In this document: in pieces, positions 1 through 64,000 of the stretch
Layout of the letters: each line of letters opens with the position of its first letter
Position numbering within the stretch: the stretch's first letter is position 1
Sequence record: OR539219.1
Length of the DNA: 64,000 bases
Source: Escherichia phage vB-Eco-KMB39
Strand: one strand, 5' to 3'
Notes under the pieces: generated by a model
Seen by the model: the letters and a program-made list of their open reading frames with translations, nothing else
Told to the model about the DNA's origin: nothing
The model's database searches: none
Made by a program: the position numbers and the translations under genes

Positions 1-99
1 AAGAGTTTTTTGAACCTTATCTAATTGAATGTCAATAGGATTTCCACCTACTGACATTATATTTTGATACCTAACTCGGTTTAGTTTAAAATTCTTCAC
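1..99 (-). CDS. 46: Recombination endonuclease subunit gp46 (Rad50/SbcC-like), N-terminal 33 codons only; gene continues beyond window start
   Basis: Reverse complement of 1-99 translates to (V/M)KNFKLNRVRYQNIMSVGGNPIDIQLDKVQKTL, matching the recalled T4 gp46 N-terminus; apparent GTG start at 97-99 preceded by AAGGAA; lies downstream of gene 47 as in T4. Confidence 0.8.
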   Translation of the reverse strand, partial: MKNFKLNRVRYQNIMSVGGNPIDIQLDKVQKTL

Positions 100-359
100 A
101 AAAGATTCCTTTTAATGTATCTTTTAGACCATTCTATCATATCATCATAATCTAAAAAGTATTCATCAAATTCAGCCATGCAAACAACACCCTGTGCTGC
201 TTTTGATGTGATATAAATTATTCCAACATATCTAGAATCTTCTTCGGTGTAATCAATATTTGCTATGAATTCATCGTTAATGTCAAATGTCGAAAACTTC
301 ACAGTATGCATCCTTAATACAAGATACAGCCATATCTTGTAATGATTTAGGTGTGTCAT
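96..359 (-). CDS. Small hypothetical protein (46.1-like position); start uncertain (alternative ATG at 309-311)
   Basis: ORF between genes 47 and 46 on the coding strand; overlaps neighbouring ORF, no motif. Confidence 0.4.
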   Translation of the reverse strand: MTHLNHYKIWLYLVLRMHTVKFSTFDINDEFIANIDYTEEDSRYVGIIYITSKAAQGVVCMAEFDEYFLDYDDMIEWSKRYIKRNLL

Positions 360-546
360 TATCTAAAATGTTGAAGTTAAAAGATACAGCCCAGTCAGTG
401 CAGACCGTAACCTTTTTAATACAATTATCTTCAACCTCTAGTGGTTCAAACCAGTATTCAATAATTTCTTTATGCCCAATATCATCTTTTACTTCGCATT
501 CAAAATGCTGACTCATCATAACATTTTTAAATTCATCAAAAGTCAT
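283..546 (-). CDS. Small hypothetical protein (46.2-like position)
   Basis: ATG at 544-546 overlaps gp47 stop in ATGA arrangement typical of T4 operons. Confidence 0.5.
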   Translation of the reverse strand: MTFDEFKNVMMSQHFECEVKDDIGHKEIIEYWFEPLEVEDNCIKKVTVCTDWAVSFNFNILDNDTPKSLQDMAVSCIKDAYCEVFDI

Positions 547-1562
547 TGTGTTGCCTCTACATATAACTGATTTGCATATTGAATAAGTGCTTCGCGATCA
601 GAATCAGTGATGTCTGGAATTGCATTAATGTATTCTTCCATCAACGTCTGAAGAGATTGAACTTCAACCTCTTCGCTATCATCTGACTCGACAGAGTTAT
701 CAATCTTTGACACAACTCGTAATGAATGCACAACTTTTTCTAGTTCAGATTCGAACTTCGTCAGATTTTTGTCTACCTCAGTTACTATAACACGTACTGA
801 CAGATTTGTAAAATCTTTATAGTCAATTTTTCCCTTAAATGGATATTGAATTCGACGATGCCAGGTAGTGTTGTTTGGAATAAATTCCATTCGTTCTGTT
901 TCTGTATCAAACATCCAGAACCCGCGAGGGTCATTCTCGTCACCTGCAGTTAGTGTCCATGGTGTCCCAATATATTTGACGTTAGCAGCCTCAGAGATAG
1001 TATGGAAGTGACCAGACCACACTTCTTTATAAGTCTTAAGGAAATCAGGTTCAAGACCGTGAGATTTCATTCCTTTATAAAAATAAAATCCATTCAGTTC
1101 CCAGTGACCAACACAAAAGGAAGCAGATGAAGTTTTAATATGTTCAAGAATTTCACCGGTATTTTCTTCACACATCCAAGGAATTAAATCAATCAAACAT
1201 CCGTCAAAATCTACTGTAGTAGGCTTATCATATACTTTAACATTAGGATATTTAGCCAAAAGCTCAGTAGAAGCATTTGGAGTTAAAGTATTTTTAAAGT
1301 GCATATCATGGTTTCCTACAACAGTATGTAGGGTAATACCAGCATCATCAAGCATTTGAACTATTTCACGTGCGAACTCCATAGTTTTATGCGTGATTGC
1401 TTTTCGCACATCAAAAATATCACCGTATTGAATCCATGTAGTAATTCCATTTTTCTTAGAATATTCTATCGCCTGCTTAATTCCATCCAGCTGGATTGAT
1501 TGAACCCACTCATCATCGGCTTTAACGCCTAAATGCCAATCACCTAAATTTAAAATTTTCAT
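543..1562 (-). CDS. 47: Recombination nuclease subunit gp47 (Mre11/SbcD-like phosphoesterase)
   Basis: 339 aa, N-terminus MKILNLGDWHLG with metallophosphoesterase motifs (GDxHD, GNHD); same length as T4 gp47. Confidence 0.94.
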   Translation of the reverse strand: MKILNLGDWHLGVKADDEWVQSIQLDGIKQAIEYSKKNGITTWIQYGDIFDVRKAITHKTMEFAREIVQMLDDAGITLHTVVGNHDMHFKNTLTPNASTELLAKYPNVKVYDKPTTVDFDGCLIDLIPWMCEENTGEILEHIKTSSASFCVGHWELNGFYFYKGMKSHGLEPDFLKTYKEVWSGHFHTISEAANVKYIGTPWTLTAGDENDPRGFWMFDTETERMEFIPNNTTWHRRIQYPFKGKIDYKDFTNLSVRVIVTEVDKNLTKFESELEKVVHSLRVVSKIDNSVESDDSEEVEVQSLQTLMEEYINAIPDITDSDREALIQYANQLYVEATQ

Positions 1563-1738
1563 ATATCAAGAACCGTCATTGAAATGCAAAATAAAATTAT
1601 TGAAATAAATCCATCTGGAGTGCTAAAGAACCCAATCCAACATGCTCTAGTGAATAGATAAAATGCGAGAAAAAGTATCACATATCCAAGAAATATCATT
1701 ATATCAAACTCCGTATAAAGCTAAAGGGCCGAAGCCCT

Positions 1739-2941
1739 TTATTTTGTAATAATGTCAAACTGCTCTTTAAAGCAGAAGCTTGAATCTTGATGCTGATACA
1801 AAAATTCATAAGCTTTTTCGCGTTCACGGTCATAAAGAGCTCGGTCAGATGACAGTTCTTTAATATGTTCAAATGTTGATTCCATGTCATTTTCATCAAA
1901 CCAAACGATACCGCTATCGTGCGAAATTAATGGAGTATTATCAACACGGAATTTTAAATTTTCGCCAGTAGATTTCCAAAATACTGGAATTGTTCCACAT
2001 GCACCAAGCTCGAGATGAGTATATTCTAAAGAACGCTGTAGATATTTTTTATCTAATTTACTCAGCTGATAACCAAATCCGGATTTACTCATGCGTTCAA
2101 GCATTTCGCTATTTACATAACGGTCGAGAATTTGCGTCGGCAAATTAGGAGCAATTTTAATTTGGTCTACTTGATGAAGACGATAATACTCGTATGGAAT
2201 TCCTTTTTCTTTAATAGGAATGAACGCTGGAGAACGTTCCAGACCTTCCATAATAGTACTTAGTCCTGCAGGTTTAAGATGTTTTTCGTGAAAATCAAAC
2301 ATCTGATAAAAGCCTTTCCATGTAGTAGTACGACCAATCCAACGGTTGATATTCATGTTAATTTCAGAAACATCTTTCCAGTAAGTTGATCGAACCTTCG
2401 CAATATCCATAGGAGGCTGAAAGTTATATACAGTCGGTGCTTCTTCAATATCATCAAACAGTGAAACAGTTTCTGGATACCATTCTTTCATTAAAACTTT
2501 ATTAAAATCGCCATTATCAGAATGGCTAAAAATAACATCAGCTCGACGAACAGTTTCTTCTAATCCCAAATTTCGACGCAAAGAAAGAGAAGAATGGTCA
2601 TGCTGATAAACTACAACACGAACCGAAGGTTTAATGTTATCAATAATTTTTTTATAGTTATTAATCGTGTCTTCTTCAACTGAAGTAGCAGGAACTGAAT
2701 TGATAACTAGAATATCACAATCATTTACCAACTTAAGTGTTTTATCGTATTCTTTTGCCAATAAAACCGGAATTGAAAATGATTTATAATCATGCGCGCA
2801 ATTACGAGTAAATGATTTATCTTTAGCATAAACCAAAGTTACTTCATGACCATTTTTAATAAACCAATCACGCTGCTCAAGAGAAAATTTAGTTACACCG
2901 CAACCTTCAAGACCTCGAGCCATAAAAATGCATACTTTCAT
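1739..2941 (-). CDS. a-gt: DNA alpha-glucosyltransferase
   Basis: 400 aa; near-colinear with recalled T4 AGT sequence (CIFMARGLEGCGVTKFSLEQRDWFIKNGHEVTLVYAKDKSF). Confidence 0.92.
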   Translation of the reverse strand: MKVCIFMARGLEGCGVTKFSLEQRDWFIKNGHEVTLVYAKDKSFTRNCAHDYKSFSIPVLLAKEYDKTLKLVNDCDILVINSVPATSVEEDTINNYKKIIDNIKPSVRVVVYQHDHSSLSLRRNLGLEETVRRADVIFSHSDNGDFNKVLMKEWYPETVSLFDDIEEAPTVYNFQPPMDIAKVRSTYWKDVSEINMNINRWIGRTTTWKGFYQMFDFHEKHLKPAGLSTIMEGLERSPAFIPIKEKGIPYEYYRLHQVDQIKIAPNLPTQILDRYVNSEMLERMSKSGFGYQLSKLDKKYLQRSLEYTHLELGACGTIPVFWKSTGENLKFRVDNTPLISHDSGIVWFDENDMESTFEHIKELSSDRALYDREREKAYEFLYQHQDSSFCFKEQFDIITK

Positions 2942-3184
2942 TTAATATCCTCATTGTTTTGGTTTATTTTACCAAAAATTTATAAAGCAATATAAGAGCC
3001 GAGGCTCCTATCCGCATAATACGCCATACAGAGGCTCATTAGAGCTTCTAAATTTTATGCGCTTATATGTTATAGTTCCTTCTGCTTTAGCTTTATCATG
3101 AGACTCTTTAAAGCGTCTCATCATTTCTACTTTAGAGGAACGAATTTTATTATAATCTATTTCAGAAGTCTGGGTGTTCATCTT

Positions 3185-3391
3185 TCACAGTTGCCACCAT
3201 TTTTTGACTTGATAAGAATCAACCCACACTTTCATATTAGGGTCTGCTCTTACAATAGGAGGATTAACTTCTTTAATTGAACTATCATGGTATTCTTTTT
3301 CAGAAATTTTCACACAAAGATGACCGTTCAAAGATTCAGTAAATCCTGCATTAATTTTAAGACGCTTGAATTTTACGTGTGTAAGCATCAA
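3185..3391 (-). CDS. Small hypothetical protein
   Basis: ORF on coding strand between gp55 and a-gt; no motif. Confidence 0.35.
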   Translation of the reverse strand: MMLTHVKFKRLKINAGFTESLNGHLCVKISEKEYHDSSIKEVNPPIVRADPNMKVWVDSYQVKKWWQL

Positions 3392-3674
3392 TCATATCCT
3401 CAATCTGCGATCTAGTAGTCTTCCAAAGAATACTAATGAGTTCATCATTATATGGCTGTTTTAGAATATCCCGACTTTTCTTGATAGCATATTCGTATTG
3501 AGCAAAATTATTGTTTTCAGCTGCAATTTGAGCGTGTTTATAAAGACGGTTCAGTTCGCATTTGTTTTTAGACAATAACTTATTTGCTTTTCTTTCTGCT
3601 TCAAGACGGTTCTTTTCTTCAATAGAAGAAATAAGCTTTTCCACTTCATCATTAATTTCGGGTTTATCAGTCAT
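3357..3674 (-). CDS. Hypothetical protein
   Basis: 105-aa ORF, compact arrangement with neighbours. Confidence 0.45.
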   Translation of the reverse strand: MTDKPEINDEVEKLISSIEEKNRLEAERKANKLLSKNKCELNRLYKHAQIAAENNNFAQYEYAIKKSRDILKQPYNDELISILWKTTRSQIEDMIDAYTRKIQAS

Positions 3675-3675
3675 A

Positions 3676-3894
3676 TTATTTCTCTAATATAAAATAAAAA
3701 TCATCATCTGTTAAATGATACCGATAGTTTAATTCTACACCATTAGATTTAAAAGCGGTATCATACGGATTTTCTGGATCAATATCAATGTCAAGAGCTA
3801 AAACTTCCCTGAGATACATTTTAAGTAAATAGGGAATAGCTTCAACTTCAGGTATTTCTTCCAAGAATCCGGAGAGGTTAATCGTTAGCCTCAT
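3676..3894 (-). CDS. Small hypothetical protein
   Basis: 72-aa ORF immediately downstream of gp55. Confidence 0.4.
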
Positions 3895-4435
3895 ATAAAA
3901 AATCCAAACTAGGAGAATCGTCTACAACACTTTTCTTTTCAGCCCCCGGTGTTCTATAGGTTGATTCTTCGTAATGCGTCATTTTATCGTAGATGTCTTG
4001 AATAAAAGTTTCATCTACTAACGCAACCATATCGTCGTCACGACTGTCATAGACATTGTGAACGAAGTAACTATATTTCTTTGCAACTTCCTTACGTTCT
4101 TTTTTAATACGTTGGACGAATGCATTAAAACAAGCTTGAGTTATATATGCATGTGGGTTTTTATATTTCGTTTCATCAAAATTATGAAGTCCCTTAATAG
4201 AAGCTTCTATACCATCTGCAATCATTTCTTGTTTCCAAGACTGGGTGTATCCTGAAAAGTTGAAACGTTTAGATAAGCCTTCTGCAATAAGCATAATGGC
4301 TAATCCGATAGTATCATTCTGACGAACTACTTTATTTGGGTCTTTATTATTTGCTAATTCTGTTTTCCAATCAATAATAGCTTGTAAAAGCTCTTTATTG
4401 TTTACGTAATTATATTTAGGCTTAGTTTCTGACAT
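3878..4435 (-). CDS. 55: Late-transcription sigma factor gp55
   Basis: From ATG at 4433-4435 gives 185 aa starting [27 protein letters not shown] as in T4 gp55; SD GAGGTG upstream. Confidence 0.93.
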
Positions 4436-4513
4436 TTTCACCTCTTAGCTCAATTCATAGATCTATTATATCATAATATTTGAAGATCTATCTTAAAGCA
4501 TAGAGGATATCAG

Positions 4514-4783
4514 TTATCTAAGTAAGCAGTATGCTTGGAATACTTTCTCCATCATCTTTTTAAATTCATGAATATCTATATAATGACTAGTTAAATCAGC
4601 ATGATATAAAAAGTCTAAAAACTTTTCATGTGTGCTAACATATTCGCTTTCATTTAATTCAGAAACATGGCTTTCCCAATATCCAACACCAGTCTTATTT
4701 GGGAAAAATGAAATTTTCATATATTGGTCAACATAGAAAATTCCATAATTTTCAATAGTAATAGAAATATTAATAAATTTCAT
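4514..4783 (-). CDS. Small hypothetical protein
   Basis: ORF on coding strand. Confidence 0.4.
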   Translation of the reverse strand: MKFINISITIENYGIFYVDQYMKISFFPNKTGVGYWESHVSELNESEYVSTHEKFLDFLYHADLTSHYIDIHEFKKMMEKVFQAYCLLR

Positions 4784-4995
4784 GCATTCATCAACTTAGC
4801 CGCTTCAAGAGCTGCATCTAGTGAATCAAATTGATCGACATATTCAATCAATTCGCCGTAATTAGCATATAACCACCATTGGCTAAATTCATACTCAAGG
4901 ATAAATCCATTTCCTTCAATTTGAGTTAAACCAATGCCATTTGTATTTACTTCATATCCGGCAAGACGCAAATCATTGATAAGAGATTCATTCAT
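4780..4995 (-). CDS. Small hypothetical protein
   Basis: ORF with 4-nt overlap to neighbour. Confidence 0.4.
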   Translation of the reverse strand: MNESLINDLRLAGYEVNTNGIGLTQIEGNGFILEYEFSQWWLYANYGELIEYVDQFDSLDAALEAAKLMNA

Positions 4996-4997
4996 AA

Positions 4998-5324
4998 TTA
5001 TACCTTAGTAATTTTCAGATCAGCAAATTTTTTCTTGCGTTGATTTTTCATACGACGAATAGTTTTATCAGAAATTTCATGCTTTTGATAAGCTTTAGAT
5101 TCTACACCAAAAGCTTTAACATCAAATTCTGACAAGATATATTGAACCAACAATTCACGAATAGTATTTCGTCCAATTTTCTGATCATTCTGTTTCATCA
5201 TCTGATGAAGCTCTTTTTCCCATTTATCCAAAATTTGAGGAGTTACAATATCGCCTTTTTCTAGCAGAGAAACTACTTTATCATATGCATAAGAATTGAT
5301 GGCGTTTTTAATTTGAATAGTCAT
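4998..5324 (-). CDS. Hypothetical protein
   Basis: 108-aa ORF. Confidence 0.45.
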   Translation of the reverse strand: MTIQIKNAINSYAYDKVVSLLEKGDIVTPQILDKWEKELHQMMKQNDQKIGRNTIRELLVQYILSEFDVKAFGVESKAYQKHEISDKTIRRMKNQRKKKFADLKITKV

Positions 5325-5376
5325 ACATTATCCTCAATTGCGTTAAAATTTTATTATCCAAAAAGGGCCGAAGCCC

Positions 5377-5577
5377 TTAGCTAAACTGTTTGGCGCCCTT
5401 CCAGCCTTCGTACATCATTGCGGCTGATATTAATATTGCTCCTGCGCATTTTGAATATTTGTGATTCCAAAACCAGTTCAGAAAAACTTCGTCATCAATA
5501 CCTTGGGCTATCATATTTTCAAAGAACTGACGACGAGCTTCGGCAATTCGTTGCGATAATTTAGATTCAGGATTCAT
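5377..5577 (-). CDS. Small hypothetical protein
   Basis: 66-aa ORF ending inside a UUCG-loop terminator hairpin. Confidence 0.4.
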   Translation of the reverse strand: MNPESKLSQRIAEARRQFFENMIAQGIDDEVFLNWFWNHKYSKCAGAILISAAMMYEGWKGAKQFS

Positions 5578-5709
5578 TTAAATTTTCCAGTTACCATTTT
5601 CATCAATGAATTTAATCCAGTCATTTACTGACCACTTGGTCGTATCGCCTTTTGGAGCAACATTTAAAGTGTATAATCCTTGTTTAAAAAGCATTCGTTT
5701 GATATTCAT
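5578..5709 (-). CDS. Very small hypothetical protein (43 aa from ATG 5707-5709)
   Basis: ATG preceded by GAGGAAA; longer track ORF 5578-5793 overlaps upstream gene. Confidence 0.3.
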   Translation of the reverse strand: MNIKRMLFKQGLYTLNVAPKGDTTKWSVNDWIKFIDENGNWKI

Positions 5710-5716
5710 ATTTTCC

Positions 5717-6010
5717 TCAGCTGTAACGATAGCACTCGTTTGATTTGCGCTTAGCAACTCGTTGAGAAGTATTGTAATCAAAATCATCGTCAATGTAAAC
5801 TGATTTTTTCAACTTTCTTACTTCACTACGTAATTGACGATTTAGCTCATCTTTAACTTCTGAATCAATGCCTTTCATTCTACGCCATTTATCAGAGCGA
5901 AAAATGTTTTCAACCATATCTTTATGACTTACACCATCAGGAGCTTTACGCTTTCCGAAATAGTCATAATCACGCACTTTTAAATCTTTACGACGATACG
6001 TTTTACCCAT
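5717..6010 (-). CDS. Small basic hypothetical protein
   Basis: ATG 6008-6010 preceded by AGGAA; Lys/Arg-rich. Confidence 0.45.
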   Translation of the reverse strand: MGKTYRRKDLKVRDYDYFGKRKAPDGVSHKDMVENIFRSDKWRRMKGIDSEVKDELNRQLRSEVRKLKKSVYIDDDFDYNTSQRVAKRKSNECYRYS

Positions 6011-6185
6011 GGAGTTTAATTTCCTTAGCAACTGAACTAAATACAGCACGATCACAAATCATCTGTTTATGTAACTTAAGTATAAGATAATAAACTTCAA
6101 AACCGTTTACATAAGTAACACGAACAACATTACCATTAATAAAATAATATTGTCCCTTTTTAATTTCTTTATCAACCACAACCAT
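6003..6185 (-). CDS. Small hypothetical protein
   Basis: 60-aa ORF. Confidence 0.35.
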   Translation of the reverse strand: MVVVDKEIKKGQYYFINGNVVRVTYVNGFEVYYLILKLHKQMICDRAVFSSVAKEIKLHG

Positions 6186-6342
6186 ATCAAATCCTCAAAG
6201 GCAATTCATATGTTAATAATACCACAGTTTGAACTTCTTGTAAACAACTTTGTGAAAATTATTTTAGGGAATGATAAGAAGTGAATGATAGTTAGAATGG
6301 TAATATACAGAATGTGAGAAAGAAAGGCCCAGAGGGCCCGTC

Positions 6343-6666
6343 TTAGTCTTCTATGATATCTCTATCATATCCAAGTGAAATGAGAGTTTCTTTGAAGTGT
6401 TTAATGTTCTTTTGTCTAGAATCATTAATGAAAATGACTGGATAACGAATGTTAAGAGATGTGAATCCAGCGCGTTTAGCAAGAGATACAATCAGTGGAC
6501 GATCATACTCAATCTTGCCATTATTTGTAAGAACTTTATAGAAAGTAAAAGGAGCATTGAGCTCCTTTAGAAGTTTTGTAACTGATTGACATCCAGGACA
6601 ACGACCTACTTCTTCGGGGATGCCATAGATTTCAATCTTATTCTTTAAGTTCGAGTTTTGTTCCAC
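6343..6666 (-). CDS. Glutaredoxin/NrdH-like redoxin (CPGC motif); start uncertain, possibly GTG at 6664-6666
   Basis: C-terminal region contains EEVGRCPGCQ redox-active motif; track ORF 6343-6795 overlaps upstream ORF so a later start is likely. Confidence 0.5.
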   Translation of the reverse strand: MEQNSNLKNKIEIYGIPEEVGRCPGCQSVTKLLKELNAPFTFYKVLTNNGKIEYDRPLIVSLAKRAGFTSLNIRYPVIFINDSRQKNIKHFKETLISLGYDRDIIED

Positions 6667-6949
6667 GAGAAATAATTCCTTGATAAGCCCAGTATGGCGG
6701 GTTAACAGAATCATCGCCAGAATTTTCTTCAGGAAAATAAACCTGGATAACAAATCCAGATGCATCAAAGGTAAAATAAACCGTAGGTAATTCACCTAAC
6801 AATTCAGCGCGGTTATTAATTTCTTCAAGTTCTCGTTCACGCCCAGCCCAAAAACTAGGATTTAGACTGCATTCATAAAAATAATAGTCATTACCGAACA
6901 TATCAAAACCCTTCCAACTCTCTACCACATACCGCTCAAAACTAATCAT
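6638..6949 (-). CDS. Hypothetical protein
   Basis: 103-aa ORF. Confidence 0.45.
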   Translation of the reverse strand: MISFERYVVESWKGFDMFGNDYYFYECSLNPSFWAGRERELEEINNRAELLGELPTVYFTFDASGFVIQVYFPEENSGDDSVNPPYWAYQGIISRGTKLELKE

Positions 6950-6951
6950 AA

Positions 6952-7167
6952 TTAAGCCTTTTTATCAAGAACCGCATTCAGTTTGTTAGTAATTTTATCC
7001 AGACGCTCATTGAACTCACTAGAAGATAAGCCTTTTTCTGGAGAAATCAAACTAATCACGAAAAATATAGCAATAAAAGGAATAAGAAAAATAGCTCCAA
7101 CTGCCATAAACAAAAAGAACGTTACAGTTGTAAGAAAATCAGCTAAACCTTTACGAAATTTATACAT
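6952..7167 (-). CDS. Small membrane protein
   Basis: 71 aa with long hydrophobic segment FLFMAVGAIFLIPFIAIFFVISLI. Confidence 0.45.
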   Translation of the reverse strand: MYKFRKGLADFLTTVTFFLFMAVGAIFLIPFIAIFFVISLISPEKGLSSSEFNERLDKITNKLNAVLDKKA

Positions 7168-7282
7168 ATTTTACCCTTAATTGATTAACCAAGCATTGAT
7201 AAGTACTAAACTATACTGCGAATAAAATTCTGGACCAAAATGAAAAATCATATCATTTATAGTATCAATAATATAATTCAGT

Positions 7283-7753
7283 TTAATCATGTTTCCACAC
7301 CCCATCGGTATTTGACCAAAGTCGCTGATTATCTGAACCTCGCCACAGCTTTTTGGTCGGAAGATTTTTCTCATACTTCCCATCAATAATAACATCAACA
7401 TATTTAAGCATTTCTAGTTGTTTAATATCTTCAAATTTATATCCTGTCCACAACCAAATGCTTTTATTCGGATAAAGATTTTTTACTGTTTGAACCACAG
7501 AGTGAATCACGTCTCTGTTATCAGGATAAAGAGGGTCACCTCCGGTTATAGTTAATCCTTCTATATAATCATTATTCAAACATTCAATTAATTGTTCTAG
7601 TGTTTCATCAGTGAATGGAATACCATTTCTAGCATTCCATGTTGATTTATTATAACACCCTTCGCATTTATGCAAACAACCTGTAACGAAAAGAACGACC
7701 CTGCATCCAGGGCCATTCACAAAATCGCAAGGATAAAATCTATCATAATTCAT
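7283..7753 (-). CDS. nrdG: Anaerobic ribonucleotide reductase activating protein (radical SAM)
   Basis: 156 aa with CxxxCxxC cluster (GCLHKCEGCYN) and position directly downstream of nrdD. Confidence 0.92.
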   Translation of the reverse strand: MNYDRFYPCDFVNGPGCRVVLFVTGCLHKCEGCYNKSTWNARNGIPFTDETLEQLIECLNNDYIEGLTITGGDPLYPDNRDVIHSVVQTVKNLYPNKSIWLWTGYKFEDIKQLEMLKYVDVIIDGKYEKNLPTKKLWRGSDNQRLWSNTDGVWKHD

Positions 7754-9567
7754 TGGTGTTTAACCCTATGCATGATTTCTTTATTTTTACCGAGATTAAA
7801 TCCGCGTTCGTTCGGATTTCCCAAATAACCACATGTTCTTCTTATTGTGTTCATCTTTTTAGGATCAGTTTCTCCACAAATAGAACAAACAAATCCGTTT
7901 TCAGTAGGAGTCATTTCATGGGTACTTCCACATGTAAAACATTTATCTACTGGCATATTAACACCAAAATAATCTAAATGTTGTGCAGCATAATCCCATA
8001 CGGCCTCAAGGCCTTTCAAGTTATTTTTCATATCAGGAAGTTCAACATAAGAAATGTGACCACCTGTCGCAATGAAATGATATGGCGCTTCACGAGAAAT
8101 CTTTTCAAACGGAGTAATATTTTCTTCTACTGAAACGTGGAAACTGTTAGTGTACCAGCCTTTATCGGTAACATCTTTTACACTTCCATATTTTTCTGTA
8201 TCAAGTTTACAGAAGCGATAACAAAGGTTTTCAGCAGGAGTAGAATACAAACTAAAAGCAAACCCAGTTCTTTCAGTCCACTGTTTAAGACGAGCATTCA
8301 TTTTAGTTAAAATTTCTCGTCCAATATCACGACCGACAAGAATATTCAATTCGTGAATACCAATGTATCCTAGAGACACTGAACTTCTACCATTTTTAAA
8401 TAACTCAATTATATCGTCATCAGGTTTAAGACGAACCCCGAATGCACCTTCTTGGTAAAGAATAGGAGCAACAGTCGCTTTAACTCCTTTTAAGGAACTA
8501 ATTCTACACATCAATGCTTCAAAACATAAATCCATTCGTTCATTGAACAATTCAACAAATTTCTGTTCATTGAACTGTGTTCCAATATAAGAATCTAACG
8601 CGATGCGAGGAAGATTCAGTGTTACAACGCCAAGATTATTACGTCCATCAAGAATTTCATTACCAGTCGAATCTTTCCATACACTCAAGAAACTACGGCA
8701 GCCCATTGGAGAAACTGGAACTGAAGAACCAGTAATAGCTTTATTATTCTTAACCGAAATAATGTCAGGATACATTCTTTTGCTTGCACATTCTAACGCA
8801 AGTTGTTTAATATCATAGTTCGGATCATCTTTATAAAGATTAACACCTTCTTCAACAAACATAACAAGCTTAGGGAAAATAGGAGTTATCCCATCACGAC
8901 CAAGACCTTTAATACGATTTTTCAGAATTGCTTTCTGAATCATTCGTTCAGTCCAGTCAGTTCCTGTACCAAATGTAATTGTTACAAAAGGTGTTTGTCC
9001 GTTTGAACTAAAGAGAGTATTTACTTCATATTCATAAGCTTGGAATGCATCGTATACATCTTTTTCTGTTTTAGATTGAGCATAATTCAACGCATCAGCG
9101 ATTTGCCATTTTTCTGCATCCTCAATATGTTTTGCATAGGTGCGTTTAACATAAGGAGAAAGTACTTTATCTACATTAGCAAAAGTCGTTCCGCCGTATT
9201 GATGGGAAGCAACCTGTGCAGTAATTTGTGCCATAATTGCAGTAGCAACACCGATTGATTTAGGAGTTTCAATCTGTGCATTACCAAGCTTAAATCCATT
9301 CTCAAGCATTCCTTTTAAATCTACTAAACAACAATTAGTAAATGGAAGAGCAGGGGAATAATCAATATCGTGGAAATGAATAATTCCGCTTTCATGCGCT
9401 TTCATAATAAAAGACGGGACCATATTTTTGGCAATGTGTTTAGACACAATACCAGCCATAAGGTCCCGTTGAGTTGGAAAAACACGAGAATCTTTATTAG
9501 CATTCTCGTTTAAAAGGTCTTTATTAGTTTTATGAATCAATCCTTCAATTTCTTTTTCAATTGTCAT
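7750..9567 (-). CDS. nrdD: Anaerobic ribonucleoside-triphosphate reductase, uninterrupted (no intron)
   Basis: 605-aa continuous ORF ending with Cys cluster and glycyl-radical region; same length as the T4 NrdD protein. Confidence 0.95.
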   Translation of the reverse strand: MTIEKEIEGLIHKTNKDLLNENANKDSRVFPTQRDLMAGIVSKHIAKNMVPSFIMKAHESGIIHFHDIDYSPALPFTNCCLVDLKGMLENGFKLGNAQIETPKSIGVATAIMAQITAQVASHQYGGTTFANVDKVLSPYVKRTYAKHIEDAEKWQIADALNYAQSKTEKDVYDAFQAYEYEVNTLFSSNGQTPFVTITFGTGTDWTERMIQKAILKNRIKGLGRDGITPIFPKLVMFVEEGVNLYKDDPNYDIKQLALECASKRMYPDIISVKNNKAITGSSVPVSPMGCRSFLSVWKDSTGNEILDGRNNLGVVTLNLPRIALDSYIGTQFNEQKFVELFNERMDLCFEALMCRISSLKGVKATVAPILYQEGAFGVRLKPDDDIIELFKNGRSSVSLGYIGIHELNILVGRDIGREILTKMNARLKQWTERTGFAFSLYSTPAENLCYRFCKLDTEKYGSVKDVTDKGWYTNSFHVSVEENITPFEKISREAPYHFIATGGHISYVELPDMKNNLKGLEAVWDYAAQHLDYFGVNMPVDKCFTCGSTHEMTPTENGFVCSICGETDPKKMNTIRRTCGYLGNPNERGFNLGKNKEIMHRVKHQ

Positions 9568-10037
9568 TTTAAACTCTTTCTAAGCTGCTTCTTAAATGAA
9601 GCTATTAATTGTGTTTTGGTGTCAGATTCATTATATTCAAATCCTCTTTGAAGCATCTCGGCCATCATTTCCTCTTTTCCTAAACGAGAAAATTCCTTTG
9701 ATTTATCTCCAACGAAGTTAGGGTGAATATTATTTTGGGTGTAATCGGATTTTAAATAAGTAAGTAAATTTTCTAACCATTCAAGATAATCAACGCCTTG
9801 TCCCTTTAAACCAGAGCGATTAAATTTATGTTTCATTTGACCTTCTGCAGCATTGCAGAGATTACAAAGCAATCCACGTACCTTTCCTGCTTTTGGTCCA
9901 TTTAATTCATGGTCATGATCGAGGTGATTAGCTTGAACATCAGGATTTAGTTCTCGTTGGCAAATTAAGCATTTACCGTTTTGTGCATCATAAAATTTCT
10001 GTTTTTCTTCTTTATATAATTTGCCAGTCAATAACAT
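9564..10037 (-). CDS. 49: Endonuclease VII (Holliday junction resolvase)
   Basis: 157 aa, MLLTGKLYKEEKQKFYDAQNGKCLICQ Zn-binding N-terminus as in T4 gp49. Confidence 0.94.
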   Translation of the reverse strand: MLLTGKLYKEEKQKFYDAQNGKCLICQRELNPDVQANHLDHDHELNGPKAGKVRGLLCNLCNAAEGQMKHKFNRSGLKGQGVDYLEWLENLLTYLKSDYTQNNIHPNFVGDKSKEFSRLGKEEMMAEMLQRGFEYNESDTKTQLIASFKKQLRKSLK

Positions 10038-10079
10038 AATAAAACCCTTACCTTAAATAGATAAGGGTATTTATTATTT

Positions 10080-10565
10080 TCAAGTATTGTAAAACATTTG
10101 ATGCAATCGCTTATATTGCCGAATCATTTGGTCAGAAAAAGAAATTTGAGTTTCAAGCCATTCAATGTATTCTGCCGCAGCTTGCATCAAATTTCCTTCA
10201 TAACCATCGTTATTTTCTTGCGCAGCCAATTTAGCTAATGCATATGAAATGCGTTCACCTTGAAAAGCGGCTTTAGGTTTATGAATAGCTTGATCAACTC
10301 GTTCTACAACTTCTTCAATTTCGCCATTTTCTACTGATTCAGTATTCCACAAGCACCAATACGTAATTGGCTTATCATAGATGTTAATAATCTTTCCGTC
10401 AGAAAGTTCAATTTCAATAATTCCAGTATCAGGTTCTATATCATCTTCGCATTCTTTTGCAAGTTCACGAACTTTAAAGACAGTACCTGCACTAAGTTCC
10501 GGCCAGTAATTACACAGCCCTTTATCAGCACGATTAATTCTAAACCACTTATCTACTGTAATCAT
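10080..10565 (-). CDS. pin: Probable pin (inhibitor of host Lon protease)
   Basis: First ATG 10563-10565 with GGAG SD gives 161 aa; position between gene 49 and nrdC as in T4. Confidence 0.65.
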   Translation of the reverse strand: MITVDKWFRINRADKGLCNYWPELSAGTVFKVRELAKECEDDIEPDTGIIEIELSDGKIINIYDKPITYWCLWNTESVENGEIEEVVERVDQAIHKPKAAFQGERISYALAKLAAQENNDGYEGNLMQAAAEYIEWLETQISFSDQMIRQYKRLHQMFYNT

Positions 10566-10688
10566 GTCCCATCTCCATATCAATTATGTCATTTATTGTA
10601 GGTTCATTATATACTGTTTCTTCATCAGTGTAAACCGGTTCTTCCGGCTCTGGCTCTACTGTTTCCCATCTAGCCGCCCACCAAGGTT

Positions 10689-11009
10689 TTATAGCGTAAT
10701 CCATTCTCGTATTGTCTGAGTTACTACACGTTCACGGGGCTCGACTAATTCAACAGTCGGAACTGCATAATACCAGTCAGAATGGTAAGAACCTGAACGG
10801 CATTCATTTACGGAAACATGTACATTATGTTTTTGGCTAAAATAAACACACTGCCGATATTGACATTTGCCATCTTGTACCCAGTCTTCTATTTCGATAG
10901 GTTTAAGATAATCCGAAAAATCGAAATCATAGTTTTCTGAAAATGCATCATGGTCTTCAATGATTTCACTCAGAACTGCATCAACATCTAATTTATTTTC
11001 AATAGTCAT
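10689..11009 (-). CDS. Hypothetical protein
   Basis: 106-aa ORF. Confidence 0.45.
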   Translation of the reverse strand: MTIENKLDVDAVLSEIIEDHDAFSENYDFDFSDYLKPIEIEDWVQDGKCQYRQCVYFSQKHNVHVSVNECRSGSYHSDWYYAVPTVELVEPRERVVTQTIREWITL

Positions 11010-11019
11010 TTTTCACCAA

Positions 11020-11229
11020 TTAATTTCGCAATTTATTAAGTTCTTCATAATCAATCCAGGATTCTAATCCTGATGGCAAATCAGATTCAATTTCCCAAAG
11101 AAGTTCTTCAATTTTATGAAGACGATCTAGTTCTTCAGCAGGAATAGTAACCATTGACGGAGCTCTTGCTACATTAATATCGTAAATCATATTTACCCCA
11201 GTTTGACCATACAATCGCCGTATTTCCAC
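11020..11229 (-). CDS. Small hypothetical protein
   Basis: 69-aa ORF. Confidence 0.4.
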   Translation of the reverse strand: MEIRRLYGQTGVNMIYDINVARAPSMVTIPAEELDRLHKIEELLWEIESDLPSGLESWIDYEELNKLRN

Positions 11230-11408
11230 TTAGAAATAGACTTTTCACCGTTAGAATAATAAACTTCAAGTTTAGCACGATTATTTTTAATTTGAATAAC
11301 CTTTGCTGTCATCAAAGTTCCATACCCATAATAAACTGCAACTTCATCACCTACATATACCGCGCTTCCGCGGTAATCGTGAATATAGTCAGTTCCTTCG
11401 AGCATCAT
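11193..11408 (-). CDS. Small hypothetical protein
   Basis: 71-aa ORF. Confidence 0.4.
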   Translation of the reverse strand: MMLEGTDYIHDYRGSAVYVGDEVAVYYGYGTLMTAKVIQIKNNRAKLEVYYSNGEKSISKWKYGDCMVKLG

Positions 11409-11668
11409 TTAAAATATTCTCGCAGTTGGTCAAATCCACCAATATGACTTCCATCAGGAGCAAATACTTGTGGCATTGTCAAACCAATTTGAGTATCACG
11501 ACCTAGTTTAGCCAGAAGCTCAGCGATTTTCTCATCATCAAAAACACCTTTTTCCGGCATAATGTTGATAAATTCAAACGGCTGTTTCTTCACGGTCAAA
11601 AGACGTTTTGCATTATCGCAATACACACATTTATGAATGTTGCTATCATAACCATATACTTTAAACAT
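11405..11668 (-). CDS. nrdC: Thioredoxin/glutaredoxin
   Basis: 87 aa with CVYC active site (KCVYCDNAKRLL), as T4 NrdC. Confidence 0.9.
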   Translation of the reverse strand: MFKVYGYDSNIHKCVYCDNAKRLLTVKKQPFEFINIMPEKGVFDDEKIAELLAKLGRDTQIGLTMPQVFAPDGSHIGGFDQLREYFK

Positions 11669-11669
11669 A

Positions 11670-11912
11670 TTATTCCTTAATTCCTAGTACTCGTTTAAAA
11701 GTCTCGTCGTAATCAAGACTTTGGCCCGTTTGTTCTTTATGTTTGTATATAATATCACTTACTTCTGATAGCATATTTTTATATGAACGAGTTAAAGCAG
11801 ATTTAAGCACGCTGTATCTATCAGGAAATTTACCATGTTCATTATAATACGCTATTGCTAATTCACGGACTGCCTTTTCAGCAGTCTCCATATATTCTTT
11901 ACGCTTTGTCAT
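11670..11912 (-). CDS. Small hypothetical protein
   Basis: 80-aa ORF abutting nrdC. Confidence 0.45.
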
Positions 11913-11914
11913 TT

Positions 11915-12304
11915 TTAATCCAAAATATTATTAGGCATTGGTTGAACACTCACAAGTTCTTTAAAGAACTCAGTAGAATCAGGCAATTTAACCATTTCCG
12001 GAGCATGCTTACTGAATTTATGTTTACATTGACGGCATTTATATTCAAGCTCTGGTTTACGCCAGTTAATCAATTGAACTTGTTCAGTACCGCATTCAGG
12101 GCAATTAGGAACGTTTTTAGAAGCTCTTTCACGTCGTTCAACCATAGCCATAATAGCATCCCATGCTGGAGGTTTAAAATCTAAATCGTCGCAGCCGTGA
12201 ATCTTTCCACGCATTTCCATATCATCTTCCTCACCAGCCATAATAATTTTAATTAAACTGGAATTACTTGAAGCTGCAATGTCTTCTAATAAACGCTTTT
12301 TCAT
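11915..12304 (-). CDS. Hypothetical Zn-ribbon protein
   Basis: CPECG...CRQCKHKF four-Cys motif. Confidence 0.5.
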
Positions 12305-13230
12305 TTCAATACCTCAATAGCATTACGTAAACCATTTGCTTTTGCATTAAGAGCTTTTAACAATTTGGTGTGTTCTGCAATTTGGGCTTCAACTCCAATC
12401 AAACGGGCATTGAGATATTCACGTTCTTCACTCAGATTATCAACCTTTTCTACTTTAGGCTCTTTTACAACTGTCTTATATGTATTAGGGTTCTTCAGTT
12501 TAATTAGAATGCGTGAACTGTATAACATTGAACCATTATCTTCGGTTTCGTCATACATTTCCACTACGTCCATAATTTTTAACATCATGCGGAGTTTATA
12601 AGACAACGAACGAATAGTTTTGTTGTGCTTATTAATTTCTTTAGCTGTCATGGTGCCAAGATTACGTGAGTAATAATAAGGAACCTGGATATTAATTAAT
12701 ACTGATGAACCACCTGGCTTGTGTGTTACTTCATCAGCAATAACCCAGTCCTTAACATGAACTGTATTTGTACGGTCATCGCCCGCGGTAAATAGTTTGC
12801 GAGCATGCTTAAAAAGCATATTCACTTGGTCATTGAATTGACAAGCAAATTTATCAGCAAATTTAGTTTCAGGAATGGTAGAAAACCAATCAGCCAAATG
12901 AGTCTTTTTAACATCATTAACAATAGTAAATTCAACCAAATCGGTTATAGATGTCTCAGATTTAATGAAGCTCGGCTTCATAAAGTTTTTAATGTTCTCA
13001 TGAGCTACAGTAGAAGATAACATACGAGAACGTTTAAACCATTCAAGCAAATTGCCTAACGAATGAGAATAAGCGTTTTGAGTATCTTTACAGATATGAT
13101 TTTCCTGGCTAACATATTGAAGGAAATCACGAAGAATATTATTGATTACTGCTCTGTGTCCGATCTGATAATTACGATGTTTAGTAATAAGACTGTCAAA
13201 ATAATCAATATAATGTTTACGAGTTTTCAT
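12301..13230 (-). CDS. Hypothetical protein with C-terminal coiled coil (array member 1)
   Basis: 309 aa; heptad-like C-terminal ~45 aa; ATG at 13228-13230. Confidence 0.55.
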   Translation of the reverse strand: MKTRKHYIDYFDSLITKHRNYQIGHRAVINNILRDFLQYVSQENHICKDTQNAYSHSLGNLLEWFKRSRMLSSTVAHENIKNFMKPSFIKSETSITDLVEFTIVNDVKKTHLADWFSTIPETKFADKFACQFNDQVNMLFKHARKLFTAGDDRTNTVHVKDWVIADEVTHKPGGSSVLINIQVPYYYSRNLGTMTAKEINKHNKTIRSLSYKLRMMLKIMDVVEMYDETEDNGSMLYSSRILIKLKNPNTYKTVVKEPKVEKVDNLSEEREYLNARLIGVEAQIAEHTKLLKALNAKANGLRNAIEVLK

Positions 13231-13284
13231 GTTCTTCTCACTTGGTTAATGATTTATACTCCGAGCCATCCTTGGCTTTAAATT

Positions 13285-14286
13285 TTACTTAATTAACTGT
13301 AAAGCCTGTTCTAAACGATCAAGACGATTAACAGATTCTTCCCAAATCCTTTTAGCCTGCTCATATTCTTTCTGCGCTTTATTAGAAATTTCTAGAACTT
13401 CTTTATAAGCTTTTTCTAATGCAATAACTTCTGGACGAATTTCTACCTGTTCAGGTGAATCATCAAGACATTCCATTAGTTCCTCAAGGGTAGTTTCTTC
13501 TTTAGGAGTATTCACAATTTCATCACATTTTTGTTGGTAAATTTCTTTATTAGTCGGTGAGTACGCACACTTTACTTCACGAAGACTAATTATAATTTTA
13601 TATCCTTCCCATCCACACATATTTTTGAAAGGATATGTATGAATACTTTTTACAGTTTCCATACAGCCCAAAGCCGTCTCTAATTGATGAGTTATAGTGC
13701 TAGCAATTGAGAAAAATTTATTAATGTTCTTTTGATTAGCTGCTGGTGTAAAAAATCCATAATTCACAAAAATAGCTACTTTATTTTTATCAAGCTCATA
13801 TTCTTTTACGATAATCATATCAGAAGCCAAAGGATGAATTTGACGATAATCGCCATAACATAATTTAGAAGCTGATTTTAGAATTTGTCCTTTGAAAAGT
13901 CTGAAATTACTAATCCAACGACGAGTAAAAATATTCTCAGGGTCTTCTTTGATATTAAGATGATAAGAATTAACATCACCGAACCAATTATATCCTACTA
14001 CATCTTTGGTTCGTTTAATTTCTTTCCCAAAATTACCAAGAATATCCCGATTAACCAAATATGAAAGAAGACGAGATCCTTTAAAGGTTTTCTTAATGGC
14101 ATCTTTATTTGTACGACTAGAAATTTCATGAACTTCATGAATAAATTTGCCGGAAGAAACAATACTTGCATCAATATTATTGAGCCATTGATTGATAATA
14201 GAAAGAACACTATTTTGGCCAAACAGCGGTATAACTTTATCATCAATAACGCTATTGAATGATTTGATATATTCGTTACGAGTCAT
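13285..14286 (-). CDS. Hypothetical protein with C-terminal coiled coil (array member 2)
   Basis: ATG 14284-14286 preceded by GAGGAG; ~333 aa; C-terminal EKAYKEVLEISNKAQKEYEQAKRIWEESVNRLDRLEQALQLIK. Confidence 0.55.
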   Translation of the reverse strand: MTRNEYIKSFNSVIDDKVIPLFGQNSVLSIINQWLNNIDASIVSSGKFIHEVHEISSRTNKDAIKKTFKGSRLLSYLVNRDILGNFGKEIKRTKDVVGYNWFGDVNSYHLNIKEDPENIFTRRWISNFRLFKGQILKSASKLCYGDYRQIHPLASDMIIVKEYELDKNKVAIFVNYGFFTPAANQKNINKFFSIASTITHQLETALGCMETVKSIHTYPFKNMCGWEGYKIIISLREVKCAYSPTNKEIYQQKCDEIVNTPKEETTLEELMECLDDSPEQVEIRPEVIALEKAYKEVLEISNKAQKEYEQAKRIWEESVNRLDRLEQALQLIK

Positions 14287-14343
14287 ATTAATCTCCTCAG
14301 TAGAAAGTAAGAACATTATACCACATCCTTGTGGCGAAGTAAA

Positions 14344-15363
14344 CTAGTTCAGTGCATTTAGTGCGTTGTTCAGTTTAGAACGTTGCTTCGTGAGATTTTT
14401 GACTTTTTCTTGAGCTTTTTCTAGCATCTTTTCAGCTTCTAGCACTTCATTGGTCGCTTTAACGAGTTCATCATCTACTGCCTTGATAGACTTCTCAATC
14501 GCATCCGCGTGCCATTTTTCAACAGGTTTAAGACTCGGATTTTCAATAGGAAGAAAATTCACTTTATTGAATTTCCATGCATCTTTATTGCCTGAACTAT
14601 ACATCCAAAATTTAGGATCGTTTGATGAGTAATTAGATAAATTTAAGTTATCTTGCACTTCTTGCTTTTTCTCTTGCGGGACTTCATCCTTTCTCAAAAA
14701 ATCGTATTTAAATGAAACGATCATATCAAGTTCATATGTTGTTGTATGTTCCCAATTTCGCTCAAAACGAGGTAAAATCTTAGAATGAACAGCGGCAACA
14801 ACATCCATATACTTAAATGCTTCTGTCAACTGCGATTTAAGGCATTCGCAAATTGAAAGAGAATTTTTTGTATTAGGTTTAAAGCTAATTCGTGCAGTTC
14901 TATTATTTTCTTTTAATGGTCTTACTTCCATCTGAAGAGTATAACCATCAAATTTCAGGTTCTTTAAGTTAATGTCAGAACCTTTTAATCGACTAGCCGT
15001 CGACAAAATTTGCTTTAATTGTTTACGGAATAGAGCAATAAATCTCCATTCAATACGATAATGATTTGGATTGAAAAATCCAGATGATAAATCGACCTTA
15101 CTCTGACCAACACCTTGAACAAACAGAGGATTTTTATAATCAATAGTTTTACAGAAATCGGTGAGCTGCTCACGAGCAGTCATTTGTGTAATATACCCCG
15201 CTTTACTAAAATGACGTAACCATTCACTGCTATTCATATATTTAAAGTGAATATCACGATTAACTTTATCAGGGTCTAAATTATTTTGGCACAAAAATGT
15301 CATAACATCACGAGTATAGCTGGCATTACGAACCATATCTTCAATTTGAGAACGAGTTTTCAT
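14344..15363 (-). CDS. Hypothetical protein with C-terminal coiled coil (array member 3)
   Basis: 339 aa; N-terminus MKTR like member 1; coiled-coil tail. Confidence 0.55.
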   Translation of the reverse strand: MKTRSQIEDMVRNASYTRDVMTFLCQNNLDPDKVNRDIHFKYMNSSEWLRHFSKAGYITQMTAREQLTDFCKTIDYKNPLFVQGVGQSKVDLSSGFFNPNHYRIEWRFIALFRKQLKQILSTASRLKGSDINLKNLKFDGYTLQMEVRPLKENNRTARISFKPNTKNSLSICECLKSQLTEAFKYMDVVAAVHSKILPRFERNWEHTTTYELDMIVSFKYDFLRKDEVPQEKKQEVQDNLNLSNYSSNDPKFWMYSSGNKDAWKFNKVNFLPIENPSLKPVEKWHADAIEKSIKAVDDELVKATNEVLEAEKMLEKAQEKVKNLTKQRSKLNNALNALN

Positions 15364-15371
15364 GGTGTTCC

Positions 15372-16274
15372 TTAAGATTTAAGTAAATCAACAATTTTAA
15401 TTAACTTTTCACGCTCAGATTTAGCTTTACTACTCAATCCAGATAGTCTAAAGATTTCATCGTCATATTGTTGAATAGAAATATTCAGCTCTTCAATCTG
15501 CTTATTAAAATAATCAATTTGTTCAGAATGTTTTTCGTTACTACGAACTGGTATAGGTTTTGTAGGCAATTTAGTTGAACTGGATTCATCCGGGCGATAA
15601 ATTAAAATACAACTTGAACCAATCGGGCATTTTGCTCCAGATGAATATTCTAATGTTCCGGCTTCTTTTAAAACTTCAAAAGCTAAACAGAGATGATGCC
15701 CCATATTAACATAATCTGTAGAGCGAGCTCTGATATAATAATCATCGCCACGAGTACTAAATTTAAAGCATTTAAGGTCTTCTGTATTATTGGTCTTAAA
15801 AATCATTTGTTTATCTAGACCTTTAGCTAATCGAGCGCCTAATGCTAATAATCGTCGTTGATTTTCCCACAAATCCGCAATCATTTGATCGAATGACAAT
15901 TTCGGCATTAGTCGACCATAAAGGTCATATCCTTTATTATAATTGCGAAGGATTTCACTCGCGTTAATACGAGACAATGCTCCAATTTTATTAAGGGCTT
16001 TCATGATGCGATTAGATAAACCCATTCCAGACCCGTTTGTTCGTTGTAAATGTTTTTCTAATCCAAATCCAATATCAACTTTAAATTTATCTAAAATTTC
16101 AGCATGAACATCTCTGTCAATAACATTCAAATCCAAAGTTGGGTTAAATCTATGAAAAAATTTATCTGGCTCTCCACGACGAAGTACAGTCCATTCATTT
16201 AATTTTTTATTAACTAAAGATTTAATTACTGCATTGACATTATTAATTACTACTGACATATTTTTCTCACTCAA
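15372..16274 (-). CDS. Hypothetical protein with C-terminal coiled coil (array member 4)
   Basis: 300 aa; coiled-coil tail. Confidence 0.55.
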   Translation of the reverse strand: MSEKNMSVVINNVNAVIKSLVNKKLNEWTVLRRGEPDKFFHRFNPTLDLNVIDRDVHAEILDKFKVDIGFGLEKHLQRTNGSGMGLSNRIMKALNKIGALSRINASEILRNYNKGYDLYGRLMPKLSFDQMIADLWENQRRLLALGARLAKGLDKQMIFKTNNTEDLKCFKFSTRGDDYYIRARSTDYVNMGHHLCLAFEVLKEAGTLEYSSGAKCPIGSSCILIYRPDESSSTKLPTKPIPVRSNEKHSEQIDYFNKQIEELNISIQQYDDEIFRLSGLSSKAKSEREKLIKIVDLLKS

Positions 16275-16675
16275 TTTTCAATTTTACTAAATACACAGAA
16301 TATGATGGAAAAGACTATATAAGCACCGCATACAGATTGAACTAATACCATTCCAAAGAACCAAACAATATTATCAAACACTGTCTGTTTTACGTCGAAA
16401 GGACGTAAACTTACAGTAATATTATCGCCTTTTTCTATTGATGAATACATCTCTGGTGAAATATATTCACTAAATCTATAACCGTCTTTGAGTTCATATA
16501 CGGCAATAAACGATAAACTAGACCCCTTTCCTTGAGTTCCTGTAAGGGTATTAACTACAGTAACATCATAATCTTTATAATGCATATAATCATTAATTGC
16601 ATAATAACCATATGCAACTACTACACATAAACAACATATCAATAAATTCAATCTTTTAATTATCAACTGTTTCAT
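16271..16675 (-). CDS. Membrane protein (N- and C-terminal hydrophobic helices)
   Basis: 134 aa; LLICCLCVVVAYGYYAI and FFGMVLVQSVCGAYIVFSIIFCVF segments. Confidence 0.5.
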   Translation of the reverse strand: MKQLIIKRLNLLICCLCVVVAYGYYAINDYMHYKDYDVTVVNTLTGTQGKGSSLSFIAVYELKDGYRFSEYISPEMYSSIEKGDNITVSLRPFDVKQTVFDNIVWFFGMVLVQSVCGAYIVFSIIFCVFSKIEN

Positions 16676-16730
16676 AATAATCTCAATTAAAAGGGCTTAG
16701 AACCATTATACCATCCTTGGTATAAAGCGG

Positions 16731-17258
16731 TTATGCGAGTACCGTCTTTAACCGTTCTTCAAACTTCCGAAGAGTATTTTGGCGTTCAGCTCTTTGCTTT
16801 TTGTAAGTTTCAATACGCTCTGAAATGAGATTGTATCGTTCATTTACTGATTCTTTCATAAAATCAGGAATTTCACGAGAAGCTTTAATCTCGTCAAATT
16901 TATCAATAACAGCTTGCTCTTCAGCAATTAAGTTATCATACATCAAAATATCTTTCTTGATGAACTCAATATCTTCTTGAGTTACACGAGATAATTTAGA
17001 TGCTTTATCCTTTTTGTACTGTTCGTTAGTATCACGAGACCAGTGTAATGTACGATTTTTATTCGTATTCTTGTAAATTTCTACAATACCAATCTCATCG
17101 ATAATAACGATCCAATTCCAACGAGATTTGTAAATTTGTCCTCCATCAACCGTGATTTCACCTCCAATTGAGATGTCATTAAAGAACTTGCTTTGTGCTT
17201 CTGATTTAAATTTACCATCATTGTAATTTACCAGGTTGAAAATATCTTTAGCGTTCAT
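16731..17258 (-). CDS. Hypothetical protein
   Basis: ATG 17256-17258 with GGAGGAA SD just downstream of an early promoter; longer track ORF is read-through of promoter leader. Confidence 0.55.
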   Translation of the reverse strand: MNAKDIFNLVNYNDGKFKSEAQSKFFNDISIGGEITVDGGQIYKSRWNWIVIIDEIGIVEIYKNTNKNRTLHWSRDTNEQYKKDKASKLSRVTQEDIEFIKKDILMYDNLIAEEQAVIDKFDEIKASREIPDFMKESVNERYNLISERIETYKKQRAERQNTLRKFEERLKTVLA

Positions 17259-17286
17259 TTTGTGTTCCTCCGTAGTTGATAGTTGT

Positions 17287-17316
17287 ATAGTACCACAGAG
17301 GAACGGTCTTGTAAAC
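17287..17316 (-). promoter_or_regulatory. T4-type early promoter (-35 GTTTAC, -10 TACTAT); approximate
   Basis: Minus-strand GTTTAC-N18-TACTAT followed by conserved leader CAACTATCA, a module repeated at least four times in this window. Confidence 0.55.
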
Positions 17317-17318
17317 AA

Positions 17319-17633
17319 CTAAAAGAAACTTCTTTCACAATTTTTTCCACTGAACCAAGCGCTCACTGCTTTCTTAGTCTCAGGAGCAGTGTTATCCATA
17401 AACCATTCAAAGGCAGCCTTTTTATGATTCTGGAGGGCTTCTCGGGCTTTAATCTGCTCACGGTCTATTAACACTAACATATGAGCCTTTCTTGTCACCA
17501 AGGGCTTCTTATGATTTTTTGAATACTCCCAATCATTTGTCCATCGCATCGTTGTTGCGAACTGAAATACTGCTTCTTTAATTTTAGTTTCGTAAATTTC
17601 ACGAGCCTTTGAGTATAACATTACTACCTCCAT
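17319..17633 (-). CDS. Hypothetical protein
   Basis: 104-aa ORF. Confidence 0.45.
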   Translation of the reverse strand: MEVVMLYSKAREIYETKIKEAVFQFATTMRWTNDWEYSKNHKKPLVTRKAHMLVLIDREQIKAREALQNHKKAAFEWFMDNTAPETKKAVSAWFSGKNCERSFF

Positions 17634-17722
17634 TTACCAGTTTAATTCTAGTCATCTTTTTGATGGCAGTCCATATAATCTATTTCTGAACTGCCTTTTT
17701 ATCTTAGAAGGCCTCTTATGAA

Positions 17723-18691
17723 TTATTTCAGAAGAGTAACCTCAGCGATTTCTTCCCAACCGTCTTTATCGGTCATAATAAAGTCAGCAAGATAAAGAGC
17801 AGTACGCAGTGAAACATTGCGTAAACGATTAACATTGACTTTCATCCATGATAATGCTTTATAAGTTTCTTCATCAGAAAGACCACGCTTTTGCATCATG
17901 TCAGTTGAAAGAATAACATCTTCAACCCTGACCATAATTTCTTCATTAGTGTGAACACCCAAATCCAAATAAACTGAGCGGGACACTAATGCTTGTAAAT
18001 GTGGAGCAAGTTTAGTACCACGGTCTAATTCGCGGTCAATATCAACGTTTGTGATAAAAACAATCGTTCCTTTAAATTCAAACTCACGCTCAATGCCTTT
18101 TTCTTCTAAGTAAGAAGATGCGGTGCTCCAGCAGACTTTACGGGTCTCTCCAGTATCCAGAGCGGCTTTTAGAAGATTAAGAATGTCCATATCAGAGAAA
18201 ACATCCACATCATCAATCAAAAGGACAGAATTCTCTTCACGATTATTCCAAAGCTGTTCATAAAGACCGATACCGGAGATTTTACCATTAATGCTTTTAT
18301 ATTCAATGTATCCAATATCATTTGCTTTATTTAAAGCTTTATCTAAAGAATACGTTTTACCAATACCTGCTGCACCAGAGATAATTAATGAACGAATGTT
18401 TCCGTTAATAATACCATTCGTCATCATTCCCATAACATTAAATCTTTTATTAATGCGGGTTTTCATATCTTCATATGATTCTTTAACTTCTTCAACTTTT
18501 ACACCATCATATGAAATGTCTGATTTGTAAACCCAAACACCGCGACGTTTACCGTCAATTTCAACAAAAACTTTACCATCTCCTTGTGCATCTACCGGAG
18601 CATTATCTGGGAACCATTCGCCTAAGAGCTCAAAAGTTCCAGAGATTTCTTTACCGAAGTAGATACCCTTATTGATAGTTACAGTTTTCAT
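17723..18691 (-). CDS. P-loop NTPase (AAA-like ATPase) of unknown function
   Basis: Walker A GAAGIGKT and Walker B VLLIDDVD; ATG 18689-18691 with GGAGAA SD; ~322 aa. Confidence 0.6.
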   Translation of the reverse strand: MKTVTINKGIYFGKEISGTFELLGEWFPDNAPVDAQGDGKVFVEIDGKRRGVWVYKSDISYDGVKVEEVKESYEDMKTRINKRFNVMGMMTNGIINGNIRSLIISGAAGIGKTYSLDKALNKANDIGYIEYKSINGKISGIGLYEQLWNNREENSVLLIDDVDVFSDMDILNLLKAALDTGETRKVCWSTASSYLEEKGIEREFEFKGTIVFITNVDIDRELDRGTKLAPHLQALVSRSVYLDLGVHTNEEIMVRVEDVILSTDMMQKRGLSDEETYKALSWMKVNVNRLRNVSLRTALYLADFIMTDKDGWEEIAEVTLLK

Positions 18692-18725
18692 TTTATTCTC
18701 CAAATCCGTATCAGTTGATAGTTGT

Positions 18726-18755
18726 ATAGTACCATAAAGCTTTATGCTTGTAAAC
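18726..18755 (-). promoter_or_regulatory. T4-type early promoter (GTTTAC ... TACTAT); approximate
   Basis: Same conserved module as at 17287-17316. Confidence 0.55.
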
Positions 18756-18784
18756 CGTTTTGTGAAAAATTTTTGAAATAAAAA

Positions 18785-18802
18785 GGGAGCCCGAAGGCTC
18801 CC
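18785..18802 (-). terminator. Intrinsic terminator hairpin (GGGAGCC-UUCG-GGCUCCC then U-run on minus strand)
   Basis: Perfect inverted repeat with A-run on plus side, immediately after stop of 18805-19818. Confidence 0.6.
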
Positions 18803-18804
18803 TA

Positions 18805-19818
18805 TCATTTATAATAACTTCGGTGGTTTTCAAGATAGACCTTCTCAAGGAAGTCATCCCAGAAACCCATGTCTACTTTTTGCTGCATACCGTTCTTAGA
18901 AGCTTCAGTAGATGCTGCTTCTACTTGATCGACCACATCTTCCAAAAACTCTTGAACTGTTTTAAATGGATGTTTACCCAACTTCACGTCGAGAATAAAT
19001 GGAGCGTCTTGAAGTGGATAAACTAAGTCACCAGTTTTGTAAATTTCCAATAGTTGAAGTCCACCACGACAGGCATGGCTCAGAGCTTTCCAGTCAATGC
19101 CTTCATTGGCTTCGGCCTTACGAGCACGTTCACCATATTCAGCATCTAATTTGTTCAGTGACTGCTTAAGCTCAATAAGAGAAAGCGTTGTCTGATATTT
19201 ACGACCCAATACAGTGTAGAACGTTTGTGGACCTGTTTTCTCATGATTATGGAATACCCATTCACAGAACTCGTTTTCTGGAAGACGATGCTTAATATCT
19301 TCAATTTTAGTGCGACGTTGTCCTTGTGTTCCATCTTCTCGGTAGACATTCCGTTGATCAGGAATTTGATTAACTACTTTCAATACATCACGTAATGCAG
19401 CCAAACGAGAACCCTTGACACCGTATTTAGAAGCTTGCTTGCGGACATATCCTAAATAGGATTTCATGTTAGTCGTATAAAAACGAGAACGGTTGTCTTG
19501 AATAAACTTCCACACATCAGGCAAATCAGATTTAACCACTAATTCAGGTGGAGTGTGAAGCATATCCAATGCTACAGTTTCACCATCTGCTGCTAATTTA
19601 AAGAAATATTTAAGACTGTATAGTTCATGGTCAATATCATCTTTAGTGTTTTTAGATGATGTGTTGTTAGTGTTTTTACTCATGTGCTCTTTGACATTTC
19701 CGATAAGAATATCGCGAGCAGGAGGAACAAAGATTTCTTTAAAATCTACATCAGATTCTGGGGTAGAAGTTCCATAAAGATGACTACCAAAATAGCTTTT
19801 CATTACTGTTTTCATCAT
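18805..19818 (-). CDS. Nucleotidyltransferase-fold protein (Pol-beta-like NTase superfamily)
   Basis: N-terminal motif FGSHLYGTSTPESDVDF (GS...DxD) typical of Pol-beta-type nucleotidyltransferases; 337 aa. Confidence 0.55.
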   Translation of the reverse strand: MMKTVMKSYFGSHLYGTSTPESDVDFKEIFVPPARDILIGNVKEHMSKNTNNTSSKNTKDDIDHELYSLKYFFKLAADGETVALDMLHTPPELVVKSDLPDVWKFIQDNRSRFYTTNMKSYLGYVRKQASKYGVKGSRLAALRDVLKVVNQIPDQRNVYREDGTQGQRRTKIEDIKHRLPENEFCEWVFHNHEKTGPQTFYTVLGRKYQTTLSLIELKQSLNKLDAEYGERARKAEANEGIDWKALSHACRGGLQLLEIYKTGDLVYPLQDAPFILDVKLGKHPFKTVQEFLEDVVDQVEAASTEASKNGMQQKVDMGFWDDFLEKVYLENHRSYYK

Positions 19819-20276
19819 TCAGCCTTATATTCAATAACAGGACATACTTTAGCTTTACGAGCTTTTAAAAATTCGACGATAATCGATTTCTTGGGTTGAA
19901 TAGGAGGTAAACCTTTATACGCTCTATCAATATTTTCTACGTGTAAAGCATAATCCTTTTTCCATTTATAATCTTTATATTTTTCACGCAAATGTGCAGG
20001 AATAACAAATGAACCGATAATAAGTAAAACAACCAAAAGCGCAAGTATAAATGCTGATGGAAGCAAAGTCCATAAACTGCCAAAAATAAACCAACGCTGT
20101 AGGCTTTCTGCACAAATAATTGTTAGCCCTACGAGTATAGCACATCCAAAAATAGAAACGAAAAATGTAGGAATGACAATAGACCAAAAATATGCGCATA
20201 ATGTCTTAGGTCGTTGCCATTCATCGTTAAACAATTTGAATAATTTATAGTGCCAAGAGTTTTCATTAATAATCAT
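19815..20276 (-). CDS. Membrane protein (multi-pass)
   Basis: Hydrophobic segments FWSIVIPTFFVSIFGCAILVGLTIICA and LLPSAFILALLVVLLIIGSFVI. Confidence 0.5.
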   Translation of the reverse strand: MIINENSWHYKLFKLFNDEWQRPKTLCAYFWSIVIPTFFVSIFGCAILVGLTIICAESLQRWFIFGSLWTLLPSAFILALLVVLLIIGSFVIPAHLREKYKDYKWKKDYALHVENIDRAYKGLPPIQPKKSIIVEFLKARKAKVCPVIEYKAE

Positions 20277-20278
20277 AA

Positions 20279-20800
20279 TTATCCTTTCATTGAAGGCGTA
20301 ACGGTTGTTAAATACTTAATCATAGCTTCAGCTTCTGATTTTGATAATGAAATTTCTCCATTGTTTTGACGAATAGAAATAAAATCCGGATGACGGTCAC
20401 CACCAGCTTTTAAAACACACATATAAGTATCAACTTCGCCTTCAATATTTGAAATGATTGAAGCAGTTCCGCATGAATGCGGTTTTTGATAAATCAATAC
20501 AGCTTTTCTTCCACCATTTGACTGTTCATAGGCTTTTAATACATCAAACAAATCAGTTCTTTTATCAATAGCTAAAATGTTATTTTCATCTTCAATGTTA
20601 AATCCTTCGGATACTTCATAAAGTGTTACCCATAAATCACCGATGTCAATAACAGCATTTACGTTTCCACGGCTTTCAAGAGTATGACAAATTTTCTTGA
20701 TTTCATCATAACTCATTTTAATAATATCATCTCCTTGACTAAGAAAGATGTCATTTTTAAATTCAACGCGAATTAAACCACTTCCACTTGAAATAAACAT
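20279..20800 (-). CDS. Hypothetical protein (paralog pair member)
   Basis: 173 aa; C-terminal motif shared with the next ORF. Confidence 0.5.
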   Translation of the reverse strand: MFISSGSGLIRVEFKNDIFLSQGDDIIKMSYDEIKKICHTLESRGNVNAVIDIGDLWVTLYEVSEGFNIEDENNILAIDKRTDLFDVLKAYEQSNGGRKAVLIYQKPHSCGTASIISNIEGEVDTYMCVLKAGGDRHPDFISIRQNNGEISLSKSEAEAMIKYLTTVTPSMKG

Positions 20801-20806
20801 ATTTCC

Positions 20807-21361
20807 TCACTTTGAAATCATAGTTGGAATAACAGAATCAAGATAAGTCTTTAGTGCAATAGCTTCGTCTTTGTTTAATGTAATGATATGTGATCGAAAA
20901 TCGTCAATTTGACGAATAGATACTACATCTCCCTCTTCATAGCATTTTGAAACATTTAAAATAGTTTCATCATTCTGATTACAGGAGTTAGTAATAATAG
21001 CATTACATTTTTTAAACCATTTTAAATTATGTTTTCTTTTAGTAGAATCATAAAAATATTTAATGTTAGTTATAAAATTATCCCAATTATTAATTGATAA
21101 GCACATTGACTCGCTTTTAATATTAAATCCTGGGCATGAAGAATAAAAATGAATTTTATGCTCATCATTAATGCTTACAATTTTATCAGTGTAAGCATAT
21201 TCAATTTGGGTTAAACGAACAATTTCACTAGACGTAAAATATAACATATCATCTTCTTGCGTCAAACGATACATGTTATTTACTTTTTCTATAGCCAATT
21301 CACCAAAAAGCACACTATCTTCTAATACTAATCGTTTCATATTAATCCTTTTTATTGGCAT
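20807..21361 (-). CDS. Hypothetical protein (paralog pair member)
   Basis: 184 aa; C-terminus ITLNKDEAIALKTYLDSVIPTM resembles ISLSKSEAEAMIKYLTTVTPSM of the neighbour. Confidence 0.5.
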   Translation of the reverse strand: MPIKRINMKRLVLEDSVLFGELAIEKVNNMYRLTQEDDMLYFTSSEIVRLTQIEYAYTDKIVSINDEHKIHFYSSCPGFNIKSESMCLSINNWDNFITNIKYFYDSTKRKHNLKWFKKCNAIITNSCNQNDETILNVSKCYEEGDVVSIRQIDDFRSHIITLNKDEAIALKTYLDSVIPTMISK

Positions 21362-21620
21362 GAATTTGTTCTAAAATTTTAGAGTATTCCTTTGTATCAG
21401 ATTTACGTACAATCGATACACTATACGGCATACTATCGGTGTCTTTTATAAAGCGTTCCAAATGACATTCTAATAAAATTTCTGGATTATAAATCGTGTA
21501 CATCAAATTACCTGTTGCTCCACGATATTGACAGATTTCTACTGATTGAACACCATTCCATAATTTTGTTAAGACCAAATCACCTACTTCTAATTTAGGA
21601 AAGCCCATGTTATTCACCAA
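21342..21620 (-). CDS. Small hypothetical protein
   Basis: 92-aa ORF. Confidence 0.4.
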   Translation of the reverse strand: MVNNMGFPKLEVGDLVLTKLWNGVQSVEICQYRGATGNLMYTIYNPEILLECHLERFIKDTDSMPYSVSIVRKSDTKEYSKILEQIHANKKD

Positions 21621-21795
21621 TTAAAGTTTCAATATAAGAATCAAGATTTACTTTAGCTTCTTCCATAAGAGTTTTGTATTTAATCTTGTTGGCATGTCCG
21701 GAGAAAGCTGATTCATCAATAATTGTTGATGTATGAACAGCTTTACTATACGTCTCAATTAATTCTCTTAATTTAAAAGCCTGCTCACTTGTCAT
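21610..21795 (-). CDS. Small hypothetical protein
   Basis: 61-aa ORF. Confidence 0.4.
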   Translation of the reverse strand: MTSEQAFKLRELIETYSKAVHTSTIIDESAFSGHANKIKYKTLMEEAKVNLDSYIETLIGE

Positions 21796-21959
21796 TACAT
21801 ACTCCTTTGAATAATATCAATAATGTTGTTCACCAAATTATAAGTAAACATTGGGTAATTATATTGAATCATCACATACACAACAAACAAAACTTTCATT
21901 CTCTTCTCCTTGACAGTTGACAAGATTACTATACCATAATCTTGCCAACTTGTAAACCA

Positions 21960-22133
21960 TTAAATGACGTTTTCGATAAAATTCTGAAGCTTTGTATGAG
22001 CATCAACCATGATTTTCAATTCTTCTTTAGCGAAAGCTGTGCCTCTTTCACGAGAAGAGCATTCATAGTCAGAAACTGCATTAGCATATTCTTCAATTAG
22101 TTTCATTAAAAACATCTGCTTTTCAGTTTTCAT
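21960..22133 (-). CDS. Small hypothetical protein (57 aa; below ORF-track cutoff)
   Basis: Manually translated MKTEKQMFLMKLIEEYANAV...; ATG 22131-22133 five nt after upstream stop. Confidence 0.3.
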   Translation of the reverse strand: MKTEKQMFLMKLIEEYANAVSDYECSSRERGTAFAKEELKIMVDAHTKLQNFIENVI

Positions 22134-22317
22134 TATTCCACCTAATCATTTCAAGATATTGAACTAACTTAGCTTTAGATTTATCCAAATCCTTTTTAGC
22201 TGTTTCTATACCGTCGTATGAATATCCTTCACAATGCTCAACTGCTAATTGATATGAATCTATTTCAATATCACGTGCTAATTTAATGATTTTTTCAAAC
22301 TGTTCATGTGTTAGCAT
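22123..22317 (-). CDS. Small hypothetical protein
   Basis: 64-aa ORF. Confidence 0.4.
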   Translation of the reverse strand: MLTHEQFEKIIKLARDIEIDSYQLAVEHCEGYSYDGIETAKKDLDKSKAKLVQYLEMIRWNNEN

Positions 22318-22319
22318 AC

Positions 22320-22523
22320 TTAAACTCTCGTATTATGATCGATAATTTCATCAAGAAACATATCTAACGCTTCTAAAGCATTATCAACTTTAGTTTCAAA
22401 GTCTTTAATGCCTTTATTCGAAATACCCGATGAATACCAAGCAAAGTCAATCAGCTCTTCATCTGCTTTACGAATTGAAGCCACTAATTCCTTGATTTTA
22501 TCTGCTTGCTCTATACTAATCAT
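22320..22523 (-). CDS. Small hypothetical protein
   Basis: ATG 22521-22523 overlapping upstream stop. Confidence 0.4.
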   Translation of the reverse strand: MISIEQADKIKELVASIRKADEELIDFAWYSSGISNKGIKDFETKVDNALEALDMFLDEIIDHNTRV

Positions 22524-22711
22524 TATTCCACCACATATGAAAGAGAGAATATTGCACACGCCATGTGAGTTGCAACTTCATCACACATATTATAACGTTT
22601 CTTAAGAAATTCTACAAGTTCTTCACTAGTAACTTCATCCATGTCGACGAAAAAATCACCGTTAATGATGACGTAGATATTTCCTTCTTGATTGAGTGCT
22701 TCAATTTTCAT
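22523..22711 (-). CDS. Small hypothetical protein
   Basis: ATG 22709-22711 downstream of early promoter leader. Confidence 0.4.
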
Positions 22712-22739
22712 GATGTTCTCCTCTTTATCTGATAGTTGT

Positions 22740-22769
22740 ATAGTACCACAGCTCAAACGGAAAGTAAAC
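22740..22769 (-). promoter_or_regulatory. T4-type early promoter (GTTTAC ... TACTAT); approximate
   Basis: Conserved module GTTTAC-N18-GTACTATACAACTATCA. Confidence 0.55.
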
Positions 22770-22807
22770 CGGTAAAATGAAAAAAGTCTCCCGAAGGAGA
22801 CCTAATG

Positions 22808-23194
22808 TTATTCGAGGGAAAGAAGATACTTACTTTGGTAAAACATTCCAGTAATATCATCTATCGTGCTTTGGATGGCTGGAGGCATTTCTTTATAAAT
22901 GCTGTTAGATTGGTCTAGTATACGATCAATCATTTTAATTGTGTCGGTAGGAAGTTTACTGGCATCTGGAATAGAAGGCGTGTATTTTCTACCAGAATAC
23001 CCCAAATATTGCTCACCAAATTTATCAATCAAATCTGGCAATTCGGAGAAAATAAAATCGTATGCTTTGTGTCTAGCATAACTTTTAGTTTCAAAATGCG
23101 CAGAATGAAAATAAGCTTGTGCAGCCATTAATAAACCTAAGTATTCATCTGCCTTTGAAGGTTTTCCACTTTGTGAAAAGTCGCTGAATTTCAT
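22808..23194 (-). CDS. Hypothetical protein
   Basis: 128-aa ORF downstream of rI. Confidence 0.45.
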   Translation of the reverse strand: MKFSDFSQSGKPSKADEYLGLLMAAQAYFHSAHFETKSYARHKAYDFIFSELPDLIDKFGEQYLGYSGRKYTPSIPDASKLPTDTIKMIDRILDQSNSIYKEMPPAIQSTIDDITGMFYQSKYLLSLE

Positions 23195-23484
23195 TCAGTC
23201 TCCAATTTAATGTTCATAATTCTAGCGTATGATTGTGCCATCTCCGCGCCTCGTTCTATACATTCAAAATCAGAAGAGCACGGGTCATTTTTATAGGTCG
23301 TTCTCATAAAACTATAGAACTGTTCAGATGATTCTACGCTTTTATTTTCAAAAAGCATATAAACATGTCTAATACCAGATTCCATAAATTTATCAAAATG
23401 AGGATCGACATTCGCTTCAATCGATGGTGATAAAGCAAATGACAATCCTAGCATGGCAAATAGTGCCGTTGCTTTTAAGGCCAT
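23191..23484 (-). CDS. rI: Lysis-inhibition antiholin RI (periplasmic)
   Basis: 97 aa with N-terminal signal/anchor MALKATALFAMLGLSFALSPSIEA; matches recalled T4 RI length and sequence; adjacent to tk. Confidence 0.85.
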   Translation of the reverse strand: MALKATALFAMLGLSFALSPSIEANVDPHFDKFMESGIRHVYMLFENKSVESSEQFYSFMRTTYKNDPCSSDFECIERGAEMAQSYARIMNIKLETE

Positions 23485-23496
23485 AAAGGCCTCCTA

Positions 23497-23709
23497 TCAT
23501 TTTTGTCCTGTATTTACTTTATGCCGATGCACGGCCTTAACTTTATCAAGGTATTTTTCAAAATTTCGCAATCTAGTATAGTCTGCCGGAGATTGGTTGA
23601 GTGATACTTCTCGACGCAAAGCTGAAATGATATTTCCAACTTCCCTACGAATTTCATCTAATTGAAGCACAGTAAGATTGCGAAGTTGCTTTTCAGTTAA
23701 TTGTAGCAT
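23497..23709 (-). CDS. Small hypothetical protein
   Basis: 70-aa ORF. Confidence 0.45.
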
Positions 23710-23751
23710 ATATACCCCTTTAGTTAGATAAACCTATTTATAACTTTTGCA

Positions 23752-24333
23752 CTAACCGAGCTTTTTAGTTAATTCGTTCCAGTGTTTTCTACACAAAGAA
23801 ACATAAATTTCATCACCAATACAGATTTGATTACCTTCTTTAACTGGTGTTCCATCTTCCATTAATCGAGCTGTCATAATCGCTTTTTTGCCGCAATGAC
23901 AAACTGCCTTTAGTTCAATAAGTTTATCTGCAATCGCCAAAAGTTCTTTAGAACCTTCAAACAATTTTCCAGCGAAATCAGTCCTTAATCCATAAGCCAT
24001 AACAGGAACATTATATGTATCAACAATTCGGCTTAATTGGTGCACCTGTTCAGTTTTTAAAAACTGAGCTTCATCTACAAATACGCAATGAATATCTTTT
24101 TGTGCTTCAGCCCATTTATAGAACTCGAAAATATCCATATCATCTGTAATAATATTCGCTTCCTGCTTAATTCCAATGCGAGAAACAACTTCACAGACAG
24201 AATCGCGAGTATCAATAGCAGGCTTAAGAACTAATACACCCATTCCACGTTCTTTATAATTATGTGCAGCAGTCAAAAGAGAAGCAGATTTTCCAGCATT
24301 CATTGCTGCATAAGTAAAAATTAAACTCGCCAT
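23752..24333 (-). CDS. tk: Thymidine kinase
   Basis: 193 aa, P-loop AAMNAGKS, matches T4 Tk. Confidence 0.95.
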   Translation of the reverse strand: MASLIFTYAAMNAGKSASLLTAAHNYKERGMGVLVLKPAIDTRDSVCEVVSRIGIKQEANIITDDMDIFEFYKWAEAQKDIHCVFVDEAQFLKTEQVHQLSRIVDTYNVPVMAYGLRTDFAGKLFEGSKELLAIADKLIELKAVCHCGKKAIMTARLMEDGTPVKEGNQICIGDEIYVSLCRKHWNELTKKLG

Positions 24334-24342
24334 ATCACCTTC

Positions 24343-24528
24343 TTAAAGCGTATTCACATAAGCTATTAATTCATTTTCTTTCTTATCAAACCGATCAGCA
24401 AATTCTTCCTGCTGTTCGGGAGATAGCGGGCCGTATTCATCATAAAAGGTGTTTGCTTCTGTATGCTCATCTAGAAGTTCATGGATAAGCTCAAACAATT
24501 TATCTTTTTGTTCTTTACTCAGACTCAT
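24343..24528 (-). CDS. Small acidic hypothetical protein
   Basis: 61-aa ORF. Confidence 0.4.
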   Translation of the reverse strand: MSLSKEQKDKLFELIHELLDEHTEANTFYDEYGPLSPEQQEEFADRFDKKENELIAYVNTL

Positions 24529-24698
24529 ATATTAATTTCCAGGAGTTTTAAAATAATTCGCTTTTGCTTAAATATTTCCATAGTTAAATGATCAGTATCT
24601 TTTTGACCAATTCCAATGGCAAAACCTTTATTAGCAGCGAGTTCAATTAAATTATCAAGCTCACGTAACACTTCGTATTGTAACTCAAAACTATTCAT
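24525..24698 (-). CDS. Small hypothetical protein (57 aa; below ORF-track cutoff)
   Basis: Manually translated MNSFELQYEVLRELDNLIELAANKGF...; ATGA overlaps at both ends. Confidence 0.3.
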   Translation of the reverse strand: MNSFELQYEVLRELDNLIELAANKGFAIGIGQKDTDHLTMEIFKQKRIILKLLEINI

Positions 24699-24922
24699 TT
24701 TGGTTTACCTTCTTTAACGAAATCTGGATAAGGATAAAATCCCGAATAAAATCCTTCACCTTTATGATTGATACATCCTTTATTAGAACAATAGCACCAA
24801 TAATCGAAATCACAAGTCATTTCATCGTTGCATAAAGCAAAAACAACCGGCCACTTACACTTTTCACAGTGGGCATTTTTAAGAATACTAGTTTGGCTCA
24901 TAACCATGTAACCTTTAAGCAA
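24695..24922 (-). CDS. Small Cys-rich hypothetical protein
   Basis: Multiple CxxC-like pairs. Confidence 0.4.
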   Translation of the reverse strand: MLKGYMVMSQTSILKNAHCEKCKWPVVFALCNDEMTCDFDYWCYCSNKGCINHKGEGFYSGFYPYPDFVKEGKPK

Positions 24923-25110
24923 TATTCTTCTACATGTTGTTTACGACCTTTCTTATCAATAAAGGTATATTCAACGAATGTTCCAATGTAGTCTTTATCT
25001 ACATCATGTGGACTATTAATTGGGCATTTAGTACGGCAAATGCGTTCCCATTGACGAATAATTACTGCTTTGTTTTTAGGATCAAACGGATGCGGGTAAT
25101 GCACTTTCAT
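24898..25110 (-). CDS. Small hypothetical protein
   Basis: 70-aa ORF. Confidence 0.4.
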   Translation of the reverse strand: MKVHYPHPFDPKNKAVIIRQWERICRTKCPINSPHDVDKDYIGTFVEYTFIDKKGRKQHVEEYCLKVTWL

Positions 25111-25561
25111 AATCCACCACTATTAAATCAATATCAGGAGTAAACATGTCGATTAATTTAGAAACCTTATCCCAATCGCCGCCAGCAATACCACAACCTA
25201 TGCGTGGAATGTAAATTACCGGTTTAAACAAAAGGGTTTCTGCCTGTAGATTTAATTCTATCATGCAGTTTACTAAAGCACCATAATCAAGATTAGGACC
25301 TGGTTCGTATTGCGTATACAGGTTATAGCATATACCAAATCCCGTAGGACTATGTTTAAAAACAATAGACATATCGCCTAATTTATCACGAGAACCGTAC
25401 TCAGTAGTGGTTTTATCTATTTCTAAAATTTTGGGATAGGCTCTTGCTAATTGACCCGCTACGCCTGAACCCATAGTATGAAAACAATTGCACCCGTGCG
25501 CAATAATATTACCTTGAAGAAATAGGGCGACAATATCGCCCTTGATATATTTTACAATCAT
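25082..25561 (-). CDS. Macro-domain protein (ADP-ribose binding/processing fold)
   Basis: Motif GNIIAHGCNCFHTMGSGVAGQLARAYP resembles macro-domain nucleotide-binding loop. Confidence 0.55.
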   Translation of the reverse strand: MIVKYIKGDIVALFLQGNIIAHGCNCFHTMGSGVAGQLARAYPKILEIDKTTTEYGSRDKLGDMSIVFKHSPTGFGICYNLYTQYEPGPNLDYGALVNCMIELNLQAETLLFKPVIYIPRIGCGIAGGDWDKVSKLIDMFTPDIDLIVVDYESALPASV

Positions 25562-25905
25562 CTAGTACTCAATCCTCGATTATAAGAATCTACTAAACGG
25601 TCAACCATTGAATGACAAGCGGCTTTATCTTTTTCCTCCGCAACTGAACATTCTAGGGTATTCCACTTTTTAGCATATCGTTTTAATAATGTATCGTTTT
25701 TGTATCTGCTTGATTTATCTCTTTCTCCGTCTTTATATGCATATATTAATTTCTGCGCAAATTCAGCTTGGCATGCTTTATTTTTCCCACAATAATCTGC
25801 CGCAGTGCGGTTCACATACTCCCTAATTTCAGTATATGATGTATCTGCTGACGCATAAGCAGAAAATGAAATTAATCCTATACATAAAACCAAAATTTTA
25901 GTCAT
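25558..25905 (-). CDS. Secreted hypothetical protein (at the position of T4 vs)
   Basis: 115 aa with signal peptide MTKILVLCIGLISFSAYASA. Confidence 0.5.
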   Translation of the reverse strand: MTKILVLCIGLISFSAYASADTSYTEIREYVNRTAADYCGKNKACQAEFAQKLIYAYKDGERDKSSRYKNDTLLKRYAKKWNTLECSVAEEKDKAACHSMVDRLVDSYNRGLSTR

Positions 25906-26443
25906 TTACTATTTCCAAAAGTTTATTATTTTTAAGGTAATTAGCCTTTTCTAGGACTTCAGAAGCATATTTAGAACCTGCTTTAACATTCCATCCCGAA
26001 TTATAAGAGGATATTGCTTTTCTTATATCGCCCTTATGTATATTTAACCAATAAGAAAGTTCAATGTACGCCCAGGAAGCTGAATTGGATCGTTTATTCA
26101 ACATTCTTTTTATTTCAGCATCGGTCATATTATAACCAAGTTCCTTAACTCTCGCTCGCATAGTAGGCAAATAATTTTGGAACATTCCGTAAGCATGATG
26201 TTTTGGTTTAGATTTTAAATTAACTCCGCCAGAGCTTTCTTGCCATAAAATAGCAGCCATTATATGACCTAATCCGCTCTTGTGGATATTTTTGTGTGTT
26301 TTATATTTTCCATCCTTAGAAAATTGTTCCCCGAATTGATACGCGTAACGCATGTTATCGAGTTGGACATTACTGAAAGTATGCTCGGAGCTATGTGCCA
26401 TCATTGAAATGGCCAATAGACCAGCGAGTAGTGCTTTTCTCAT
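25898..26443 (-). CDS. Secreted lytic-transglycosylase-like protein
   Basis: Signal peptide plus SLT-like catalytic motif AAILWQESSGG. Confidence 0.55.
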   Translation of the reverse strand: MRKALLAGLLAISMMAHSSEHTFSNVQLDNMRYAYQFGEQFSKDGKYKTHKNIHKSGLGHIMAAILWQESSGGVNLKSKPKHHAYGMFQNYLPTMRARVKELGYNMTDAEIKRMLNKRSNSASWAYIELSYWLNIHKGDIRKAISSYNSGWNVKAGSKYASEVLEKANYLKNNKLLEIVND

Positions 26444-26450
26444 GTTTACC

Positions 26451-26912
26451 TCATTGAGTTTTAATTACTGCTTTAGAAGCCTTTCCTGGTAAACGACGAC
26501 TGTTGATAATTGCCATCCTACATTGAAGTGACGGGTCTTTGAACTTCTCATTAGGTTTACAAACTGTAAATCCAAGCCAAAGATTTCCATCTGTAATTTC
26601 TAAACGTCCAGGACGATATTCAACTCCATCAATAAAATCCTCATCAATGTCAGGACGCGGAGGCATACTCAGGAATTCATTAACTTCTAAAACATGGTCT
26701 TTTATTTTATGGAATAATTCAAAAACATATGTCTCATCAATCTCCCGTTGAATTGCACGATCAAGAAGATGTTGAGAATATTTTAGATGAAACGATGAGA
26801 CCCCTGCTGCTTTTGATGCCTCACGAATCTCATTGTTAATTTGACGAAACTCCGACTCAAAGTGACGACGAAGCTTATTTCGACGGATAAAAACTTCTGT
26901 ATTGATAGTCAT
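26451..26912 (-). CDS. regB: Sequence-specific endoribonuclease RegB
   Basis: 153 aa; MTINTEVFIRRNKLRRHFESEFRQINNEIREASKAAG matches recalled T4 RegB. Confidence 0.88.
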   Translation of the reverse strand: MTINTEVFIRRNKLRRHFESEFRQINNEIREASKAAGVSSFHLKYSQHLLDRAIQREIDETYVFELFHKIKDHVLEVNEFLSMPPRPDIDEDFIDGVEYRPGRLEITDGNLWLGFTVCKPNEKFKDPSLQCRMAIINSRRLPGKASKAVIKTQ

Positions 26913-26939
26913 GTTATTCTCCTCTTAACTGATAGAAAA

Positions 26940-26969
26940 ATTATACCACAGTCAAGAGGAAAAGTAAAC
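26940..26969 (-). promoter_or_regulatory. Early promoter with extended -10 (GTTTAC-N18-TGTGGTATAAT); approximate
   Basis: Near-consensus sigma70/T4 early promoter 30-60 nt upstream of regB ATG. Confidence 0.6.
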
Positions 26970-26971
26970 AG

Positions 26972-27292
26972 TTATTCTTTAAATCTAATCAATTTATTCA
27001 TAGACTTTGAAACTTCTGCACGAACCTCATGTAGATTTTTGAGCTGTTCAAGACGCTGCTCATAGTAAGCAATTTCATCTTCTTCGAGACAGTCCTGTGA
27101 ATCTTCTTTAAGATAACGTGCATAGTCCTGAAAAGCTTTACGGACTACTTCCTGGAAGTCATCAAGACTTTGAATTTTCTTAGGAGCGACAGATACACGA
27201 CGAGGTGCAGTATAATACTCATAACCAAACCCTGCACTTAATTGAGCCATTAGTATTTTTCCTCTGGTTGGAACACTGCACGACAAGCCCAC
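26972..27292 (-). CDS. Small hypothetical protein
   Basis: ORF; likely internal start. Confidence 0.4.
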
Positions 27293-27552
27293 ATACTGGC
27301 TTCTTTGAGTTTCGTTTTAGCAATAGTTAACTGATCGAGGCTTTCAGCATAATTCTTCGCGAGTTCATCATCTTCACAGCTATCAAATGCTTCCCAAAAT
27401 TCATCGTATAAAGCATCAAAGATAAGTCCTAAACGAACTTCAGCGTCTTTGATAGCATTCACTTTACCGATTTTCTCTTCGGTATGCGGCTTATAACCCT
27501 TAATATCTTCAATCATATTTGACTTCCTCACCAGTACATAAATCATATTCAA
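27250..27552 (-). CDS. Small hypothetical protein (in the T4 vs.3-vs.5 region)
   Basis: ORF; likely internal start [11 protein letters not shown]. Confidence 0.4.
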
Positions 27553-27730
27553 CTAAACGAATAGGTTCATGAATGCCATATCCCTGAACAGAAATTTCTG
27601 TCGTAGGATAAATTCCATCAATATCACCCATATTCCAGGCTTCATTAAATTGCTGTTCGCCTGAATTACTAAACCACTCGGCGAAAGCATTTAGCACATC
27701 TTCAGAACCTTCAATAATTATCTTTGCCAT
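27509..27730 (-). CDS. Small hypothetical protein
   Basis: 73-aa ORF. Confidence 0.4.
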   Translation of the reverse strand: MAKIIIEGSEDVLNAFAEWFSNSGEQQFNEAWNMGDIDGIYPTTEISVQGYGIHEPIRLVEYDLCTGEEVKYD

Positions 27731-28147
27731 TACAAACTCTCGGTGAAGGTACGAGCGATAACGTCGCGCTGCTGTTCCGGAGTCAGAGAGTTAAAGCGAA
27801 CTGCATAACCAGATACACGGATGGTCAGCTGCGGATATTTTTCCGGATGCTTAACTGCATCTTCCAGAGTTTCACGACGCAGAACGTTAACGTTCAGGTG
27901 TTGACCACCTTCAATTTTAACTAGTTTCACGACGCAGAACGTTAACGTTCAGGTGTTGACCACCTTCAATTTTAACTGTAGGTTGTGTTTCAATTTCAAT
28001 TTCACGGGCATGCAAACCGTAGAAAATTTCCGGGTCTACAAAAGAGTCCTCTTTAAAGGTTTTAGAGACAATAATTCGTGCTTGAATACCATCTTCAAAA
28101 TAAATAGTACCTTTATGTGTGCCTTCAAGAATTTGATATGCTTTCAT
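27730..28147 (-). pseudogene. GrcA/YfiD-like autonomous glycyl-radical cofactor gene, reading frame broken by a 55-bp tandem duplication
   Basis: N-terminal ORF 27917-28147 ends ...[18 protein letters not shown]; second piece 27730-27930 (GTG start only) encodes [62 protein letters not shown] with the RVSGY glycyl-radical motif; removing one repeat copy restores one ~120-aa ORF. Confidence 0.8.
27868..27977. repeat. Perfect tandem direct duplication, 2 x 55 bp
   Basis: Copy 1 at 27868-27922 and copy 2 at 27923-27977 are identical (AGTTTCACGACGCAGAACGTTAACGTTCAGGTGTTGACCACCTTCAATTTTAACT). Confidence 0.9.
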
Positions 28148-28154
28148 ATAAACC

Positions 28155-28484
28155 TCAATTAGAAAATAAATTTATCCAAGATTGTTCTTTAATTAAAAAC
28201 GGCTCAGAATCATATGCCATTAAACTTTGCGTAATTAATCCTTTAAAAGGTCCATCAATAAATTCCATGGTAAAATATGGAATTTTATTCATTAGCCGTG
28301 CATTAGGAGCAGTACATAAAACTCTGCATCCTTTGAATACACCTTTTTGTAATTTGTATTGCTTGGGATAAAATTCGCTCAAAATGTTATTATTTGCTAA
28401 AATTTCAAAATGATTCACCAATTTATTTTTAATAGTTTTTGGCGAAAAATAAAGATATTCGAAAAGTTGCGTATCTGTCATCAT
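28155..28484 (-). CDS. Hypothetical protein
   Basis: ATG 28482-28484 in ATGA overlap with upstream stop; 109 aa. Confidence 0.45.
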
Positions 28485-29074
28485 TGCATTCCAATTACGA
28501 AAAACTGCGGACGAGTAATACCACCAATACAGCATTTACTATTGCAGCAATATTGCACAGTTTCAATATGAATATCGTAAATTTTATCCATATCAGGAGA
28601 TTTAACAGGCTCATCGATTATATACAAAATTCGAGAAAGCGATAAACCTCTGAACTTGCTACCTCTATTACCAACAAAACTACGGACAGAATCAGTAAAT
28701 AAACGGAATCGAATATCATCGCTAGAATAACGAGAAAATTCTTTTTTAATGCGGCCCACAGAAATTTTAGCGTAAGCTGAAGTATTAGAAAGAACAATAA
28801 CTGTTCCACCATCATACAACCAATTAGCGGCAAAATTAGTTACTGCAGTTGATTTACCGGATTGTCTGCCACCATCTAAACGAAGTGTACAATATTCTTT
28901 AAATAAATACGACGAATCAGGTACATAAAATCCACTATTACAAATTTCTTCTACTCTAGCGTCAGAATGGTGTGTAAAAGCATTCATCAGGGATAGATAA
29001 GGACCAGTTAAAAATGTTCTCATGTTATTTCTCTTAAGGTTTTTGGGCCATTCCGTGGCGCATGAATTGTCCAT
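28481..29074 (-). CDS. Small P-loop NTPase-like protein; start uncertain
   Basis: Walker A GGRQSGKST and Walker-B-like ILYIIDEP. Confidence 0.5.
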   Translation of the reverse strand: MDNSCATEWPKNLKRNNMRTFLTGPYLSLMNAFTHHSDARVEEICNSGFYVPDSSYLFKEYCTLRLDGGRQSGKSTAVTNFAANWLYDGGTVIVLSNTSAYAKISVGRIKKEFSRYSSDDIRFRLFTDSVRSFVGNRGSKFRGLSLSRILYIIDEPVKSPDMDKIYDIHIETVQYCCNSKCCIGGITRPQFFVIGMQ

Positions 29075-29167
29075 TTCTGTATTTACCCATTACCGCACTT
29101 GGGCTCGACCTTATTACAGGTTGGCGGGAATCCCTCATAGAATCATGAGGTCCAGGTTGTTCCCATA

Positions 29168-29641
29168 TTATTTGAACGATTTAACGTACTGAATAGAACC
29201 TTTACTATTTACAAAGGCAATTTTACCATTTTTATTATACATGGTAGCAGTACGCTGATAGCCATAAGTTTGCTTACCAGATTGATAACCAACTAATGCA
29301 AAATTATCTTCACCCATTTTATTCTGTTTAGCGCGAATGCGTTCATGACCATGTGCCATAAGAACCTTAGCATCACCAGTTACAATGGATCGACGAGTTT
29401 TTTCATCTTCAACTGTATTAACAAAGTCGTCAAATGAATCAAATTTAGCATGAGATTTATTATACAGTTTTCCATCTACTGCATAATTATATCCCTGTAC
29501 ATCCATCTCAACTTCTGTACCATCATCCAATACAGCAGTAATTTTCTGTCCTTTTTTAAATTTCAAAAGATCAGTAAAAGATTCAGCAATAATTTGAGAA
29601 TTAATAGCTGCTTCAGTGATAAATTCTTGATATGTTTTCAT
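29168..29641 (-). CDS. Internal head protein (capsid-targeting-sequence family)
   Basis: N-terminus MKTYQEFITEA matches the T4 internal-protein targeting sequence with an ITE/A prohead-protease site; adjacent to e as ipIII is in T4. Confidence 0.6.
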   Translation of the reverse strand: MKTYQEFITEAAINSQIIAESFTDLLKFKKGQKITAVLDDGTEVEMDVQGYNYAVDGKLYNKSHAKFDSFDDFVNTVEDEKTRRSIVTGDAKVLMAHGHERIRAKQNKMGEDNFALVGYQSGKQTYGYQRTATMYNKNGKIAFVNSKGSIQYVKSFK

Positions 29642-29729
29642 GTGTTTCCTTTAAATATTTTAATTAGTAATTTGTCTCTTCAAGCAACTGTGAATATACT
29701 ATCACAATTCTAGGAGAAAGTAAACAACT

Positions 29730-30260
<531 letters not shown>

Positions 30261-30716
30261 TTAAAAGAGGCTGTTCATTATTCGGTAAAGTGAAGGACCC
30301 ATCACATATTGCCACTGAGTACGAGGAATAAGAGCAAAAGCATCCATCTCTGGAATCATAACGCCATCTTTATTTTCAAAATAAGACTCGCAATGGCAAT
30401 TTCTGAACATCTCATGCTCTACTGGAATCGTATAATAAAATAACTGTAAGTCTTTATTACTAGAATATTTAAATACACCTAGGTCTTCTAGAAGGTCTGG
30501 ATTATAATTGCTAAAACCGGTCTCTTCTAAGCATTCTCTTTTTGCAGCTTCCAGTGCATTCAAATCAGAACTTTCTACACGGCCCTTTGGAATATCCCAA
30601 CGATGTGCCATCATTCCAGGCTTACGAGAACCAGTAACCCGACCCATAAATAAATCTTTATCTTCTGTCATAAAGATAATACCAGCTGATAGTGTTTTCA
30701 TTTTAATTTCCTGCAT
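30261..30716 (-). CDS. nudE: Nudix hydrolase
   Basis: 151 aa; Nudix box GRVESSDLNALEAAKRECLEETGF. Confidence 0.85.
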   Translation of the reverse strand: MQEIKMKTLSAGIIFMTEDKDLFMGRVTGSRKPGMMAHRWDIPKGRVESSDLNALEAAKRECLEETGFSNYNPDLLEDLGVFKYSSNKDLQLFYYTIPVEHEMFRNCHCESYFENKDGVMIPEMDAFALIPRTQWQYVMGPSLYRIMNSLF

Positions 30717-31186
30717 TCAGTGATAAAGTTATTTAAATTTTGAGTATATTTCTTTTCATCAAAAATCTTTTGTTGTCTGCGTAGCCGCCATGGCATTTCA
30801 ATGAACGTGTACCATATCCCAGATAATATTGCTGCTGTAAAAATATTAACAAGTATGGTTAAAAGAATCCAATCTCCTATTCTGTCCATTGGATTTTTTA
30901 TAAAAAAGTAAAATACGAATGATGTCACAGGAAGACTAATAATATACCACAGAATCATAATCTTATCTGTGAACCAATCAGCGTTCGTTAACTTAGCGCG
31001 ACCATTATAAATACACACGAATTTATCATCTGTTGCAGTAGATGGCTTAACTGGTTGATATCCCATTCTAAACTCCCTAATTAACAAATTTTTCATATCT
31101 TCGGAACAGCCATTCCAGTCAACTCTATCAACTGGAATGCCATCATCCCCATCATCTAAATCATACCAGCGAGTTTTTAAAATCAT
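30698..31186 (-). CDS. Membrane protein (paralog family, C-terminal FITECRKLK)
   Basis: Hydrophobic helices; C-terminal motif shared with next two ORFs. Confidence 0.5.
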   Translation of the reverse strand: MILKTRWYDLDDGDDGIPVDRVDWNGCSEDMKNLLIREFRMGYQPVKPSTATDDKFVCIYNGRAKLTNADWFTDKIMILWYIISLPVTSFVFYFFIKNPMDRIGDWILLTILVNIFTAAILSGIWYTFIEMPWRLRRQQKIFDEKKYTQNLNNFITECRKLK

Positions 31187-31545
31187 TTAATTTTCCTGCA
31201 ATCGCTCACAAACTCTTTCATTGATTCATTTTCAATATAAGACATATAGTTATTATATTCTTTTAATTGTATTTTGTAATCCTTTTTTCTTTGCCAATTT
31301 ATTTTAAAATTATCATAATGAAAATATAGCATGGTGCCAAAGAATGAAAATAATGAAATCGCTATAGTAAAACGAAGTTCACTCCAAACCTCTGTTATAA
31401 TTGCTGAACCATCGATGTTTAAAATAATACAGTCAATCATTAATCCAATAAGACTACCAGCAAGAGCTGCAAATACTGACACGGCAAGAATTAATAGTGC
31501 CTCGGGAAACGAATATTTGACTTTATTTAGTTTTGGCTTTTGCAT
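31183..31545 (-). CDS. Membrane protein (paralog family, C-terminal FVSDCRKIK)
   Basis: Two hydrophobic helices; shared C-terminal motif. Confidence 0.5.
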   Translation of the reverse strand: MQKPKLNKVKYSFPEALLILAVSVFAALAGSLIGLMIDCIILNIDGSAIITEVWSELRFTIAISLFSFFGTMLYFHYDNFKINWQRKKDYKIQLKEYNNYMSYIENESMKEFVSDCRKIK

Positions 31546-31940
31546 CGTGATTCCTTAACAAATTTCATAATTTCATCAAATTCATGCATATCAAGTTTAA
31601 GCTGGTGTTCATTTTTAATCTTTTTACACTGAGCTTTCCATTCGCGTACACGTTTACGATAATGTCTTCCTTGATACCAGTATCCTACCCAATTTACAGG
31701 TACTAATAAAAATGGAACTACTAATGGAAGAATTAATACTGACAGAAATATTACACCAGATTCAATATCAGTCATAACGTCTATAACCATTCCAATAATC
31801 AATAGAATTACAAATGATATAGCTGTCACAGGACCTATTAATACATCGGTAGAAATTATCTGGTGCTTTGGTTCATACTTCAAAGGTTTACTTGGAAGGT
31901 ATAGTGATGGCTTTGACATATTCTCTACATTCCTTAACAA
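31527..31940 (-). CDS. Membrane protein (paralog family)
   Basis: Hydrophobic helices; C-terminal FVKESRCK related motif. Confidence 0.45.
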   Translation of the reverse strand: MLRNVENMSKPSLYLPSKPLKYEPKHQIISTDVLIGPVTAISFVILLIIGMVIDVMTDIESGVIFLSVLILPLVVPFLLVPVNWVGYWYQGRHYRKRVREWKAQCKKIKNEHQLKLDMHEFDEIMKFVKESRCKSQN

Positions 31941-32502
31941 ATTTTTCTAGTAATAAATCGCTTTCAAAATTGGGATTTTCCACGAATTTATCAAAAAGAT
32001 CATCAATAATAGTCAAGATATTCCTTTTATTAAGAATACGCTTATTTTCATATTCTGTTTCAGAGTCAACTATAAGAGTAAAGAAATATTTCTTTCCCTG
32101 AAATTTTACCGTAGTATCAATATAGAACAAATTTGACTTTTGTAAATTACGTTTAAACCATGCGTCACTTAAACTATAAACGCCAAGATAATCATAATCG
32201 TCATTTAAATAACAAACTGTCCATTCAGGAGAAATGAAATCAGTAAATTCAACATCAAAATCACACGTCAATGAATGAATTGATTCAATACTGTTAATGA
32301 GTATTCCAGGACGTATTAAAGACTTTTTACCTCTAGAAAATCTTCCAGAAAGACTTTCATCAGTTTCATATGAAGACCCCCAATAGTAATTACGTCCTTC
32401 TGCCATACGTTTAAGAGCATTTAATAATTGGTCTGGAACATCAACTCGTCTTTGGAACTCTTCAAACATTGAATTGAAATCACTTTGCATTTTCATTTTC
32501 AT
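31888..32502 (-). CDS. Hypothetical protein
   Basis: 204-aa ORF. Confidence 0.5.
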   Translation of the reverse strand: MKMKMQSDFNSMFEEFQRRVDVPDQLLNALKRMAEGRNYYWGSSYETDESLSGRFSRGKKSLIRPGILINSIESIHSLTCDFDVEFTDFISPEWTVCYLNDDYDYLGVYSLSDAWFKRNLQKSNLFYIDTTVKFQGKKYFFTLIVDSETEYENKRILNKRNILTIIDDLFDKFVENPNFESDLLLEKFVKECREYVKAITIPSK

Positions 32503-32543
32503 TCCTATTTACTCCAAATATAAGGGGCCGAAGCCCCTTATCA

Positions 32544-33137
32544 TTATTTCAGAGAATTAATGTATTCCTGAACATCGGCAGAGGTAGTTTCAACCCCGGA
32601 AATATTACCGTTAAAGGTTTCAACTCGAGCAAGAGTATCTTCAATATCAACCTTAGTTAGCGCTGCGATTTCAACTACATCATCAGCAGTACTAATTCCA
32701 AGGGCATTTGCCGCACGAGTTTCACGGATATATTCCAATTTAACTGCAAGTTCTTGGCGAGCATCATCTAACTCAACTACTTTCTTGGCGATTTCAATTC
32801 GCATTTCAGCATAACCGTCAGCCTTAGTAGTCAGCTGCTCAGCTGTTCGACGATATAGCAAACCGAGTTTAGCGTGCATTGTTACATCTTGACCTTCGGA
32901 AAGAAGTTTACGAATTTCACGCTCTTTTGATTCGGCTTGTCGATTCTTTTCGATAACAAGTTCACGAATACGTTTTTCTTCATTAATAGATTTAACAGAA
33001 GCAGTTTTTAGATCTTTAATTTTATCAAGTAGTTTTGCTGCTGCAGCAGTATACTGTTCTTCAACAGATAAATTTTTAGCCATAGCAGAACCAAGTTTAG
33101 TGCGAATAAACTCAACAATTTTCTTCAGTGTGTTCAT
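32544..33137 (-). CDS. Coiled-coil hypothetical protein
   Basis: 197 aa, largely heptad-like charged repeats. Confidence 0.5.
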
Positions 33138-33180
33138 AGTATTTCCTTAGGTTGATTAAAAATTAAAATCTGTGAAAGAA

Positions 33181-33711
33181 TTATATCATGCTATTTAAGA
33201 GATGTAAACTATTTTTAATTTTACAAATTCGTTCAGCTTCTTCAACAGCGGCGGCGATAATGCTTTTAGCTATAGGAGTACTAATACTAGTAGCTTTTAC
33301 ACTTAACACGATTTCTTTATCTTTACCAGGCCAACCCCACGATTTTTCACTGTGAGTGCCTTTAATTACAGCAGACACCTCAAGTGAGCATCCATTATCA
33401 TATGTTTTTACATTGACAACCCAAGGTTCACTTTTCTCAATCGGTTTCTCAATCGGTTTATCCCAGTAAATATTAAGAATACGTGGGACATCAAATTTGG
33501 CAGGACAAATCTTAACCGTAAGACCTTCGCTTTCTAGCCAATTAATAAGAGGGCGTTCATACAGGCGACGATGTGGGCTTGGGATTCGACAAGCCTTATG
33601 TCCGTTGCTTGCGGCTTCACTAAGCTGTTCTAATACCTGCTTTTGCATTATTGATAAGATACCATCAAAAGATTTTTCGGAAGTTTCATTCAGTTCGGTA
33701 TAAAGAGACAT
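33181..33711 (-). CDS. Hypothetical protein
   Basis: 176-aa ORF. Confidence 0.5.
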   Translation of the reverse strand: MSLYTELNETSEKSFDGILSIMQKQVLEQLSEAASNGHKACRIPSPHRRLYERPLINWLESEGLTVKICPAKFDVPRILNIYWDKPIEKPIEKSEPWVVNVKTYDNGCSLEVSAVIKGTHSEKSWGWPGKDKEIVLSVKATSISTPIAKSIIAAAVEEAERICKIKNSLHLLNSMI

Positions 33712-33766
33712 AACAGTTTCCTCAAATTATAGGCTCATAATATCTCAATCATGAGCCTATGTAAAC

Positions 33767-34030
33767 TTATTTCATATTATTAAAATATTCTTCTGCGATT
33801 TCGTCGTTATCATGGTAAACTTTAGAAGACAGTTTAACATAACCTTCAGCAATGAACATGTTAATCACAACCTTTACAGTATACCACTGACCATCTTCAT
33901 TACCCATTACTGCGTAAGTTTCAAACATCGGATGATCAGGACCGATAACTTTAATATCATTCACTGTACGACCGAAATCTTCTGAAACGCATTTCATAAA
34001 GAAGTTGAACAGTTCGCCGTAATTATCCAT
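33767..34030 (-). CDS. Small hypothetical protein
   Basis: ATG 34028-34030 with GGAG SD downstream of early promoter. Confidence 0.5.
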   Translation of the reverse strand: MDNYGELFNFFMKCVSEDFGRTVNDIKVIGPDHPMFETYAVMGNEDGQWYTVKVVINMFIAEGYVKLSSKVYHDNDEIAEEYFNNMK

Positions 34031-34074
34031 TTCATTCTCCAAGTTGTTTTTCTGTATCAGTAGTTGATAGTTGT

Positions 34075-34104
34075 ATAGTACCATGGAAGAACGGGGATGT
34101 AAAC
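34075..34104 (-). promoter_or_regulatory. T4-type early promoter (GTTTAC ... TACTAT); approximate
   Basis: Conserved module as at 17287, 18726, 22740. Confidence 0.55.
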
Positions 34105-34241
34105 CGTTTTGTGAAAAAATTTTTAAAAAGTTTTAGGGAATTCTAGGGCAGGGATGGGCAATTAAAGGATAGGATAATATATTATAAAGGGTATAAACTA
34201 AATGATGCCTAGAGAGGTCCAGAAAGGCCTAGATATCAAAA

Positions 34242-34265
34242 AGCCCCAACCTTTCGGTCGGGGCT
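34242..34265 (-). terminator. Intrinsic terminator hairpin (copy A of a repeated hairpin); approximate
   Basis: AGCCCCGACC-GAAA-GGTTGGGGCT followed by U-run on minus strand, directly after stop of 34272-34745. Confidence 0.55.
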
Positions 34266-34271
34266 AAAATG

Positions 34272-34745
34272 TTATTTGATTTGTTTAGCAGACCAAATGC
34301 GGTCTTTGATGATTTTTTGGATGTCTTCAACATACTCAAGAGAGTGAGCATGTGGGTTATCTTTGAAACTATAAGCACGAGCTAGCTTTTGGCCTTCGGT
34401 TTTGATTACTAAAAGCTCTTTAAGGATAGCTTCATATTTGGAGATAATTCCTTTAACAATATTTTTCTCTTGTGCGACTTTAGGATCTGCTTTAGGAGCA
34501 GGTTTACCCGAAGCCTTTGCAAAAGCAGCGCCAGTAGCAACTAAACTTTTCCAGGCCATACTAACCGCATTTCCTGTAAATCCTTCTGCTTTCATGTCGC
34601 GAGCAAATTGGAATCGCGATTCGTCAGAAGCATCTTTATAAGAATATTTACCCGCTGCAATGGCTGCTTTTGCGACAGCTTGAATTTCGGTGCTAGATGC
34701 TTCATTTAACACCGCTTCATTTAAAAATTGAGTATATGATTTCAT
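34272..34745 (-). CDS. Internal-protein-like protein with capsid-targeting-type N-terminus
   Basis: From ATG 34743-34745 (SD AGGAAAT): MKSYTQFLNEA... resembles the CTS; Ala/Lys-rich; 157 aa. Confidence 0.55.
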   Translation of the reverse strand: MKSYTQFLNEAVLNEASSTEIQAVAKAAIAAGKYSYKDASDESRFQFARDMKAEGFTGNAVSMAWKSLVATGAAFAKASGKPAPKADPKVAQEKNIVKGIISKYEAILKELLVIKTEGQKLARAYSFKDNPHAHSLEYVEDIQKIIKDRIWSAKQIK

Positions 34746-34798
34746 CTTATTTCCTGTTTTAATTCGTGGATTTAATATACTAATATTTATACTAAAAA

Positions 34799-34822
34799 GC
34801 CCCAACCTTTCGGTCGGGGCTA
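34799..34822 (-). terminator. Intrinsic terminator hairpin (copy B, identical to 34242-34265); approximate
   Basis: Same 24-nt hairpin plus A-run on plus side; ends the tRNA/small RNA transcript. Confidence 0.55.
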
Positions 34823-34864
34823 AGCCTTGCGGCAACCTTGTCGGGGTTCCACCTGCTAAGGCAA

Positions 34865-35135
34865 GTGTTTGTACGAAACGCCGGGATTCGAACCCGGTTA
34901 TTAAGTAGTTGACGCTACTCAATATTTTTAAAAGGCCATATCTCGACCATATCCGAACGTTCCGTCAAAAACGCTACTCGGCTTATGGCAAAGATATTTC
35001 CTCGAATCGATAATTCGGTGCGCCGTTTCTGCTGTGATATAAGGGGACATTAACAAAACATAAAGATTTATTAATGCCAGTCCTTAAACAGGGAACATCA
35101 GTCCGACGACTTGCCGGTAGCGACCCGGCTTCTTG
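34865..35135 (-). ncRNA. Possible small stable RNA / tRNA-like region downstream of tRNA-Arg
   Basis: Non-coding, between tRNA-Arg and terminator; contains tRNA-like T-arm CCGGGTTCGAATCCCGG near 34884-34900 but no full cloverleaf was resolved. Confidence 0.25.
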
Positions 35136-35137
35136 TC

Positions 35138-35213
35138 TGGTCGAGGCAGTAGGGATCGAACCTACGACCCAGGACTTAGAAGGTCCTTGCTCTTCCTTCT
35201 GAGCTATGCCTCG
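35138..35213 (-). tRNA. tRNA-Arg (anticodon UCU)
   Basis: Manual cloverleaf: 7-bp acceptor CGAGGCA/TGCCTCG, anticodon loop CUUCUAA, T-arm GTAGG-TTCGATC-CCTAC, 3' CCA encoded. Confidence 0.8.
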
Positions 35214-35217
35214 TATT

Positions 35218-35292
35218 TGGCGGACGTGATAGGATTCGAACCTATAACCAATCGCTTAACAGGCGATCGCTCTGCCATTGAGCTACACATCC
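35218..35292 (-). tRNA. tRNA-Asn (anticodon GUU)
   Basis: Manual cloverleaf: anticodon stem ATCGC/GCGAT, loop CUGUUAA, T-loop TTCGAAT, CCA encoded. Confidence 0.7.
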
Positions 35293-35296
35293 AAAT

Positions 35297-35383
35297 TGGT
35301 GGGGAGTGGTGGAGTCGAACCACCCGAGTCGCAATGACAATGAATTTACAGTCCACACCGCTACCCCTACGGGATAACTCCCC
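35297..35383 (-). tRNA. tRNA-Tyr (anticodon GUA), long variable arm
   Basis: Acceptor GGGGAGT/ACTCCCC, anticodon loop CUGUAAA identical to bacterial tRNA-Tyr, long extra arm, T-arm GGTGG-TTCGACT-CCACC, CCA. Confidence 0.65.
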
Positions 35384-35392
35384 AAATTAATT

Positions 35393-35467
35393 TGGTGGCC
35401 CTGGGTGGAATTGAACCACCATCTGGCGATTATGAGTCGCTTGCTTGAACCTTCCAGCTACAGGGCC
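35393..35467 (-). tRNA. tRNA-Ile (anticodon CAU, presumably lysidine-modified; Met not excluded)
   Basis: Anticodon loop CUCAUAA; acceptor GGCCCTG/CAGGGCC; CCA encoded. Confidence 0.7.
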
Positions 35468-35468
35468 T

Positions 35469-35544
35469 TGGTGCTGATTGACGGAATCGAACCGCCGACA
35501 TCCTCATTACAAGTGAGGTGCTCTACCTACTGAGCTAAATCAGC
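35469..35544 (-). tRNA. tRNA-Thr (anticodon UGU)
   Basis: GCTGATTTAGCTCAGTAGGTAGAGCACCTCACTTGTAATGAGG...; anticodon loop CUUGUAA. Confidence 0.8.
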
Positions 35545-35549
35545 AAAAC

Positions 35550-35639
35550 TGGCGGAGGCGATAGGATTTGAACCTATGAGTCGCCGGAGCGACTGCCGGT
35601 TTTCAAGACCGGTGCATTCAACCACTCTGCCACGCCTCC
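35550..35639 (-). tRNA. tRNA-Ser (anticodon UGA), long variable arm
   Basis: Acceptor GGAGGCG/CGCCTCC, anticodon loop CUUGAAA, long extra arm, CCA. Confidence 0.8.
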
Positions 35640-35653
35640 AAATATTTATATAT

Positions 35654-36262
35654 TTATATATTGTTAATTTGATTTAGAATTCTTTTTGCTTGAGTATGAC
35701 TTACGCCAATATGCTTAGCATATTTAGATAATTCGCCGCGTTTAGAAAAATCATATAATTTAGAAATTTCTATTCTTCTTTTTCTTTCATCCGCAGAAAC
35801 TTTTGCTTCGTTTGCTTTTGCTATTTTACGTTTAGCTTCTTGAGAATGAGTTTTACCAGCAAAGCCATTCTTCATTAATCCATTTGAAGACCATCCTTTT
35901 AATTTTCCGTTAGAATGTGCCTTTTTAACACCCAATGAAATTAATTCGCGTTGCTGATCTGTCATAGGATAATTATTTATATGATCCCATCCACCTTCAC
36001 CTCCAAGTTTTAAATTATACACATCTGGTCTATTTAAAAACTCTTCTGTGACAATATTTTTCTCGGCTTCAAGCATAGATTCTTTATCATCAAAATACTC
36101 TAATATTTCTTTAGAAAAATTTTCTATACCATATTTATCTTGGGCTCTTTTTAATAATTTACCAGAACCCATATATCCATCATCTAAATTTTCGGTAGAA
36201 TGCACACCAATATAAATTTTATTATTAATTTTATTTGTTATTTTATAAAGATAAAAATGCAT
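35654..36262 (-). mobile_element. segB: GIY-YIG homing endonuclease SegB-like, within the tRNA cluster
   Basis: N-terminal GIY-YIG motif (FYLYKITNKINNKIYIGVHS); sits between two tRNA sub-clusters as T4 segB does; start taken at ATG 36260-36262 (SD AGGGA), track ORF extends to 36304. Confidence 0.8.
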
Positions 36263-36308
36263 ATCAGTCCCTAATAAAGAACTGAGCGTCTCACGACGAG
36301 TCATAAAT

Positions 36309-36382
<74 letters not shown>

Positions 36383-36387
36383 AAATT

Positions 36388-36474
36388 TGGTGCGAGAAGT
36401 GGGACTCGAACCCACAAGGAAATAATTCCGCAGCATTTTAAGTGCTGTGCCTTTACCAATTTGACCATTCTCGC
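36388..36474 (-). tRNA. tRNA-Leu (anticodon UAA)
   Basis: GCGAGAATGGTCAAATTGGTAAAGGCACAGCACTTAAAATGCTGCGG...GGGTTCGAGTCCCACTTCTCGCACCA; long variable arm. Confidence 0.9.
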
Positions 36475-36476
36475 GC

Positions 36477-36548
36477 TGGGAATAAAGGACTCGAACCTTT
36501 GCATCCTGGAATCAAAATCCAGTGCCTTACCAACTTGGCTAATTCCCA
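36477..36548 (-). tRNA. tRNA-Gln (anticodon UUG)
   Basis: TGGGAATTAGCCAAGTTGGTAAGGCACTGGATTTTGATTCCAG...GGTTCGAGTCCTTTATTCCCAGCCA. Confidence 0.85.
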
Positions 36549-36634
36549 ATTATTAACAAAGGCTCTTTAGCAAGAACCCTTGATGATAGAGGGTATTAAT
36601 CAGTGCGGTATGAGTTAATAATAACAAATAATTC

Positions 36635-37150
36635 TTAAAGCAAATTAATCATTTTAACGGTCGGCAAAACAATTTCTTCTTCAATATAAGCGAATTCGAC
36701 GCTTTCAACTACACGTAGGAAATCATAGTCATAGTATTCAGAAGCATGACCAAGAATATCAATGAGGCCTTCAGATATCTTATTACCATTCACAAAGAAT
36801 AAGTCAAATACACGTTCTTCGTCTTCTTCGGATTTATTACCAAGGTCAACTTCTATATCAAAGACCTTTTTAATGAATTCTGGATAAAGCTGGTCTGAGA
36901 ACAGTCCTTCAACCAAGTATTCATAAATAAAAAGCGATTGCTCGCTGAACAAGCCATTACCACAATAACGTTCAGCTTTAGTACTAGAATGTCTACTTTT
37001 AAACTTCTTTAAAAGATATTGAAATTGTAAGATTTCATGCTCTTCTACGCCAAACAGTGTTTTAGTTTTATAGTTGTCACCATCATTTTCCCATGTAGTT
37101 ACATCAATCACATAACCCTGCGGAATTGTAGTACCTAAACAAACATTCAT
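36635..37150 (-). CDS. Hypothetical protein
   Basis: 171-aa ORF. Confidence 0.5.
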   Translation of the reverse strand: MNVCLGTTIPQGYVIDVTTWENDGDNYKTKTLFGVEEHEILQFQYLLKKFKSRHSSTKAERYCGNGLFSEQSLFIYEYLVEGLFSDQLYPEFIKKVFDIEVDLGNKSEEDEERVFDLFFVNGNKISEGLIDILGHASEYYDYDFLRVVESVEFAYIEEEIVLPTVKMINLL

Positions 37151-37440
37151 TTGCTCACCATATTAATGTAAGTATATTCAATACATTCAAGACCCAAAGG
37201 ATTCTTGAAAATATCATATTCAAGAGGACCTTTTTCCGTTTCAATAAAGAAATCAAAATTTACTGTATTAAATTTACGGTCTTCCTTCACTAATTTAACC
37301 TGAGAAGATGAACGGTCAATGTAAACCTTTTCAACTTCAAAACACGTTAAAATGCCATAATCATCAATCAAGGCTTTAGCTGCTTCTTGATCATATTTAT
37401 ATCCATTTTCAACGGACGATACTTTAGCATAAAGAATCAT
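37147..37440 (-). CDS. Hypothetical protein
   Basis: 97-aa ORF, ATGA overlap. Confidence 0.45.
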   Translation of the reverse strand: MILYAKVSSVENGYKYDQEAAKALIDDYGILTCFEVEKVYIDRSSSQVKLVKEDRKFNTVNFDFFIETEKGPLEYDIFKNPLGLECIEYTYINMVSK

Positions 37441-37442
37441 TA

Positions 37443-37832
37443 TCAGCCTTCATCAACAATAGTATGAGTGTGAGCATTTACAATTTGCCACCAATCAAAG
37501 CGATTAGAACCATACATCGGTTTGTTTTCATTTTCTTTGATAATATCACGGAGTTCATCTTCGGTAGCGGCTTTCGCGATTAAATCAGCATATCCACCAC
37601 GAGGATAATAATTATCACCTGCAAAAAGTAAAAAGTTTGGTTTAATGTTATTGAACTCTTCAAGAGTAATAACTTTTCCTGACGGTTGAACAATCTCTAC
37701 ATATTTATATCCCAATTTTTGAGCAGCATCTACTGCTTCAAGCAAAGTATCATGAGCCCATCCAATTTGACAACCTGGCTTTTCAGATGGATTAGCCTGA
37801 TAATCCGCATACACTTTATACATTCTATTCAC
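37443..37832 (-). CDS. Hypothetical protein
   Basis: 129-aa ORF. Confidence 0.5.
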   Translation of the reverse strand: MNRMYKVYADYQANPSEKPGCQIGWAHDTLLEAVDAAQKLGYKYVEIVQPSGKVITLEEFNNIKPNFLLFAGDNYYPRGGYADLIAKAATEDELRDIIKENENKPMYGSNRFDWWQIVNAHTHTIVDEG

Positions 37833-38010
37833 CTTTAGAAATTTTATCCATAACGATAGCGATTAAACCAATTAAAAATGCTACTACAAGTGAAAAAACG
37901 TTTTCTGCTGTAGTCAATAATCCGCATATAAATCCAACAAACATTGAAAAACTAAAAGCAGAAGCAGAAATTGCAATAGCAACATTTCGAATTAATTCAC
38001 AACGTTTCAT
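37825..38010 (-). CDS. Small membrane protein
   Basis: 61 aa, mostly hydrophobic. Confidence 0.4.
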   Translation of the reverse strand: MKRCELIRNVAIAISASAFSFSMFVGFICGLLTTAENVFSLVVAFLIGLIAIVMDKISKGE

Positions 38011-38038
38011 TTTATTCTCCTCAGTAGTTGATAGGGTA

Positions 38039-38068
38039 ATAGTATCACAACTAAAACCCTATGTAAAC
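38039..38068 (-). promoter_or_regulatory. T4-type early promoter (GTTTAC ... TACTAT) with A/T-rich upstream element; approximate
   Basis: Module near-identical to the one at 38369-38398, including downstream ATGTAAACAACTTTGTGAAATTATTTTAAATC. Confidence 0.55.
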
Positions 38069-38080
38069 AACTTTGTGAAA

Positions 38081-38338
38081 TTATTTTAAATCTTCTAATC
38101 GTTTCTTCATCTTAGAACCATTTTTAGCAATTTCTCCTGCATCGGAGCATAACGCTAAAAGTGCTTTAACTTTAGTTTGGTCTCCTTTAAAAGACGAAGG
38201 ATCGACCGCAGCAGCAAGTTCTTTAATACGAGAGAAAAGACGCTCAGCTTCAGCTAAAGCCATTCCAAGCTTTACTTCCATACCGTGGGAAGATTCGGTG
38301 ATAGTAGTTTTTGTAGCAAACTCTTTGAAAGTTTTCAT
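38081..38338 (-). CDS. Internal head protein-like (CTS-bearing) at the T4 ipI locus position
   Basis: 85 aa, N-terminus MKTFKEFATKTTITE/S resembles the internal-protein targeting sequence; located just upstream of 57B. Confidence 0.55.
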   Translation of the reverse strand: MKTFKEFATKTTITESSHGMEVKLGMALAEAERLFSRIKELAAAVDPSSFKGDQTKVKALLALCSDAGEIAKNGSKMKKRLEDLK

Positions 38339-38368
38339 TTTATTTTCCTAATTAATTTTGATGAGGTA

Positions 38369-38398
38369 ATAGTATCACTACCTCATCAGCATGTAAAC
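38369..38398 (-). promoter_or_regulatory. T4-type early promoter; approximate
   Basis: GTTTAC-N18-TACTAT; -10 embedded in inverted repeat GATGAGGTA...TACCTCATC. Confidence 0.55.
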
Positions 38399-38410
38399 AA
38401 CTTTGTGAAA

Positions 38411-39095
<685 letters not shown>

Positions 39096-39096
<1 letters not shown>

Positions 39097-39821
39097 TATA
39101 GTACCTTTAGTGTATTTTTAATTTTAGAAAAAAGTTCTTCAAGAGAACCATCGTTTGTAATTACTAAATCGCCATCACGAATTGGCAATCCAGCTTCTGT
39201 AATATGTGTATCATTGGATTTTTGACCAGGACGAACTACATGAATTACTGTAGCACCCATCGCCCTAGCCGCATCCATTTCATGATCTTGACGGGTATCA
39301 GGAACGATATAATAATCATAACCTGAGTTAAATTTATCAAGATAATCTAAAGCAAATAATTTTACCCAATACATGCGGTCGAAGTTATTAACAATCAAAT
39401 CCGTACCTAGGGCTTGCATCAGACGACGGACTGACCATTGATCTTCAATATTATTTATAACGTCAATAATCTTGTTAAATGCTACGGAATTAACTGATTC
39501 TTGTCCTTCGTCATCAAAAACAAACACACCTTTAATTGGGCTTTTACCGTTAAGATAGCAAAATGCTTGTTCCATAATCGTGATTACTTCTAATTTAGTC
39601 AGATTTAAATTAGTCTCACGATCATAGTCAATTCCTTCAAACTCTTTACGAGTTAAGCAAGGATAGTCAGTGTTTGCTGCAAATACTCCCCATGCATAAG
39701 CCAATGCATCCTTAATAGGACCAGCAAGTTGGTATTTAACTGCAGAATAATTGCTCATGATAAAATCAGCAGTAGTATCTTTTCCACTACGCTTTACACC
39801 GCTTAAAAAGATTAGTTTCAT
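39096..39821 (-). CDS. 1: Deoxynucleoside monophosphate kinase gp1
   Basis: From ATG 39819-39821 (SD GAGGAG) gives 241 aa starting MKLIFLSGVKRSGKDTTADFI (P-loop) as T4 gp1. Confidence 0.93.
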
Positions 39822-39870
39822 GTGTTTCTCCTCAAATTTAATTAAGATTATAACACACAAAACTGAAGCA

Positions 39871-40401
39871 TTAAACTTCTGCTATAATTTTTCCATCTTT
39901 TTCTACTTGAAAATAGGTGTAAGGAATCGTAGCTGTACATACTAAAGCCGGGTCTGAATCTTCTGTGTAGCTAAATTCTACTTCAGACAGGTCAGAAACC
40001 CAAGGCTTATAAAAATTTATTGACATCACGATTTCAGTTTTACTATTATCTAAAATGTAAAGCGTAATGTATTCAGGACCTGTTTTTTGGGCAGTATTTT
40101 CGCCTGTAAGATAGTTACTAGTTCCTAGCATCCATTCATACATTCCTATCCATGACTTAAGCTCTTCATCAACTATAAATCTCACGATGAGTGGGTCGTA
40201 CTCAAATGTAACACCTGGACGTTGTGCTCGGCCTAGTCCAAACGGCCCAGTCACGGTATCAGTAACAGGTATCCTAATTCCCGGAATAGGAACTGACTGA
40301 GCATTTAAAGTAAAAGCAGATGTAGTATTACTATGCGGTATTGATACTACAAAGTTAGTTGTATTTGCTTGGTTAAAAATTTGTTGTAGTGCTTGCGACA
40401 T
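39871..40401 (-). CDS. 3: Tail completion / sheath stabiliser gp3
   Basis: From ATG 40399-40401 (SD GAGGAA) gives 176 aa starting MSQALQQIFNQANTTNFVV as T4 gp3. Confidence 0.93.
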   Translation of the reverse strand: MSQALQQIFNQANTTNFVVSIPHSNTTSAFTLNAQSVPIPGIRIPVTDTVTGPFGLGRAQRPGVTFEYDPLIVRFIVDEELKSWIGMYEWMLGTSNYLTGENTAQKTGPEYITLYILDNSKTEIVMSINFYKPWVSDLSEVEFSYTEDSDPALVCTATIPYTYFQVEKDGKIIAEV

Positions 40402-40507
40402 ATATTCCTCATAATGCTTCATAAATGTTGGTGGTATAATGGGTCTAAGTCCCTTCCATTCAATTCCAATTAGAACAAACAACAGAAAAGAATGGAAGAT
40501 AATAGAA

Positions 40508-41167
40508 TTAATTTATTAGACTTCTTAAACGAGCAGAAGTCATAAATGGAAATTTTTCTAAAGTTGGCTTTCGCCAATATCTTGGATGACAAGTTGATTT
40601 AAAATCAAGAACAATTTTCTTTGCTTCATCAATAGTGTTAACTCCAAAGTTATCTAACATTATTTTCTTTTCTTTTTCCCACCGTTTATTAGCTAAAGCA
40701 GATTGAAGCTTTTTGTTTTTAAATGTGTCATTTTTTCTAGAATGAGTTGTGCCTTGTGTCGGACTCCATCCTCTTCCTAAAATAAATCCCTCAGGAATTA
40801 TATCTCCATCATGTAATTTTATACATCTTTTACCATTATTATAATATTTTCGTCCAGTTTGTGTATTTGAAATATTATTTACATGTTTTCTTTTTAACCA
40901 ACCATAAACTTTATTATTTCTCCTAACATATTTAGTTGAAACCGTCATTTTTATGGCTGCATAAGATAATTTTAAAGAATTTGGGTGTATTTTTACTAAT
41001 AGCTGATGTGCAACATAATGCTCTTCTGGAGTTAAATCAACCAAGTTAGAAGCATCATTACTACCGCCTAAACATTTCGGAATAATATGATGTCTTTCTT
41101 TATATCCAGTAAGGGCTCTATTGCGAGCCCTATCAATTAGTGAATTATAAATTTTTTCATAATTCAT
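40508..41167 (-). mobile_element. Free-standing HNH homing endonuclease inserted between genes 2 and 3
   Basis: HNH motif ...YKERHHIIPKCLGGSNDASNLVDLTPEEHYVAHQ...; ATG 41165-41167 overlaps gene 2 stop (ATGA); 219 aa. Confidence 0.8.
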
Positions 41168-41991
41168 CGTACATTGCTCCAAACTTTGTTTGCAGAGAAA
41201 CGTTTTCCTTTGGAGTAGAAGCTTTGGAGTGGCATCAACACAACGTTCGCCCAGTCTTTCGGGGCGATTTCAACAAGGCTACCCATAATATTACCGGGTA
41301 TATATGCCTTAATCATTTGGTCTGCACCCCTAAATCCTTTCACTTGACTCCAATCAATTTTTAATTTCGTTTTATTAGTAATAGTAGGTGTATTTGAATA
41401 TTGCTTTAAAAGCTCTTCTAGAAATTGCTGACGAGCTTTAGGTGGAATATAGTGCAAGTTTAATCCGTACATTAAATTGTGCTTACCTAAACCAAGGTAA
41501 ATTATCAAAGGAAATTTATCCCAGTAAGGAAGAGTTTCCTTGTGTTTAGCATCATAAGCAAAAGCATATATTCGTCCCGGTTGCGGGCGAACAACTTTAT
41601 GTCCTTTTACTTGCTTAATAGTTTCAGCAAACCACTTTCTGGTTTTATTATTAATTGCTGCACCTTCATTACGAATTTTATCACGCAATGTTTGTCTGAA
41701 TGAATTTATCATAAGCAGTTGTCTTTCTTGCTTATTGAGTTTATTCATTGGTTTTGATTCAAGCTTTTGAATCTTTTCAGCCGTTTTAATTCCTGAAGCA
41801 TATTTTGACATTGCTGAAGTAAACGTAGAGTATTTGATTCCTCTTTCTTCAGCAAATTGCTTTCCTGTCATTCCTTTTGCTTTGGCCTTTTTATATTCAA
41901 GACCTATCTGAATCCATTTCTTTTCGTTTAATGATTGCTTAACCTTTGGAACTTGGGGAGTGCTTTCATTAATTATTTGAAAAATAGCCAT
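41164..41991 (-). CDS. 2: DNA end protector protein gp2
   Basis: 275 aa at the T4 gene 2 position between genes 4 and 3. Confidence 0.88.
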
Positions 41992-42443
41992 TATGCCCCC
42001 TTAAAGCCAAGAGCTCGTAATCCATCTTCTGTTAGAATTCTAAATTTTATTCCACGCTTTTCAGCTAAAGATTGTGCTGCTTTCCATTTGTCAGTGTTCA
42101 CAGACCAGGTATAAATTTCATTCATAAATCTTTTCTTCGCTGCGGTTGTTAGATGTGCTGGTTTAACTGGTGGTTGTGTTTCTTTTTTAGGTTTTATTTC
42201 AATAAAAAATTCTTGTCCAGAAGAATCTTTCATCCAAATATCCATGAAGTATCTACGTTTTTTCCCTTCGGCATTACAAAAATAAGGAATTACTGCTGTT
42301 TCACTACCCCATGCAATAATTTCTGGATTTTTATCTAACCATTCAAAAAAGAATTTTTCCCAATTTGATCTATACGTAATTTTTTTAGGGTCACCTCTAT
42401 ATTTTGATATATTTTTAGGAACCCATTTTCCAGAATATGCCAT
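41991..42443 (-). CDS. 4: Head completion protein gp4
   Basis: 150 aa, [36 protein letters not shown] matches T4 gp4. Confidence 0.93.
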
Positions 42444-42454
42444 TGGATTCTCCT

Positions 42455-42462
42455 TATAAATA
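42455..42462 (+). promoter_or_regulatory. Late promoter box TATAAATA for gene 53
   Basis: Exact TATAAATA about 29 nt upstream of gp53 ATG, followed by AGGAGGG SD. Confidence 0.6.
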
Positions 42463-42469
42463 GATAATA

Positions 42470-42477
42470 TATTTATA
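42470..42477 (-). promoter_or_regulatory. Late promoter box TATAAATA (minus strand) for gene 4
   Basis: Plus-strand TATTTATA, about 27 nt upstream of gene 4 ATG; divergent from the gene 53 promoter. Confidence 0.5.
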
Positions 42478-42490
42478 AACAGGAGGGCCC

Positions 42491-43081
42491 ATGCTCTTTA
42501 CATTTTTTGATCCGATTGAATATGCGGCCAAAACGGTGAATAAAAACGCGCCGACTATTCCTATGACAGATATTTTTAGAAACTATAAAGACTATTTTAA
42601 ACGCGCTCTTGCGGGATACCGCTTACGTACTTATTATATCAAAGGTTCACCACGCCCGGAAGAATTAGCAAATACTATATATGGAAATCCACAGCTGTAT
42701 TGGGTTTTATTGATGTGTAATGATAATTATGATCCATATTATGGATGGATTACTTCACAAGAAGCAGCTTATCAAGCATCTATACAAAAATACAAAAATG
42801 TAGGTGGAGACCAAATAGTATATCACGTGAATGAGAACGGTGAAAAATTTTATAATTTAATATCATACGATGATAATCCATATGTTTGGTATGATAAAGG
42901 CGATAAAGCTAGAAAATATCCTCAATATGAAGGAGCGCTTGCTGCGGTCGATACGTATGAAGCGGCTGTTCTTGAAAATGAAAAACTTCGTCAAATAAAA
43001 ATAATAGCAAAATCAGACATCAATTCATTTATGAACGACCTTATACGTATAATGGAGAAATCTTATGGAAATGATAAGTAA
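42491..43081 (+). CDS. 53: Baseplate wedge protein gp53
   Basis: 196 aa as T4 gp53; first gene of the plus-strand baseplate cluster. Confidence 0.92.
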   Translation: MLFTFFDPIEYAAKTVNKNAPTIPMTDIFRNYKDYFKRALAGYRLRTYYIKGSPRPEELANTIYGNPQLYWVLLMCNDNYDPYYGWITSQEAAYQASIQKYKNVGGDQIVYHVNENGEKFYNLISYDDNPYVWYDKGDKARKYPQYEGALAAVDTYEAAVLENEKLRQIKIIAKSDINSFMNDLIRIMEKSYGNDK

Positions 43082-44792
43082 TAACCTTAATTGGTTTGTT
43101 GGTGTTGTTGAAGATAGAATGGACCCATTAAAATTAGGTCGTGTTCGTGTTCGTGTGGTTGGTCTGCATCCACCTCAAAGAGCACAAGGTGATGTAATGG
43201 GTATTCCAACTGAAAAATTACCATGGATGTCAGTTATTCAACCTATAACTTCTGCAGCAATGTCAGGAATTGGAGGTTCTGTTACTGGACCGGTAGAAGG
43301 AACTAGAGTTTATGGTCATTTTTTAGACAAATGGAAAACTAACGGAATTGTCCTTGGCACGTATGGTGGAATAGTTCGCGAAAAACCGAATAGACTTGAA
43401 GGATTTTCTGACCCAACTGGGCAATATCCTAGACGTTTAGGAAATGATACTAACGTATTAAACCAAGGCGGAGAAGTAGGATATGATTCGTCTTCTAATA
43501 TTATCCAAGATAGTAATCTAGACACTGCAATAAATCCCGATGATAGACCACTATCAGAAATTCCAACTGATGATAATCCAAATATGTCAATGGCTGAAAT
43601 GCTTCGCCGTGATGAAGGATTAAGACTAAAAGTTTATTGGGATACCGAAGGATATCCGACAATTGGTATTGGTCATCTTATCATGAAGCAGCCAGTTCGT
43701 GATATGGCTCAAATTAATAAAGTTTTATCAAAACAAGTTGGTCGTGAAATTACAGGAAATCCAGGTTCTATTACAATGGAAGAAGCGACAGCTTTATTTG
43801 AGCGTGATTTGGCTGATATGCAACGTGACATTAAATCACATTCTAAAGTAGGACCAGTCTGGCAAGCTGTCAACCGTTCTCGTCAAATGGCATTAGAAAA
43901 TATGGCATTTCAGATGGGTGTTGGCGGTGTAGCTAAATTTAACACAATGTTAACTGCTATGTTAGCCGGAGATTGGGAAAAAGCATATAAAGCTGGTCGT
44001 GATTCATTGTGGTATCAACAAACAAAAGGCCGTGCATCCCGTGTTACCATGATTATTCTTACAGGTAATTTGGAATCATACGGTATTGAAGTGAAAACAC
44101 CGGCTAGGTCTTTGTCAGCAATGGCTGCTGCTGTAACAAAGTCTTCTGATCCAGCTGACCCTCCTATTCCGAATGATTCGAGAATTTTATTTAAAGAACC
44201 TGTTTCTTCATATAAAGGTGAATATCCGTATGTTCACACAATGGAAACTGAAAGCGGTCATATTCAGGAATTTGACGATACCCCGGGACAAGAACGATAC
44301 AGATTAGTTCATCCGACTGGAACATATGAGGAAGTATCACCGTCAGGAAGAAGAACAAGAAAAACTGTTGATAATTTGTATGATATAACAAATGCTGATG
44401 GTAATTTTTTGGTAGCTGGCGATAAAAAGACTAACGTCGGTGGATCAGAAATTTATTACAACATGGATAATCGTCTTCACCAAATAGATGGAAGCAATAC
44501 GATATTTGTGCGTGGCGATGAAACTAAGACGGTTGAAGGTAATGGAACTCTCCTAGTCAAAGGTAATGTTACTATTGTAGTTGAAGGTAATGCTGACATT
44601 ACAGTTAAAGGAGATGCTACCACTTTAGTTGAAGGAAATCAGACTAATACAGTAAATGGAAATCTTTCTTGGAAAGTTGCTGGGACAGTTGATTGGGACG
44701 TTGGTGGTGATTGGACAGAAAAAATGGCATCTATGAGTTCTATTTCATCTGGTCAATACACAATTGATGGATCGAGGATTGACATTGGCTAA
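43065..44792 (+). CDS. 5: Baseplate hub / cell-puncturing protein with lysozyme domain gp5
   Basis: 575 aa; MEMISNNLNWFVGVVEDRMDP N-terminus; lysozyme domain (MAEMLRRDEGLRLKVYWDTEGYPTIGIGHL); C-terminal VEGN beta-helix repeats. Confidence 0.96.
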   Translation: MEMISNNLNWFVGVVEDRMDPLKLGRVRVRVVGLHPPQRAQGDVMGIPTEKLPWMSVIQPITSAAMSGIGGSVTGPVEGTRVYGHFLDKWKTNGIVLGTYGGIVREKPNRLEGFSDPTGQYPRRLGNDTNVLNQGGEVGYDSSSNIIQDSNLDTAINPDDRPLSEIPTDDNPNMSMAEMLRRDEGLRLKVYWDTEGYPTIGIGHLIMKQPVRDMAQINKVLSKQVGREITGNPGSITMEEATALFERDLADMQRDIKSHSKVGPVWQAVNRSRQMALENMAFQMGVGGVAKFNTMLTAMLAGDWEKAYKAGRDSLWYQQTKGRASRVTMIILTGNLESYGIEVKTPARSLSAMAAAVTKSSDPADPPIPNDSRILFKEPVSSYKGEYPYVHTMETESGHIQEFDDTPGQERYRLVHPTGTYEEVSPSGRRTRKTVDNLYDITNADGNFLVAGDKKTNVGGSEIYYNMDNRLHQIDGSNTIFVRGDETKTVEGNGTLLVKGNVTIVVEGNADITVKGDATTLVEGNQTNTVNGNLSWKVAGTVDWDVGGDWTEKMASMSSISSGQYTIDGSRIDIG

Positions 44793-44826
44793 TATACTTC
44801 CAATGAGCGCTGATTTAGGAGAATCC

Positions 44827-45321
44827 ATGGAAGGTTCTTCTATCGACGTCACCTTTACTGCTCAATTAGAAACAGGTGAAACGTTAGTATCTATAAATAT
44901 AACTAGTTACGAAGAAACTCCTGGGGTTTTAGTAGAAGAAAATCGTTTATATGGAACGTATGAATCTGTATTTGGATTTGGAAATGATGCGTTGAAATAT
45001 CGTTTAGATAATGAATTTAAAACTGCTGCTTCATGGGAAGACCTTCCAACTGATTCTAATACTCAGTTATATTTATGGAAAGCTCCTCAAAACCTCCAGA
45101 AGACATTCACTTACGAAGTAACATTAATATATGACTACCAAGAACAAGGTGAATCTGGAGGTTCTGGCAGTAATTCTAGGTCATCTTCTGATACTACTGA
45201 ACCAACGAATCCTCCAGCTCCAATAAGAAAAACTCTTGTTAAAAATTACACAAAAACTATAGTTGGAAATTGGAGTCGTTGGGCTAATAAATTGAGAAGC
45301 TATGTGTATGAGAGGCAATAA
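44827..45321 (+). CDS. Hypothetical protein gp5.1-like
   Basis: ATG 44827 preceded by AGGAG; between genes 5 and 5.4. Confidence 0.55.
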
Positions 45322-45614
45322 TGTCAGGATTAAGTTATGATAAGTGTGTTACTGCCGGCCATGAAGCATGGCCTCCAACAGTTGTGAATGCTACACAAAG
45401 TAAAGTATTCACTGGAGGAATTGCTGTTCTCGTAGCAGGTGATCCAATTACAGAACATACAGAAATTAAAAAGCCATATGAAACACATGGCGGAGTGACA
45501 CAACCTAGAACTTCTAAGGTATATGTCACTGGAAAGAAAGCTGTTCAAATGGCTGATCCAATATCATGCGGTGATACTGTGGCTCAGGCATCATCTAAAG
45601 TATTCATTAAATAG
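45321..45614 (+). CDS. 5.4: PAAR-repeat spike tip protein gp5.4
   Basis: 97 aa, as T4 gp5.4; position immediately upstream of gene 6. Confidence 0.85.
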
Positions 45615-45622
45615 GATTTAAA

Positions 45623-47605
45623 ATGGCAAATACCCCTGTAAATTATCAATTAACAAGAACAGCAAATGCTATTCCCGAGATATTCGTCGGGGGTACATTT
45701 GCTGAAATAAAACAAAACCTCATTGAATGGCTTAATGGCCAAAATGAATTTTTGGATTATGATTTTGAAGGCTCAAGATTAAACGTTCTGTGTGACCTTT
45801 TAGCTTATAATACATTATACATTCAGCAGTTTGGTAATGCTGCCGTATATGAAAGCTTTATGCGTACTGCTAACTTACGTAGTTCAGTAGTTCAAGCGGC
45901 GCAAGATAATGGATATTTACCTACTTCAAAATCAGCTGCTCAAACTGAAATTATGCTAACTTGTACAGACGCATTGAATAGAAATTACATTACTATTCCT
46001 CGTGGTACTCGCTTTTTAGCATATGCAAAAGATACTTCTGTTAATCCTTATAACTTTGTCTCTACCGAAGATGTTATTGCTATTCGTGATAAAAATAACC
46101 AGTATTTTCCACGTTTAAAATTAGCCCAGGGACGTATAGTAAGAACTGAAATCATTTATGATAAATTAACACCTATTATCATTTATGACAAAAATATAGA
46201 TAGAAACCAAGTTAAACTATACGTTGATGGAGCAGAATGGATTAACTGGACAAGAAAGTCAATGGTTCATGCTGGTTCTACATCAACAATTTACTACATG
46301 CGTGAAACTATTGATGGAAATACTGAATTTTATTTTGGTGAAGGTGAGATTTCCGTTAATGCGGCAGAAGGAGCATTGACTGCTAATTATATTGGAGGTC
46401 TTAAACCTACCCAGAACTCTACGATTGTTATTGAGTACATCAGTACTAACGGTGCAGATGCGAATGGTGCAGTCGGATTTTCATACGCAGATACATTAAC
46501 AAATATAACTGTCATCAATATTAACGAAAATCCAAATGATGACCCAGATTTTGTTGGGGCAGATGGCGGCGGCGATCCAGAAGATATTGAGCGTATTCGC
46601 GAATTGGGTACTATTAAACGCGAAACCCAGCAACGCTGCGTAACTGCAACCGACTATGATACATTCGTCTCAGAAAGATTCGGTTCTATTATTCAAGCGG
46701 TTCAGACTTTCACTGATTCTACCAAACCTGGTTATGCATTTATTGCTGCTAAACCTAAATCAGGTCTGTATTTAACTACCGTACAGCGCGAAGATATTAA
46801 AAATTATCTCAAAGATTATAATTTAGCGCCTATTACACCGTCAATTATTTCTCCTAATTATCTTTTTATTAAGACTAATTTAAAAGTCACATATGCTTTA
46901 AATAAACTACAAGAATCCGAACAGTGGCTTGAAGGTCAAATAATTGATAAAATTGATCGCTATTATACCGAAGATGTAGAAATTTTTAACTCATCTTTTG
47001 CCAAGTCTAAGATGTTAACTTACGTAGATGATGCAGATCATTCTATCATTGGTTCATCAGCGACTATTCAAATTGTTCGTGAAGTACAAAACTTCTATAA
47101 AACGCCTGAAGCAGGTATTAAATACAATAATCAAATAAAAGATCGTTCTATGGAATCTAATACGTTTTCATTTAATTCTGGACGAAAGGTTGTAAATCCT
47201 GATACCGGTTTAGAAGAAGATGTATTATATGACGTTCGTATAGTATCAACAGACCGAGATTCTAAAGGAATTGGTAAAGTTATTATTGGTCCATTTGCTT
47301 CTGGCGATGTTACAGAAAATGAAAACATTCAGCCGTATACAGGCAACGATTTTAACAAATTAGCAAATTCTGATGGACGCGACAAATACTATGTTATCGG
47401 TGAAATAAATTATCCAGCTGACATGATTTATTGGAATATCGCTAAAATTAATTTAACATCTGAAAAATTTGAAGTTCAGACTATTGAATTATATTCTGAC
47501 CCAACCGATGATGTTATCTTTACTCGCGATGGTTCACTGATTGTATTTGAAAATGACTTACGTCCACAATACTTAACTATCGATTTGGAGCCTATATCAC
47601 AATGA
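45623..47605 (+). CDS. 6: Baseplate wedge protein gp6
   Basis: 660 aa as T4 gp6; order 5-6-7. Confidence 0.93.
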   Translation: MANTPVNYQLTRTANAIPEIFVGGTFAEIKQNLIEWLNGQNEFLDYDFEGSRLNVLCDLLAYNTLYIQQFGNAAVYESFMRTANLRSSVVQAAQDNGYLPTSKSAAQTEIMLTCTDALNRNYITIPRGTRFLAYAKDTSVNPYNFVSTEDVIAIRDKNNQYFPRLKLAQGRIVRTEIIYDKLTPIIIYDKNIDRNQVKLYVDGAEWINWTRKSMVHAGSTSTIYYMRETIDGNTEFYFGEGEISVNAAEGALTANYIGGLKPTQNSTIVIEYISTNGADANGAVGFSYADTLTNITVININENPNDDPDFVGADGGGDPEDIERIRELGTIKRETQQRCVTATDYDTFVSERFGSIIQAVQTFTDSTKPGYAFIAAKPKSGLYLTTVQREDIKNYLKDYNLAPITPSIISPNYLFIKTNLKVTYALNKLQESEQWLEGQIIDKIDRYYTEDVEIFNSSFAKSKMLTYVDDADHSIIGSSATIQIVREVQNFYKTPEAGIKYNNQIKDRSMESNTFSFNSGRKVVNPDTGLEEDVLYDVRIVSTDRDSKGIGKVIIGPFASGDVTENENIQPYTGNDFNKLANSDGRDKYYVIGEINYPADMIYWNIAKINLTSEKFEVQTIELYSDPTDDVIFTRDGSLIVFENDLRPQYLTIDLEPISQ

Positions 47606-50600
47606 CAGTAAAAGCACCTTCAGTCACTAGTCTCAGAATTTCCAAGTTATCCGCTAATCAGGTGCAAGTACGCTGGGATGACGTTGGTGCTAATTTCTAC
47701 TATTTTGTAGAAATCGCTGAGACAAAATCAAACTCGGGAAAAAATCTCCCGAGTAATCAATATCGTTGGATTAATTTAGGATATACAGCAAATAATAGTT
47801 TCTTTTTTGATGATGCTGATCCATTGACATCATATGTTATTAGAGTAGCTACAGCTGCGCAAGATTTTGAGCAGTCTGATTGGATTTATACCGAAGAGTT
47901 TGAAACTTTTGCTACAAATGCTTATACATTTCAAAACATGATTGAAATGCAATTAGCCAATAAATTCATTCAGGAAAAATTTACTCTTAATAATTCTGAT
48001 TATGTTAATTTCAATAATGACACAATAATGGCTGCGTTGATGAATGAATCATTTCAGTTCAGCCCATCGTATGCTGATGTCTCATCAATCAGTAATTTTA
48101 TTATTGGTGAAAACGAGTATCATGAAATACAAGGTTCTATCCAGCAAGTATGTAAGGATATTAACCGAGTTTATTTGATGGAATCAGAAGGGATTCTATA
48201 TCTTTTTGAGCGTTATCAACCCGTAGTTAAAGTATCAAATGATAAAGGACAAACTTGGAAAGCTGTAAAGCTCTTCAATGACCGTGTAGGATATCCTTTA
48301 TCTAAGACTGTATATTACCAATCTGCAAACACAACATACGTTCTAGGATACGATAAGATTTTCTATGGCCGTAAATCGACTGACGTTAGATGGTCAGCAG
48401 ATGATGTCAGATTCAGTTCACAGGATATAACATTTGCTAAATTAGGAGACCAACTTCATTTAGGATTCGATGTTGAAATCTTCGCTACTTATGCGACTTT
48501 ACCAGCGAATGTATATCGTATAGCTGAAGCCATTACTTGTACGGATGATTATATCTATGTTGTTGCCAGAGATAAAGTTAGATATATAAAAACGAGTAAT
48601 GCACCTATAGATTCTGACCCGTTATCACCAACATACTCGGAAAGACTTTTTGAACCTGATACAATGACTATAACTGGAAATCCTAAAGCTGTATGCTATA
48701 AAATGGATTCTATTGGTGATAAAGTTTTTGCTCTTATTATTGGTGAAGTTGAAACATTAAATGCTAATCCTAGAACATCAAAAATAATTGATTCCGCTGA
48801 TAAAGGAATATATGTTTTAAATCATGACGAAAAAACATGGAAAAGAGTTTTTGGTAATACCGAAGAAGAAAGAAGACGTATTCAACCCGGATATGCGAAT
48901 ATGTCAACTGATGGTAAATTAGTTTCTCTGTCTTCGAGTAATTTTAAATTTTTAAGTGATAACGTTGTTAATGACCCTGAAACTGCTGTAAAATACCAGT
49001 TAATCGGTGCTGTCAAATATGAATTTCCTCGCGAATGGTTAGCTGATAAACATTATCATATGATGGCGTTTATAGCGGATGAAAAATCTGATTGGGAGAC
49101 TTTTACTCCTCAGCCGATGAAATACTATGCAGAACCATTCTTTAACTGGTCTAAAAAATCTAACACACGCTGTTGGATAAACAACTCTGATAGAGCTGTA
49201 GTAGTTTATGCTGATTTAAAATACACCAAAGTTATAGAAAATATTCCGGAAACATCACCAGATAGATTAGTTCATGAATACTGGGATGATGGTGATTGTA
49301 CGATAGTAATGCCAAATGTTAAATTCACTGGATTTAAAAAATACGCATCAGGAATGCTTTTTTATAAGTCTTCTGGTGAAATAATTTCTTACTATGATTT
49401 TAACTATCGAGTGAGAGACACGGTTGAAATAATTTGGAAGCCAACTGAAGTATTTTTAAAAGCATTTTTACAAAACCAAGAGCGTGAAACTCCTTGGTCC
49501 CCGGAAGAAGAGCATGGATTAGCTGATCCTGATTTAAGACCATTAATTGGCACAATGATGCCTGATTCTTATTTGCTACAGGATTCTAATTTTGAGGCAT
49601 TCTGCGAAGCATATATTCAGTATCTTTCTGATGGATATGGAACTCAGTATAATAATTTACGAAATTTAATTCGTAACCAATATCCGCGAGAAGAGCACGC
49701 GTGGGAATATTTGTGGTCAGAGATATATAAAAGAAACATTTATTTAAATGCTGATAAACGTGATGCTGTTGCAAGATTTTTTGAATCACGTAGCTATGAT
49801 TTTTATTCTACTAAAGGAATTGAAGCATCATACAAGTTTCTTTTTAAAGTTCTTTATAATGAAGAAGTTGAAATTGAAATTGAATCTGGAGCTGGTACTG
49901 AATATGATATAATCGTTCAATCTGATTCTTTGACCGAAGACTTAGTAGGACAAACGATTTATACAGCTACAGGAAGATGTAATGTTACTTATATAGAAAG
50001 AAGCTATTCTAATGGTAAATTGCAATGGACCGTAACTATTCATAATCTTTTAGGAAGATTAATTGCCGGTCAAGAAGTTAAAGCAGAAAGACTCCCTAGT
50101 TTCGAAGGCGAAATTATTCGCGGGGTTAAAGGAAAGGATTTGCTTCAAAATAATATAGACTATATTAATAGAAGTAGATCATATTATGTAATGAAAATTA
50201 AATCCAATTTACCTTCTTCCCGCTGGAAATCTGACGTTATTCGTTTTGTTCATCCAGTAGGATTTGGATTTATAGCAATTACTCTTTTAACAATGTTTAT
50301 TAATGTTGGTTTAACTCTTAAACATACAGAGACTATAATTAATAAATACAAAAACTATAAATGGGATTCTGGATTGCCTACTGAATACGCTGATAGAGTA
50401 GCTAAATTGACTCCAACCGGTGAAATTGAGCATGATTCAGTAACAGGCGAAGCAATTTATGAACCTGGCCCAATGGCTGGCGTAGAATATCCTCTTCCTG
50501 ATGACTATAATGCTGAAAATAATAATTCAATATTTCAAGGTCAATTGCCTTCTGAACGACGTAAATTAATGAGTCCTCTATTTGATGCATCTGGAACAAC

Positions 50601-50700
50601 ATTTGCACAATTTAGGGATTTAGTTAATAAACGTCTAAAAGATAATATAGGAAATCCAAGAGACCCTGAAAATCCAACACAGGTTAAAATAGATGAATGA
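47602..50700 (+). CDS. 7: Baseplate wedge protein gp7
   Basis: 1032 aa as T4 gp7. Confidence 0.93.
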   Translation: MTVKAPSVTSLRISKLSANQVQVRWDDVGANFYYFVEIAETKSNSGKNLPSNQYRWINLGYTANNSFFFDDADPLTSYVIRVATAAQDFEQSDWIYTEEFETFATNAYTFQNMIEMQLANKFIQEKFTLNNSDYVNFNNDTIMAALMNESFQFSPSYADVSSISNFIIGENEYHEIQGSIQQVCKDINRVYLMESEGILYLFERYQPVVKVSNDKGQTWKAVKLFNDRVGYPLSKTVYYQSANTTYVLGYDKIFYGRKSTDVRWSADDVRFSSQDITFAKLGDQLHLGFDVEIFATYATLPANVYRIAEAITCTDDYIYVVARDKVRYIKTSNAPIDSDPLSPTYSERLFEPDTMTITGNPKAVCYKMDSIGDKVFALIIGEVETLNANPRTSKIIDSADKGIYVLNHDEKTWKRVFGNTEEERRRIQPGYANMSTDGKLVSLSSSNFKFLSDNVVNDPETAVKYQLIGAVKYEFPREWLADKHYHMMAFIADEKSDWETFTPQPMKYYAEPFFNWSKKSNTRCWINNSDRAVVVYADLKYTKVIENIPETSPDRLVHEYWDDGDCTIVMPNVKFTGFKKYASGMLFYKSSGEIISYYDFNYRVRDTVEIIWKPTEVFLKAFLQNQERETPWSPEEEHGLADPDLRPLIGTMMPDSYLLQDSNFEAFCEAYIQYLSDGYGTQYNNLRNLIRNQYPREEHAWEYLWSEIYKRNIYLNADKRDAVARFFESRSYDFYSTKGIEASYKFLFKVLYNEEVEIEIESGAGTEYDIIVQSDSLTEDLVGQTIYTATGRCNVTYIERSYSNGKLQWTVTIHNLLGRLIAGQEVKAERLPSFEGEIIRGVKGKDLLQNNIDYINRSRSYYVMKIKSNLPSSRWKSDVIRFVHPVGFGFIAITLLTMFINVGLTLKHTETIINKYKNYKWDSGLPTEYADRVAKLTPTGEIEHDSVTGEAIYEPGPMAGVEYPLPDDYNAENNNSIFQGQLPSERRKLMSPLFDASGTTFAQFRDLVNKRLKDNIGNPRDPENPTQVKIDE

Positions 50701-51697
50701 TTCAAGTGTTATCTATCGTGCGATAGTTACTTCAAAATTTAGAACAGAAAAAATGTTGAATTTTTATAATTCAATTGGAAGTGGTCCGGATAAAAACACT
50801 ATCTTTATTACATTTGGAAGATCAGAACCGTGGTCATCAAACGAAAATGAGGTGGGATTTGCCCCACCTTATCCCACTGATTCTGTGTTAGGTGTAACTG
50901 ACATGTGGACTCATATGATGGGAACCGTGAAGGTTCTTCCATCTATGCTTGATGCAGTTATTCCTCGTCGTGATTGGGGAGATACTAGATATCCGGATCC
51001 ATACACATTTAGAATTAACGATATTGTAGTGTGTAACTCAGCTCCTTACAACGCTACCGAATCAGGCGCAGGCTGGTTAGTATATCGTTGTTTAGATGTT
51101 CCTGATACCGGAATGTGTTCAATTGAGTCTTTAACTAATAAGGATGAATGCCTTAAGTTAGGTGGAAAATGGACTCCTTCTGTTAGGTCAATGACTCCTC
51201 CTGAAGGTCGAGGAGACGCGGAAGGAACAATCGAACCTGGAGACGGGTATGTATGGGAATATCTTTTTGAGATTCCGCCTGATGTATCTATAAACAGATG
51301 CACGAATGAATATATCGTGGTTCCTTGGCCTGAGGAATTAAAAGAAGATCCGACTAGATGGGGGTATGAAGATAACCTCACTTGGCAGCAAGATGATTTT
51401 GGATTAATTTACCGGGTTAAGGCAAATACTATTCGTTTTAAAGCATACTTAGATTCAGTTTATTTTCCTGAAGCTGCATTGCCAGGAAATAAAGGATTTA
51501 GACAAATATCGATAATCACGAATCCTCTTGAAGCTAAAGTTCATCCAAATGACCCAAACGTTAAAGCTGAAAAGGATTACTATGATCCGGAAGATTTAAT
51601 GAGGCATTCGGGCGAAATGATTTATATGGAAAATAGGCCACCTATTATTATGGCAATGGATCAAACGGAAGAAATCAATATTCTGTTTACATTTTAA
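50693..51697 (+). CDS. 8: Baseplate wedge protein gp8
   Basis: 334 aa as T4 gp8. Confidence 0.93.
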   Translation: MNDSSVIYRAIVTSKFRTEKMLNFYNSIGSGPDKNTIFITFGRSEPWSSNENEVGFAPPYPTDSVLGVTDMWTHMMGTVKVLPSMLDAVIPRRDWGDTRYPDPYTFRINDIVVCNSAPYNATESGAGWLVYRCLDVPDTGMCSIESLTNKDECLKLGGKWTPSVRSMTPPEGRGDAEGTIEPGDGYVWEYLFEIPPDVSINRCTNEYIVVPWPEELKEDPTRWGYEDNLTWQQDDFGLIYRVKANTIRFKAYLDSVYFPEAALPGNKGFRQISIITNPLEAKVHPNDPNVKAEKDYYDPEDLMRHSGEMIYMENRPPIIMAMDQTEEINILFTF

Positions 51698-51700
51698 ATT

Positions 51701-51720
51701 AAGGGAGCCCATGGGCTCCC
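51701..51720 (+). terminator. Intrinsic terminator hairpin after gene 8 (GGGAGCCC-AUGGGCUCCC then U-run); approximate
   Basis: Perfect inverted repeat followed by TTTTT on plus strand. Confidence 0.6.
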
Positions 51721-51728
51721 TTTTTCTT

Positions 51729-51736
51729 TATAAATA
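51729..51736 (+). promoter_or_regulatory. Late promoter box TATAAATA for gene 9
   Basis: Exact TATAAATA about 25 nt upstream of gp9 ATG. Confidence 0.6.
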
Positions 51737-51760
51737 CTATAAACTCATAAGGAAACCGCT

Positions 51761-52627
51761 ATGTTCATTCAAGAACCAAAGAAATTGATTGATACCGGCG
51801 AAATTGGTAACGCTTCTACTGGTGATATCTTATTCGACGGTGGTAATAAAATTAATAGTGATTTTAATGCAATTTATAACGCGTTTGGCGATCAGCGTAA
51901 AATGGCAGTAGCAAATGGTACTGGTGCTGACGGCCAAATTATCCATGCTACTGGATATTATCAAAAGCATTCTATCACAGAGTACGCAACTCCGGTGAAA
52001 GTTGGTACTAGACATGATATTGATACCTCTGCTGTAGGTGTTAAAGTTATCATTGAAAGAGGCGAACTTGGTGATTGCGTTGAATTTATTAACTCAAATG
52101 GATCTATATCAGTTACCAATCCTTTAACGATTCAAGCGATTGATTCAATTAAAGGTGTTTCAGGTAATTTGGTAGTAACTAGCCCATATAGTAAAGTTAC
52201 TTTACGTTGTATTTCATCTGATAATTCTACGTCAGTTTGGAATTATTCTATTGAAAGTATGTTTGGCCAAAAGGAATCACCGGCTGAAGGTACATGGAAT
52301 ATTTCTACATCCGGATCAGTTGACATTCCATTATTTCATCGTACTGAATATAACATGGCTAAATTGTTAGTTACTTGCCAATCGGTAGATGGAAGAAAAA
52401 TTAAAACAGCAGAAATAAATATTCTTGTAGATACTGTTAATTCAACGGTCATTTCTTCTGAATATGCTGTCATGCGGGTTGGGAATGAAACCGAAGAAGA
52501 CGAAATCGCTAATATTGCATTTAGTATTAAAGAAAATTATGTAACGGCGACTATAAGTTCTTCAACTGTCGGTATGAGAGCAGCAGTTAAAGTTATCGCT
52601 ACGCAGAAAATCGGGGTGGCTCAATAA
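51761..52627 (+). CDS. 9: Baseplate protein gp9 (long tail fibre socket)
   Basis: 288 aa as T4 gp9. Confidence 0.93.
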   Translation: MFIQEPKKLIDTGEIGNASTGDILFDGGNKINSDFNAIYNAFGDQRKMAVANGTGADGQIIHATGYYQKHSITEYATPVKVGTRHDIDTSAVGVKVIIERGELGDCVEFINSNGSISVTNPLTIQAIDSIKGVSGNLVVTSPYSKVTLRCISSDNSTSVWNYSIESMFGQKESPAEGTWNISTSGSVDIPLFHRTEYNMAKLLVTCQSVDGRKIKTAEINILVDTVNSTVISSEYAVMRVGNETEEDEIANIAFSIKENYVTATISSSTVGMRAAVKVIATQKIGVAQ

Positions 52628-54432
52628 TGAAACAAAATATTAATATCGGTAATGTTGTAGATGATGGTACCGGTGACTACCTGCGTAAAGGTGGTATAAA
52701 AATAAATGAAAACTTTGATGAGCTTTATTATGAACTCGGTGATGGTAATGTTCCATATTCAGCCGGTGCCTGGAAAACTTATAATGCTTCATCTGGGCAA
52801 ACATTAAAAGCTGAATGGGGAAAATCATACGCTATTAATACTTCGTCTGGAAGAGTAACACTGCAACTTCCTAAAGGAACTGTTAATGATTATAATAAAG
52901 TAATTAGAGCTAGGGATGTATTTGCAACATGGAATGTTAATCCAGTTACTTTAGTAGCCGCTTCTGGTGATACTATCAAAGGATCATCGTCATCGGTTGA
53001 AATTAACGTTCAATTTAGTGATTTAGAGCTAGTTTATTGCGCTCCGGGTCGTTGGGAATATGTCAAAAATAAACAAATTGACAAAATTATTAGTTCAGAC
53101 ATTAGCAATGTAGCTCGTAAAGAATTTTTAGTCGAAGTTCAAGGACAAACAGACTTTTTAGATATTTTCCGTGGAACTAGTTATAATGTTAATAACATCA
53201 GAGTAAAACACCGCGGTAACGAATTGTATTACGGCGATGTTTTTAGCGAAAACAGTGACTTTGGCTCTCCAGGGGAAAATGAAGGAGAATTGGTTCCTCT
53301 TGATGGATTTAATATTAGATTAAGACAGCCTTGTAATATTGGTGACACTGTTCAAATTGAAACATTTATGGATGGTGTATCGCAGTGGAGAAGTTCATAC
53401 ACAAGACGTCAAATAAAAGTATTAGATTCAAAATTAACATCAAAAACTTCTTTGGAAGGAAGTATTTACGTTACTGATTTATCGACAATGAAATCAATTC
53501 CATTCTCCGCATTTGGATTAATTCCAGGAGAACCTATTAATCCTAATTCTCTTGAAGTTCGTTTTAATGGAATTTTACAACAACAAGCTGGAACAGCAGG
53601 ATATCCTCTGTTTTTATGTGAAGGCGCTAATTCAGATACACAAGAAGGATGTATATCTCTTGGTGGTGAATGGAAAGAATCAAACACAGATTATTCTATA
53701 GAATATGAAGATGGAAAACCGATCAGTCTTTTATTTGATAGAAAATTTGAATCAGGTGATATAATCGTTATAACATGGTTCAATAATGATTTAGGAACTC
53801 TTTTGGAAAAAGATGACATTATTGAATTAACTGATGAACGCTATGTTAGCAAAGGATCATCTACTGAAGTTACTGGTGATGTAGCCTTAACTGATTTTGA
53901 TAAAATCGGTTGGCCAAATGTTGAAAAAGTTGATTCTTATACTAGAACATATAATTCAATATCATCTATTTTCGATAGCATTTATCCCATTGGTTCAATT
54001 TATGAAAATGCTATAAACCCAAATAATCCGGTGACTTATATGGGATTTGGTTCATGGAAATTATTTGGTAAAGGACAAGTTTTAGTAGGATGGAATGATG
54101 ATGTTACGGATCCAAACTTTGCATTAAATAACAATGATTTAGATTCTAGCGGAAATCCTTCGCATACTGCCGGTGGAACAGTTGGAACAACATCAGTGAC
54201 ACTTGAGAACGCAAATCTTCCTGCAACTAAAACTGATGAAAAAGTTTTAATTGAAGATGAAAACGGATCAGTTATTATTGGAGGTTGCCAATATGACCCA
54301 GATGAAACTGGTCCTATATATACAAAATACCGTGAAGACTACGCAACAACAAACTCTTCACATACTCCTCCTGCTAATATTAGTAATATTCAACCGTCTA
54401 TTACTGTATACCGTTGGATAAGGATTGCATAA
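52627..54432 (+). CDS. 10: Baseplate wedge protein gp10
   Basis: 601 aa (T4 gp10 about 602). Confidence 0.92.
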
Positions 54433-55091
54433 TGAGTTTACTTAATAATAAAGCGGGAGTTATTTCCCGCTTAGCAGATTTTCTTGGTTTTAGAACTAAG
54501 AAAAATGATATTTCGGTTATGAATAATCAGCCAGTAGGTGCTGTAACAATTTCACAAATAGCAAAAGGTTTTTATGACCCAAATGTAGAATCTGCTATCA
54601 ATGATGTTAGAAATATGGCAGAGCAACAGGTTGGAGCTGTATTAGTTAATATAAGTGGCGTATCTCCTACTGGCGTGCAGCAAACAGACTATTGGTCATT
54701 TGAAGGAACTGTTACTGATACTTCAGCCAAACCAGGTGACCCAGTTATTGTTAATATGTTTGGCATTCCTGTTAAAGCTACTAATGGAATGACTTCAATC
54801 GAATTTACCAGTGCCGTTAGAACAGCTCTACAGGAAATGGTTGCAAAATTTATTGCAATTGATTCATTTGAAGACCATCCTACCATAGGAAATAAAATAC
54901 AAGTTAAGTATTTAGATAACCAAGAACATATCTTAGAACAATACTCTGATAAAGGAATTACTTTCAAACAGGAAATAATTTCTCCTTCTAAACCTGGGTA
55001 TGGAACTTGGCAATTATTAGGTGCGCAAACTGTTACGCTAGATAGTCACACCCAACCTACAGTATTTTATTATTTTGAGAGAATAGCATGA
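54432..55091 (+). CDS. 11: Baseplate wedge protein gp11 (short tail fibre attachment)
   Basis: ATG 54432 overlapping gp10 stop (TAATG) gives 219 aa starting [21 protein letters not shown] as T4 gp11. Confidence 0.93.
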
Positions 55092-56638
55092 GTAACAATA
55101 CATATCAGCACGTATCAAATGAATCGAAATACGTTAAATTCGATCCTGCAGGATCGAATTTTCCTGACACTGTCACGACAGTGCAGTCAGCATTATCAAA
55201 AATAAGTAATATCGGCGTAAATGGTATTCCTGATGCAACTATGGAAGTTAAAGGAATAGCAATGATTGCATCGGAGCAAGAGGTTTTAGATGGAACTAAT
55301 AATTCTAAAATCGTTACACCAGCTACATTAGCAACAAGATTATTGTATCCAAATGCTACTGAAACTAAATATGGGTTAACGCGCTATTCAACAAATGAAG
55401 AAACTTTAGAAGGCTCAGATAATAATTCATCAATAACGCCGCAAAAACTGAAATACCATACTGACGATGTATTCCAAAATAGGTATTCATCTGAATCATC
55501 AAATGGAGTTATTAAAATATCATCTACTCCTGCGGCTTTGGCTGGTATAGATGATACTACGGCGATGACTCCGTTGAAAACCCAAAAACTCGCAATAAAA
55601 TTAATTTCGCAAATAGCTCCTTCAGAAGACACAGCATCAGAATCTGTTAGAGGTGTAGTTCAGTTATCAACTGTCGCTCAAACTCGTCAAGGAACTCTCC
55701 GCGAAGGATATGCAATTTCTCCGTATACCTTTATGAATTCTGTTGCAACACAAGAATATAAGGGTGTTATACGTTTAGGAACACAATCAGAAATTAACAG
55801 TAATTTGGGAGATGTTGCAGTAACAGGTGAAACACTAAATGGTCGAGGAGCTACCGGTTCTATGCGTGGGGTAGTAAAATTAACGACGCAAGCCGGTATT
55901 GCCCCTGAAGGTGATAGCTCTGGGGCATTAGCCTGGAACGCAGATGTAATTAATACTCGTGGTGGACAAACTATTAATGGTTCTTTAAATTTAGACCATC
56001 TCACGGCAAATGGAATTTGGTCGCGCGGCGGAATGTGGAAAAATGGCGATCAGCCTGTTGCCACTGAAAGATATGCGTCCGAACGGGTTCCGGTTGGAAC
56101 TATTATGATGTTTGCGGGTGATTCAGCACCTCCAGGTTGGATTATGTGTCATGGTGGAACTGTGTCAGGAGATCAATATCCTGATTATAGAAACACAGTT
56201 GGAACAAGATTTGGTGGGGATTGGAATAATCCAGGGATTCCTGATATGCGAGGTCTTTTCGTCAGAGGAGCGGGCACAGGTGGTCATATTTTAAATCAAC
56301 GAGGACAAGATGGTTATGGGAAGGATAGACTTGGTGTAGGATGTGATGGAATGCATGTTGGTGGTGTTCAAGCGCAACAAATGTCATACCATAAACACGC
56401 TGGTGGTTGGGGAGAATATAACAGAAGTGAAGGTCCATTTGGCGCGTCTGTTTATCAAGGATATCTTGGAACTAGAAAATATGCCGACTGGGATAACGCT
56501 TCATACTTCACCAATGATGGATTTGAATTAGGTGGACCGAGAGATGCCCTTGGTACACTTAATCGTGAAGGATTAATTGGTTATGAAACTAGACCATGGA
56601 ATATATCATTAAACTATATTATTAAAATTCATTACTAA
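55088..56638 (+). CDS. 12: Short tail fibre protein gp12
   Basis: 516 aa; position after gene 11; Gly/Ser-rich repeat-containing fibre protein. Confidence 0.9.
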
Positions 56639-56647
56639 GGATTACAA

Positions 56648-58105
56648 ATGATTGAATTAAAAGAGTTACCTTTTGTTGATAGCGTTCCTGGCGAAGGTCA
56701 GGAGCGTATTTCATGGATTAAAAATGGTGAAGAAATATTAGGAGCTAGTACTAAGTATGGAAACGATGGATCAATGAATAGACCAACTGTTTCCGTGTTT
56801 AAAAATGTTGAGGTTCTTGACGAAAATATAGGAATTCTTAAAACAGCATTAGAAACATCCCAGGAAGATATTAAAACCATTCAGGGTATCTTAGATGTAT
56901 CTGGTGATATAGAAGCTTTATCGCAAATAAGTATCAATAAAAAGGATATCACTGATCTTAAAACGCTTACGAGTGAACATACCGAAATATTAAATGGAAC
57001 TAATAATACTGTCGATAGCATTCTTGCTGACATTGGTCCATTTAATTCGCAAGCAAATTCAGTTTATAGAACGATTAGAAATGATTTGTTATGGATTAAA
57101 AGGGAATTAGGACAATATGCTGGGCAAGACATTAACGGTCTTCCTGTTGTAGGAAATAGCAGCACGGGTATGAAGCACCGTATCATTAATAATACAGATG
57201 CTATAACTTCCCAAGGAATACGTCTAAGTGATTTGGAAGAAAAATTTATTGAATCTGATGTAGGTTCACTGACAATTGAAGTCGGAAATCTTAGACAAGA
57301 ACTTGGACAAAGACCATCTTCATTTAGTGAAAGCATATATTCACGTGTGCATAATTTAGATCAATCTCAAATTAATCTTAGTTCCGAAATTAAATCTATC
57401 AAAACTTCTATTGGATATCCAGGAAATACTTCAATAATCACAGATGTTAACACTAATACCCAAGAAATTTCAGCTTTAAATGATGAACTAAATAAAAGCG
57501 GAGGTATTAAACAGCGATTGACTGTCATTGAAACATCAATTGGCTCAGATGATATTCCTTCTAGTATTAAAGGTCGAATTAAAGATAATACAACATCTAT
57601 TGAGTTTTTAAATGGAATTGTTGGTGAAAACACTTCATCTGGACTACGAGCAAATGTTTCATGGCTAAACCAAATCGTTGGAACTGATTCTAGTGGAGGT
57701 CAGCCTTCTCCTCCTGGGTCTCTTTTAAATAGGGTTTCAACTATTGAAACTTCCGTTAATAGATTGAACAATGATGTTCAAAACTTACAAGTTGAAATTG
57801 GTAATAACAATTCCGGAATTAAAGGACAAGTTGTAGCATTAAATAAATTAGTAAATGGAACAAATCCAAATGGTTCAACTGTCGAAGAACGCGGATTGAC
57901 TAATTCAATAAAAGCTAATGAGACTAACATTGCTTCAATTAATCAAGAAATGCGTAGTATTAAAAGTAATGTATCTTCGTTACAGGGGGATGTTCAGACT
58001 TTGCAGGAAGCAGGTTATATTCCTGAAGCTCCAAAAGATGGTCAAGCTTACGTTCGTAAAGACGGCGAATGGGTATTACTTTCTACCTTTTTATCACCAG
58101 CATAA
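56648..58105 (+). CDS. wac: Fibritin (whisker antigen control)
   Basis: 485 aa coiled-coil protein with C-terminal foldon [27 protein letters not shown]. Confidence 0.95.
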
Positions 58106-58108
58106 CAT

Positions 58109-58124
58109 GGGGCCGCAAGGCCCC
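58109..58124 (+). terminator. Stem-loop after wac (GGGGCC-GCAA-GGCCCC); approximate
   Basis: Perfect hairpin 3 nt after the wac stop; no strong U-run. Confidence 0.4.
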
Positions 58125-58136
58125 AAAGGATTTTAA

Positions 58137-59839
<1,703 letters not shown>

Positions 59840-59881
59840 TAAATATTAATAAACTAATTAAAGCCCAGATTAGGAGAAATC

Positions 59882-63022
<3,141 letters not shown>

Positions 63023-63050
63023 TATTAAAGCATATTAAAGAGGATTAAAA

Positions 63051-64000
63051 ATGACTTTATTATCTCCGGGCATTGAGCTCAAAGAAACTACGGTTCAAAG
63101 CACCGTTGTTAATAACTCTACTGGTACAGCAGCTTTGGCCGGTAAATTCCAGTGGGGTCCTGCTTTTCAGATTAAACAGGTTACAAATGAAGTAGATTTA
63201 GTTAATACTTTTGGTCAACCTACAGCTGAAACTGCTGATTATTTTATGTCTGCAATGAATTTCTTACAATATGGAAATGATTTGCGAGTTGTGCGTGCTG
63301 TCGATAGAGATACCGCTAAAAACTCATCTCCGATTGCTGGTAATATTGAATACACTATTTCAGCCCCAGGTAGTAACTACGCGGTTGGAGATAAAATCAC
63401 GGTTAAGTATGTTTCAGAAAATGTTGAAACAGAGGGTAAAATTACTGAAGTAGACGCAGATGGAAAAATTAAGAAAATTAATATTCCTACTGCAAAAATT
63501 ATTGCTAAAGCGAAAGAAGTCGGTGAATATCCAGCATTAGGTTCTAACTGGACTGCAGAAATTTCTTCATCTTCTTCCGGTTTAGCTGCAGTAATAACTC
63601 TTGGAAAAATTATTACTGATTCCGGTATTTTATTAGCTGAAATCGAGAGCGCTGAAACTGCTATGACAGCAGTTGATTTTCAGGCAAATCTTGAAAAATA
63701 TGGAATTCCAGGAGTAGTAGCTCTCTATCCAGGCGAATTAGGCGATAAAATTGAAATTGAAATCGTATCTAAAGCTGACTACGCAAAAGGTGCTTCTGCA
63801 TTACTCCCAATTTATCCAGGTGGTGGAACACGCGCATCTACTGCCAAGGCAGTGTTTGGATATGGACCACAAACTGATTCACAATACGCTATTATAGTTC
63901 GTCGTAATGATGCTATTGTTCAAAGCGTTGTTCTTTCAACAAAGCGTGGTGAAAAAGATATTTACGATAGTAACATCTATATTGATGACTTTTTCGCAAA
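63051..64000 (+). CDS. 18: Tail sheath protein gp18, N-terminal part (runs off window end)
   Basis: Translation from ATG 63051: MTLLSPGIELKETTVQSTVVNNSTGTAALAGKFQWGPAFQIKQVTNEVDL... matches T4 gp18 N-terminus; no stop before 64000. Confidence 0.95.
   Translation, partial: MTLLSPGIELKETTVQSTVVNNSTGTAALAGKFQWGPAFQIKQVTNEVDLVNTFGQPTAETADYFMSAMNFLQYGNDLRVVRAVDRDTAKNSSPIAGNIEYTISAPGSNYAVGDKITVKYVSENVETEGKITEVDADGKIKKINIPTAKIIAKAKEVGEYPALGSNWTAEISSSSSGLAAVITLGKIITDSGILLAEIESAETAMTAVDFQANLEKYGIPGVVALYPGELGDKIEIEIVSKADYAKGASALLPIYPGGGTRASTAKAVFGYGPQTDSQYAIIVRRNDAIVQSVVLSTKRGEKDIYDSNIYIDDFFA

Follow-up and report, generated by a model that had tools for sequence, protein, structure and literature searches.

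The stretch of DNA analysed here, referred to below as the window, comprises 64,000 nucleotides of Escherichia phage vB-Eco-KMB39 (OR539219.1). On its minus strand it carries nrdD, the gene for the large subunit of the anaerobic ribonucleotide reductase, which lies between gene 49 and nrdG, an order that T4 and T2 share. The features of this region, with positions counted from the first letter of the window, are as follows:

7283..7753, minus strand: nrdG, the radical-SAM activase of NrdD and the downstream neighbour of nrdD (Pfam Fer4_12, 2.3e-49, together with Radical_SAM)
7750..7753, minus strand: unoccupied nrdD/nrdG junction, where T4 has the HNH gene mobC
7750..9567, minus strand: nrdD, class III (anaerobic) ribonucleoside-triphosphate reductase large subunit, a single ORF of 605 codons with an ATG start
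9010..9031, minus strand: 7 clustered positions (-2, +8, +11, +14, +15, +17 and +20 from the insertion site) that differ synonymously from T4
9029..9030, minus strand: insertion site for a group I intron, empty, with 9030 (coding nt 538, U) as the last base of exon 1 and 9029 as the first of exon 2
9564..10037, minus strand: gene 49, encoding endonuclease VII, next to nrdD on its upstream side (Pfam Endonuclease_7 and Endonuc-dimeris)

The three genes are packed tightly, with gene 49 overlapping the start of nrdD by 4 nt and the ATG of nrdG overlapping the stop codon of nrdD as ATGA at 7750-7753 (junction CACCAATGAATTATGATAG). The nrdD product matches the Pfam family NRDD over residues 21-604 (E 1.6e-171) and Gly_radical over residues 481-586 (E 1.2e-25), and its residues 1-605 align to residues 1-605 of the crystallised T4 NrdD (1h78 and others; phmmer, 1401.8 bits). 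The glycyl-radical motif RTCGY is present at aa 577, and the two cysteine pairs are present as CFTCG at aa 543 and CSICG at aa 561; the roles of these motifs are presumably those established for T4 NrdD. As far as primary structure can tell, the family model, the glycyl-radical and cysteine motifs and the adjacent NrdG identify the protein as the large subunit of a class III reductase, and it would be expected to be functional and to be activated by the NrdG encoded next to it.

An earlier sequence-only reading had described nrdD as one continuous 605-codon ORF, and this is borne out by the ORF list, by the Pfam matches and by the full-length alignment with T4 NrdD, so that for annotation nrdD is here a single CDS with no join. 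That the continuity might come from an error of assembly or annotation, or that nrdD might be a pseudogene, is extremely improbable in view of the full-length T4 NrdD alignment with only 3 substitutions, the intact glycyl-radical and Cys motifs, and the identical arrangement in hundreds of independent genomes.

The T4 reference and the position of the empty site

The T4 record (NC_000866) annotates nrdD as a 2-piece join; it spans 2851 bp, of which 1818 are coding and 1033 intron, and encloses the I-TevII CDS. The intron belongs to group IA, is 1033 nt long and occupies record positions 44815-45847, and I-TevII is a GIY-YIG endonuclease of 258 aa. The description of T4 nrdD in the earlier reading, as split by a group I intron of about 1 kb carrying I-TevII, is thus correct; the contrary case, a T4 gene continuous at the DNA level, was looked at and does not agree with the 2-piece join of the record. 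Between the window and spliced T4, 602 of the 605 amino acids of NrdD are identical, the substitutions being V65F, A272V and H426R, and 74 of the 1818 nucleotides of nrdD differ (95.9% nt identity). T4 and the window therefore share an orthologous nrdD in the same neighbourhood, 49 - nrdD - nrdG, whereas the 1033-nt intron with I-TevII, the flank haplotype linked to that intron, and mobC between nrdD and nrdG are found in T4 only.

In the blastn comparison with T4, the alignment breaks at window 9032/9029. In order to place the site, all split points were tried, and a split after nt 538 gave the fewest mismatches. Group I introns require an exon that ends in U and an intron that ends in G; when the split is put after nt 538, the last exon base is U and the last intron base is G, and both the window and T4 read A-Y-E-Y-E-V across the nrdD junction. 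A split after nt 536 was considered and rejected, because it produces two false amino acid differences (D-D vs E-Y), whereas nt 538 fits both the group I rules and the mismatch minimum. Alignment with T4 nrdD, which the sequence-only reading had named as the way to find the empty site, thus locates it exactly, at window 9030/9029, or coding nt 538/539. This one insertion position is shared, in other phages, by T4-type introns (1033 nt), SP1-type introns (1045-1047 nt) and an ORF-less intron of 479 nt.

The nrdD of phage T2 (MH751506, PV958097) is the classical intron-less T-even allele. Like the window, T2 has gene 49 upstream of a continuous nrdD of 1818 bp, which overlaps nrdG as ATGA without an intervening mobC. 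From -28 to +37 the sites of the two phages do not differ, and their nrdD genes are 96.9% nt identical overall. The two alleles differ by 57 nucleotides scattered across nrdD. Over the first 25 kb, the records nearest to the window are ECML-363, Sf23, CrRp10 and RB14, at about 96-97%.

Introns and endonuclease genes in the window and in related phages

At the gathering thresholds of Rfam, Intron_gpI (RF00028) has no match in the whole 64-kb window, where the scan returns 8 tRNAs only. As positive controls, the same scan finds Intron_gpI inside T4 nrdD (105.3 bits) and in phage 215Ecol030PP (70.9 bits). The full-length SP1-type intron (SP1 locus, L024), described below, is missed by Rfam at the gathering score, and therefore the absence of an intron from the window rests also on blastn and on the uninterrupted reading frame. 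By blastn, neither of the two known nrdD introns has a match within the window, and by tblastn neither I-TevII nor its SP1-type homologue has a match at E <= 1e-3 anywhere in the whole window. A remnant of an intron or endonuclease elsewhere in the window was also sought; the sole match, at about 41 kb, is an HNH gene that resembles mobC and is unrelated to nrdD.

Besides the T4-type intron, a second intron lineage occupies exactly the T4 insertion site in other phages, with vB_EcoM_SP1, SYGD1, FL44, HY03 and JK45 as examples, and it is called SP1-type here:

Phage SP1, locus L024, 1956-3000: SP1-type intron (also in loci L025 and L026)

Its length is 1045-1047 nt; the first ~630 nt share about 70% nt identity with the T4 intron, beyond which there are short matches only. 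Its endonuclease is a GIY-YIG protein of 256 aa, 56% aa identical to I-TevII, and its P1 guide is GCUCAUG, as in the T4 intron. Its flanks form a third haplotype of their own, with CAGGCGTATGAGT before the site and ATGAAGTAAATACACTTTTCAGC after it. The SP1-type intron is full-length in 44 records, to which 2 ORF-less derivatives are added, namely those of 215Ecol030PP (479 nt; L023, 2541-3019) and of BYEP01 (OR757453; about 345 nt). In these derivatives the endonuclease gene has been deleted and the ribozyme core kept, as the above Rfam match to L023 indicates. It was also observed that Rfam detects the ORF-less intron of L023 and not the SP1 intron of L024, despite the identity of the two introns over the first 293 nt.

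Fragments of the SP1-type intron at first seemed to be widespread (203 records, at >=99%), but they are actually a 42-nt segment of the group I core that is identical to the td intron. This segment, nt 30-71 of the SP1-type intron (L024, 1985-2026), matches part of the td intron at 100% in many other T-even phages, RB9 and RB3 among them. About 300 partial database matches arise because it is common to td introns. The 42-nt core segment is not present in the window.

A search with the 3.3-kb region of the window gives matches in 1026 phage records, and in 756 of these a single place covers at least 80% of the region. The exact 45-nt empty site of the window occurs in 465 phage records, T2 among them, and a continuous 92-nt site at >=90% identity occurs in about 637 records. 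Full-length T4-type intron DNA is found in 25 records only, many of which are T4 laboratory isolates or duplicates; other carriers of the T4-type intron include RB55, RB59, PST, G8, RPN226, fPS-2, U5, EC128 and Manna. Roughly 1 in 10 records at the level of Tequatrovirus is thus occupied at the nrdD site and roughly 9 in 10 are continuous, the occupancy of ~10% being a rough figure because the record counts contain RefSeq/GenBank duplicates and many laboratory T4 isolates. The IMG/VR survey comprised 21 loci, and the population counts were taken instead from the annotated phage collection.

Since the late 1980s, introns have been known to occur variably in the T-even phages; this is textbook knowledge and led to the discovery of intron homing. 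The primary papers on intron distribution are said to be those of Quirk (1989) and of Sandegren & Sjoberg (2004). An intron-less nrdD is already known and ordinary, and it is the default among T4 relatives. The absence of the intron does distinguish this genome from T4, as the earlier reading stated, but it does not single the genome out, since 465 records have the identical empty site. For vB-Eco-KMB39 itself the intron-less nrdD matters little, and the window serves as a clean example of an unoccupied site. T4, in turn, has been called "an oddity", with 15 homing endonucleases where most relatives have few (PMC2988022).

The junction between nrdD and nrdG is a further place at which the window and T4 differ. 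The T4 annotation puts the free-standing mobC between the two genes, and the window-T4 alignment jumps there from T4 record position 43524 to 42916. In SYGD1 the junction holds segH, and in T2 it is empty as in the window. G8 has the intron without mobC, and 215Ecol030PP has the shrunken intron together with mobC; these combinations indicate that intron and mobC are inherited independently. It may also be mentioned that T4 mobC opens with the codons of nrdG (ATGAATTATGAC/T, M-N-Y-D-R), which gives the impression that the start of nrdG was duplicated by the insertion.

Elsewhere in the window, two ORFs of endonuclease type were observed:

35654-36304, minus strand: ORF of a 216-aa GIY-YIG endonuclease (Pfam GIY-YIG 6.3e-06, SegE_GIY-YIG, NUMOD3)
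40508-41182, minus strand: ORF of 224 aa with an HNH motif, between two ORFs of structural-gene size

The former lies between two tRNA groups of the cluster at 35141-36548, which is the position of segB in T4, so that homing endonucleases as such are not missing from the genome. The latter is 34% identical to T4 MobC over 126 aa (tblastn, E 6e-16) and matches Pfam HNH_5 weakly, at 17.8 bits, under the cut-off. It is probably a free-standing endonuclease of the mob type, at a position that is unoccupied in T4.

Flank haplotypes and P1 pairing

The window has the unoccupied flank haplotype, which reads GAAT before the site and ATGAAGTAAATACTCTCTTTAGT after it. With regard to the I-TevII recognition sequence, the exon junction is conserved relative to T4 at 27 of the 34 positions from -10 to +24, and it departs from T4 at the other 7, all of them synonymous and situated between -2 and +20, so that conservation of the sequence is partial. 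Nowhere else in nrdD do differences lie so densely, with 7 of them within 24 nt (P about 0.01 if they were placed at random). The window haplotype is common to T2 and to 8/8 intron-less Tequatrovirus loci of IMG/VR, two of which have one extra change, while the T4-type flank haplotype is alike in T4 and G8. In no intron-less record does the T4 junction haplotype occur as a continuous sequence, the best match being 94.6% (Salmonella phage SG1) and the next 92.4%. On these alignments, the flank differences are linked to the intron side, that is, to T4, and are no peculiarity of the window genome. In relatives at ~78% aa identity the flank is largely window-like, with GAAT before the site and ATGAAGT(C/G/T)AATAC(T)(C/T)T(G/T)TT(C/T) after it, and since these more distant relatives agree with the window, the T4 flank is probably the derived version.

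The difference at -2 can be explained by the ribozyme itself, because a G at this position completes the P1 helix of the intron. G stands at -2 in every intron-plus allele of both lineages, and A stands there in the window. With the exon sequence UAUGAGU, the guide GCUCAUG forms a P1 of 7 bp (-6.1 kcal/mol) that ends in the U.G wobble of the splice site; with UAUGAAU of the window, the same guide forms 5 bp (-2.5 kcal/mol) and the splice-site U.G pair is lost. When A is at -2, the minimum-energy fold no longer forms P1, and according to this modelling G at -2 is needed for pairing with the internal guide sequence of the intron.

For the other six differences (+8..+20), pairing of exon 2 in P10 was considered as a cause, and no convincing pairing could be found by eye. 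I-TevII reportedly cuts at +13/+15 (Bell-Pedersen et al. 1990), which corresponds to window 9017/9015. Intron-encoded endonucleases cut no further than 25 bp from the insertion site (PMC2988022), and all six differences fall within that distance. The seven differences as a whole sit where I-TevII would be expected to bind and cut, and it is possible that they reduce its cleavage of the window allele. Co-conversion of the flanking exons has been documented in T4 intron homing (PMC2988022), and the six remaining differences are most likely donor sequence that was brought in by co-conversion and is held by tight linkage.

The window allele as a homing recipient

Taken as a whole, the nrdD of the window is very probably the common unoccupied allele of a long-known mobile group I intron polymorphism, and as such it would be an expected recipient in homing. 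The junction of exon 1 and exon 2 is uninterrupted at the T4 insertion position, as a recipient allele requires. The phage is a Tequatrovirus of the T4/T2-like kind, in which nrdD is translated directly and no splicing is needed, and the insertion site at 9030/9029 is intact, within the intron-less flank haplotype identical to that of T2. Were an intron-plus phage to infect the same cell, the window allele would be the expected recipient: the endonuclease would cut near the site, repair of the break would draw on the intron-plus copy, and in this way the intron would be copied in together with its flanks. The suggestion of the sequence-only reading that this genome is a homing target for I-TevII is plausible, because the site of the window is identical to that of T2. 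In the work of Quirk et al. (1989, Cell 56:455), intron-less T2 reportedly gained the td and the sunY (nrdD) introns at high frequency in crosses with T4.

Against this reading stands the idea that the empty haplotype is an immune allele, in which the synonymous changes of the window type reduce cutting by endonucleases of the I-TevII family and are kept in intron-less phages, so that the intron stays rare. This is in agreement with the fact that the seven differences are all synonymous and form the densest cluster of nrdD exactly at -2..+20, and the flank of the SP1-type intron also departs from the window, at +14, +17 and +20. It would, moreover, bear on a recognised paradox, namely that homing is efficient in the laboratory and yet endonucleases are scarce in nature (PMC2988022). 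The largely window-like flank of the relatives at ~78% aa identity, however, suggests an ancestral state rather than an evolved escape, the change at -2 is explained by P1, and linkage with hitch-hiking covers the rest without selection. The T2 site, furthermore, is identical, and T2 reportedly took up the sunY intron efficiently (Quirk et al. 1989). An immune allele is for these reasons an unlikely account of the window.

A broader form of the same thought, which we also regard as unlikely, makes the nrdD site a three-way battleground, in which two diverged intron/endonuclease lineages, each with private synonymous flanks at the cleavage position, meet an empty haplotype that would be partly resistant to one or both of them. 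If this were true, partial resistance of the empty haplotype would help to reconcile efficient homing in the laboratory with the rarity of the introns in nature.

It is rather improbable that the absence is secondary, that is, that an ancestor of the window phage had the nrdD intron and lost it precisely, through recombination with an intron-less phage or through a spliced copy. Precise loss or replacement does seem to happen, since the intron-less SG1 has flanks of the intron type, with GAGT before the site and ATGAAGTGAACACGTTATTCAGT after it, and shrunken ORF-less introns exist, of 479 nt in 215Ecol030PP and about 345 nt in BYEP01. The window, in contrast, is without the intron-linked flank variants: it has A at -2, and its core is that of T2 and of the 465 records. 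Loss by recombination with an intron-less phage would erase its footprint and give the same look as a site that was never occupied. The common, unoccupied allele of the known polymorphism remains the preferred reading of the window.

The by-products of the nrdD site survey concern other genomes and not the window, and they are of modest interest to population work on homing endonucleases: the two intron lineages, their linked flanks, the P1 base at -2, and the "footprint" allele of SG1. In this Salmonella phage (L027, 2003-3820), nrdD is intron-less and the SP1-type exon 1 sequence CAGGCGTATGAGT is joined to the T4-type exon 2 sequence ATGAAGTGAACACGTTATTCAGT, so that the allele looks like either the footprint of an intron loss or a recombinant of two intron-plus alleles.

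Follow-up and report, generated by a model that had tools for sequence, protein, structure and literature searches.

What does a macrodomain gene lodged between vs and tk.3 do for a T4-like phage, and from which lineage does it come? We addressed both questions for Escherichia phage vB-Eco-KMB39 (OR539219.1) in a window of 64,000 nucleotides, which is the whole stretch of DNA that was analysed. A first-pass annotation had described a 159-aa product at 25082-25561 with a macro-domain-like nucleotide-binding loop and had proposed that it could reverse host ADP-ribosylation-based defence or process NAD-derived signals. The open reading frame is genuine, and the string quoted at that time as the nucleotide-binding loop corresponds to residues 22-39, which form loop 1 of the active site. 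The gene and its active-site elements are the following:

25082..25561, minus strand: macrodomain ORF from the ORF list, 159 aa, ATG to stop
25445..25498, minus strand: active-site loop 1, residues 22-39 (HGCNCFHTMGSGVAGQLA), with an H-x-C-N motif and GxG (G31, G33)
25310..25324, minus strand: N80-L-Y-T-Q84 motif, placed by profile alignments, Q in 122 of 122 family members
25172..25207, minus strand: phosphate-binding loop PRIGCGIAGGDW, residues 119-130, placed by sequence alignments

The macro fold, which the first-pass annotation had staked on profile searches, is recovered by sequence profiles, a structure model and two fold searches. The protein matches Pfam PF01661 (Macro) with 32 bits for a gathering score of 22 (E=1.3e-7, profile positions 2-117 of 118) and PHROG 335 at 1.4e-71. 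As a single sequence, it retrieves the solved macrodomains BT1257 (3e-10), yeast Poa1p (1.6e-9) and SCO6735 (1.1e-7) and, more weakly, Mtb DarG (4.7e-5) and human TARG1 (0.01); with a profile built from 55 family members, the same structures improve to between 1.5e-19 and 2.8e-9. The AlphaFold2 model, computed from 54 sequences with the T4 row left out of the alignment, reaches a mean pLDDT of 93.3 and a pTM of 0.88, and a Foldseek search of the PDB ranks TARG1 first (E=4.5e-10, TM 0.73-0.83). The protein displays the three-layer alpha/beta/alpha fold with a central mixed sheet, the GxG motif after strand 2 (G31-S-G33) and the second glycine-rich, phosphate-binding loop (G122-C-G124-I-A-G127-G128), with G33, G122 and G124 invariant. 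Its nearest neighbours in sequence and structure are TARG1, DarG, SCO6735/BT1257 and Poa1p, and not MacroD, PARG or viral macrodomains; a Poa1p-type phosphatase would be marked by a likeness in sequence and fold extending to the loop-1 histidine, mutated as H23A in PDB 6LFS. On the basis of the profile matches, the solved-structure matches, the model and the Foldseek result, the product is a stand-alone single-domain macrodomain of the ALC1-like/TARG1-like class. It is acidic (pI 5.0, family median 6.0), while the macrodomain of T. aquaticus DarG (9.2) and TARG1 (8.6) are basic and Mtb DarG (6.7) is near neutral. About 2,790 of the 50,697 records of our phage collection contain a homolog at E<=1e-5. 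In one record of this collection, a Microbacterium phage, a CDS annotated 'ADP-ribosyltransferase' covers a macro match (94264-94695) with 30% identity to T4 Tk.4; this CDS is perhaps a fusion of ART and macro domains, or else misannotated.

The surroundings of the gene identify both the phage and the locus. Thymidine kinase (Pfam, 1.7e-60), RegB (8.1e-69) and the SLT-domain protein Vs.1 are encoded near the macro gene and mark a T4-like phage (Tequatrovirus). Over 2.2 kb, the region is 99.7% identical at nucleotide level to Shigella phage SfPhi01 and to Escherichia phage vB-Eco-KMB42. The macro gene occupies the tk.4 position (vs - tk.4 - tk.3) as in T4 and is the positional ortholog of T4 tk.4 (adfM), which the T4 reference annotation calls 'phosphatase; contains A1pp phosphatase motif'. 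Its neighbours and putative expression signals are listed here:

25558..25905, minus strand: vs (valyl-tRNA synthetase modifier), upstream neighbour, 99% identical to T4
24898..25110, minus strand: tk.3 (DUF7202), downstream neighbour, 96% identical to T4
25558..25561, minus strand: ATGA overlap of the vs stop codon and the macro start codon, a typical translational-coupling arrangement
25573..25577, minus strand: GAGGA, Shine-Dalgarno-like and 11 nt ahead of the ATG, read from the sequence and identical in T4
25524..25542, minus strand: hairpin AGGGCGATATTGTCGCCCT, rich in GC, with a T-rich tract after it, about 20 nt into the macro ORF

T4 shows the same ATGA overlap (vs 5387..5734 and tk.4 4923..5390 in the T4 excerpt L001), an arrangement consistent with translational coupling to vs. 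The order regB - vs.1 - vs - tk.4 - ... - tk is common to T4, JS98, VR5 and AlbertHofmann, so that the regB-vs.1-vs-tk.4 order is kept in Dhakavirus and Mosigvirus, and it is comparable in the Jiaodavirus LAL003; the macro gene is probably co-transcribed with the regB-vs.1-vs block. Since a scan for sigma-70-like promoters returned 15 sites for 16.3 expected by chance, we make no firm promoter claim, and the best candidate on the coding strand (26968..26940, upstream of regB, 10/12 match plus extended TG) is only suggestive. The hairpin just inside the ORF (MFE -14.3 kcal/mol, z=-2.1), which was flagged in a terminator-like scan, is kept in T4, in the Dhakavirus VR5 with a loop change only and in the Mosigvirus AlbertHofmann while nearby synonymous sites vary, and it is absent from LAL003. 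Possible roles are those of an attenuator, of an RNA-processing site or of a linker for recombination.

Farther along the same strand, a perfect 55-bp tandem duplication (27868-27977) lies inside vs.6, the gene for a GrcA-like autonomous glycyl radical cofactor, where the resulting frameshift turns the 120-aa T4 gene into minus-strand ORFs of 76 aa (27917..28147) and 66 aa (27730..27930). The duplication is missing from the ten best database matches (226 nt versus 281 nt); its source is a private mutation or else an artefact of assembly.

Position and sequence tell different stories about the origin of the gene. Gene-by-gene comparisons were made with T4, JS98, VR5 and AlbertHofmann. Against T4, the proteins of the neighbours rI.-1, rI, rI.1, tk, tk.3, vs, vs.1 and regB are 96-100% identical, whereas the macro protein shares only 58% identity with Tk.4 over 155 aa (E=1e-70). 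Against the Dhakavirus JS98 the pattern is inverted: the macro protein is 92% identical, while RegB (59%), Vs.1 (67%), Vs (45%), Tk.3 (74%) and Tk (71%) have diverged. The divergent segment is delimited as follows:

25070..25536, no strand assigned: cassette divergent from T4, by sliding nucleotide identity and gene-by-gene comparison

Within this segment, nucleotide identity to T4 is 47-68% over 25070-25416 and 82% over 25417-25536, versus 93-100% in the flanks. A JS98-like macro protein among T4-like neighbours amounts to a Dhakavirus-type cassette in a Tequatrovirus backbone, and the macro allele is a horizontally exchanged cassette of mosaic origin. An allele with at least 95% identity to that of KMB39 is found in 276 records of the phage collection (among them the BASEL phage AugustSocin, 99.4%), and one reaching the same level of identity to that of T4 in 221, while 159 lie at 80-90% identity to T4. 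Allele classes coexist at the locus, namely the T4-type, one with about 84% identity to T4 and the KMB39/JS98-type, which is no rarer in sequenced phages than the T4 allele (276 versus 221 records). The KMB39 and T4 alleles agree at 28 of 30 family-conserved positions. They differ at 4 of 12 residues of the phosphate-binding loop and at 4 of 13 residues of the Q84 loop, and identity drops to 6/25 in residues 131-155 and to 21/44 in residues 36-79.

At its 3' end, the macro gene overlaps the start of tk.3 by 29 nt (25082-25110) instead of 4 nt in T4, owing to a four-residue C-terminal extension (PASV) of the macro protein. JS98 has the same 29-nt overlap, which is consistent with a cassette boundary at 25082-25110. 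A second mosaic patch adjoins the cassette in the tk.1-tk.2 interval (24343-24922), which is unlike T4. It holds a 61-aa ORF (24343..24528, DUF7438) that is 54% identical to T4 Tk.2, a 57-aa ORF (24525..24698) with no match in the T4 interval and a 75-aa phage zinc-binding protein (24695..24922, PF23895, 2.7e-29) with no counterpart there. In the Dhakavirus VR5, the stretch between tk.2 and tk carries a putative gene for a site-specific intron-like (homing) DNA endonuclease (positions 2135-2872 of excerpt L004), which is possibly one driver of local gene conversion in the region.

Residues H22, G23, N25, C26, G33, A35, D49, N80, Y82, Q84, G88, G122, G124 and W130 are invariant, in the sense that they are found in every homolog having a residue at the aligned position (120-122 of 122), with N25 in 120/120 and Q84 in 122/122. 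In profile alignments, Q84 falls on the catalytic lysine of TARG1 (K84) and DarG (K80) and on Gln85 of SCO6735, and N25 falls on DarG N22, TARG1 S35 and SCO6735 Asn27. A126 takes the place of the catalytic D125 of TARG1, and G122 and G124 correspond to G126 and G128 of SCO6735. The whole family, T4 Tk.4 included, is thus devoid of the DarG/TARG1 catalytic lysine, and the active site reads as Gln-type, resembling the Gln85/Asn27 pair of SCO6735 and unlike DarG. In SCO6735, the glutamine in the lysine position is required, as Q85A is inactive, and it is held by Asn27, with N27S nearly inactive; a water held by the backbone carbonyl of Val25 is proposed to start cleavage while Gln85 positions the distal ribose (PMC9411070). 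At clearing DNA of thymidine-linked ADP-ribose, this enzyme is more efficient than either DarG or TARG1; it also rescues E. coli from DarT, and its authors credit the high activity on DNA to a longer, Lys-bearing mobile loop (PMC9411070). Between Q84 and Y93, the phage protein has a loop of 9 residues, as in TARG1, with no Lys or Arg, versus 14-15 residues in SCO6735/BT1257. The SCO6735 sequence was recovered via a PDB query with BT1257 and its numbering checked against PMC9411070. An alternative placement of the SCO6735/BT1257 insertion before the glutamine, suggested by a seven-sequence MAFFT alignment, was dropped: the HMM alignment and the N-(3)-Q/K register put it after the glutamine, in agreement with the structure-based statement in PMC9411070.

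A function for such a protein is suggested by published genetics. When a T4 transposon library was challenged on E. coli with DarTG2, tk.4 was the single significant hit, and its clean knockout, according to the authors, sensitised T4 to DarTG2; the gene was renamed adfM (anti-DarT factor Macrodomain) in this bioRxiv preprint of November 2025, where removal of ADP-ribose from DNA by its product is the authors' inference, graded 'likely' (10.1101/2025.11.20.689424). T4 devoid of adfA and adfN is still DarTG2-resistant, and a further factor had been predicted (PMC11825919). An analogous phage macrodomain also named AdfM, PhiKZ gp104, frees, in vitro, a TNTC oligonucleotide of the ADP-ribose placed on it by DarT2; its active-site mutation N23A lowers activity and loss of its gene sensitises PhiKZ to DarTG2 (PMC13309987, Cell Reports 2026). 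The reversal of a host ADP-ribosylation defence put forward in the first-pass annotation matches the genetics of the T4 ortholog, obtained on a 58%-identical allele, and fits the in vitro activity of gp104. Its other suggestion, that NAD-derived signals are processed, found no support. The observation was correct, but both the gene family and its anti-DarTG2 role are already published, and what is added here concerns the swapped allele, its Gln-type active site and its separateness from the PhiKZ AdfM. In the CmdTAC paper, macrodomains appear in the reference list only.

From homology and T4 genetics, we consider it probable that the Dhakavirus-type tk.4/adfM allele of KMB39 strips DarT2-attached ADP-ribose from phage DNA and so confers resistance to DarTG2. 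The macro protein would bind the ADP-ribose that host DarT2 puts on N3 of thymine in single-stranded phage DNA and hydrolyse the bond between ribose and base, releasing free ADP-ribose, restoring replicable DNA and leaving the phage resistant. It would follow the route of SCO6735 rather than that of DarG or TARG1: Q84, held by N25, would position the distal ribose and a backbone-held water would start cleavage, with no lysine present to form a Schiff base. The KMB39 allele is expected to share both activity and target with T4 tk.4. What speaks against this proposal is that the KMB39 protein differs from Tk.4 at 42% of positions, 4 of the 12 phosphate-binding-loop residues among them, that it has neither the catalytic lysine defining DarG and TARG1 nor the longer Lys-bearing mobile loop of SCO6735, and that it is acidic.

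A second reading is, in our view, rather unlikely. Specificity may be exchanged as a cassette at the tk.4/adfM locus, whose allele classes would differ in the DarT2 variants, the base-linked marks or the nucleic acid (DNA or RNA) that they neutralise. Under the same proposal, Gln-type phage macrodomains would form a subfamily of their own, mechanistically unlike both DarG (no Lys) and SCO6735 (no extended basic loop). If it holds true, the Dhakavirus-type allele in a Tequatrovirus backbone marks a recent swap relevant to host range.

A further and still less probable explanation places the main substrate outside DarT2-modified DNA, namely uracil-N3-ADP-ribosylated RNA, Asp/Glu-linked protein ADP-ribose or the marks of the phage's own ADP-ribosyltransferases, so that the KMB39 allele may be tuned to another host system than the T4 allele. 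The loop differences between coexisting alleles (4/12 and 4/13 residues) are in line with this, and SCO6735 also acts on protein substrates (PMC9411070). Uracil-linked ADP-ribose on RNA is likewise reversed by enzymes of the TARG1 class, the Gln-type SCO6735 among them, which makes an RNA substrate possible (PMC13036486). However, no bacterial defence that ADP-ribosylates uracil in RNA was found in the literature searched, and the phenotype of the T4 ortholog is specific to DarTG2 (10.1101/2025.11.20.689424). As for marks made by the phage itself, T4 Alt and Mod modify arginine, and macrodomains of the TARG1 class are not known to cleave arginine-linked ADP-ribose.

Protection might also be mainly non-catalytic, by direct binding and inhibition of DarT2 or by stoichiometric binding of ADP-ribosylated DNA or ADP-ribose-derived molecules, but we give little credit to this scenario. 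It draws on the observation that catalytically dead SCO6735 Q85A still inhibits DarT in vitro by binding, and more strongly than dead DarG or TARG1, so that protection need not be enzymatic (PMC9411070). The missing classical lysine points the same way, as does the concentration of allele divergence outside the core active-site loop (6/25 identical in residues 131-155, 21/44 in 36-79), which could reflect co-evolution with a protein partner. On the other side, none of the 120-122 homologs departs from H22, N25, Q84 or the two glycine-rich loops, as expected of an enzyme, and the Gln-type SCO6735 is a highly active hydrolase (PMC9411070). Moreover, the protein of 159 aa has no counterpart of the C-terminal DarT-binding domain of DarG, whose profiles match at positions 2-145.

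Just as improbable is an enzyme of small-molecule ADP-ribose metabolism, as the RefSeq name 'phosphatase' implies, acting like Poa1p as an ADP-ribose-1''-phosphate phosphatase or as an O-acetyl-ADP-ribose deacetylase, with a role in nucleotide or RNA-repair metabolism and not in counter-defence. Such names were transferred by homology, many macrodomains have a weak A1pp phosphatase activity in vitro with no known physiological role, and the sole significant conditional phenotype of T4 on the DarTG2 host mapped to tk.4 (10.1101/2025.11.20.689424). Finally, a sponge for Thoeris or other NAD-derived signals and an eraser of the phage's own Alt/Mod marks were set aside, as no supporting evidence was found for either.

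Erasure of DarT2 marks, our preferred reading, would have practical consequences. DarTG systems have been found in pathogenic E. coli, Klebsiella, Pseudomonas and M. tuberculosis, which makes erasers of DarT marks carried by phages relevant to the host range of therapeutic T4-like phages. The gene would be better annotated as adfM/tk.4, macrodomain anti-DarTG2 factor, than as 'phosphatase' or 'hypothetical protein'. In addition, with a Gln-type active site, mechanistic assumptions based on DarG as well as DarG inhibitors may not transfer to this family.

Among known systems, T4 Tk.4/AdfM (NP_049723) is the direct reference. It shares with the KMB39 protein the locus, the ATGA overlap with vs, the ribosome-binding site, the first 14 residues, a single macro domain of about 155-159 aa and 28 of 30 conserved positions, including H22, N25 and Q84. 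It differs in the phosphate-binding loop (IGAGIGKGNW in T4, IGCGIAGGDW in KMB39) and in the absence of the four-residue C-terminal extension, and the DarTG2 phenotype is known for the T4 allele only. AdfN (T4 gene 30.3) follows the same strategy against DarTG1, in which a stand-alone antitoxin-like ADP-ribosyl glycohydrolase erases DarT marks (PMC11825919), although it has an unrelated NADAR fold, acts on guanine-linked DarT1 marks and is encoded elsewhere in the T4 genome; in the examined part of the KMB39 window, no AdfN counterpart was found.

Cellular models are the Gln-type, ALC1-like SCO6735 of Streptomyces coelicolor (PDB 5E3B) and BT1257 of Bacteroides thetaiotaomicron (2FG1/2AFC), with an identity of 25-27%. 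H22-G-C-N25 corresponds to H24-V-C-N27 of SCO6735 and N80..Q84 to N81..Q85 in the same N-(3)-Q register, and the loop PRIGCG(I/L)AGG-x-W is shared, PRIGCGIAGGDW being nearly identical to PRIGCGLAGG(T/K)W of SCO6735/BT1257. In contrast, the mobile loop after the glutamine is 5 residues longer in SCO6735 and carries Lys89, which the phage family lacks, and its Lys34 is Ser or Ala in the phages. SCO6735 also belongs to a cellular host, where it is DNA-damage inducible and affects antibiotic production (PMC9411070). Human TARG1/OARD1 (PDB 4J5R/4J5S), the top Foldseek match, has the same loop length after the catalytic position, but its K84/D125 catalytic dyad is replaced by Q84/A126 and identity is about 20%; TARG1 reverses thymine- and uracil-linked ADP-ribose (PMC13036486 for uracil).

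With DarG of DarTG2 (PDB 5M3I, 5M31, 7OMU), identity is about 25% and K80 is replaced by the invariant glutamine. DarG is the sole PADLOC match (5.5e-7) and the best of three NCBIfam matches (1.6e-6); these profiles match over positions 2-145 of 329-338 only, with 27.6 bits for an equivalog cut-off of 250 bits. The C-terminal DarT-binding domain of DarG (a protein of about 330-350 aa) is absent from the 159-aa protein, and no darT gene lies beside the macro gene, whose neighbours are vs and tk.3. An orphan copy of DarG was rejected on account of the missing lysine, the score far below the cut-off and the greater proximity of BT1257/SCO6735. Capture from a DarT operon was likewise rejected, as the closest cellular homolog examined, from Pelagimonas (40% identity), is stand-alone without a DarT neighbour at the one locus inspected. 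We predict that the macro protein works like the macrodomain of DarG without being a DarG.

PhiKZ gp104, from a chimallivirus, offers a further parallel. It is also a stand-alone phage macrodomain countering DarTG2, in which the equivalent asparagine (N23) is important (PMC13309987). However, gp104 is Lys-type, with FPTK where the KMB39 protein has LYTQ (FPTK was read directly from the gp104 sequence, as hmmalign shifted gp104 by two columns at this motif), and it is 35% identical to Mtb DarG (E=1e-30), whereas its similarity to the KMB39 macro protein is almost undetectable (BLASTP E=0.006 over 23 residues). It is also imported into the phage nucleus, a structure that T4-like phages lack. With gp104 in the DarG lineage and the Tk.4/KMB39 protein of Gln-type, the name AdfM, as used in the papers of 2025-2026, covers two non-orthologous macrodomain lineages that were separately recruited.

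Follow-up and report, generated by a model that had tools for sequence, protein, structure and literature searches.

Genes between regB and lysozyme e

The window analysed here is the whole 64-kb stretch of DNA, out of a genome of roughly 167 kb with roughly 100 kb outside it. The translated T4 genes of the regB-e interval were compared with the whole window by tblastn. Every gene of the interval lies on the minus strand, in the order regB, vs.3, vs.4, vs.5, vs.6 (split), vs.7, vs.8, a single Ip4-type gene and e (Table 1). The T4 record reads regB, vs.3, vs.4, vs.5, vs.6, vs.7, vs.8, denV, ipII, ipIII, e, and an earlier note on this DNA had given that order correctly as regB, vs genes, denV, ipII, ipIII and e. 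The open reading frames and coordinates given there for the interval hold apart from the start of one gene, and what had been listed as three small ORFs and a 109-aa ORF are present and can now be named as T4's own vs.3, vs.4 (Acb2), vs.5 and vs.7.

Table 1. Features of the regB-e interval, in window coordinates.
Feature	Position	Strand	Basis
regB endoribonuclease (conserved flank)	26451..26912	-	100% to T4 RegB over 153 aa; Pfam REGB_T4 E=8.1e-69
vs.3 orthologue, 92 aa	26972..27250	-	97.8% to T4 Vs.3; phrog_2037, unknown function
vs.4 orthologue, Acb2 family (anti-CBASS cyclic-nucleotide sponge)	27250..27516	-	95.5% to T4 Vs.4; PF24729
vs.5 orthologue, 73 aa as in RB14	27509..27730	-	phrog_1986 E=9.6e-44; RB14 vs.5 is 222 nt
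vs.6 (GrcA-like, glycyl-radical cofactor), split: ORFs of 76 and 66 aa	27730..28147	-	T4 Vs.6; Gly_radical
vs.7 orthologue, 109 aa	28155..28484	-	99.1% to T4 Vs.7; phrog_2049, unknown function
vs.8 orthologue, 180-aa stand-alone P-loop NTPase, single RecA-like domain	28481..29023	-	T4 Vs.8; phrog_1488
Conserved block immediately preceding vs.8 (vs.8-side anchor)	29030..29165	-	cross-phage comparison
51-nt core motif, candidate structured RNA	29080..29130	-	own covariance model R1
Ip4-type internal protein gene (product predicted to be head-packaged and injected)	29168..29641	-	DUF7412; phrog_3155; identity to RB14 Ip4
e-side anchor: e-ip intergenic DNA and first 32 nt of the ip gene (capsid-targeting codons)	29610..29729	-	T4 comparison
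Lysozyme e (conserved flank, other side)	29730..30224	-	97% to T4 lysozyme; Phage_lysozyme match

Region 26400-30300 matched 907 phage records, nearly all of them T4-like, with Escherichia phages ECP52 and vB_EcoM_G4507 at the top (99.5% each). Elsewhere the window is 96-97% identical to yet other Tequatroviruses, and no database record matches it over its full length. The window is therefore a mosaic Tequatrovirus, and because it has no full-length match, ECP52 and T2 serve as its proxies below.

The accessory genes vs.3 to vs.7 are readily assigned. A PADLOC search gave a weak Cas11f match for vs.3 (E=0.0044). The IME537 record places the label 'pyrimidine dimer DNA glycosylase' on vs.3, which is a mislabel; several deposited records wrongly give this name to homologues of vs.3 or vs.5. 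The vs.4 product belongs with the Acb2/Tad1 hairpin family of Pfam (E=1.2e-19, 70.6 bits against a cutoff of 27). T4 Vs.5 aligned with the window as two tblastn HSPs in different frames, the T4 copy being frameshifted to 58 aa. The GrcA-like gene that had been described as disrupted is vs.6, whose reading frame is interrupted by a perfect tandem duplication of 55 bp (27868-27977; TRF: period 55, 2.0 copies, 100% match). Residues 1-75 and 58-120 of T4 Vs.6 matched the window in two frames (tblastn), and the C-terminal piece carries the Gly_radical domain (PF01228, E=5.9e-19); the domain is thus present and no intact GrcA/Vs.6 ORF of about 120 aa was found. In the best 15 of 727 matching records the alignment fell into two pieces with a span of 246 bp against the 301-bp query, which corresponds to a single copy of the unit, and the duplication is therefore either a private mutation or a sequence error.

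The product of vs.8 is 86% identical to residues 38-219 of T4 Vs.8 (tblastn). The earlier note had started this P-loop ORF at 29074; however, all 24 family members examined (41-85% identical to the query) begin at MRTFL/MK..L, and the start is therefore most likely 29023 (MRTFL), yielding a protein of 180 aa. A 34-codon ORF upstream (29034-29138) corresponds to the N-terminus of T4's annotated 219-aa Vs.8, here in another frame. The statement that the protein is uncharacterised stands, since its profile, phrog_1488 (E=1.9e-77), is annotated as 'unknown function'. Profile searches added a weak similarity to terminase ATPases, which covered about 100 ATPase residues and remained below the threshold of Pfam Terminase_6N (16.3 versus 22 bits). 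A sequence search of solved structures gave an insignificant match only (E=0.086), PADLOC gave a weak match to the PtuA AAA protein (E=0.0066), and no usable literature on vs.8, or on T2 and denV, was found.

Homologues of vs.8 numbered 32 (41-95% identical). Invariant in the family are DGGRQSGK (Walker A), R114, R125-G126 and E138, and a conserved ILYIIDEP block supplies a Walker-B-like acidic pair. The AlphaFold model is a single RecA-like domain (pLDDT 83.6); with a Walker A motif, a Walker B-type block and a RecA-like alpha/beta fold, the protein has the hallmarks of a P-loop (ASCE / RecA-like) NTPase. Sequence identity to the N-terminal ATPase subdomain of the T4 gp17 large terminase and to SF2 RecA1 domains is 8-21%. 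Unlike those proteins, vs.8 consists of one 180-aa domain; it lacks both a second RecA domain and a nuclease domain, and Walker A/B are its only helicase motifs. An assignment as TerL was rejected, because TerL proteins are about 450-610 aa long and have a C-terminal RNase-H-like nuclease domain that is missing here. The protein is best read as a switch or motor subunit that stands alone, hydrolyses nucleotides and may act with a partner.

The gene between vs.8 and e encodes 157 aa, all of which align with Pfam DUF7412 (residues 1-157, E=2.5e-95), and the product also matches phrog_3155, 'internal virion protein', over its full length (E=2.3e-101). RB14 Ip4, annotated as 'Ip4, similar to T2, RB70 Ip4', shares 99.4% identity with it (tblastn). 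T-even phages have two IP loci, one adjoining e and the other adjoining 57B/tRNA; this gene is the next one after e along the direction of transcription, as is ipIII in T4, and so occupies the former. As a T-even internal protein, its product would be packaged in the head, cut by the prohead protease and injected together with the DNA. The single internal protein with a capsid-targeting sequence that had been noticed before e is therefore of the Ip4 type. It begins with MKTYQEFITEA, in which 10 of the first 11 residues are those of T4 IPII and IPIII. T4 IPII matched it at E=1.8e-4 by tblastn, a comparison the earlier note had proposed, and at 8e-07 by pairwise BLASTP; this similarity (31% over 77 aa) is carried by the shared N-terminal MKTYQEFI.EA, the first 11 residues. 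The match of T4 IPIII is confined to the first 13 residues (tblastn). No similarity to IPII or IPIII was found beyond the targeting sequence of roughly 11 residues, in agreement with the claim that the locus has no ipII-like gene, and Ip4 is otherwise unrelated to the two T4 proteins. Neither ipII nor ipIII is present in the locus or anywhere else in the 64 kb.

A conserved block and an RNA-like motif upstream of vs.8

The sequence directly upstream of vs.8 corresponds to the first 37 codons of that gene in the T4 annotation, and it is annotated as intergenic in Dhaka-, Gapriver- and Karamvirus. It begins directly after the stop codon of whichever gene lies upstream, namely denV in T4, Ip4 here and ipIII in two further loci (L008 and L010). 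Megablast with a 3.9-kb query detected nothing but this sequence in four T4-like phages that are more distant. A protein-coding role was rejected: the frame of the block relative to vs.8 varies among phages, a 5-nt insertion in type-B phages shifts the frame of the conserved 3' part, and phages of approximately 47 kb carry an in-frame TAA before the core. An ORF on the opposite strand (29022-29192) was also rejected, as it is incompatible with the G-U pairs described below. The folding energy of the 151-nt region upstream of vs.8 was no lower than that of shuffled sequences (z=+0.49), and the consensus folds of the two sequence types of the block disagree outside the core. We therefore restrict the claim of structure to the 51-nt core and a hairpin upstream of it.

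The core motif is made up of a covarying closing helix, an invariant hairpin (ACCU-GUAAUA-AGGU) and a conserved CGAGCC...GCGGUAA, and covariance model R1, built from it, detected it once in the whole window (71.5 bits, E=1.6e-26). The three base pairs of the closing helix occur as CG, GC, UA and GU, with an AU variant in a metagenome copy, and two of the three are formed in every one of 21 distinct sequences. The covariation score was not reached by any of 500 shuffles, and sliding the register lowered the paired fraction from 88% to 48% or below. Compensatory changes are present in the upstream hairpin as well. We propose that the invariant 4-bp hairpin and a second 3-bp hairpin form a three-way junction with the closing helix.

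A 32-nt core, ACCTGTAATAAGGTCGAGCCCAAGTGCGGTAA, was also found in intergenic DNA of unrelated phages, comprising the Vequintavirus FV3, the 44.9-kb phage Ivi and contigs of about 47, 70 and 117 kb. There it has the orientation of the flanking genes, and in at least four loci tRNA genes lie close by, in several phages as clusters. Across all searches the motif spans five Tevenvirinae genera, Vequintavirus and the contigs of about 47, 70 and 117 kb. No Rfam 15 family matched the block, whether in the window (E<=10) or in five loci of other phage groups (E<=1). ARAGORN did not recognise the motif as a tRNA. A host origin found no support: E. coli genomes gave no match, and a scan of 185,579 genomes of bacteria and archaea for the exact pattern was equally negative. 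The sequence was not found in searchable papers. We consider the chances evenly balanced that the vs.8-side anchor holds an undescribed small structured RNA, passed horizontally between virulent enterobacterial phages that are otherwise unrelated. Such a motif could serve in processing or regulation, or might be an RNA directed at a host factor or at defence. It is the sole element of the locus that might be new and falls outside what the earlier note had pointed to, and a covarying RNA-like motif that is absent from Rfam and common to unrelated lytic phages may merit a study of its own.

denV and the layouts of related phages

The earlier note had reported no denV between regB and e and had suggested a tblastn of T4 DenV. 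Run against the whole 64-kb window, this search returned a chance match only (best E=4.1), and blastn with denV DNA returned chance matches of 13-26 nt; the same DenV query retrieved 1119 phage records as a positive control. Thus the gap extends beyond the interval: no ORF homologous to the 138-aa T4 DenV, the pyrimidine-dimer DNA glycosylase, is present in the window.

The layout of the window recurs in ECP52, RB14, T2 and IME537, the last being 95.9% identical over the whole locus. T2 (AP018813), RB14 (FJ839692) and ECP52 (ON782582) have the same order, regB, vs.3-vs.8, Ip4 and e, without denV, ipII or ipIII, and are 92-99.6% identical to the window in nucleotides across vs.8-e. They differ in detail: the T2 record has vs.8 broken into three frames, and the 55-bp duplication that splits vs.6 is found in the window alone. 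In an evenly spaced sample of 32 full-locus records, eight (about a quarter) showed a window-like span and piece structure and at least 13 carried an annotated denV. In all examined loci that carry it, denV lies between vs.8 and e, but its place among the ip genes changes. The order is vs.8-denV-ipII-ipIII-e in T4, with a T4-like order in one further locus (L012), vs.8-Ip4-denV-e in MLF4 and another (L007), and vs.8-ipIII-denV-..-e in two more (L008 and L011), while one (L010) retains a denV remnant. The locus of the MLF4 / wV7 / NBEco003 type has the same flanks and the same Ip4 as the window (100% aa in MLF4) and differs by a 411-bp denV insert between e and Ip4 (window 29657-29670), whose denV allele is 78% identical to that of T4.

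The phage likely lacks a pyrimidine-dimer glycosylase altogether, because the complete genomes of the same layout, ECP52 and T2, have denV nowhere (no DenV match at E<=1); to this extent the suggestion that it may be without denV UV repair is supported. The window represents about 40% of a Tequatrovirus genome and denV does shift position relative to the ip genes, so a copy relocated outside the 64 kb had to be weighed; however, the confinement of denV to the vs.8-e segment in every examined locus that bears it, together with the two denV-free complete genomes, makes such a copy improbable.

A second alternative is that UV repair is provided instead by another gene of the interval, such as the vs.8 P-loop ATPase. 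The predicted fold of vs.8 resembles the RecA-like domains of DNA/RNA helicases, the repair factors Mfd, RadD and RecG among them. However, vs.8 adjoins denV in T4 itself and therefore does not replace it, and we regard substitution as very unlikely. A private deletion of recent date or a fault of assembly, in place of an inherited allele, is a scarcely credible cause of the absence: the vs.6 duplication, absent from the best 15 of 727 matching records, indicates that this sequence does carry private changes or errors, but the region contains no gap and instead a replacement by a complete 157-aa Ip4 gene, the vs.8-e segment is closely matched in ECP52, RB14 and T2, and IME537 and many independent isolates share the layout.

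From the shared layouts and the denV-free complete genomes of ECP52 and T2 it follows that a Tequatrovirus without denV is ordinary, T2 being one example. The missing gene, which had been presented as if it were unusual, reflects a T2/RB14-type layout, and the denV-free locus is an already known, common allele of a known hypervariable locus.

A probable cassette slot between vs.8 and e

Alignment with T4 located the borders of the replacement. From e, T4 homology extends through the e-ip intergenic DNA and 32 nt into the ip gene, as far as window position 29610; it is picked up again precisely at 29168, where Ip4 has its stop codon in this phage and denV has its own in T4. Between these points 1442 bp in T4 (the body of ipIII, ipII and denV) are replaced by 441 bp (the body of Ip4), such that one junction falls at the end of the capsid-targeting codons and the other at the stop codon adjoining the pre-vs.8 block. 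The T4 segment (NC_000866 64939-66415) thus occupies the same slot between the same anchors, with flanks 87-92% identical to the window, and holds three cassettes against one here.

The stretch from the 3' end of e down to 29610 is 91.6% identical to T4. It contains GTTTAC...TAGTAT, which looks like an early promoter, followed by an RBS. This module gave a second match, at 73%, to the T4 ipIII-ipII intergenic DNA and the ipII targeting codons, and it is therefore repeated before each ip gene. In Dhakavirus the two anchors are the most conserved HSPs of the locus (pre-vs.8 block 90%, capsid-targeting codons 89%), the HSPs other than the pre-vs.8 block being 75-89% identical.

We therefore favour, as highly probable, the reading that the regB-e interval is a T2/RB14-type allele of one of the two known hypervariable T-even IP loci and contains a cassette slot. 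According to this model, a variable slot lies between vs.8 and e and holds denV, ipII and ipIII in T4 and one Ip4-type gene in this phage. Homologous recombination by the phage itself, acting between two conserved anchors, would add, remove and reorder cassettes, a mechanism suggested by the positions of the junctions and by the literature. The first anchor would be the early promoter, RBS and capsid-targeting codons repeated before every ip gene, and the second the conserved block of ~130 nt before vs.8, which may thus also act as a homology patch that fixes one edge of the slot.

Arbiol et al. (2010; PMC2839356) report high variability and >30 IP variants for the two IP loci of T-even phages, and name promoter/stem-loop elements as proposed mediators of IP shuffling (citing Repoila 1994 and Comeau 2007). 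The same paper names these loci as a case analogous to the PeSL-mediated modular shuffling of T4-type phages, in which small accessory genes are likewise flanked by repeated promoter-containing intergenic recombination sites. Unlike PeSL systems, the vs.8-side anchor is a single-copy, G+C-rich block and not a promoter/stem-loop repeat, and it holds a motif common to unrelated phages.

The exchange of cassettes would alter both what the phage injects and what it can repair. T4 Ip2 and Ip3 each inhibit a distinct GmrSD type IV restriction enzyme, and both are absent from T2 and T6 (PMC12373910). The target of Ip4 presumably differs from theirs, and the injection of another internal protein would therefore counter another set of host type IV (GmrSD-like) enzymes.

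The phage would make no pyrimidine-dimer DNA glycosylase, and a T2-like, not T4-like, UV sensitivity would therefore be expected. T2 is said, in work attributed to Streisinger in 1956 and Harm in 1963, to be naturally about twice as UV-sensitive as T4 because it lacks the v (denV) function, and the denV-free layout fits this classical difference. The locus thus offers a sequence-level view of the T2/T4 difference in UV sensitivity, with denV as an optional cassette in a known shuffling hot-spot. For annotation, a 'missing' denV is normal in Tequatrovirus, and vs.8 is a conserved neighbour and no replacement. For strains used in phage therapy or biocontrol, this layout predicts greater UV lability than that of T4 and a different anti-restriction (internal-protein) repertoire.

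A conserved 51-nt motif upstream of vs.8

Upstream of vs.8, which encodes a stand-alone P-loop ATPase, lies an RNA-like motif of 51 nt. When the regB-e locus was compared with Dhakavirus, no other HSP was as highly conserved as the one produced by this motif. Its closing helix covaries, its hairpin ACCU-GUAAUA-AGGU is invariant, and CGAGCC...GCGGUAA is conserved. Karamvirus ZX13 carries the motif upstream of its vs.8 homologue in two diverged tandem copies (L041, approximately 1430-1714), the first of which has the closing helix CUGG/CCAG in place of GCC/GGU. The motif was also detected in unrelated virulent phages, namely Vequintavirus FV3, phage Ivi and contigs of approximately 47, 70 and 117 kb, and tRNA genes are located near it in at least four loci. 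No Rfam family matching the motif was found, and none of the bacterial genomes searched was found to contain it.

Features of the window discussed in the text
Feature	Coordinates	Strand	Remark
vs.5	27509-27730	minus	73 aa
Exact 55-bp tandem duplication	27868-27977		in GrcA-like vs.6
Stretch matching T4 Vs.8 N-terminal codons	29034-29138	minus
51-nt motif	29080-29130	minus	inside conserved block 29030-29165
tRNA cluster	35138-36548
85-aa ORF	38081-38338	minus	capsid-targeting-like N-terminus (MKTFKEFATK...); second such ORF in the window

In eight phage sequences, seven of them contigs of approximately 47 kb or short fragments (L042, L045, L049, L051, L057, L061, L077) and one of 70 kb (L044), the motif has long hairpins on either side, in the order CACAACAGGTAAGAGCATT, 40-60 variable nucleotides and then AGTGCTCTTATCGTTGTG. 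The hairpin stems covary (AAGAGC/GCTCTT versus AATGGC/GCCATT), the variable inserts between them reappear at differing positions from phage to phage, and tRNA genes adjoin the arrangement. The hairpins and inserts surrounding the motif seem to form something array-like.

The vs.8 start and the T2 copy

T4 Vs.8 is annotated as a protein of 219 amino acids (NC_000866, 64253-64912), which takes in 37 N-terminal codons not shared with the rest of the family. The stretch matching these codons is out of frame with vs.8 in most relatives, and the annotated T4 start probably reaches too far into the conserved upstream block. In the T2 record AP018813 (L005, 6757-7400) vs.8 is spread over three reading frames, only a 58-aa fragment of which is covered by the annotation; this copy is either a pseudogene or a sequencing error. 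Product names are mostly unreliable throughout that record.

Small ORFs and misassigned denV names

The window shares its 73-aa form of vs.5 with RB14, ECP52 and MLF4, while the 58-aa vs.5 of T4 is frameshifted against it, which makes T4 the exception. The duplication in vs.6 cuts the gene into ORFs of 76 and 66 amino acids that overlap by 14 nt. Because the 55-bp unit is present as a single copy in all 15 of the best database records listed, the duplication is either a private mutation or a sequencing or assembly error. The 85-aa ORF, approximately 1.5 kb from the tRNA cluster, is presumably part of the other IP locus.

Two RefSeq entries apply the name 'pyrimidine dimer DNA glycosylase', the product of T4 denV, to other genes: in IME537 to the vs.3 homologue (L013, 3573-3893) and in vB_EcoM_RZ to a small ORF in the vs.5 position (L023, 1463-1681). 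Both names are annotation errors, and such mislabelled ORFs could wrongly imply that denV is present.

Follow-up and report, generated by a model that had tools for sequence, protein, structure and literature searches.

The stretch of DNA analysed here (64,000 nt from Escherichia phage vB-Eco-KMB39, sequence record OR539219.1, hereafter the window) carries on its minus strand a gene of the GrcA/YfiD type, i.e., for an autonomous glycyl radical cofactor, whose reading frame is interrupted by a tandem duplication of 55 bp. The question raised by this locus is whether the duplication belongs to the phage genome, in which case the gene would be either lost or expressed by recoding, or whether it was created when the genome was put together. 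The first-pass annotation of the sequence had left three options side by side, namely a recent inactivating duplication, a sequencing or assembly artefact and a coding gap of the kind known from T4 gene 60.

A 55-bp tandem repeat in the vs.6 reading frame

Direct string comparison confirmed the perfect 55-bp duplication described in the first-pass annotation, the units at 27868–27922 and 27923–27977 being identical and directly adjacent, and Tandem Repeats Finder returned the same segment as one row (27868–27977, period 55, 2.0 copies, 100% matches, 0 indels). Read in mRNA order on the minus strand, copy 1 (27923–27977) corresponds to nt 171–225 of the gene and copy 2 (27868–27922) is identical to it. 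The two copies meet at 27922/27923 (CCTTCAATTTTAACT|AGTTTCACGACGCAG), a putative join between the end and the start of a contig. Beyond the outer edges of the repeat the identity at period 55 is continued by 0 bases on either side, so that neither edge shows microhomology. Scanning of the whole 64-kb window retrieved no other long exact tandem repeat, and a chance origin of an exact 55-base repeat in 64 kb is excluded. Elsewhere in the window, imperfect 24-bp tandem repeats were recorded at 44536–44639 (71–78% matches, about 2.4–3.3 copies per Tandem Repeats Finder row), inside a 575-aa ORF (43065–44792) on the plus strand.

The gene spans 27730–28147 on the minus strand and measures 418 nt as written, or 363 nt when one copy of the repeat is subtracted. 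Its description as a GrcA/YfiD-like gene cut into an N-terminal and a C-terminal piece, 55 not being a multiple of 3, is correct both in its frame logic and in its outcome. The +1 shift caused by the 55-bp insertion gives rise to an ORF of 76 aa (27917–28147, minus strand), which starts with ATG and ends with ...LRRETS followed by UAA, while the remainder of the gene is left to an ORF of 66 aa (27730–27930, minus strand), which starts with GTG and includes the whole glycyl-radical motif. The GTG ORF and the stop of the 76-aa ORF overlap by 14 nt, and inspection of the sequence upstream of the GTG revealed no evident Shine-Dalgarno sequence. An exact look-up of the 76-aa product among 153 billion gene positions gave no record. 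Deletion of one repeat copy restores, as had been predicted, a single ORF, of 363 nt and 120 aa; as written, vs.6 is without a single ORF for a GrcA-type product of ~14 kDa, and the 120 aa are obtained only after that removal.

Assignment of the interrupted gene to T4 vs.6 (Y06I)

The restored 120-aa product matched the Pfam family Gly_radical (PF01228) with 67.2 bits (cut-off 22.2) and contains the glycyl-radical motif RVSGYAVRF; the full Gly_radical match is held by the 66-aa GTG ORF. With the NCBIfam model for GrcA (TIGR04365), the divergence of the N-terminal half of the vs.6 product left the score at 154.6 bits, below the equivalog cut-off of 170. The best match in PDB was E. coli GrcA (6OWR, E=4.6e-42), and the last 61 residues of the restored product are identical to those of E. 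coli GrcA, in agreement with the likeness of the C-terminal piece to the GrcA C-terminus noted in the first-pass annotation.

At the nucleotide level the restored gene is identical to vs.6 of T4T (locus L014) at 355 of the 363 positions, with 8 differences, and the gene order vs.8-vs.7-vs.6-vs.5-vs.4-vs.3-regB agrees with that of T4T. Both flanking genes are intact, vs.7 (Y06J family) lying upstream at 28155–28484 and vs.5 downstream at 27509–27730, both on the minus strand, with the ATG of vs.5 overlapping the vs.6 stop. By sequence and gene order, the split gene is thus the orthologue of T4 vs.6, that is Y06I. It shares with T4 vs.6 and E. coli GrcA (YfiD) the restored 120-aa product, the T4T gene order and the GrcA-identical C-terminal 61 residues, and differs from both in being broken into ORFs of 76 and 66 aa. 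As to the neighbourhood, vs.4, located two genes downstream of vs.6 (window about 27250–27516, minus strand), also looks intact, and homologues of vs.4 bear the Acb2/Tad1 hairpin domain (anti-CBASS sponge).

In PMC8683613, which cites Wagner et al. 2001, the spare-part function, rescue of oxygen-cleaved pyruvate formate-lyase (PFL), is described as biochemically validated for two proteins, Y06I and YfiD/GrcA, and biochemistry for both steps, installation of the radical by the PFL-activating enzyme and rescue of PFL, is given there for Y06I and YfiD only.

Distribution of the duplication

The window derives from a T4-like (Tequatrovirus) genome, with a best 24-kb identity of about 96% in the collections searched, rising around vs.6 to 99.7% with phages G4507 and ECP52. 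The top GenBank matches to a query of 1101 bases across the locus all span 1046 record bases, i.e., 55 fewer. In a base-by-base alignment an intact 363-nt vs.6 was recognised in 22/22 relatives, 21 of them single-copy and one, vB_Eco_Some, with a 79-bp duplication of its own (see below), and each of 20 separately retrieved loci had one gene call of 120 aa. The comparison with related T-even genomes suggested in the first-pass annotation gave a uniform result, since the 55-bp unit occurs once in every relative compared (24 examined).

The junction between the copies was then used as a probe in its own right. A 34-base query centred on 27922/27923, with which single-copy genomes cannot seed a match, found no match in 50,697 GenBank phage records, where about 600 relatives carry the 55-bp unit, and none in the plasmids of PLSDB. 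An exact 30-mer across the junction, CCTTCAATTTTAACTAGTTTCACGACGCAG, had no match in IMG/VR nor in 241 million JGI metagenome records. The 55-mer itself was present in four IMG/VR contigs, with one copy in each, and none of the four ended at it.

A second peculiarity of the window is a synonymous TCC-to-TCT change at position 27811 (gene nt 282), absent from the 22 relatives. The context of this window-specific SNP had no match in IMG/VR, and the variant was met elsewhere only in the metagenome contig OIWM01000017.1 (locus L024), which has one copy of the 55-bp unit and belongs to a different phage, otherwise 92–98% identical to the window.

These data bear directly on the reading that a replication or recombination error produced a real and recent 55-bp tandem duplication, which frameshifted vs.6 into a pseudogene. 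Both copies are contained in the sequence as given, and their 100% identity is what a very recent event would leave behind; against this, no second genome or contig with the duplication was found in any collection searched. Slippage-type duplications usually show some microhomology, and the ends of this repeat have none. The loss of vs.6 would be tolerated, in this case, because the gene is dispensable in laboratory (aerobic) growth, and vs.6 is indeed accessory, its only validated role being the repair of oxygen-cleaved pyruvate formate-lyase (PMC8683613). On balance, we consider a real pseudogenising duplication unlikely, while giving it some weight in what follows.

The 3' part of vs.6 is shared with host grcA

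The 5' half of vs.6 has no DNA similarity to E. coli grcA, and the two genes are in this respect unrelated in their N-terminal halves. On the contrary, nt 179–347 of the restored gene (169 nt; window 27746–27969, minus strand) form a block of identity with grcA, interrupted in the window only by the synonymous difference at nt 282; apart from this position, the block is matched by grcA in 5,426 out of 5,426 complete E. coli genomes. The duplication lies inside the block with the exception of its 5' edge, which reaches 8 nt beyond it. Downstream of the block, host-type bases appear at nt 348, 351, 354, 357 and 358 in subsets that vary between phages (window compared with L003 and with L004–L023). 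This pattern suggests recent and possibly recurrent gene conversion between phage and host.

A probable contig-end overlap

In our judgement the 55-bp duplication is probably an assembly artefact, absent from the phage genome itself. Being circularly permuted, with a terminal redundancy of several kilobases, the genomes of T4-like phages assemble as circles and have no biological terminal repeat of 55 bp. When a contig closes into a circle, a de Bruijn graph assembler leaves an overlap of length k at its two ends, and with the defaults of SPAdes and metaSPAdes (k of 21, 33 and 55) the overlap is of 55 bases. Were such a contig rotated, or joined end to start, to the orientation of the T4 reference with neither copy trimmed, the terminal overlap would become an internal exact tandem repeat in vs.6, and the frame would be broken on paper only. 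Since the 3' part of vs.6 is identical to host grcA, the locus is a fork in the assembly graph when host reads are present, which is probably why the contig ends fell within it.

SPAdes-family assemblers go up to a k of 55 by default (PMC10463629), the overlap in metaSPAdes graphs is 55 as well (PMC12133742), and a circular replicon has been recognised from "contig ends overlapping by 55 bp" (PMC8851603). The Unicycler paper reports that SPAdes duplicates the sequence at the start and end of circular replicons, which needs repair (PMC5481147). According to the COBRA paper, the end overlaps of metaSPAdes and MEGAHIT contigs equal maxK, and contigs are interrupted at multi-path sites, including regions common to several genomes (PMC10914622).

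The repeat shares with the k-overlap of circular contigs its exactness, its tandem arrangement, the lack of microhomology, the indifference to reading frame, the single occurrence in the genome and the absence from relatives, besides belonging to a type of genome that assembles as a circle. Its length of 55 is exactly a default assembler k, a feature of the overlap artefact that speaks at the same time against a real duplication. The window runs on the same strand as records oriented to the T4 reference and is displaced from them by about 33.7 kb, which is consistent with, and no proof of, rotation of the record after assembly. For this genome both the assembler and the rotation step are inferred.

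Mis-assemblies of other records at this locus

A second exact tandem duplication in vs.6, of 79 bp (gene nt 269–347), is found in Escherichia phage vB_Eco_Some (OZ034686.1), where a frameshifted product of 126 aa is annotated as "Autonomous glycyl radical cofactor". A toy de Bruijn graph was built with k=79 from the single-copy locus of this phage and the host locus. Along the phage path it branched at two vertices only, nt 179–257 and nt 269–347, and the duplicated unit coincides exactly with the out-branching vertex, the last 79-mer shared by phage and host. For reads of ~76 nt, 79 is probably the largest k kept by MEGAHIT. The k list of the program includes this value (PMC10914622), and the vB_Eco_Some genome was assembled from NextSeq reads (150- or 76-bp) with MEGAHIT v1.2.9 at defaults, the genomes of that study being "rearranged using SnapGene" after assembly (PMC13390438). 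The 79-bp duplication is thus probably a MEGAHIT end overlap that was retained through manual rearrangement.

The two cases are alike in the gene affected, in the exact tandem nature of the repeat, in a length not divisible by 3 that belongs to the default k list of an assembler, and in being confined to one record each. They differ in position and size (nt 269–347, 79 bp, in vB_Eco_Some; nt 171–225, 55 bp, in the window) and in that the vB_Eco_Some unit is the last k-mer shared by phage and host, whereas the window unit is not; the documented rearrangement after assembly is a feature of the vB_Eco_Some record. A composite search for further duplications of canonical k length at predicted vertices of the vs.6 locus recovered only the k=79 vB_Eco_Some control, which counts against the artefact. 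The one other duplication in this gene being probably the work of an assembler, the case for a real duplication in the window is further reduced.

A different error at the same place is provided by JAODFN010000001.1, a contig of 489 kb from an E. coli assembly (GCA_025336695.1, locus L011), which carries T4-like phage genes up to vs.6 and past the shared block becomes 100% E. coli chromosome, with eamB, LysR and DEAD-helicase genes (L011 2438–3600). This contig is a phage-host chimera joined via the block shared by vs.6 and grcA.

Altogether, the artefact is favoured among the three options of the first-pass annotation because the length of the repeat is a default k, its ends are devoid of microhomology, its junction was found nowhere else in the collections and a sister artefact occurs in the same gene; the same four points tell against the inactivating duplication.

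Position of the repeat in the assembly graph

The exact position of the repeat fits the contig-end overlap less well. With k=55 and E. coli as the host, the toy graph predicted branching vertices at gene nt 179–233, 227–281, 283–337 and 293–347, and the window unit (nt 171–225) falls on none of them, lying 8 nt upstream of the nearest. In this respect the repeat departs from a circular-contig overlap anchored at a host/phage branching vertex, which counts in favour of a real duplication. A vertex at the unit would require a sequence that shares nt 171–225 and differs at nt 170 or 226. Of the candidates for such a sequence, a co-assembled relative found no support and another bacterial host was rejected: none of 23 relatives differs at either position, the nearest polymorphisms being at nt 169 and 225, and the exact 55-mer had no match in 100,044 bacterial species representatives. 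Because neither a relative nor a bacterial representative of this kind was found, branching with the host does not explain the exact position of the repeat. Minor variants or error-corrected host reads as the source of a vertex at nt 171–225 would be speculation.

On the other hand, coincidence with a vertex is not obligatory for the artefact, as a loop without branches may begin at any point. The closeness of the repeat to the shared block is explained only partly, and in a finished sequence a real 55-bp duplication would look just like an artefact.

Recoding of the interrupted gene

If the duplication were real, vs.6 might still be expressed by recoding, and two routes can be drawn. In the first, a hop like that of T4 gene 60 would lead from the ACU codon at gene nt 223–225 to its duplicate, 55 nt downstream, and restore exactly the 120-aa protein; in the second, termination and reinitiation at the overlapping GTG would yield a stand-alone glycyl-radical peptide of 66 aa. 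Some features are in agreement with these routes. Resumption at the ACU at +55 reads ...LEDAVKHP in the native frame, and the stop is found two codons past the first ACU; the GTG ORF overlaps that stop by the 14 nt mentioned above and holds the full Gly_radical match, and naturally short GrcA2 and GrcA3 families, of 78–80 aa, exist in NCBIfam.

The resemblance to gene 60 was the most speculative proposal of the first-pass annotation, according to which the codon before the stop (ACU AGU UAA) is repeated exactly 55 nt downstream. This holds for ACU, which stands two codons before the stop, and does not hold for the stop-adjacent AGU, which faces CUG at +55. Moreover, every copy-1 codon tested recurs at +55, because any 55-bp tandem duplication yields matched codons 55 nt apart, so that the suggested take-off and landing geometry is automatic and carries no hint of bypass. 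In gene 60, as is well established, the take-off codon is immediately followed by the stop. The window resembles gene 60, with its coding gap of 50 nt, in having a stop close to a codon that is met again about 50 nt downstream, resumption at which would give an intact protein; it differs in that the take-off codon is not directly before the stop and in a gap that is a verbatim coding copy conserved in no relative. As to a take-off hairpin, folding of the region gave a minimum free energy of −19.8 kcal/mol (z = −1.05), with 30 of 200 shuffles folding as well, so that the region does not stand out from shuffled sequence. Being an exact coding copy found in no relative, the "gap" shows no sign of selection, and reinitiation is disfavoured by the lack of a Shine-Dalgarno sequence before the GTG. 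A +1 frameshift at ACU-A-GUU, whose product would contain an internal repeat of 18 aa, was also considered and dropped, since from the sequence no slippery re-pairing is expected there.

Expression of a truly duplicated gene by recoding, through either route, hence appears very improbable. Still harder to credit is the specific proposal that a real duplication is accompanied by full-length GrcA made through the ACU-ACU hop, as a new and unselected coding gap, or by use of the 66-aa ORF as a minimal spare part.

Implications for T4-like genomes

For the biology of the phage the duplication most likely has no bearing. The practical value of this result is small and lies in database curation and in the filtering of genome scans: before pseudogenes or recoding are inferred, exact tandem repeats with the length of a default k (55, 77, 79, 99, 127, 141) should be removed. 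At least two public records contain errors at the vs.6 locus, OZ034686.1 with its 126-aa "GrcA" and the chimera JAODFN010000001.1. If the duplication were real, it would mean that a validated phage auxiliary metabolic gene has recently become a pseudogene, which is of modest interest; only a demonstrated bypass would be remarkable, as a true hop would mean that T4-infected cells bypass without the specialised signals of gene 60.

Most likely, the 55-bp duplication does not exist in the phage and reflects contig ends overlapping at k=55 that were left in place when a T4-like genome was rotated. In the phage itself vs.6/Y06I is almost certainly ordinary and intact, and the perfect 169-nt identity between vs.6 and grcA in T4-like phages constitutes a recurring trap for short-read assemblers.

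Follow-up and report, generated by a model that had tools for sequence, protein, structure and literature searches.

The closest described systems to the gene that we report on here are the internal proteins of phage T4 and the Ip4 (IpIV) proteins of other T-even phages. T4 IPI* (Ip1), an inhibitor of GmrSD-CT596 with an NMR structure, is small, basic, directed to the head by a capsid-targeting sequence (CTS), processed by gp21 and injected, and we take it as the paradigm for the action that we propose for Ip4. IPII (Ip2) inhibits GmrSD/BrxU of ECOR21, and the target of IPIII (Ip3) is the two-gene GmrSD of ECOR17, a system that restricts T2, which has Ip4 and no IPIII. Each of Ip1, Ip2 and Ip3 inhibits one GmrSD variant with no cross-protection, and the authors of that study proposed that all Ip-locus proteins target GmrSD variants (PMC12373910). 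IPIII without its CTS is active in the cytoplasm (PMC9391042). Because they enter the cytoplasm with the DNA, ahead of the expression of any phage gene, internal proteins act as first-strike counter-defences.

The CTS has been mapped in IPIII, where residues 4 and 7 are the determinants of targeting and residues 8 and 10 those of processing, and gp21 cleaves after L/I-x-E (PMC9026906). GenBank X04567 records the IpIII and IpII precursors from residue -10 to the end. Ip4/IpIV is on record from T2, K3, RB14, AR1 and PST as the same protein (98–100% identity) in the same place downstream of the lysozyme gene e, and we saw no substantive difference between these copies and the one described below.

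The whole stretch of DNA that we analysed (64 kb, hereafter the window) is a Tequatrovirus (T-even) segment that is T2/RB14-like. Complete genomes that are nearly identical to the window are Tequatrovirus; the region 28400–30800 has 99.5% identity with Escherichia phages vB_EcoM_G4507 and ECP52 and is matched by 833 phage records. The gene order is T4-like, running from the vs genes to e, the tRNA cluster, 57B, the baseplate genes and gene 17, which forms the window's end. The window does not reach gp21 and gp22, whose genes are core genes in Tequatrovirus (PMC9026906). The features around ip4 are:

28481–29074, minus strand: vs.8 homologue, downstream edge of the internal-protein hotspot (phrog_1488, E 2.7e-77; synteny with T4, RB14 and PST)
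29168–29641, minus strand: ip4 (ipIV) CDS, intact, 157-aa precursor (ORF, DUF7412, phrog_3155 and identity to Ip4)
29171–29581, minus strand: predicted mature Ip4 body, residues 21–157 (AlphaFold2 model)
29582–29611, minus strand: codons 11–20, variable linker ending in a putative second gp21 site, I-A-E↓S (alignment and motif scan)
29612–29641, minus strand: codons 1–10, MKTYQEFITE, CTS ending in the first gp21 site, I-T-E↓A (determinants mapped in IPIII; E10 invariant)
29642–29729, minus strand: e–ip4 intergenic region with an early-type promoter and a Shine-Dalgarno sequence (from the sequence)
29730–30224, minus strand: lysozyme gene e, upstream neighbour of ip4 (ORF and annotation of homologous records)
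30251–30258, minus strand: late promoter TATAAATA 5' of e (promoter motif)

ip4 starts 88 nt downstream of e, a gap of 93 nt separates its end from the vs.8 homologue, and it is the sole ORF with a CTS between the two. The same interval in T4 holds ipIII, ipII and denV. With tblastn, neither denV nor the bodies of ipI, ipII and ipIII were found in the 64 kb, where the only matches were weak or confined to the CTS; ip4 replaces the ipIII-ipII(-denV) block. A preliminary description of this DNA had reported a single gene with the leader MKTYQEFITEA next to e, in place of T4 ipII and ipIII, and both points hold for what is an intact ORF of 157 codons.

Other phages fill this slot differently. PST has ipIII and ipIV, with its ipIV in the same position as ip4 in the window. 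A Salmonella phage (159.9 kb; L007 471–3739) has three CTS genes and denV, arranged as an Ip5-like CTS ORF, denV, an Ip4 homologue and a further CTS ORF; one more CTS ORF lies upstream of e, for a total of four CTS-leader ORFs around e. denV is also found beside Ip4 in MLF4. The absence of denV from T2 is the classical explanation of its greater sensitivity to UV compared with T4.

The 93-nt spacer on the 3' side of ip4 (29075–29167) is apparently richer in G+C than its surroundings and includes a hairpin (29133–29150) with no T-run. The annotation of G4507 has a 34-aa ORF in this spacer that looks spurious. Rfam found only tRNAs in the whole window and nothing in the spacer.

We are practically certain that the product of 29168–29641 is Ip4. 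The ORF has an ATG start and its protein begins MKTYQEFITEAAINS. Over residues 1–157 it aligns with positions 1–158 of Pfam DUF7412 (E 2.5e-95, 317.3 bits, cut-off 27), and it matches phrog_3155, annotated as 'internal virion protein', with an E-value of 2.3e-101. A search of NCBIfam gave nothing above the cut-offs. Identity to Ip4/IpIV of T2, RB14, AR1, GiZh and ACG-C40 is 99.4–100% (99.4% for T2, RB14, AR1 and GiZh), and K3 Ip4 (Q38388, in BFVD) is 98% identical, with a model that superposes on ours with a TM-score of 0.96. Ip4 is a protein that was named long ago and is already known; the reported feature does exist, but it is an ordinary one.

In the phage collection, 470 records have Ip4, compared with 261 for the body of T4 IpIII and 198 for that of T4 IpII, so the T4 arrangement is the minority state. 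Within Tequatrovirus the protein is near-invariant (at least 95% identity in 306 of the 470 records). The family makes up 14 clusters among 5.8 billion proteins, and because a profile search of 1.84 billion representative proteins gave just seven matches, three of them informative, we regard it as very narrow.

In the closest genome, G4507, ip4 is split into two CDSs (L001 10769–11243), while the copy in the window is intact. The break comes from one extra A (a +1 frameshift) in a run of six A (window 29553–29558), and the remainder is identical. The extra A may mark a true pseudogene, or it may be a sequencing error in the homopolymer; the frameshift is compatible with a dispensable, host-specific accessory gene.

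T4 IPIII and Ip4 share the locus, a basic mature protein and the MKTYQEFI-x-E form of the CTS, in which the gp21 site follows Glu10. The likeness includes the promoter, the Shine-Dalgarno sequence and the leader, as the stretch from the end of e to codon 8 of ip4 is ~96% identical to e–ipIII of T4 and PST. The body of IPIII, however, is unrelated to Ip4 (E > 1), and mature IPIII has 183 residues. IPII shares the hotspot and nine of the ten leader residues, but its body without the leader is unrelated to Ip4 (E 0.08) and ipII is absent from the window. We considered a distant homology between Ip4 and IPII and rejected it, because the 31–33% identity over 77–79 residues stems from the common leader.

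The promoter between e and ip4 has a -35 box TTTACT (29719–29724) and a -10 box TAGTAT (29696–29701) with N17 spacing, and the Shine-Dalgarno sequence is AAGGAAA (29645–29651). No late promoter TATAAATA stands immediately 5' of ip4, so late expression would need read-through from the late promoter of e at 30251. The similarity to T4 and PST e–ipIII ends just after the leader codons, and we therefore see the replacement as a cassette swap that reuses the ipIII expression signals and CTS. The sequence shows that ip4 uses the promoter, the ribosome-binding site and the leader codons of T4 ipIII.

All of the CTS determinants mapped in IPIII are present in Ip4 (Y4, F7, I8 and E10). In an alignment of 13 family members, both E10 and E20 are invariant and the ten residues between them vary; at the second site, every member has I, L or M in position -3. 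This pattern suggests a two-step propeptide with a predicted mature N-terminus at Ser21, and the mature protein (residues 21–157) is computed to have a mass of 15.5 kDa, a pI of 9.3 and a net charge of about +5. By every criterion that can be tested on sequence, Ip4 is a T4-type internal protein, and we consider it very likely to be packaged and processed.

One could still read the CTS as a mere recombination scar from the ipIII leader, on a protein that is neither packaged nor injected: homology to T4 e–ipIII stops after the leader codons, and the leader could have come passively with the promoter. We find this hardly credible. The leader, E10 and the second site at E20 are kept in every family member that is at least 60% identical, and ten residues of the IPIII leader suffice to package foreign proteins (PMC9026906). 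In addition, three distant relatives (35–37% identity) bear another, lineage-specific leader, MNFEQFLNES, ahead of the same body. Distant relatives thus carry the leader of their own lineage, so the Ip4 body moves as a packaged module.

A 381-kb viral contig from IMG/VR has three adjacent leader ORFs (L009 1768–3414), with the leaders MNFEQFLNEA, MSFTNFLNEI and MNFEQFLNES. One of the three is the 37%-identical relative of Ip4. The trio looks like the internal-protein cluster of a T4-like phage that is much larger and has a CTS dialect of its own.

The window has three CTS ORFs in all, at 29168–29641 (ip4), 34272–34745 (the phrog_2280 gene) and 38081–38338 (ip5), and the latter two had also been listed in the preliminary description. 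A permissive CTS regular expression applied to the six-frame translation of the 64 kb matched exactly these three ORFs, whereas 200 composition-preserving shuffles gave 0.065 matches on average and never more than 1. The targeting determinants are Y4/F7 in Ip4 and in the phrog_2280 protein and F4/F7 in Ip5. For the gp21 motif we took the end of a propeptide of 10–19 residues as the criterion of membership; L/I-x-E motifs are found at ITE10 and IAE20 in Ip4, LNE10 and LNE15 in the phrog_2280 protein, and ITE15 in Ip5. The predicted mature forms have a pI of 9.2–9.6 and masses of 7.5–15.5 kDa, and the T4 internal proteins have a pI of 9.0–9.65. Ip4 lies in the e–vs.8 hotspot and Ip5 adjoins 57B, while the phrog_2280 gene is at neither classical locus.

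With the CTS removed, none of the three bodies is significantly similar to IPI, IPII or IPIII of T4 (best E 0.08), and sequence and profile searches against the PDB gave no credible match for any of them. The preliminary description had called all three bodies unrecognised. That stands as far as T4 IPI, IPII and IPIII are concerned, but Ip4 and Ip5 already have names and the phrog_2280 protein alone is largely unrecognised. It had also said that high identity to T4 IPIII or IPI would leave no novelty; the stripped bodies are unlike IPI, IPII and IPIII, so that identity is literally absent, and the novelty goes instead through the match to other named internal proteins. There is no new kind of element among the three.

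AlphaFold2 gave an unusable model (pLDDT 50.7) for full-length Ip4 with 13 close homologues. With the propeptide removed and three distant relatives in the alignment, mature Ip4 was modelled with a pLDDT of 91.7 and a pTM of 0.87. The model is an alpha/beta protein that has a beta-hairpin at the N-terminus, three helices, and a sheet of four strands at the C-terminus. Foldseek found nothing in the PDB at E <= 0.001, and K3 Ip4 was the only match in the fold search of BFVD. Since nothing matched beyond Ip4 itself in these two collections, the modelled fold appears to be an orphan. One match, to the designed repeat protein 7on6 (E 1.9e-4), was rejected: no stretch passes on its own and the family profile misses 7on6. 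Neither in sequence nor in fold does the Ip4 body resemble IPI*, IPII, IPIII or any known inhibitor.

These properties bear on the idea that Ip4 is mainly a structural or charge-neutralising protein, lysine-rich, which fills the scaffold core and aids assembly and the condensation or packaging of DNA, with no specific host target. Mature Ip4 is indeed basic and its sequence is near-invariant within Tequatrovirus. In T4 without IPIII the rate of head assembly is halved and the burst is ~40%, and lysines of internal proteins touch DNA phosphates (PMC9026906; PMC3012670). However, unrelated bodies fill the slot in different phages, ip4 of G4507 is frameshifted, and a purely structural need would not select a specific fold that is kept across relatives at 35–37% identity. 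All three T4 internal proteins also have specific anti-restriction targets. We judge a mainly structural role to be quite unlikely.

Our preferred reading is that Ip4 is a counter-defence protein that is packaged, cleaved and injected, and we give this explanation as a whole a probability of roughly 0.6. ip4 would be one allele in a set of interchangeable internal-protein cassettes that occupy the space between e and vs.8 in T-even phages. Following the IPIII paradigm, MKTYQEFITE would let the precursor dock on the gp22 scaffolding core within the prohead. gp21 would then cut after Glu10 and probably again after Glu20, as the conserved L/I/M-x-E sites suggest, and this would free a basic 15.5-kDa alpha/beta protein that is kept in the head with the DNA. 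Ip4 would be injected with the DNA and, by analogy, would most likely block one early-acting, DNA-targeting host defence in the cytoplasm. The anti-defence role taken by itself, which we propose by analogy with the T4 proteins, has in our view slightly better than even odds. A search of the accessible literature found no experiment on Ip4, virion and injection data included.

The leading candidate for the target, again by analogy with T4 Ip1–3, would be a GmrSD-like type IV enzyme that attacks glucosyl-hydroxymethylcytosine DNA and belongs to a subtype outside those that have been screened. We hold to a target in the GmrSD family only tentatively, at less than even odds, and the evidence that counts against it is substantial. 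When ip4-10 were supplied in trans against the tested GmrSD variants there was no reproducible rescue (PMC12373910, Supplementary Fig. 9). We looked for the protein sequences of the screened ip genes in the supplements of Silas et al. and did not find them. T2 carries Ip4 and Ip5, and it is restricted by GmrSD-ECOR17 and GmrSD-ECOR21 (PMC12373910). The near-invariance of Ip4 in Tequatrovirus is also unlike the fast evolution that is expected at an arms-race interface, though its turnover by presence and absence is high. The preliminary description had named the three CTS proteins prime candidates for anti-restriction functions. This is the mainstream hypothesis, given the precedent of Ip1–3 (PMC12373910), but the published GmrSD screen of ip4-10 was negative.

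Ip4 may instead be an injected counter-defence with a target other than GmrSD, such as a modification-dependent nuclease, a DNA glycosylase that acts on glucosyl-hmC (Brig-type) or another first-response system. [quoted passage not shown] Yet the screen sampled a vastly diverse family, in which representatives of 15 groups were synthesised and tested and eight restricted T-even phages (PMC12373910), and no positive evidence ties Ip4 to a non-GmrSD system. We consider a non-GmrSD target rather unlikely.

The injected counter-defence that we prefer for Ip4 would have parallels at two other loci, where ip5 and the phrog_2280 gene would be cassettes of the same sort. The features at ip5 are:

38028–38096, minus strand: second PeSL-type repeat, over the ip5 stop codon and just downstream (family D1; 84% identical to the upstream copy)
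38081–38338, minus strand: ip5 CDS, 85 aa, with an IPI-type leader MKTFKEF...ITE↓S (100% identical to RB15 Ip5)
38358–38426, minus strand: PeSL-type early-promoter/stem-loop repeat upstream of ip5 (family D1)

The product of ip5 begins MKTFKEFATKTTITE. The PeSL concept and its consensus, TTTACW-N17-TAYWAT, have been described for T4-like phages (PMC4122927; Arbiol 2010; Comeau 2014), and the 69-nt repeats that bracket ip5 fit the consensus likewise. The 69-nt element is present in four copies in the window (33726–33794, 34064–34132, 38028–38096 and 38358–38426), of which two bracket ip5 and two are around the e.8 homologue. The phrog_2280 gene is bracketed instead by 35-nt terminator repeats, and homology to RB14 breaks at the edges of its cassette. 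ip4 differs from both in that its upstream junction is not in a stem-loop but within the coding sequence, directly behind the CTS. The flanking repeats of ip5 and the phrog_2280 gene match the modular shuffling known in T4-like phages. The features at the phrog_2280 gene are:

34233–34267, minus strand: downstream copy of a 35-nt terminator direct repeat (family D5, 94% identity; hairpin and T-run)
34272–34745, minus strand: gene for the phrog_2280 protein, 157 aa, with a CTS-like leader MKSYTQFLNE↓AVLNE↓AS (phrog_2280, E 2.9e-60)
34750–34755, minus strand: Shine-Dalgarno sequence AGGAAA (from the sequence)
34784–34791, minus strand: perfect T4 late promoter TATAAATA, 38 nt 5' of the ATG
34789–34823, minus strand: upstream copy of the 35-nt terminator direct repeat (family D5)

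This product begins MKSYTQFLNEAVLNEA. PHROG 2280 is listed as 'unknown function' and has 511 phage records; the annotations that we sampled were all 'hypothetical' except for one UniRef entry from a Klebsiella phage, 'Internal head protein'. The leader of the family is MK[ST]Y.[EQ]FL.E...L.E↓AS, in which F7, E15, A16 and S17 vary little or not at all, and the predicted mature form has a pI of 9.6. An alternative reading that extends the ORF to a TTG (216 aa, 34272–34922) was rejected, since the late promoter, the Shine-Dalgarno sequence and the conserved leader favour the ATG at 34745.

At the equivalent site T4 has one copy of the terminator (an exact match) between e.8 and rnaC, and the gene is absent. 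A Klebsiella phage has a homologue downstream of tRNA genes with the same layout of terminator, TATAAATA, Shine-Dalgarno sequence and ATG, but the sequence of the terminator stem differs. The RB14 allele of PHROG 2280 is 26% identical and begins MKTYAEFLTEA. At the DNA level, the homology of the window to RB14 is interrupted at 34288 and 34785, which are the edges of the cassette. We believe that the phrog_2280 protein is probably an under-annotated internal (injected) protein at a third locus, going by its leader and its setting; recent literature counts two Ip loci (PMC12373910).

A metagenomic protein of 182 aa (P0026) has the phrog_2280 N-domain (residues 2–55) fused to segments that match PHROGs 13919, 3720 and 31819, the last two of which overlap. 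This fusion suggests that the family consists of a domain with CTS and carrier functions and exchangeable C-terminal modules.

Farther along the tRNA region, a 216-aa homing-endonuclease ORF of the GIY-YIG/NUMOD3 type (seg-like; 35654–36304, minus strand) lies between tRNA-Ser and tRNA-Gly. It occupies exactly the place of the tRNA-Pro gene in RB14 (RB14 L003 8097–8176 is replaced by window 35641–36303). The window has nine tRNA genes, and Pro is missing from the set.

A broader proposal is that the phrog_2280 gene represents a third Ip locus, a terminator-flanked late cassette between e.8 and rnaC or the tRNA genes with a conserved N-domain and a swappable C-domain, and that its product acts with Ip4 and Ip5 to neutralise defences other than the tested GmrSD systems. 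We think that this is somewhat unlikely in its entirety. If the proposal is true, both the repertoire of injected proteins in T-even phages and the range of their targets would be wider.

The three internal proteins of T4 are subtype-specific GmrSD inhibitors, and Ip4 and Ip5 are commoner than IpII and IpIII in the T-even phages that have been sequenced. Three practical leads follow from the analysis: a confident model of mature Ip4 with no known analogue, a predicted second cleavage site in its propeptide, and a widespread 'hypothetical' family, phrog_2280, whose members are probably injected and lie at a locus beyond the two recognised Ip loci. Host range on wild strains of E. coli, Shigella and Klebsiella, a matter of relevance to phage therapy, should be easier to predict once the internal proteins of a phage are known.

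Follow-up and report, generated by a model that had tools for sequence, protein, structure and literature searches.

Introduction

Superinfection exclusion in bacteriophage T4 is carried out by Imm and Sp, small, early, non-essential proteins of the inner membrane or periplasm that are encoded elsewhere in the T4 genome than the genes described here. Small membrane proteins also serve as anchors of PspA-family proteins, LiaI anchoring LiaH in Bacillus and PspB and PspC acting with PspA in E. coli. In T4, gp55, gp33 and gp43 carry C-terminal tails of the SLDFL type that bind the sliding clamp. The genomes of T4-type phages were reportedly described by Arbiol, Comeau and Krisch in 2010 as undergoing modular shuffling and as containing promoter-early stem-loop cassettes and hyperplastic regions.

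The locus analyzed here lies in a 64,000-nucleotide stretch of DNA from Escherichia phage vB-Eco-KMB39 (sequence record OR539219.1; referred to as the window). It contains three ORFs on the minus strand, orthologous to T4 e.2, e.3 and e.4, with nudE on one side and e.5 on the other. Like Imm and Sp, e.2-e.4 are small, early, non-essential membrane proteins, and they differ from both in sequence. As in the LiaI/LiaH and PspB/PspC/PspA systems, small membrane proteins are encoded beside a coiled-coil protein of ∼200 residues, here e.6; in contrast to those systems, a soluble protein, e.5, is encoded between e.6 and the genes for the two-helix (hairpin) proteins and carries the same tail. As with SLDFL-type tails, of which the C-terminus of the ORF at window positions 3878-4435 is presumably an example, a short C-terminal peptide is common to otherwise unrelated proteins of one phage, but the tail of e.2-e.5 has a different sequence. 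The locus resembles hyperplastic cassettes in that small accessory genes vary between conserved anchor genes. It differs from promoter/stem-loop cassettes in that e.2-e.4 are not each flanked in that way; they are overlapping and coupled, and what is repeated is a tail within the coding sequence.

In T4, e.2, e.3 and e.4 are annotated as "conserved hypothetical, predicted membrane protein", and databases hold the three as unrelated families, whereas in this analysis e.3 and e.4 were found to be homologous and the tail to be common with e.5. The observation that gives order to this stretch of T4 "dark matter" is that e.2-e.5, members of four unrelated database families, are tied together by a protein-selected C-terminal peptide across Straboviridae. 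The statements made below on the identity, architecture and evolution of e.2-e.4 are held with high confidence.

Gene content and transcription

The window was assigned to a T4-like Tequatrovirus by megablast, which returned 513 T4-like records at 90-98% identity. The features of the locus are as follows.

30261-30716, minus strand, nudE, a Nudix hydrolase (Pfam NUDIX, E 3.8e-13; T4 annotation), downstream of e.2 and translationally coupled.
30698-31186, minus strand, e.2 orthologue, 162 aa (PHROG 2203, E 1.3e-78, over residues 1-160 of 162).
31183-31545, minus strand, e.3 orthologue, 120 aa (PHROG 2330, E 1.2e-57; T4 annotation e.3).
31527-31919, minus strand, e.4 orthologue, 130 aa (PHROG 2604, E 8.6e-70), N-terminus MSKPSLYLPSKP, C-terminal end KFVKESRCKSQN.
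31888-32502, minus strand, e.5 orthologue, 204 aa (PHROG 2607, E 6.5e-109), without a hydrophobic segment, its C-terminus LLLEKFVKECREYVKAITIPSK bearing the tail motif.
32544-33137, minus strand, e.6 orthologue, 197 aa, coiled-coil (PHROG 1203), the conserved anchor gene of the cluster.
33180-33208, minus strand, sigma-70 or T4-early-type promoter-like site upstream of e.6 (TTTACA-17-TATAAT, 11/12 matches, with TG), a match to consensus only.

Genes e.2, e.3 and e.4 are present at the matching position of the T4 annotation (NC_000866, T4p125-127), in the same order and on the same strand, with protein identities of 83-98%. They are catalogued T4 ORFs that were already known, and more than 500 sequenced phages have them. 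The window e.2 is intact at 162 aa, whereas the T4 reference e.2 is frameshifted by a −1 and a +1 indel. In the window, as in fDHCT2 and TH22, e.2 adjoins nudE. The e.3 protein matches PHROG 2330 over its full length and is encoded between e.4 and e.2, and e.4, likewise with a full-length profile match, is located directly after e.5.

The first-pass annotation had given ORFs at 30698-31186 and 31183-31545 with overlaps of 4 and 19 nt, and these coordinates and overlaps were recovered exactly. Its third ORF, 31527-31940, exists as a TTG-started reading frame, but the real start of e.4 is further in. The PHROG 2604 alignment covers residues 8-137 of the TTG-started ORF, T4 e.4 is annotated at 393 nt and every orthologue starts with MSKPSLY; the start was therefore placed at the ATG at 31919, giving 130 aa. 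The overlaps are 4 nt (ATGA) for e.3/e.2, 19 nt for e.4/e.3 and 32 nt for e.5/e.4, and from e.5 through e.4, e.3 and e.2 to nudE each gene overlaps the next and is translationally coupled to it. As judged from the consensus match, the site at 33180-33208 is the likely source of an e.6-e.5-e.4-e.3-e.2-nudE transcript. Between 30698 and 32502 the coding strand has no late promoter (TATAAATA); the sole late promoter nearby, at 30251-30258, serves gene e.

Membrane topology and protein families

Hydropathy and charge counts gave two hydrophobic stretches separated by an acidic loop in each of e.2, e.3 and e.4, with 0-1 K/R in the loops and 9-14 K/R in the C-terminal tails. The hydrophobic helices that had been proposed for all three ORFs are thus present, two per protein, on the basis of hydropathy and, for e.4, of an AlphaFold2 model. 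By the positive-inside rule, both the N- and C-terminal ends of e.2-e.4 are probably cytoplasmic.

The e.2 protein consists of a 75-aa N-terminal domain, TM 76-97, a loop, TM 106-129 and a basic tail ending NFITECRKLK. Its homologues at 85-98% identity bear PF26896 (precomputed Pfam), and its AlphaFold2 model (pLDDT 51.5) was too poor for a fold search of the N-terminal domain. The e.3 protein begins MQKPKL and continues with TM 16-42, an acidic loop, TM 57-76 and a basic tail ending EFVSDCRKIK; its 46 family homologues, at least 66% identical, are all in T4-like phages.

In e.4 the hydrophobic stretches are at 26-47 and 55-78 and are followed by a long basic helix. The AlphaFold2 model (pLDDT 77) contains a helix at 24-49, a short loop and a single helix at 54-128; a Foldseek search of the model against viral structures returned e.4 orthologues only. 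All e.4 homologues bear PF26873 (precomputed Pfam), Mosigvirus, Gaprivervirus and Jiaodavirus have the gene at the corresponding position, and an HMMER search with the e.4 profile against 1.84 billion representative proteins gave 7 clusters, all inside T4-like phages. The protein has a second, internal motif.

31620-31643, minus strand, EWKAQCKK of e.4, with W..QC invariant across genera.

Residues W94 and C98 are invariant in the cross-genus alignment (A5), and it is in EWKAQCKK that e.4 matches e.3 and e.2 best, at 7-mer as well as 10-mer length.

The tail is a basic C-terminal helix of 33-52 residues running on from TM2. Its amphipathicity is no more than moderate: 5-22% of shuffles reach its hydrophobic moment of 0.41-0.49. 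The idea of an amphipathic membrane-targeting helix was weakened, as the moment is not clearly above shuffles.

The C-terminal motif

The tails NFITECRKLK, EFVSDCRKIK and FVKESRCKSQN, on which a relationship among the three ORFs had first been proposed, are present in e.2, e.3 and e.4 respectively. Together with that of e.5 they follow the consensus [L/M]-x-x-F-[I/V]-x-[E/D]-[C/S]-R and are encoded as follows.

30710-30727, minus strand, FITECR of e.2; the ATG at 30701 follows AGGA of the next R-K codons at a distance of 7 nt.
31195-31212, minus strand, FVSDCR of e.3; AGGA of the next R-K codons is the e.2 Shine-Dalgarno, with an ATGA stop/start at 31183-31186.
31545-31562, minus strand, FVKESR of e.4; the e.3 start follows AAGGAA of the K-E codons at a distance of 5 nt.
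31924-31941, minus strand, FVKECR of e.5, immediately upstream of the e.4 start.

The evidence for the motif rests on regular-expression counts, Fisher tests and hhalign. When e.3 and e.2 are compared without gaps, the tail is the highest-scoring 10-mer, and its score was reached in 1 of 2000 shuffles. The pattern F[VI]x[ED][CS]R has 5 matches in the 127,996 six-frame residues of the window, four of which lie 3-11 residues from the stops of the consecutive genes e.5, e.4, e.3 and e.2. Of four occurrences of F[IVL]xxC[RK] in a whole Tequatrovirus genome (276 ORFs), three are tails of this cluster. The motif was present in the last 14 residues of 22 of 22 array proteins versus 8 of 273 controls (Fisher's exact p = 7e-27), and of those eight, seven are additional members of this cluster from other genera. 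In comparisons of tail profiles (hhalign) the e.5 tail gave 81% against e.2 and 62% against e.3; in tails of the e.4 type the motif cysteine has been lost, and their comparison with the profile of the e.5 tails did not reach significance. A position-weight matrix built from e.5 tails alone was over-fitted and separated the hairpin tails poorly, and was set aside. By shuffles, motif counts and cross-genus profiles, the resemblance of the tails goes far beyond chance.

In 12 other Straboviridae genera, the gene after e.6 invariably encodes an e.5-type protein with FIxxC[RK]; F[IV]xxC[RK] is found at the e.5 position in all 12. The e.5-type protein is followed by 0-3 two-helix proteins with the same terminal motif. 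In all, the motif is kept in 37 proteins of 13 genera, across which the codons vary: TTT/TTC for F, TGT/TGC for C and AGA/AGG/CGT/CGC/CGA/CGG for R. This synonymous variation at conserved positions shows that selection acts on the peptide.

The motif is a mark of the entire gene cluster and extends beyond membrane proteins, being borne by the soluble e.5 and by other soluble proteins of the cluster; this distribution had been missed in the first-pass annotation.

Homology among the hairpin proteins

The three ORFs had been described as tandem paralogues, which proved right for one pair: e.3 and e.4 are homologous, while e.2 matches e.3 over the tail only and appears to be of a separate lineage. 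Tequatrovirus-only BLASTP and hhalign found nothing outside the tail (E 0.005-0.14; hhalign 11% or lower). The paralogy is visible only with cross-genus profiles, and comparison within the genus alone would have rejected it. With cross-genus profiles, hhalign gave 93% for e.3 against e.4 (E 3.5e-7) over a 106-column Viterbi alignment, with a score of 44.2 versus a maximum of 16.9 among 150 column-permuted controls, and intermediate BLASTP links join the two. The e.2 protein matched e.3 over an 18-residue tail only (87%, E 3.6e-6) and e.4 weakly over TM2 (36%). For A8 versus A7, one of 150 column-permuted controls scored 137.9; this was taken as a degenerate-alignment artefact and the control was not relied on.

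As judged from these profiles, e.3 and e.4 are true paralogues. They belong to a family of hairpin proteins with a copy number of 0-3. By the same comparisons e.2 appears to be an older lineage of its own; it has an additional N-terminal domain and has in common with the others only the hairpin-plus-tail architecture and the motif. In other genera the e.2 orthologues adjoin nudE, about ten genes from e.3, so the adjacency of e.2 and e.3 is secondary and not due to a recent tandem duplication. Phage UFV11 carries a natural in-frame e.4::e.2 fusion and is without e.3; the fusion came about via a 10-nt microhomology in TM1, not in the tail.

Weak similarity of e.6 to PspA-family proteins

The e.6 protein is found in 1099 phage records across Straboviridae. 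Weak colinear matches to four Vipp1/sll0617 chains were obtained (E 0.12-0.8). The best of 14 e.6 orthologues, that of GAP161, matched Pfam PspA_IM30 (PF04012) with 20.4 bits and E 4.2e-4, against a gathering threshold of 33.9, in a colinear alignment of residues 2-144 with profile positions 3-146. The window e.6 gave no Pfam match to the PspA/IM30/Vipp1 family at E up to 1. The similarity of e.6 to PspA is under every significance threshold, and hhalign against a Vipp1 fragment gave 7.7%. Both e.6 and e.5 persist in genera without hairpin proteins and hence do not require them.

Proposed role of the tail

The motif may be the end of a cytoplasmic docking helix by which e.5 and the hairpin proteins would all bind the same partner on the cytoplasmic side of the membrane. 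In this view the hairpin proteins would be interchangeable membrane anchors or modulators, their number and sequence varying by phage lineage. The most plausible partner would be the adjacent and far better conserved e.6, much as LiaI holds LiaH at the membrane. Taken as a whole, with the inferred docking included, this explanation has about an even chance of being correct. That the tail is a shared docking motif is put forward tentatively. By analogy with LiaI and LiaH, e.6 could be the partner of the tail, which is doubtful. The fullest version is a docking module conserved in Straboviridae, made up of a PspA/Vipp1 (ESCRT-III)-like e.6, e.5 as universal soluble partner and e.2-e.4 as lineage-variable anchors; it is considered unlikely. 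Were it true, the module would remodel or protect the inner membrane in infection, for example by keeping it energized against depolarizing abortive-infection systems. The tail motif offers a testable hypothesis of one common partner, with e.6 as a possible phage PspA-like protein.

Knock-down by CRISPRi-ART in T4 on a laboratory host scored e.2-e.6 as "Not Fit", with no fitness effect (PMC11879866, supplementary file 15). From this and the frameshift in T4 e.2, e.2-e.4 are dispensable on the laboratory host. A literature search found no study of the function of e.2-e.6, and the main text of the HIDEN-SEQ preprint does not mention them. The names "sulfurtransferase", "DNA primase" and "host specificity protein", given in GenBank to e.3, e.4 and e.6, were rejected as they have no support from profile searches.

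The alternative that fares best, though its probability is low, is that e.2-e.4 act independently in superinfection exclusion, lysis timing or anti-defence and that the tail is a family signature only. Small inner-membrane proteins of an early region that are non-essential, fast-evolving and variable in copy number fit the usual profile of accessory host-interaction genes, and nearness to the lysozyme gene e could suggest lysis. The searches lent such a role no support. In Pfam (E up to 1) and NCBIfam (E up to 0.1) there was no functional match for e.2-e.5, in PHROGs e.2-e.5 matched their own families of unknown function only, and none of the PADLOC-DB defence models was matched by e.2-e.6 at E up to 0.1. 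No similarity of e.2-e.4 was found to Imm or Sp (Pfam, NCBIfam, PHROGs), to holin T, antiholin RI or RIII (Pfam, PHROGs), or to LiaI, PspB or PspC (Pfam, NCBIfam). The strand coding for e.2-e.5 has no late promoter, and the occurrence of the motif on e.5 and other soluble proteins argues against a feature of membrane proteins.

A second alternative, itself rather doubtful, is that the 3' ends encoding the motif are recombination handles for the in-frame gain, loss or swap of cassettes, their conservation being maintained by gene conversion. Related genera have between 0 and 3 copies, the motif codons of Mosigvirus e.5 and e.3 are identical at 17 of 18 nt, and neighbouring tails contain an exact repeat, located by a repeat search at 100% identity.

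31550-31565, no strand assigned, first copy of the 16-nt direct repeat AAATTTGTTAAGGAAT, encoding KFVKE in the e.4 tail.
31929-31944, no strand assigned, second copy, in the e.5 tail, at a spacing of 379 nt.

The UFV11 fusion is a natural deletion of the expected kind, though it arose through the TM1 microhomology. Across genera, however, it is the amino acids of the motif that are conserved and not the nucleotides. Conservation of the peptide throughout Straboviridae, including in single-copy e.5 without an array, needs selection on the protein, and the repeats can give rise to recombination without being there for it.

It is less probable still that the resemblance is a DNA or RNA by-product of the initiation region of the next gene, together with junctions copied by recombination, the peptide itself being functionless. 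Within the motif or directly behind it stands AAGGAA (K-E) or AGGAAA (R-K), in each case at a distance of 5-10 nt from the ATG that follows. In the hairpin proteins the arginine codons are mostly AGA/AGG and positions +2 and +3 are mostly K-E. Besides the 16-nt repeat of the e.5 and e.4 tails, a 21-30-nt repeat of 76-77% identity is common to the e.3/e.2 and e.2/nudE junctions. On the other side, many different synonymous codons encode the conserved F, I/V, C and R from one genus to another, F-I/V and C lie outside any Shine-Dalgarno, and other ATGA-coupled genes in the window have unrelated tails. In Pseudotevenvirus e.5 the motif is separated from the stop by 25 residues and from the next start by ∼75 nt, while in Biquartavirus e.5 it is kept although the next gene begins 37 nt past the stop; because of these distances it cannot be the ribosome-binding site of the next gene. 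From the codon patterns, the Shine-Dalgarno embedded in the motif is judged to be a second, lesser constraint, which does not explain the motif.

Coincidental similarity among short, basic C-terminal ends encoded by AT-rich phage genes, with which the pairwise BLASTP (E 0.005-0.14) and within-genus hhalign (11% or lower) values would be compatible, can be dismissed given four of five window matches at the C-termini of four consecutive genes, retention in 37 proteins of 13 genera, the Fisher p of 7e-27 and profile scores far above the permutation nulls.

For the preferred explanation, in which the hairpin proteins would dock through their tails, the e.4::e.2 fusion of UFV11 was separately counted as a sign of interchangeability.

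Gene neighbourhood and annotation

Across 30200-32600 the window matches 513 phage records, nearly all Tequatrovirus, at 90-98% identity, and its sequence identifies it as a T4-like phage. The three membrane-protein ORFs were assigned to T4 e.2, e.3 and e.4 from PHROG matches and their place in the T4 annotation. Coordinates and overlaps of the first-pass annotation were correct except at the start of e.4, which is the ATG at 31919 (MSKPSLY...) and not the upstream TTG. The features of the region are as follows.

29730-30224: T4 lysozyme gene e
30261-30716: nudE, Nudix hydrolase
30698-31186, minus strand: e.2 (PHROG 2203, E 1.3e-78)
31183-31545, minus strand: e.3 (PHROG 2330, E 1.2e-57)
31527-31919, minus strand: e.4 (PHROG 2604, E 8.6e-70)
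31888-32502: e.5, upstream of e.4
32520-32541, coding strand: GC-rich UUCG hairpin (GGGGC-UUCG-GCCCC) between e.6 and e.5
32544-33137: e.6, upstream of e.5
33208-33180: strong early-type promoter-like site upstream of e.6 (11/12 matches, with TG)

The e.2-e.4 genes are already known as uncharacterised T4 ORFs, annotated 'conserved hypothetical, predicted membrane protein' (PMC11879866, supplementary file 8). The databases searched gave no functional assignment for e.2-e.5. In many GenBank genomes e.3 and e.4 bear the names 'sulfurtransferase' or 'DNA primase' and e.6 the name 'host specificity protein'; these were unsupported by profile searches. Among 1.84 billion representative proteins the e.4 family forms seven 50%-identity clusters, all from T4-like phages.

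A shared C-terminal motif

The likeness of the e.2, e.3 and e.4 tails, noticed in the first-pass annotation, is not due to chance as judged by shuffles, a six-frame motif count and a whole-genome count. The e.3 versus e.2 tail 10-mer score was equalled in 1 of 2000 shuffles. Six-frame translation of the 64-kb window gives five matches to F[VI]x[ED][CS]R, and four of them sit 3-11 residues from the stops of the consecutive genes e.5 (FVKECR), e.4 (FVKESR), e.3 (FVSDCR) and e.2 (FITECR). The 276 ORFs of one complete Tequatrovirus genome contain F[IVL]xxC[RK] four times, three of them as tails of this cluster. Each of the six pairs among e.5, e.4, e.3 and e.2 has its best ungapped 7-mer match either at the terminal motif or at the CKKIK inside e.4. 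Soluble e.5 is thus a fourth carrier, overlooked earlier; its tail profile matched the tails of e.2 (81%, E 1.1e-5) and e.3 (62%, E 7.4e-5) and gave no significant match to that of e.4, which has lost the cysteine. Proteins of e.4 type carry a second, internal motif-like element, EW[K/E]xxC (window copy 31620-31643), ∼25-30 residues ahead of the terminal motif and with W and C invariant across genera. The ORFs 29168-29641 (MKTYQEFITE) and 34272-34745 (MKSYTQFLNE) have starts reminiscent of the sequence that targets T4 internal proteins to the capsid; the likeness of their (Q)EFITE core to the e.2 tail, (N)NFITE, is probably coincidence.

Membrane architecture

The hydrophobic helices reported earlier were recovered as two hydrophobic stretches in each of e.2, e.3 and e.4, and e.5 has no hydrophobic segment. 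Between the stretches lies a short acidic loop carrying 0-1 K/R, and the C-terminal segments contain 9-14 K/R, so that both ends are expected to be cytoplasmic by the positive-inside rule. The AlphaFold2 model of e.4 (pLDDT 77) has a helix at 24-49, joined by a four-residue loop to an unbroken helix at 54-128 in which TM2 is predicted to run on into a ∼50-residue cytoplasmic helix. The e.2 model was unreliable. The tail is only moderately amphipathic.

Paralogy

The proposal of three tandem paralogues is supported in part, for e.3 and e.4 but not for e.2. Within Tequatrovirus no similarity past the tail was found among the three; once other genera are included, intermediates join the e.3-type to the e.4-type proteins. 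Two Gaprivervirus array proteins (the small two-helix proteins after e.5) match each other at E 2.7e-4, and one protein of Mosugukvirus PM2 matches both e.3 (1.2e-4) and e.4 (6.3e-4). Profile-profile comparison of e.3 with e.4 gave 93% probability (E 3.5e-7) across TM2 and the tail, with a score of 44.2 over a 106-column Viterbi alignment against a control maximum of 16.9 (150 column-permuted profiles) and a score of 21.5 with the reversed profile. An N-terminal M-x-K-P-x-L / (Y)LPSKP motif is common to both, and these comparisons identify e.3 and e.4 as tandem paralogues.

The e.2 protein has an extra 75-aa N-terminal domain, and its match to e.3 is confined to the 18-residue tail (87%, E 3.6e-6); e.4 is matched weakly in TM2 only (36%). 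Full-length e.2 orthologues occur in fDHCT2 and TH22 (Gaprivervirus), where they adjoin nudE, and in X20 (Winklervirus). Where Tequatrovirus has e.2 after the e.5-e.3 array, Mosigvirus, Gaprivervirus and Winklervirus have other genes. Within the motif-bearing set e.2 is thus a member apart, and an older one, its adjacency to e.3 in the window being secondary.

Comparison across genera

The region downstream of e.6 was compared in 12 genera using e.6, which is well conserved (1099 phage records), as the anchor. In all of them e.6 is followed by a soluble protein of 95-315 aa at the e.5 position. They belong to a single, highly diverged family, best conserved at [L/I/M]xxF[I/V]xxC[R/K] near the C-terminus, and are followed by 0-3 small two-helix proteins that all have [F/W][I/V/L]xx[C/V/I/M/A/L/S][R/K] plus 0-6 residues at their ends.

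Array copies after the e.5-position protein
0: Biquartavirus, Pseudotevenvirus
Remnant only: Tegunavirus
1: Dhakavirus, Kanagawavirus, Winklervirus
2: Mosigvirus, Gaprivervirus, Moonvirus
3: Mosugukvirus, Jiaodavirus, Roskildevirus; also the Tequatrovirus window (e.4, e.3, e.2)

The loose motif was found in the last 14 residues of 22/22 array proteins and 8/273 control ORFs. Seven of the eight positive controls are further proteins of the e.6-to-e region of other genera, and the motif is thus a signature of the gene cluster. Motif-ended proteins of this region in other genera lie at L010 4464-4718 (phiR1-RT, unannotated), L007 6382-6690, L008 6890-7429, L005 6338-6616, L009 6431-6718 and L012 6752-7036 (loci of related phages). 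Their ends are ...DFISECRGR, ...MFIAKCRAK, ...DFIKGCRK, ...SFIQMCRGN..., ...LFIMQCRMR... and ...EFIKEVRQ, and apart from these ends they seem to be unrelated; the exception is L008 6890-7429, the X20 e.2 orthologue. A different tandem family follows the array in other genera (L002 3231-4025, L003 3191-4451, L004 5022-5603, L005 5210-5793, L009 5566-6104, L010 5059-5800); its soluble proteins of 65-103 aa all end in W[V/I]SSSxxC (for example ...GAWVSSSALC, ...GGWVSSSMEC), and it is absent from the window.

Selection on the peptide

Tail conservation could instead reflect constraint on the DNA, as in the window the Shine-Dalgarno sequence of the next gene lies inside or directly after each motif: AAGGAA (K-E) serves e.4 and e.3, and AGGAAA (R-K) serves e.2 and the second nudE ATG. 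Neighbouring tails also have a 16-nt exact repeat in common (31550-31565 and 31929-31944), and the e.3/e.2 and e.2/nudE junctions are connected by a repeat (76-77% identity). Such constraint does not explain the motif, because all synonymous codons are used at the conserved F, I/V, C and R (37 proteins) and the window's other ATGA-coupled genes have unrelated tails. Moreover, Pseudotevenvirus e.5 retains the motif 25 residues ahead of its stop, and Biquartavirus e.5 retains it although the downstream gene begins 37 nt past the stop. On these grounds we conclude that the peptide itself is under selection, the translation-initiation region being a secondary, overlapping constraint.

Proposed role and the neighbouring e.6

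These results support an arrangement in which one short helix end, at the C-terminus, is displayed on the cytoplasmic side of the inner membrane both by the universal soluble protein e.5 and by membrane hairpins in variable number. It is therefore proposed that the motif would dock e.5 and the hairpin proteins onto one common partner, and that the hairpin proteins would serve as interchangeable membrane anchors or modulators. Its constant adjacency and much stronger conservation make e.6 the best candidate for this partner.

The e.6 gene (L013 3498-4094 in a related phage) encodes a conserved coiled-coil protein. The window protein has no match to Pfam PspA_IM30, and hhalign against a Vipp1 fragment gave 7.7% only. 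The GAP161 orthologue matched PspA_IM30 at E 4.2e-4, its 20.4 bits falling short of the 33.9 gathering score, and a 14-genus e.6 profile matched four Vipp1/sll0617 chains weakly but colinearly from the N-terminus (residues 4-140 versus 4-142, E 0.12-0.8). We regard this as a lead only: e.6 may be a PspA/ESCRT-III-like protein of phages. This possible PspA-like neighbour and the cluster-wide C-terminal motif are worth follow-up.

Plasticity, signs of dispensability, and expression

Knock-down of T4 e.2-e.6 by CRISPRi-ART was scored 'Not Fit', with no fitness effect in the laboratory host (PMC11879866, supplementary file 15). The T4 reference e.2 (102 aa; L001 ∼2990-3461, T4 67490-67960) is the 162-aa gene broken by two indels, a -1 deletion and, 97 nt away, a +1 insertion; the original frame continues to encode the tail NFITECRKLK. 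Yersinia phage fPS-2 has the 102-aa form as well (P0096). In phage vB_EcoM-UFV11 e.3 is deleted and the order is e.6, e.5, an e.4::e.2 fusion and nudE. The fusion (L019 1501-1821; P0097) is in-frame and joins e.4 residues 1-31 to e.2 from TM1 on; its junction falls at a 10-nt microhomology that the two genes share in TM1, TCCTGTGACA.

Successive genes overlap from e.5 through nudE. Near these genes the coding strand has a single late promoter consensus, at 30251-30258, ahead of gene e. From the overlaps and promoter context, the simplest reading of e.5-nudE would be a single translationally coupled unit of early or middle expression. The hairpin at 32520-32541, annotated as a terminator in some phage records, is without a clear T-run on the coding strand. 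The start of nudE is ambiguous (30701-30716): the annotated ATG at 30716 (MQEIKM...) is without a Shine-Dalgarno sequence, and a second ATG at 30701 (MKTLSAG...) has AGGA 7 nt ahead and overlaps the e.2 stop as ATGA.
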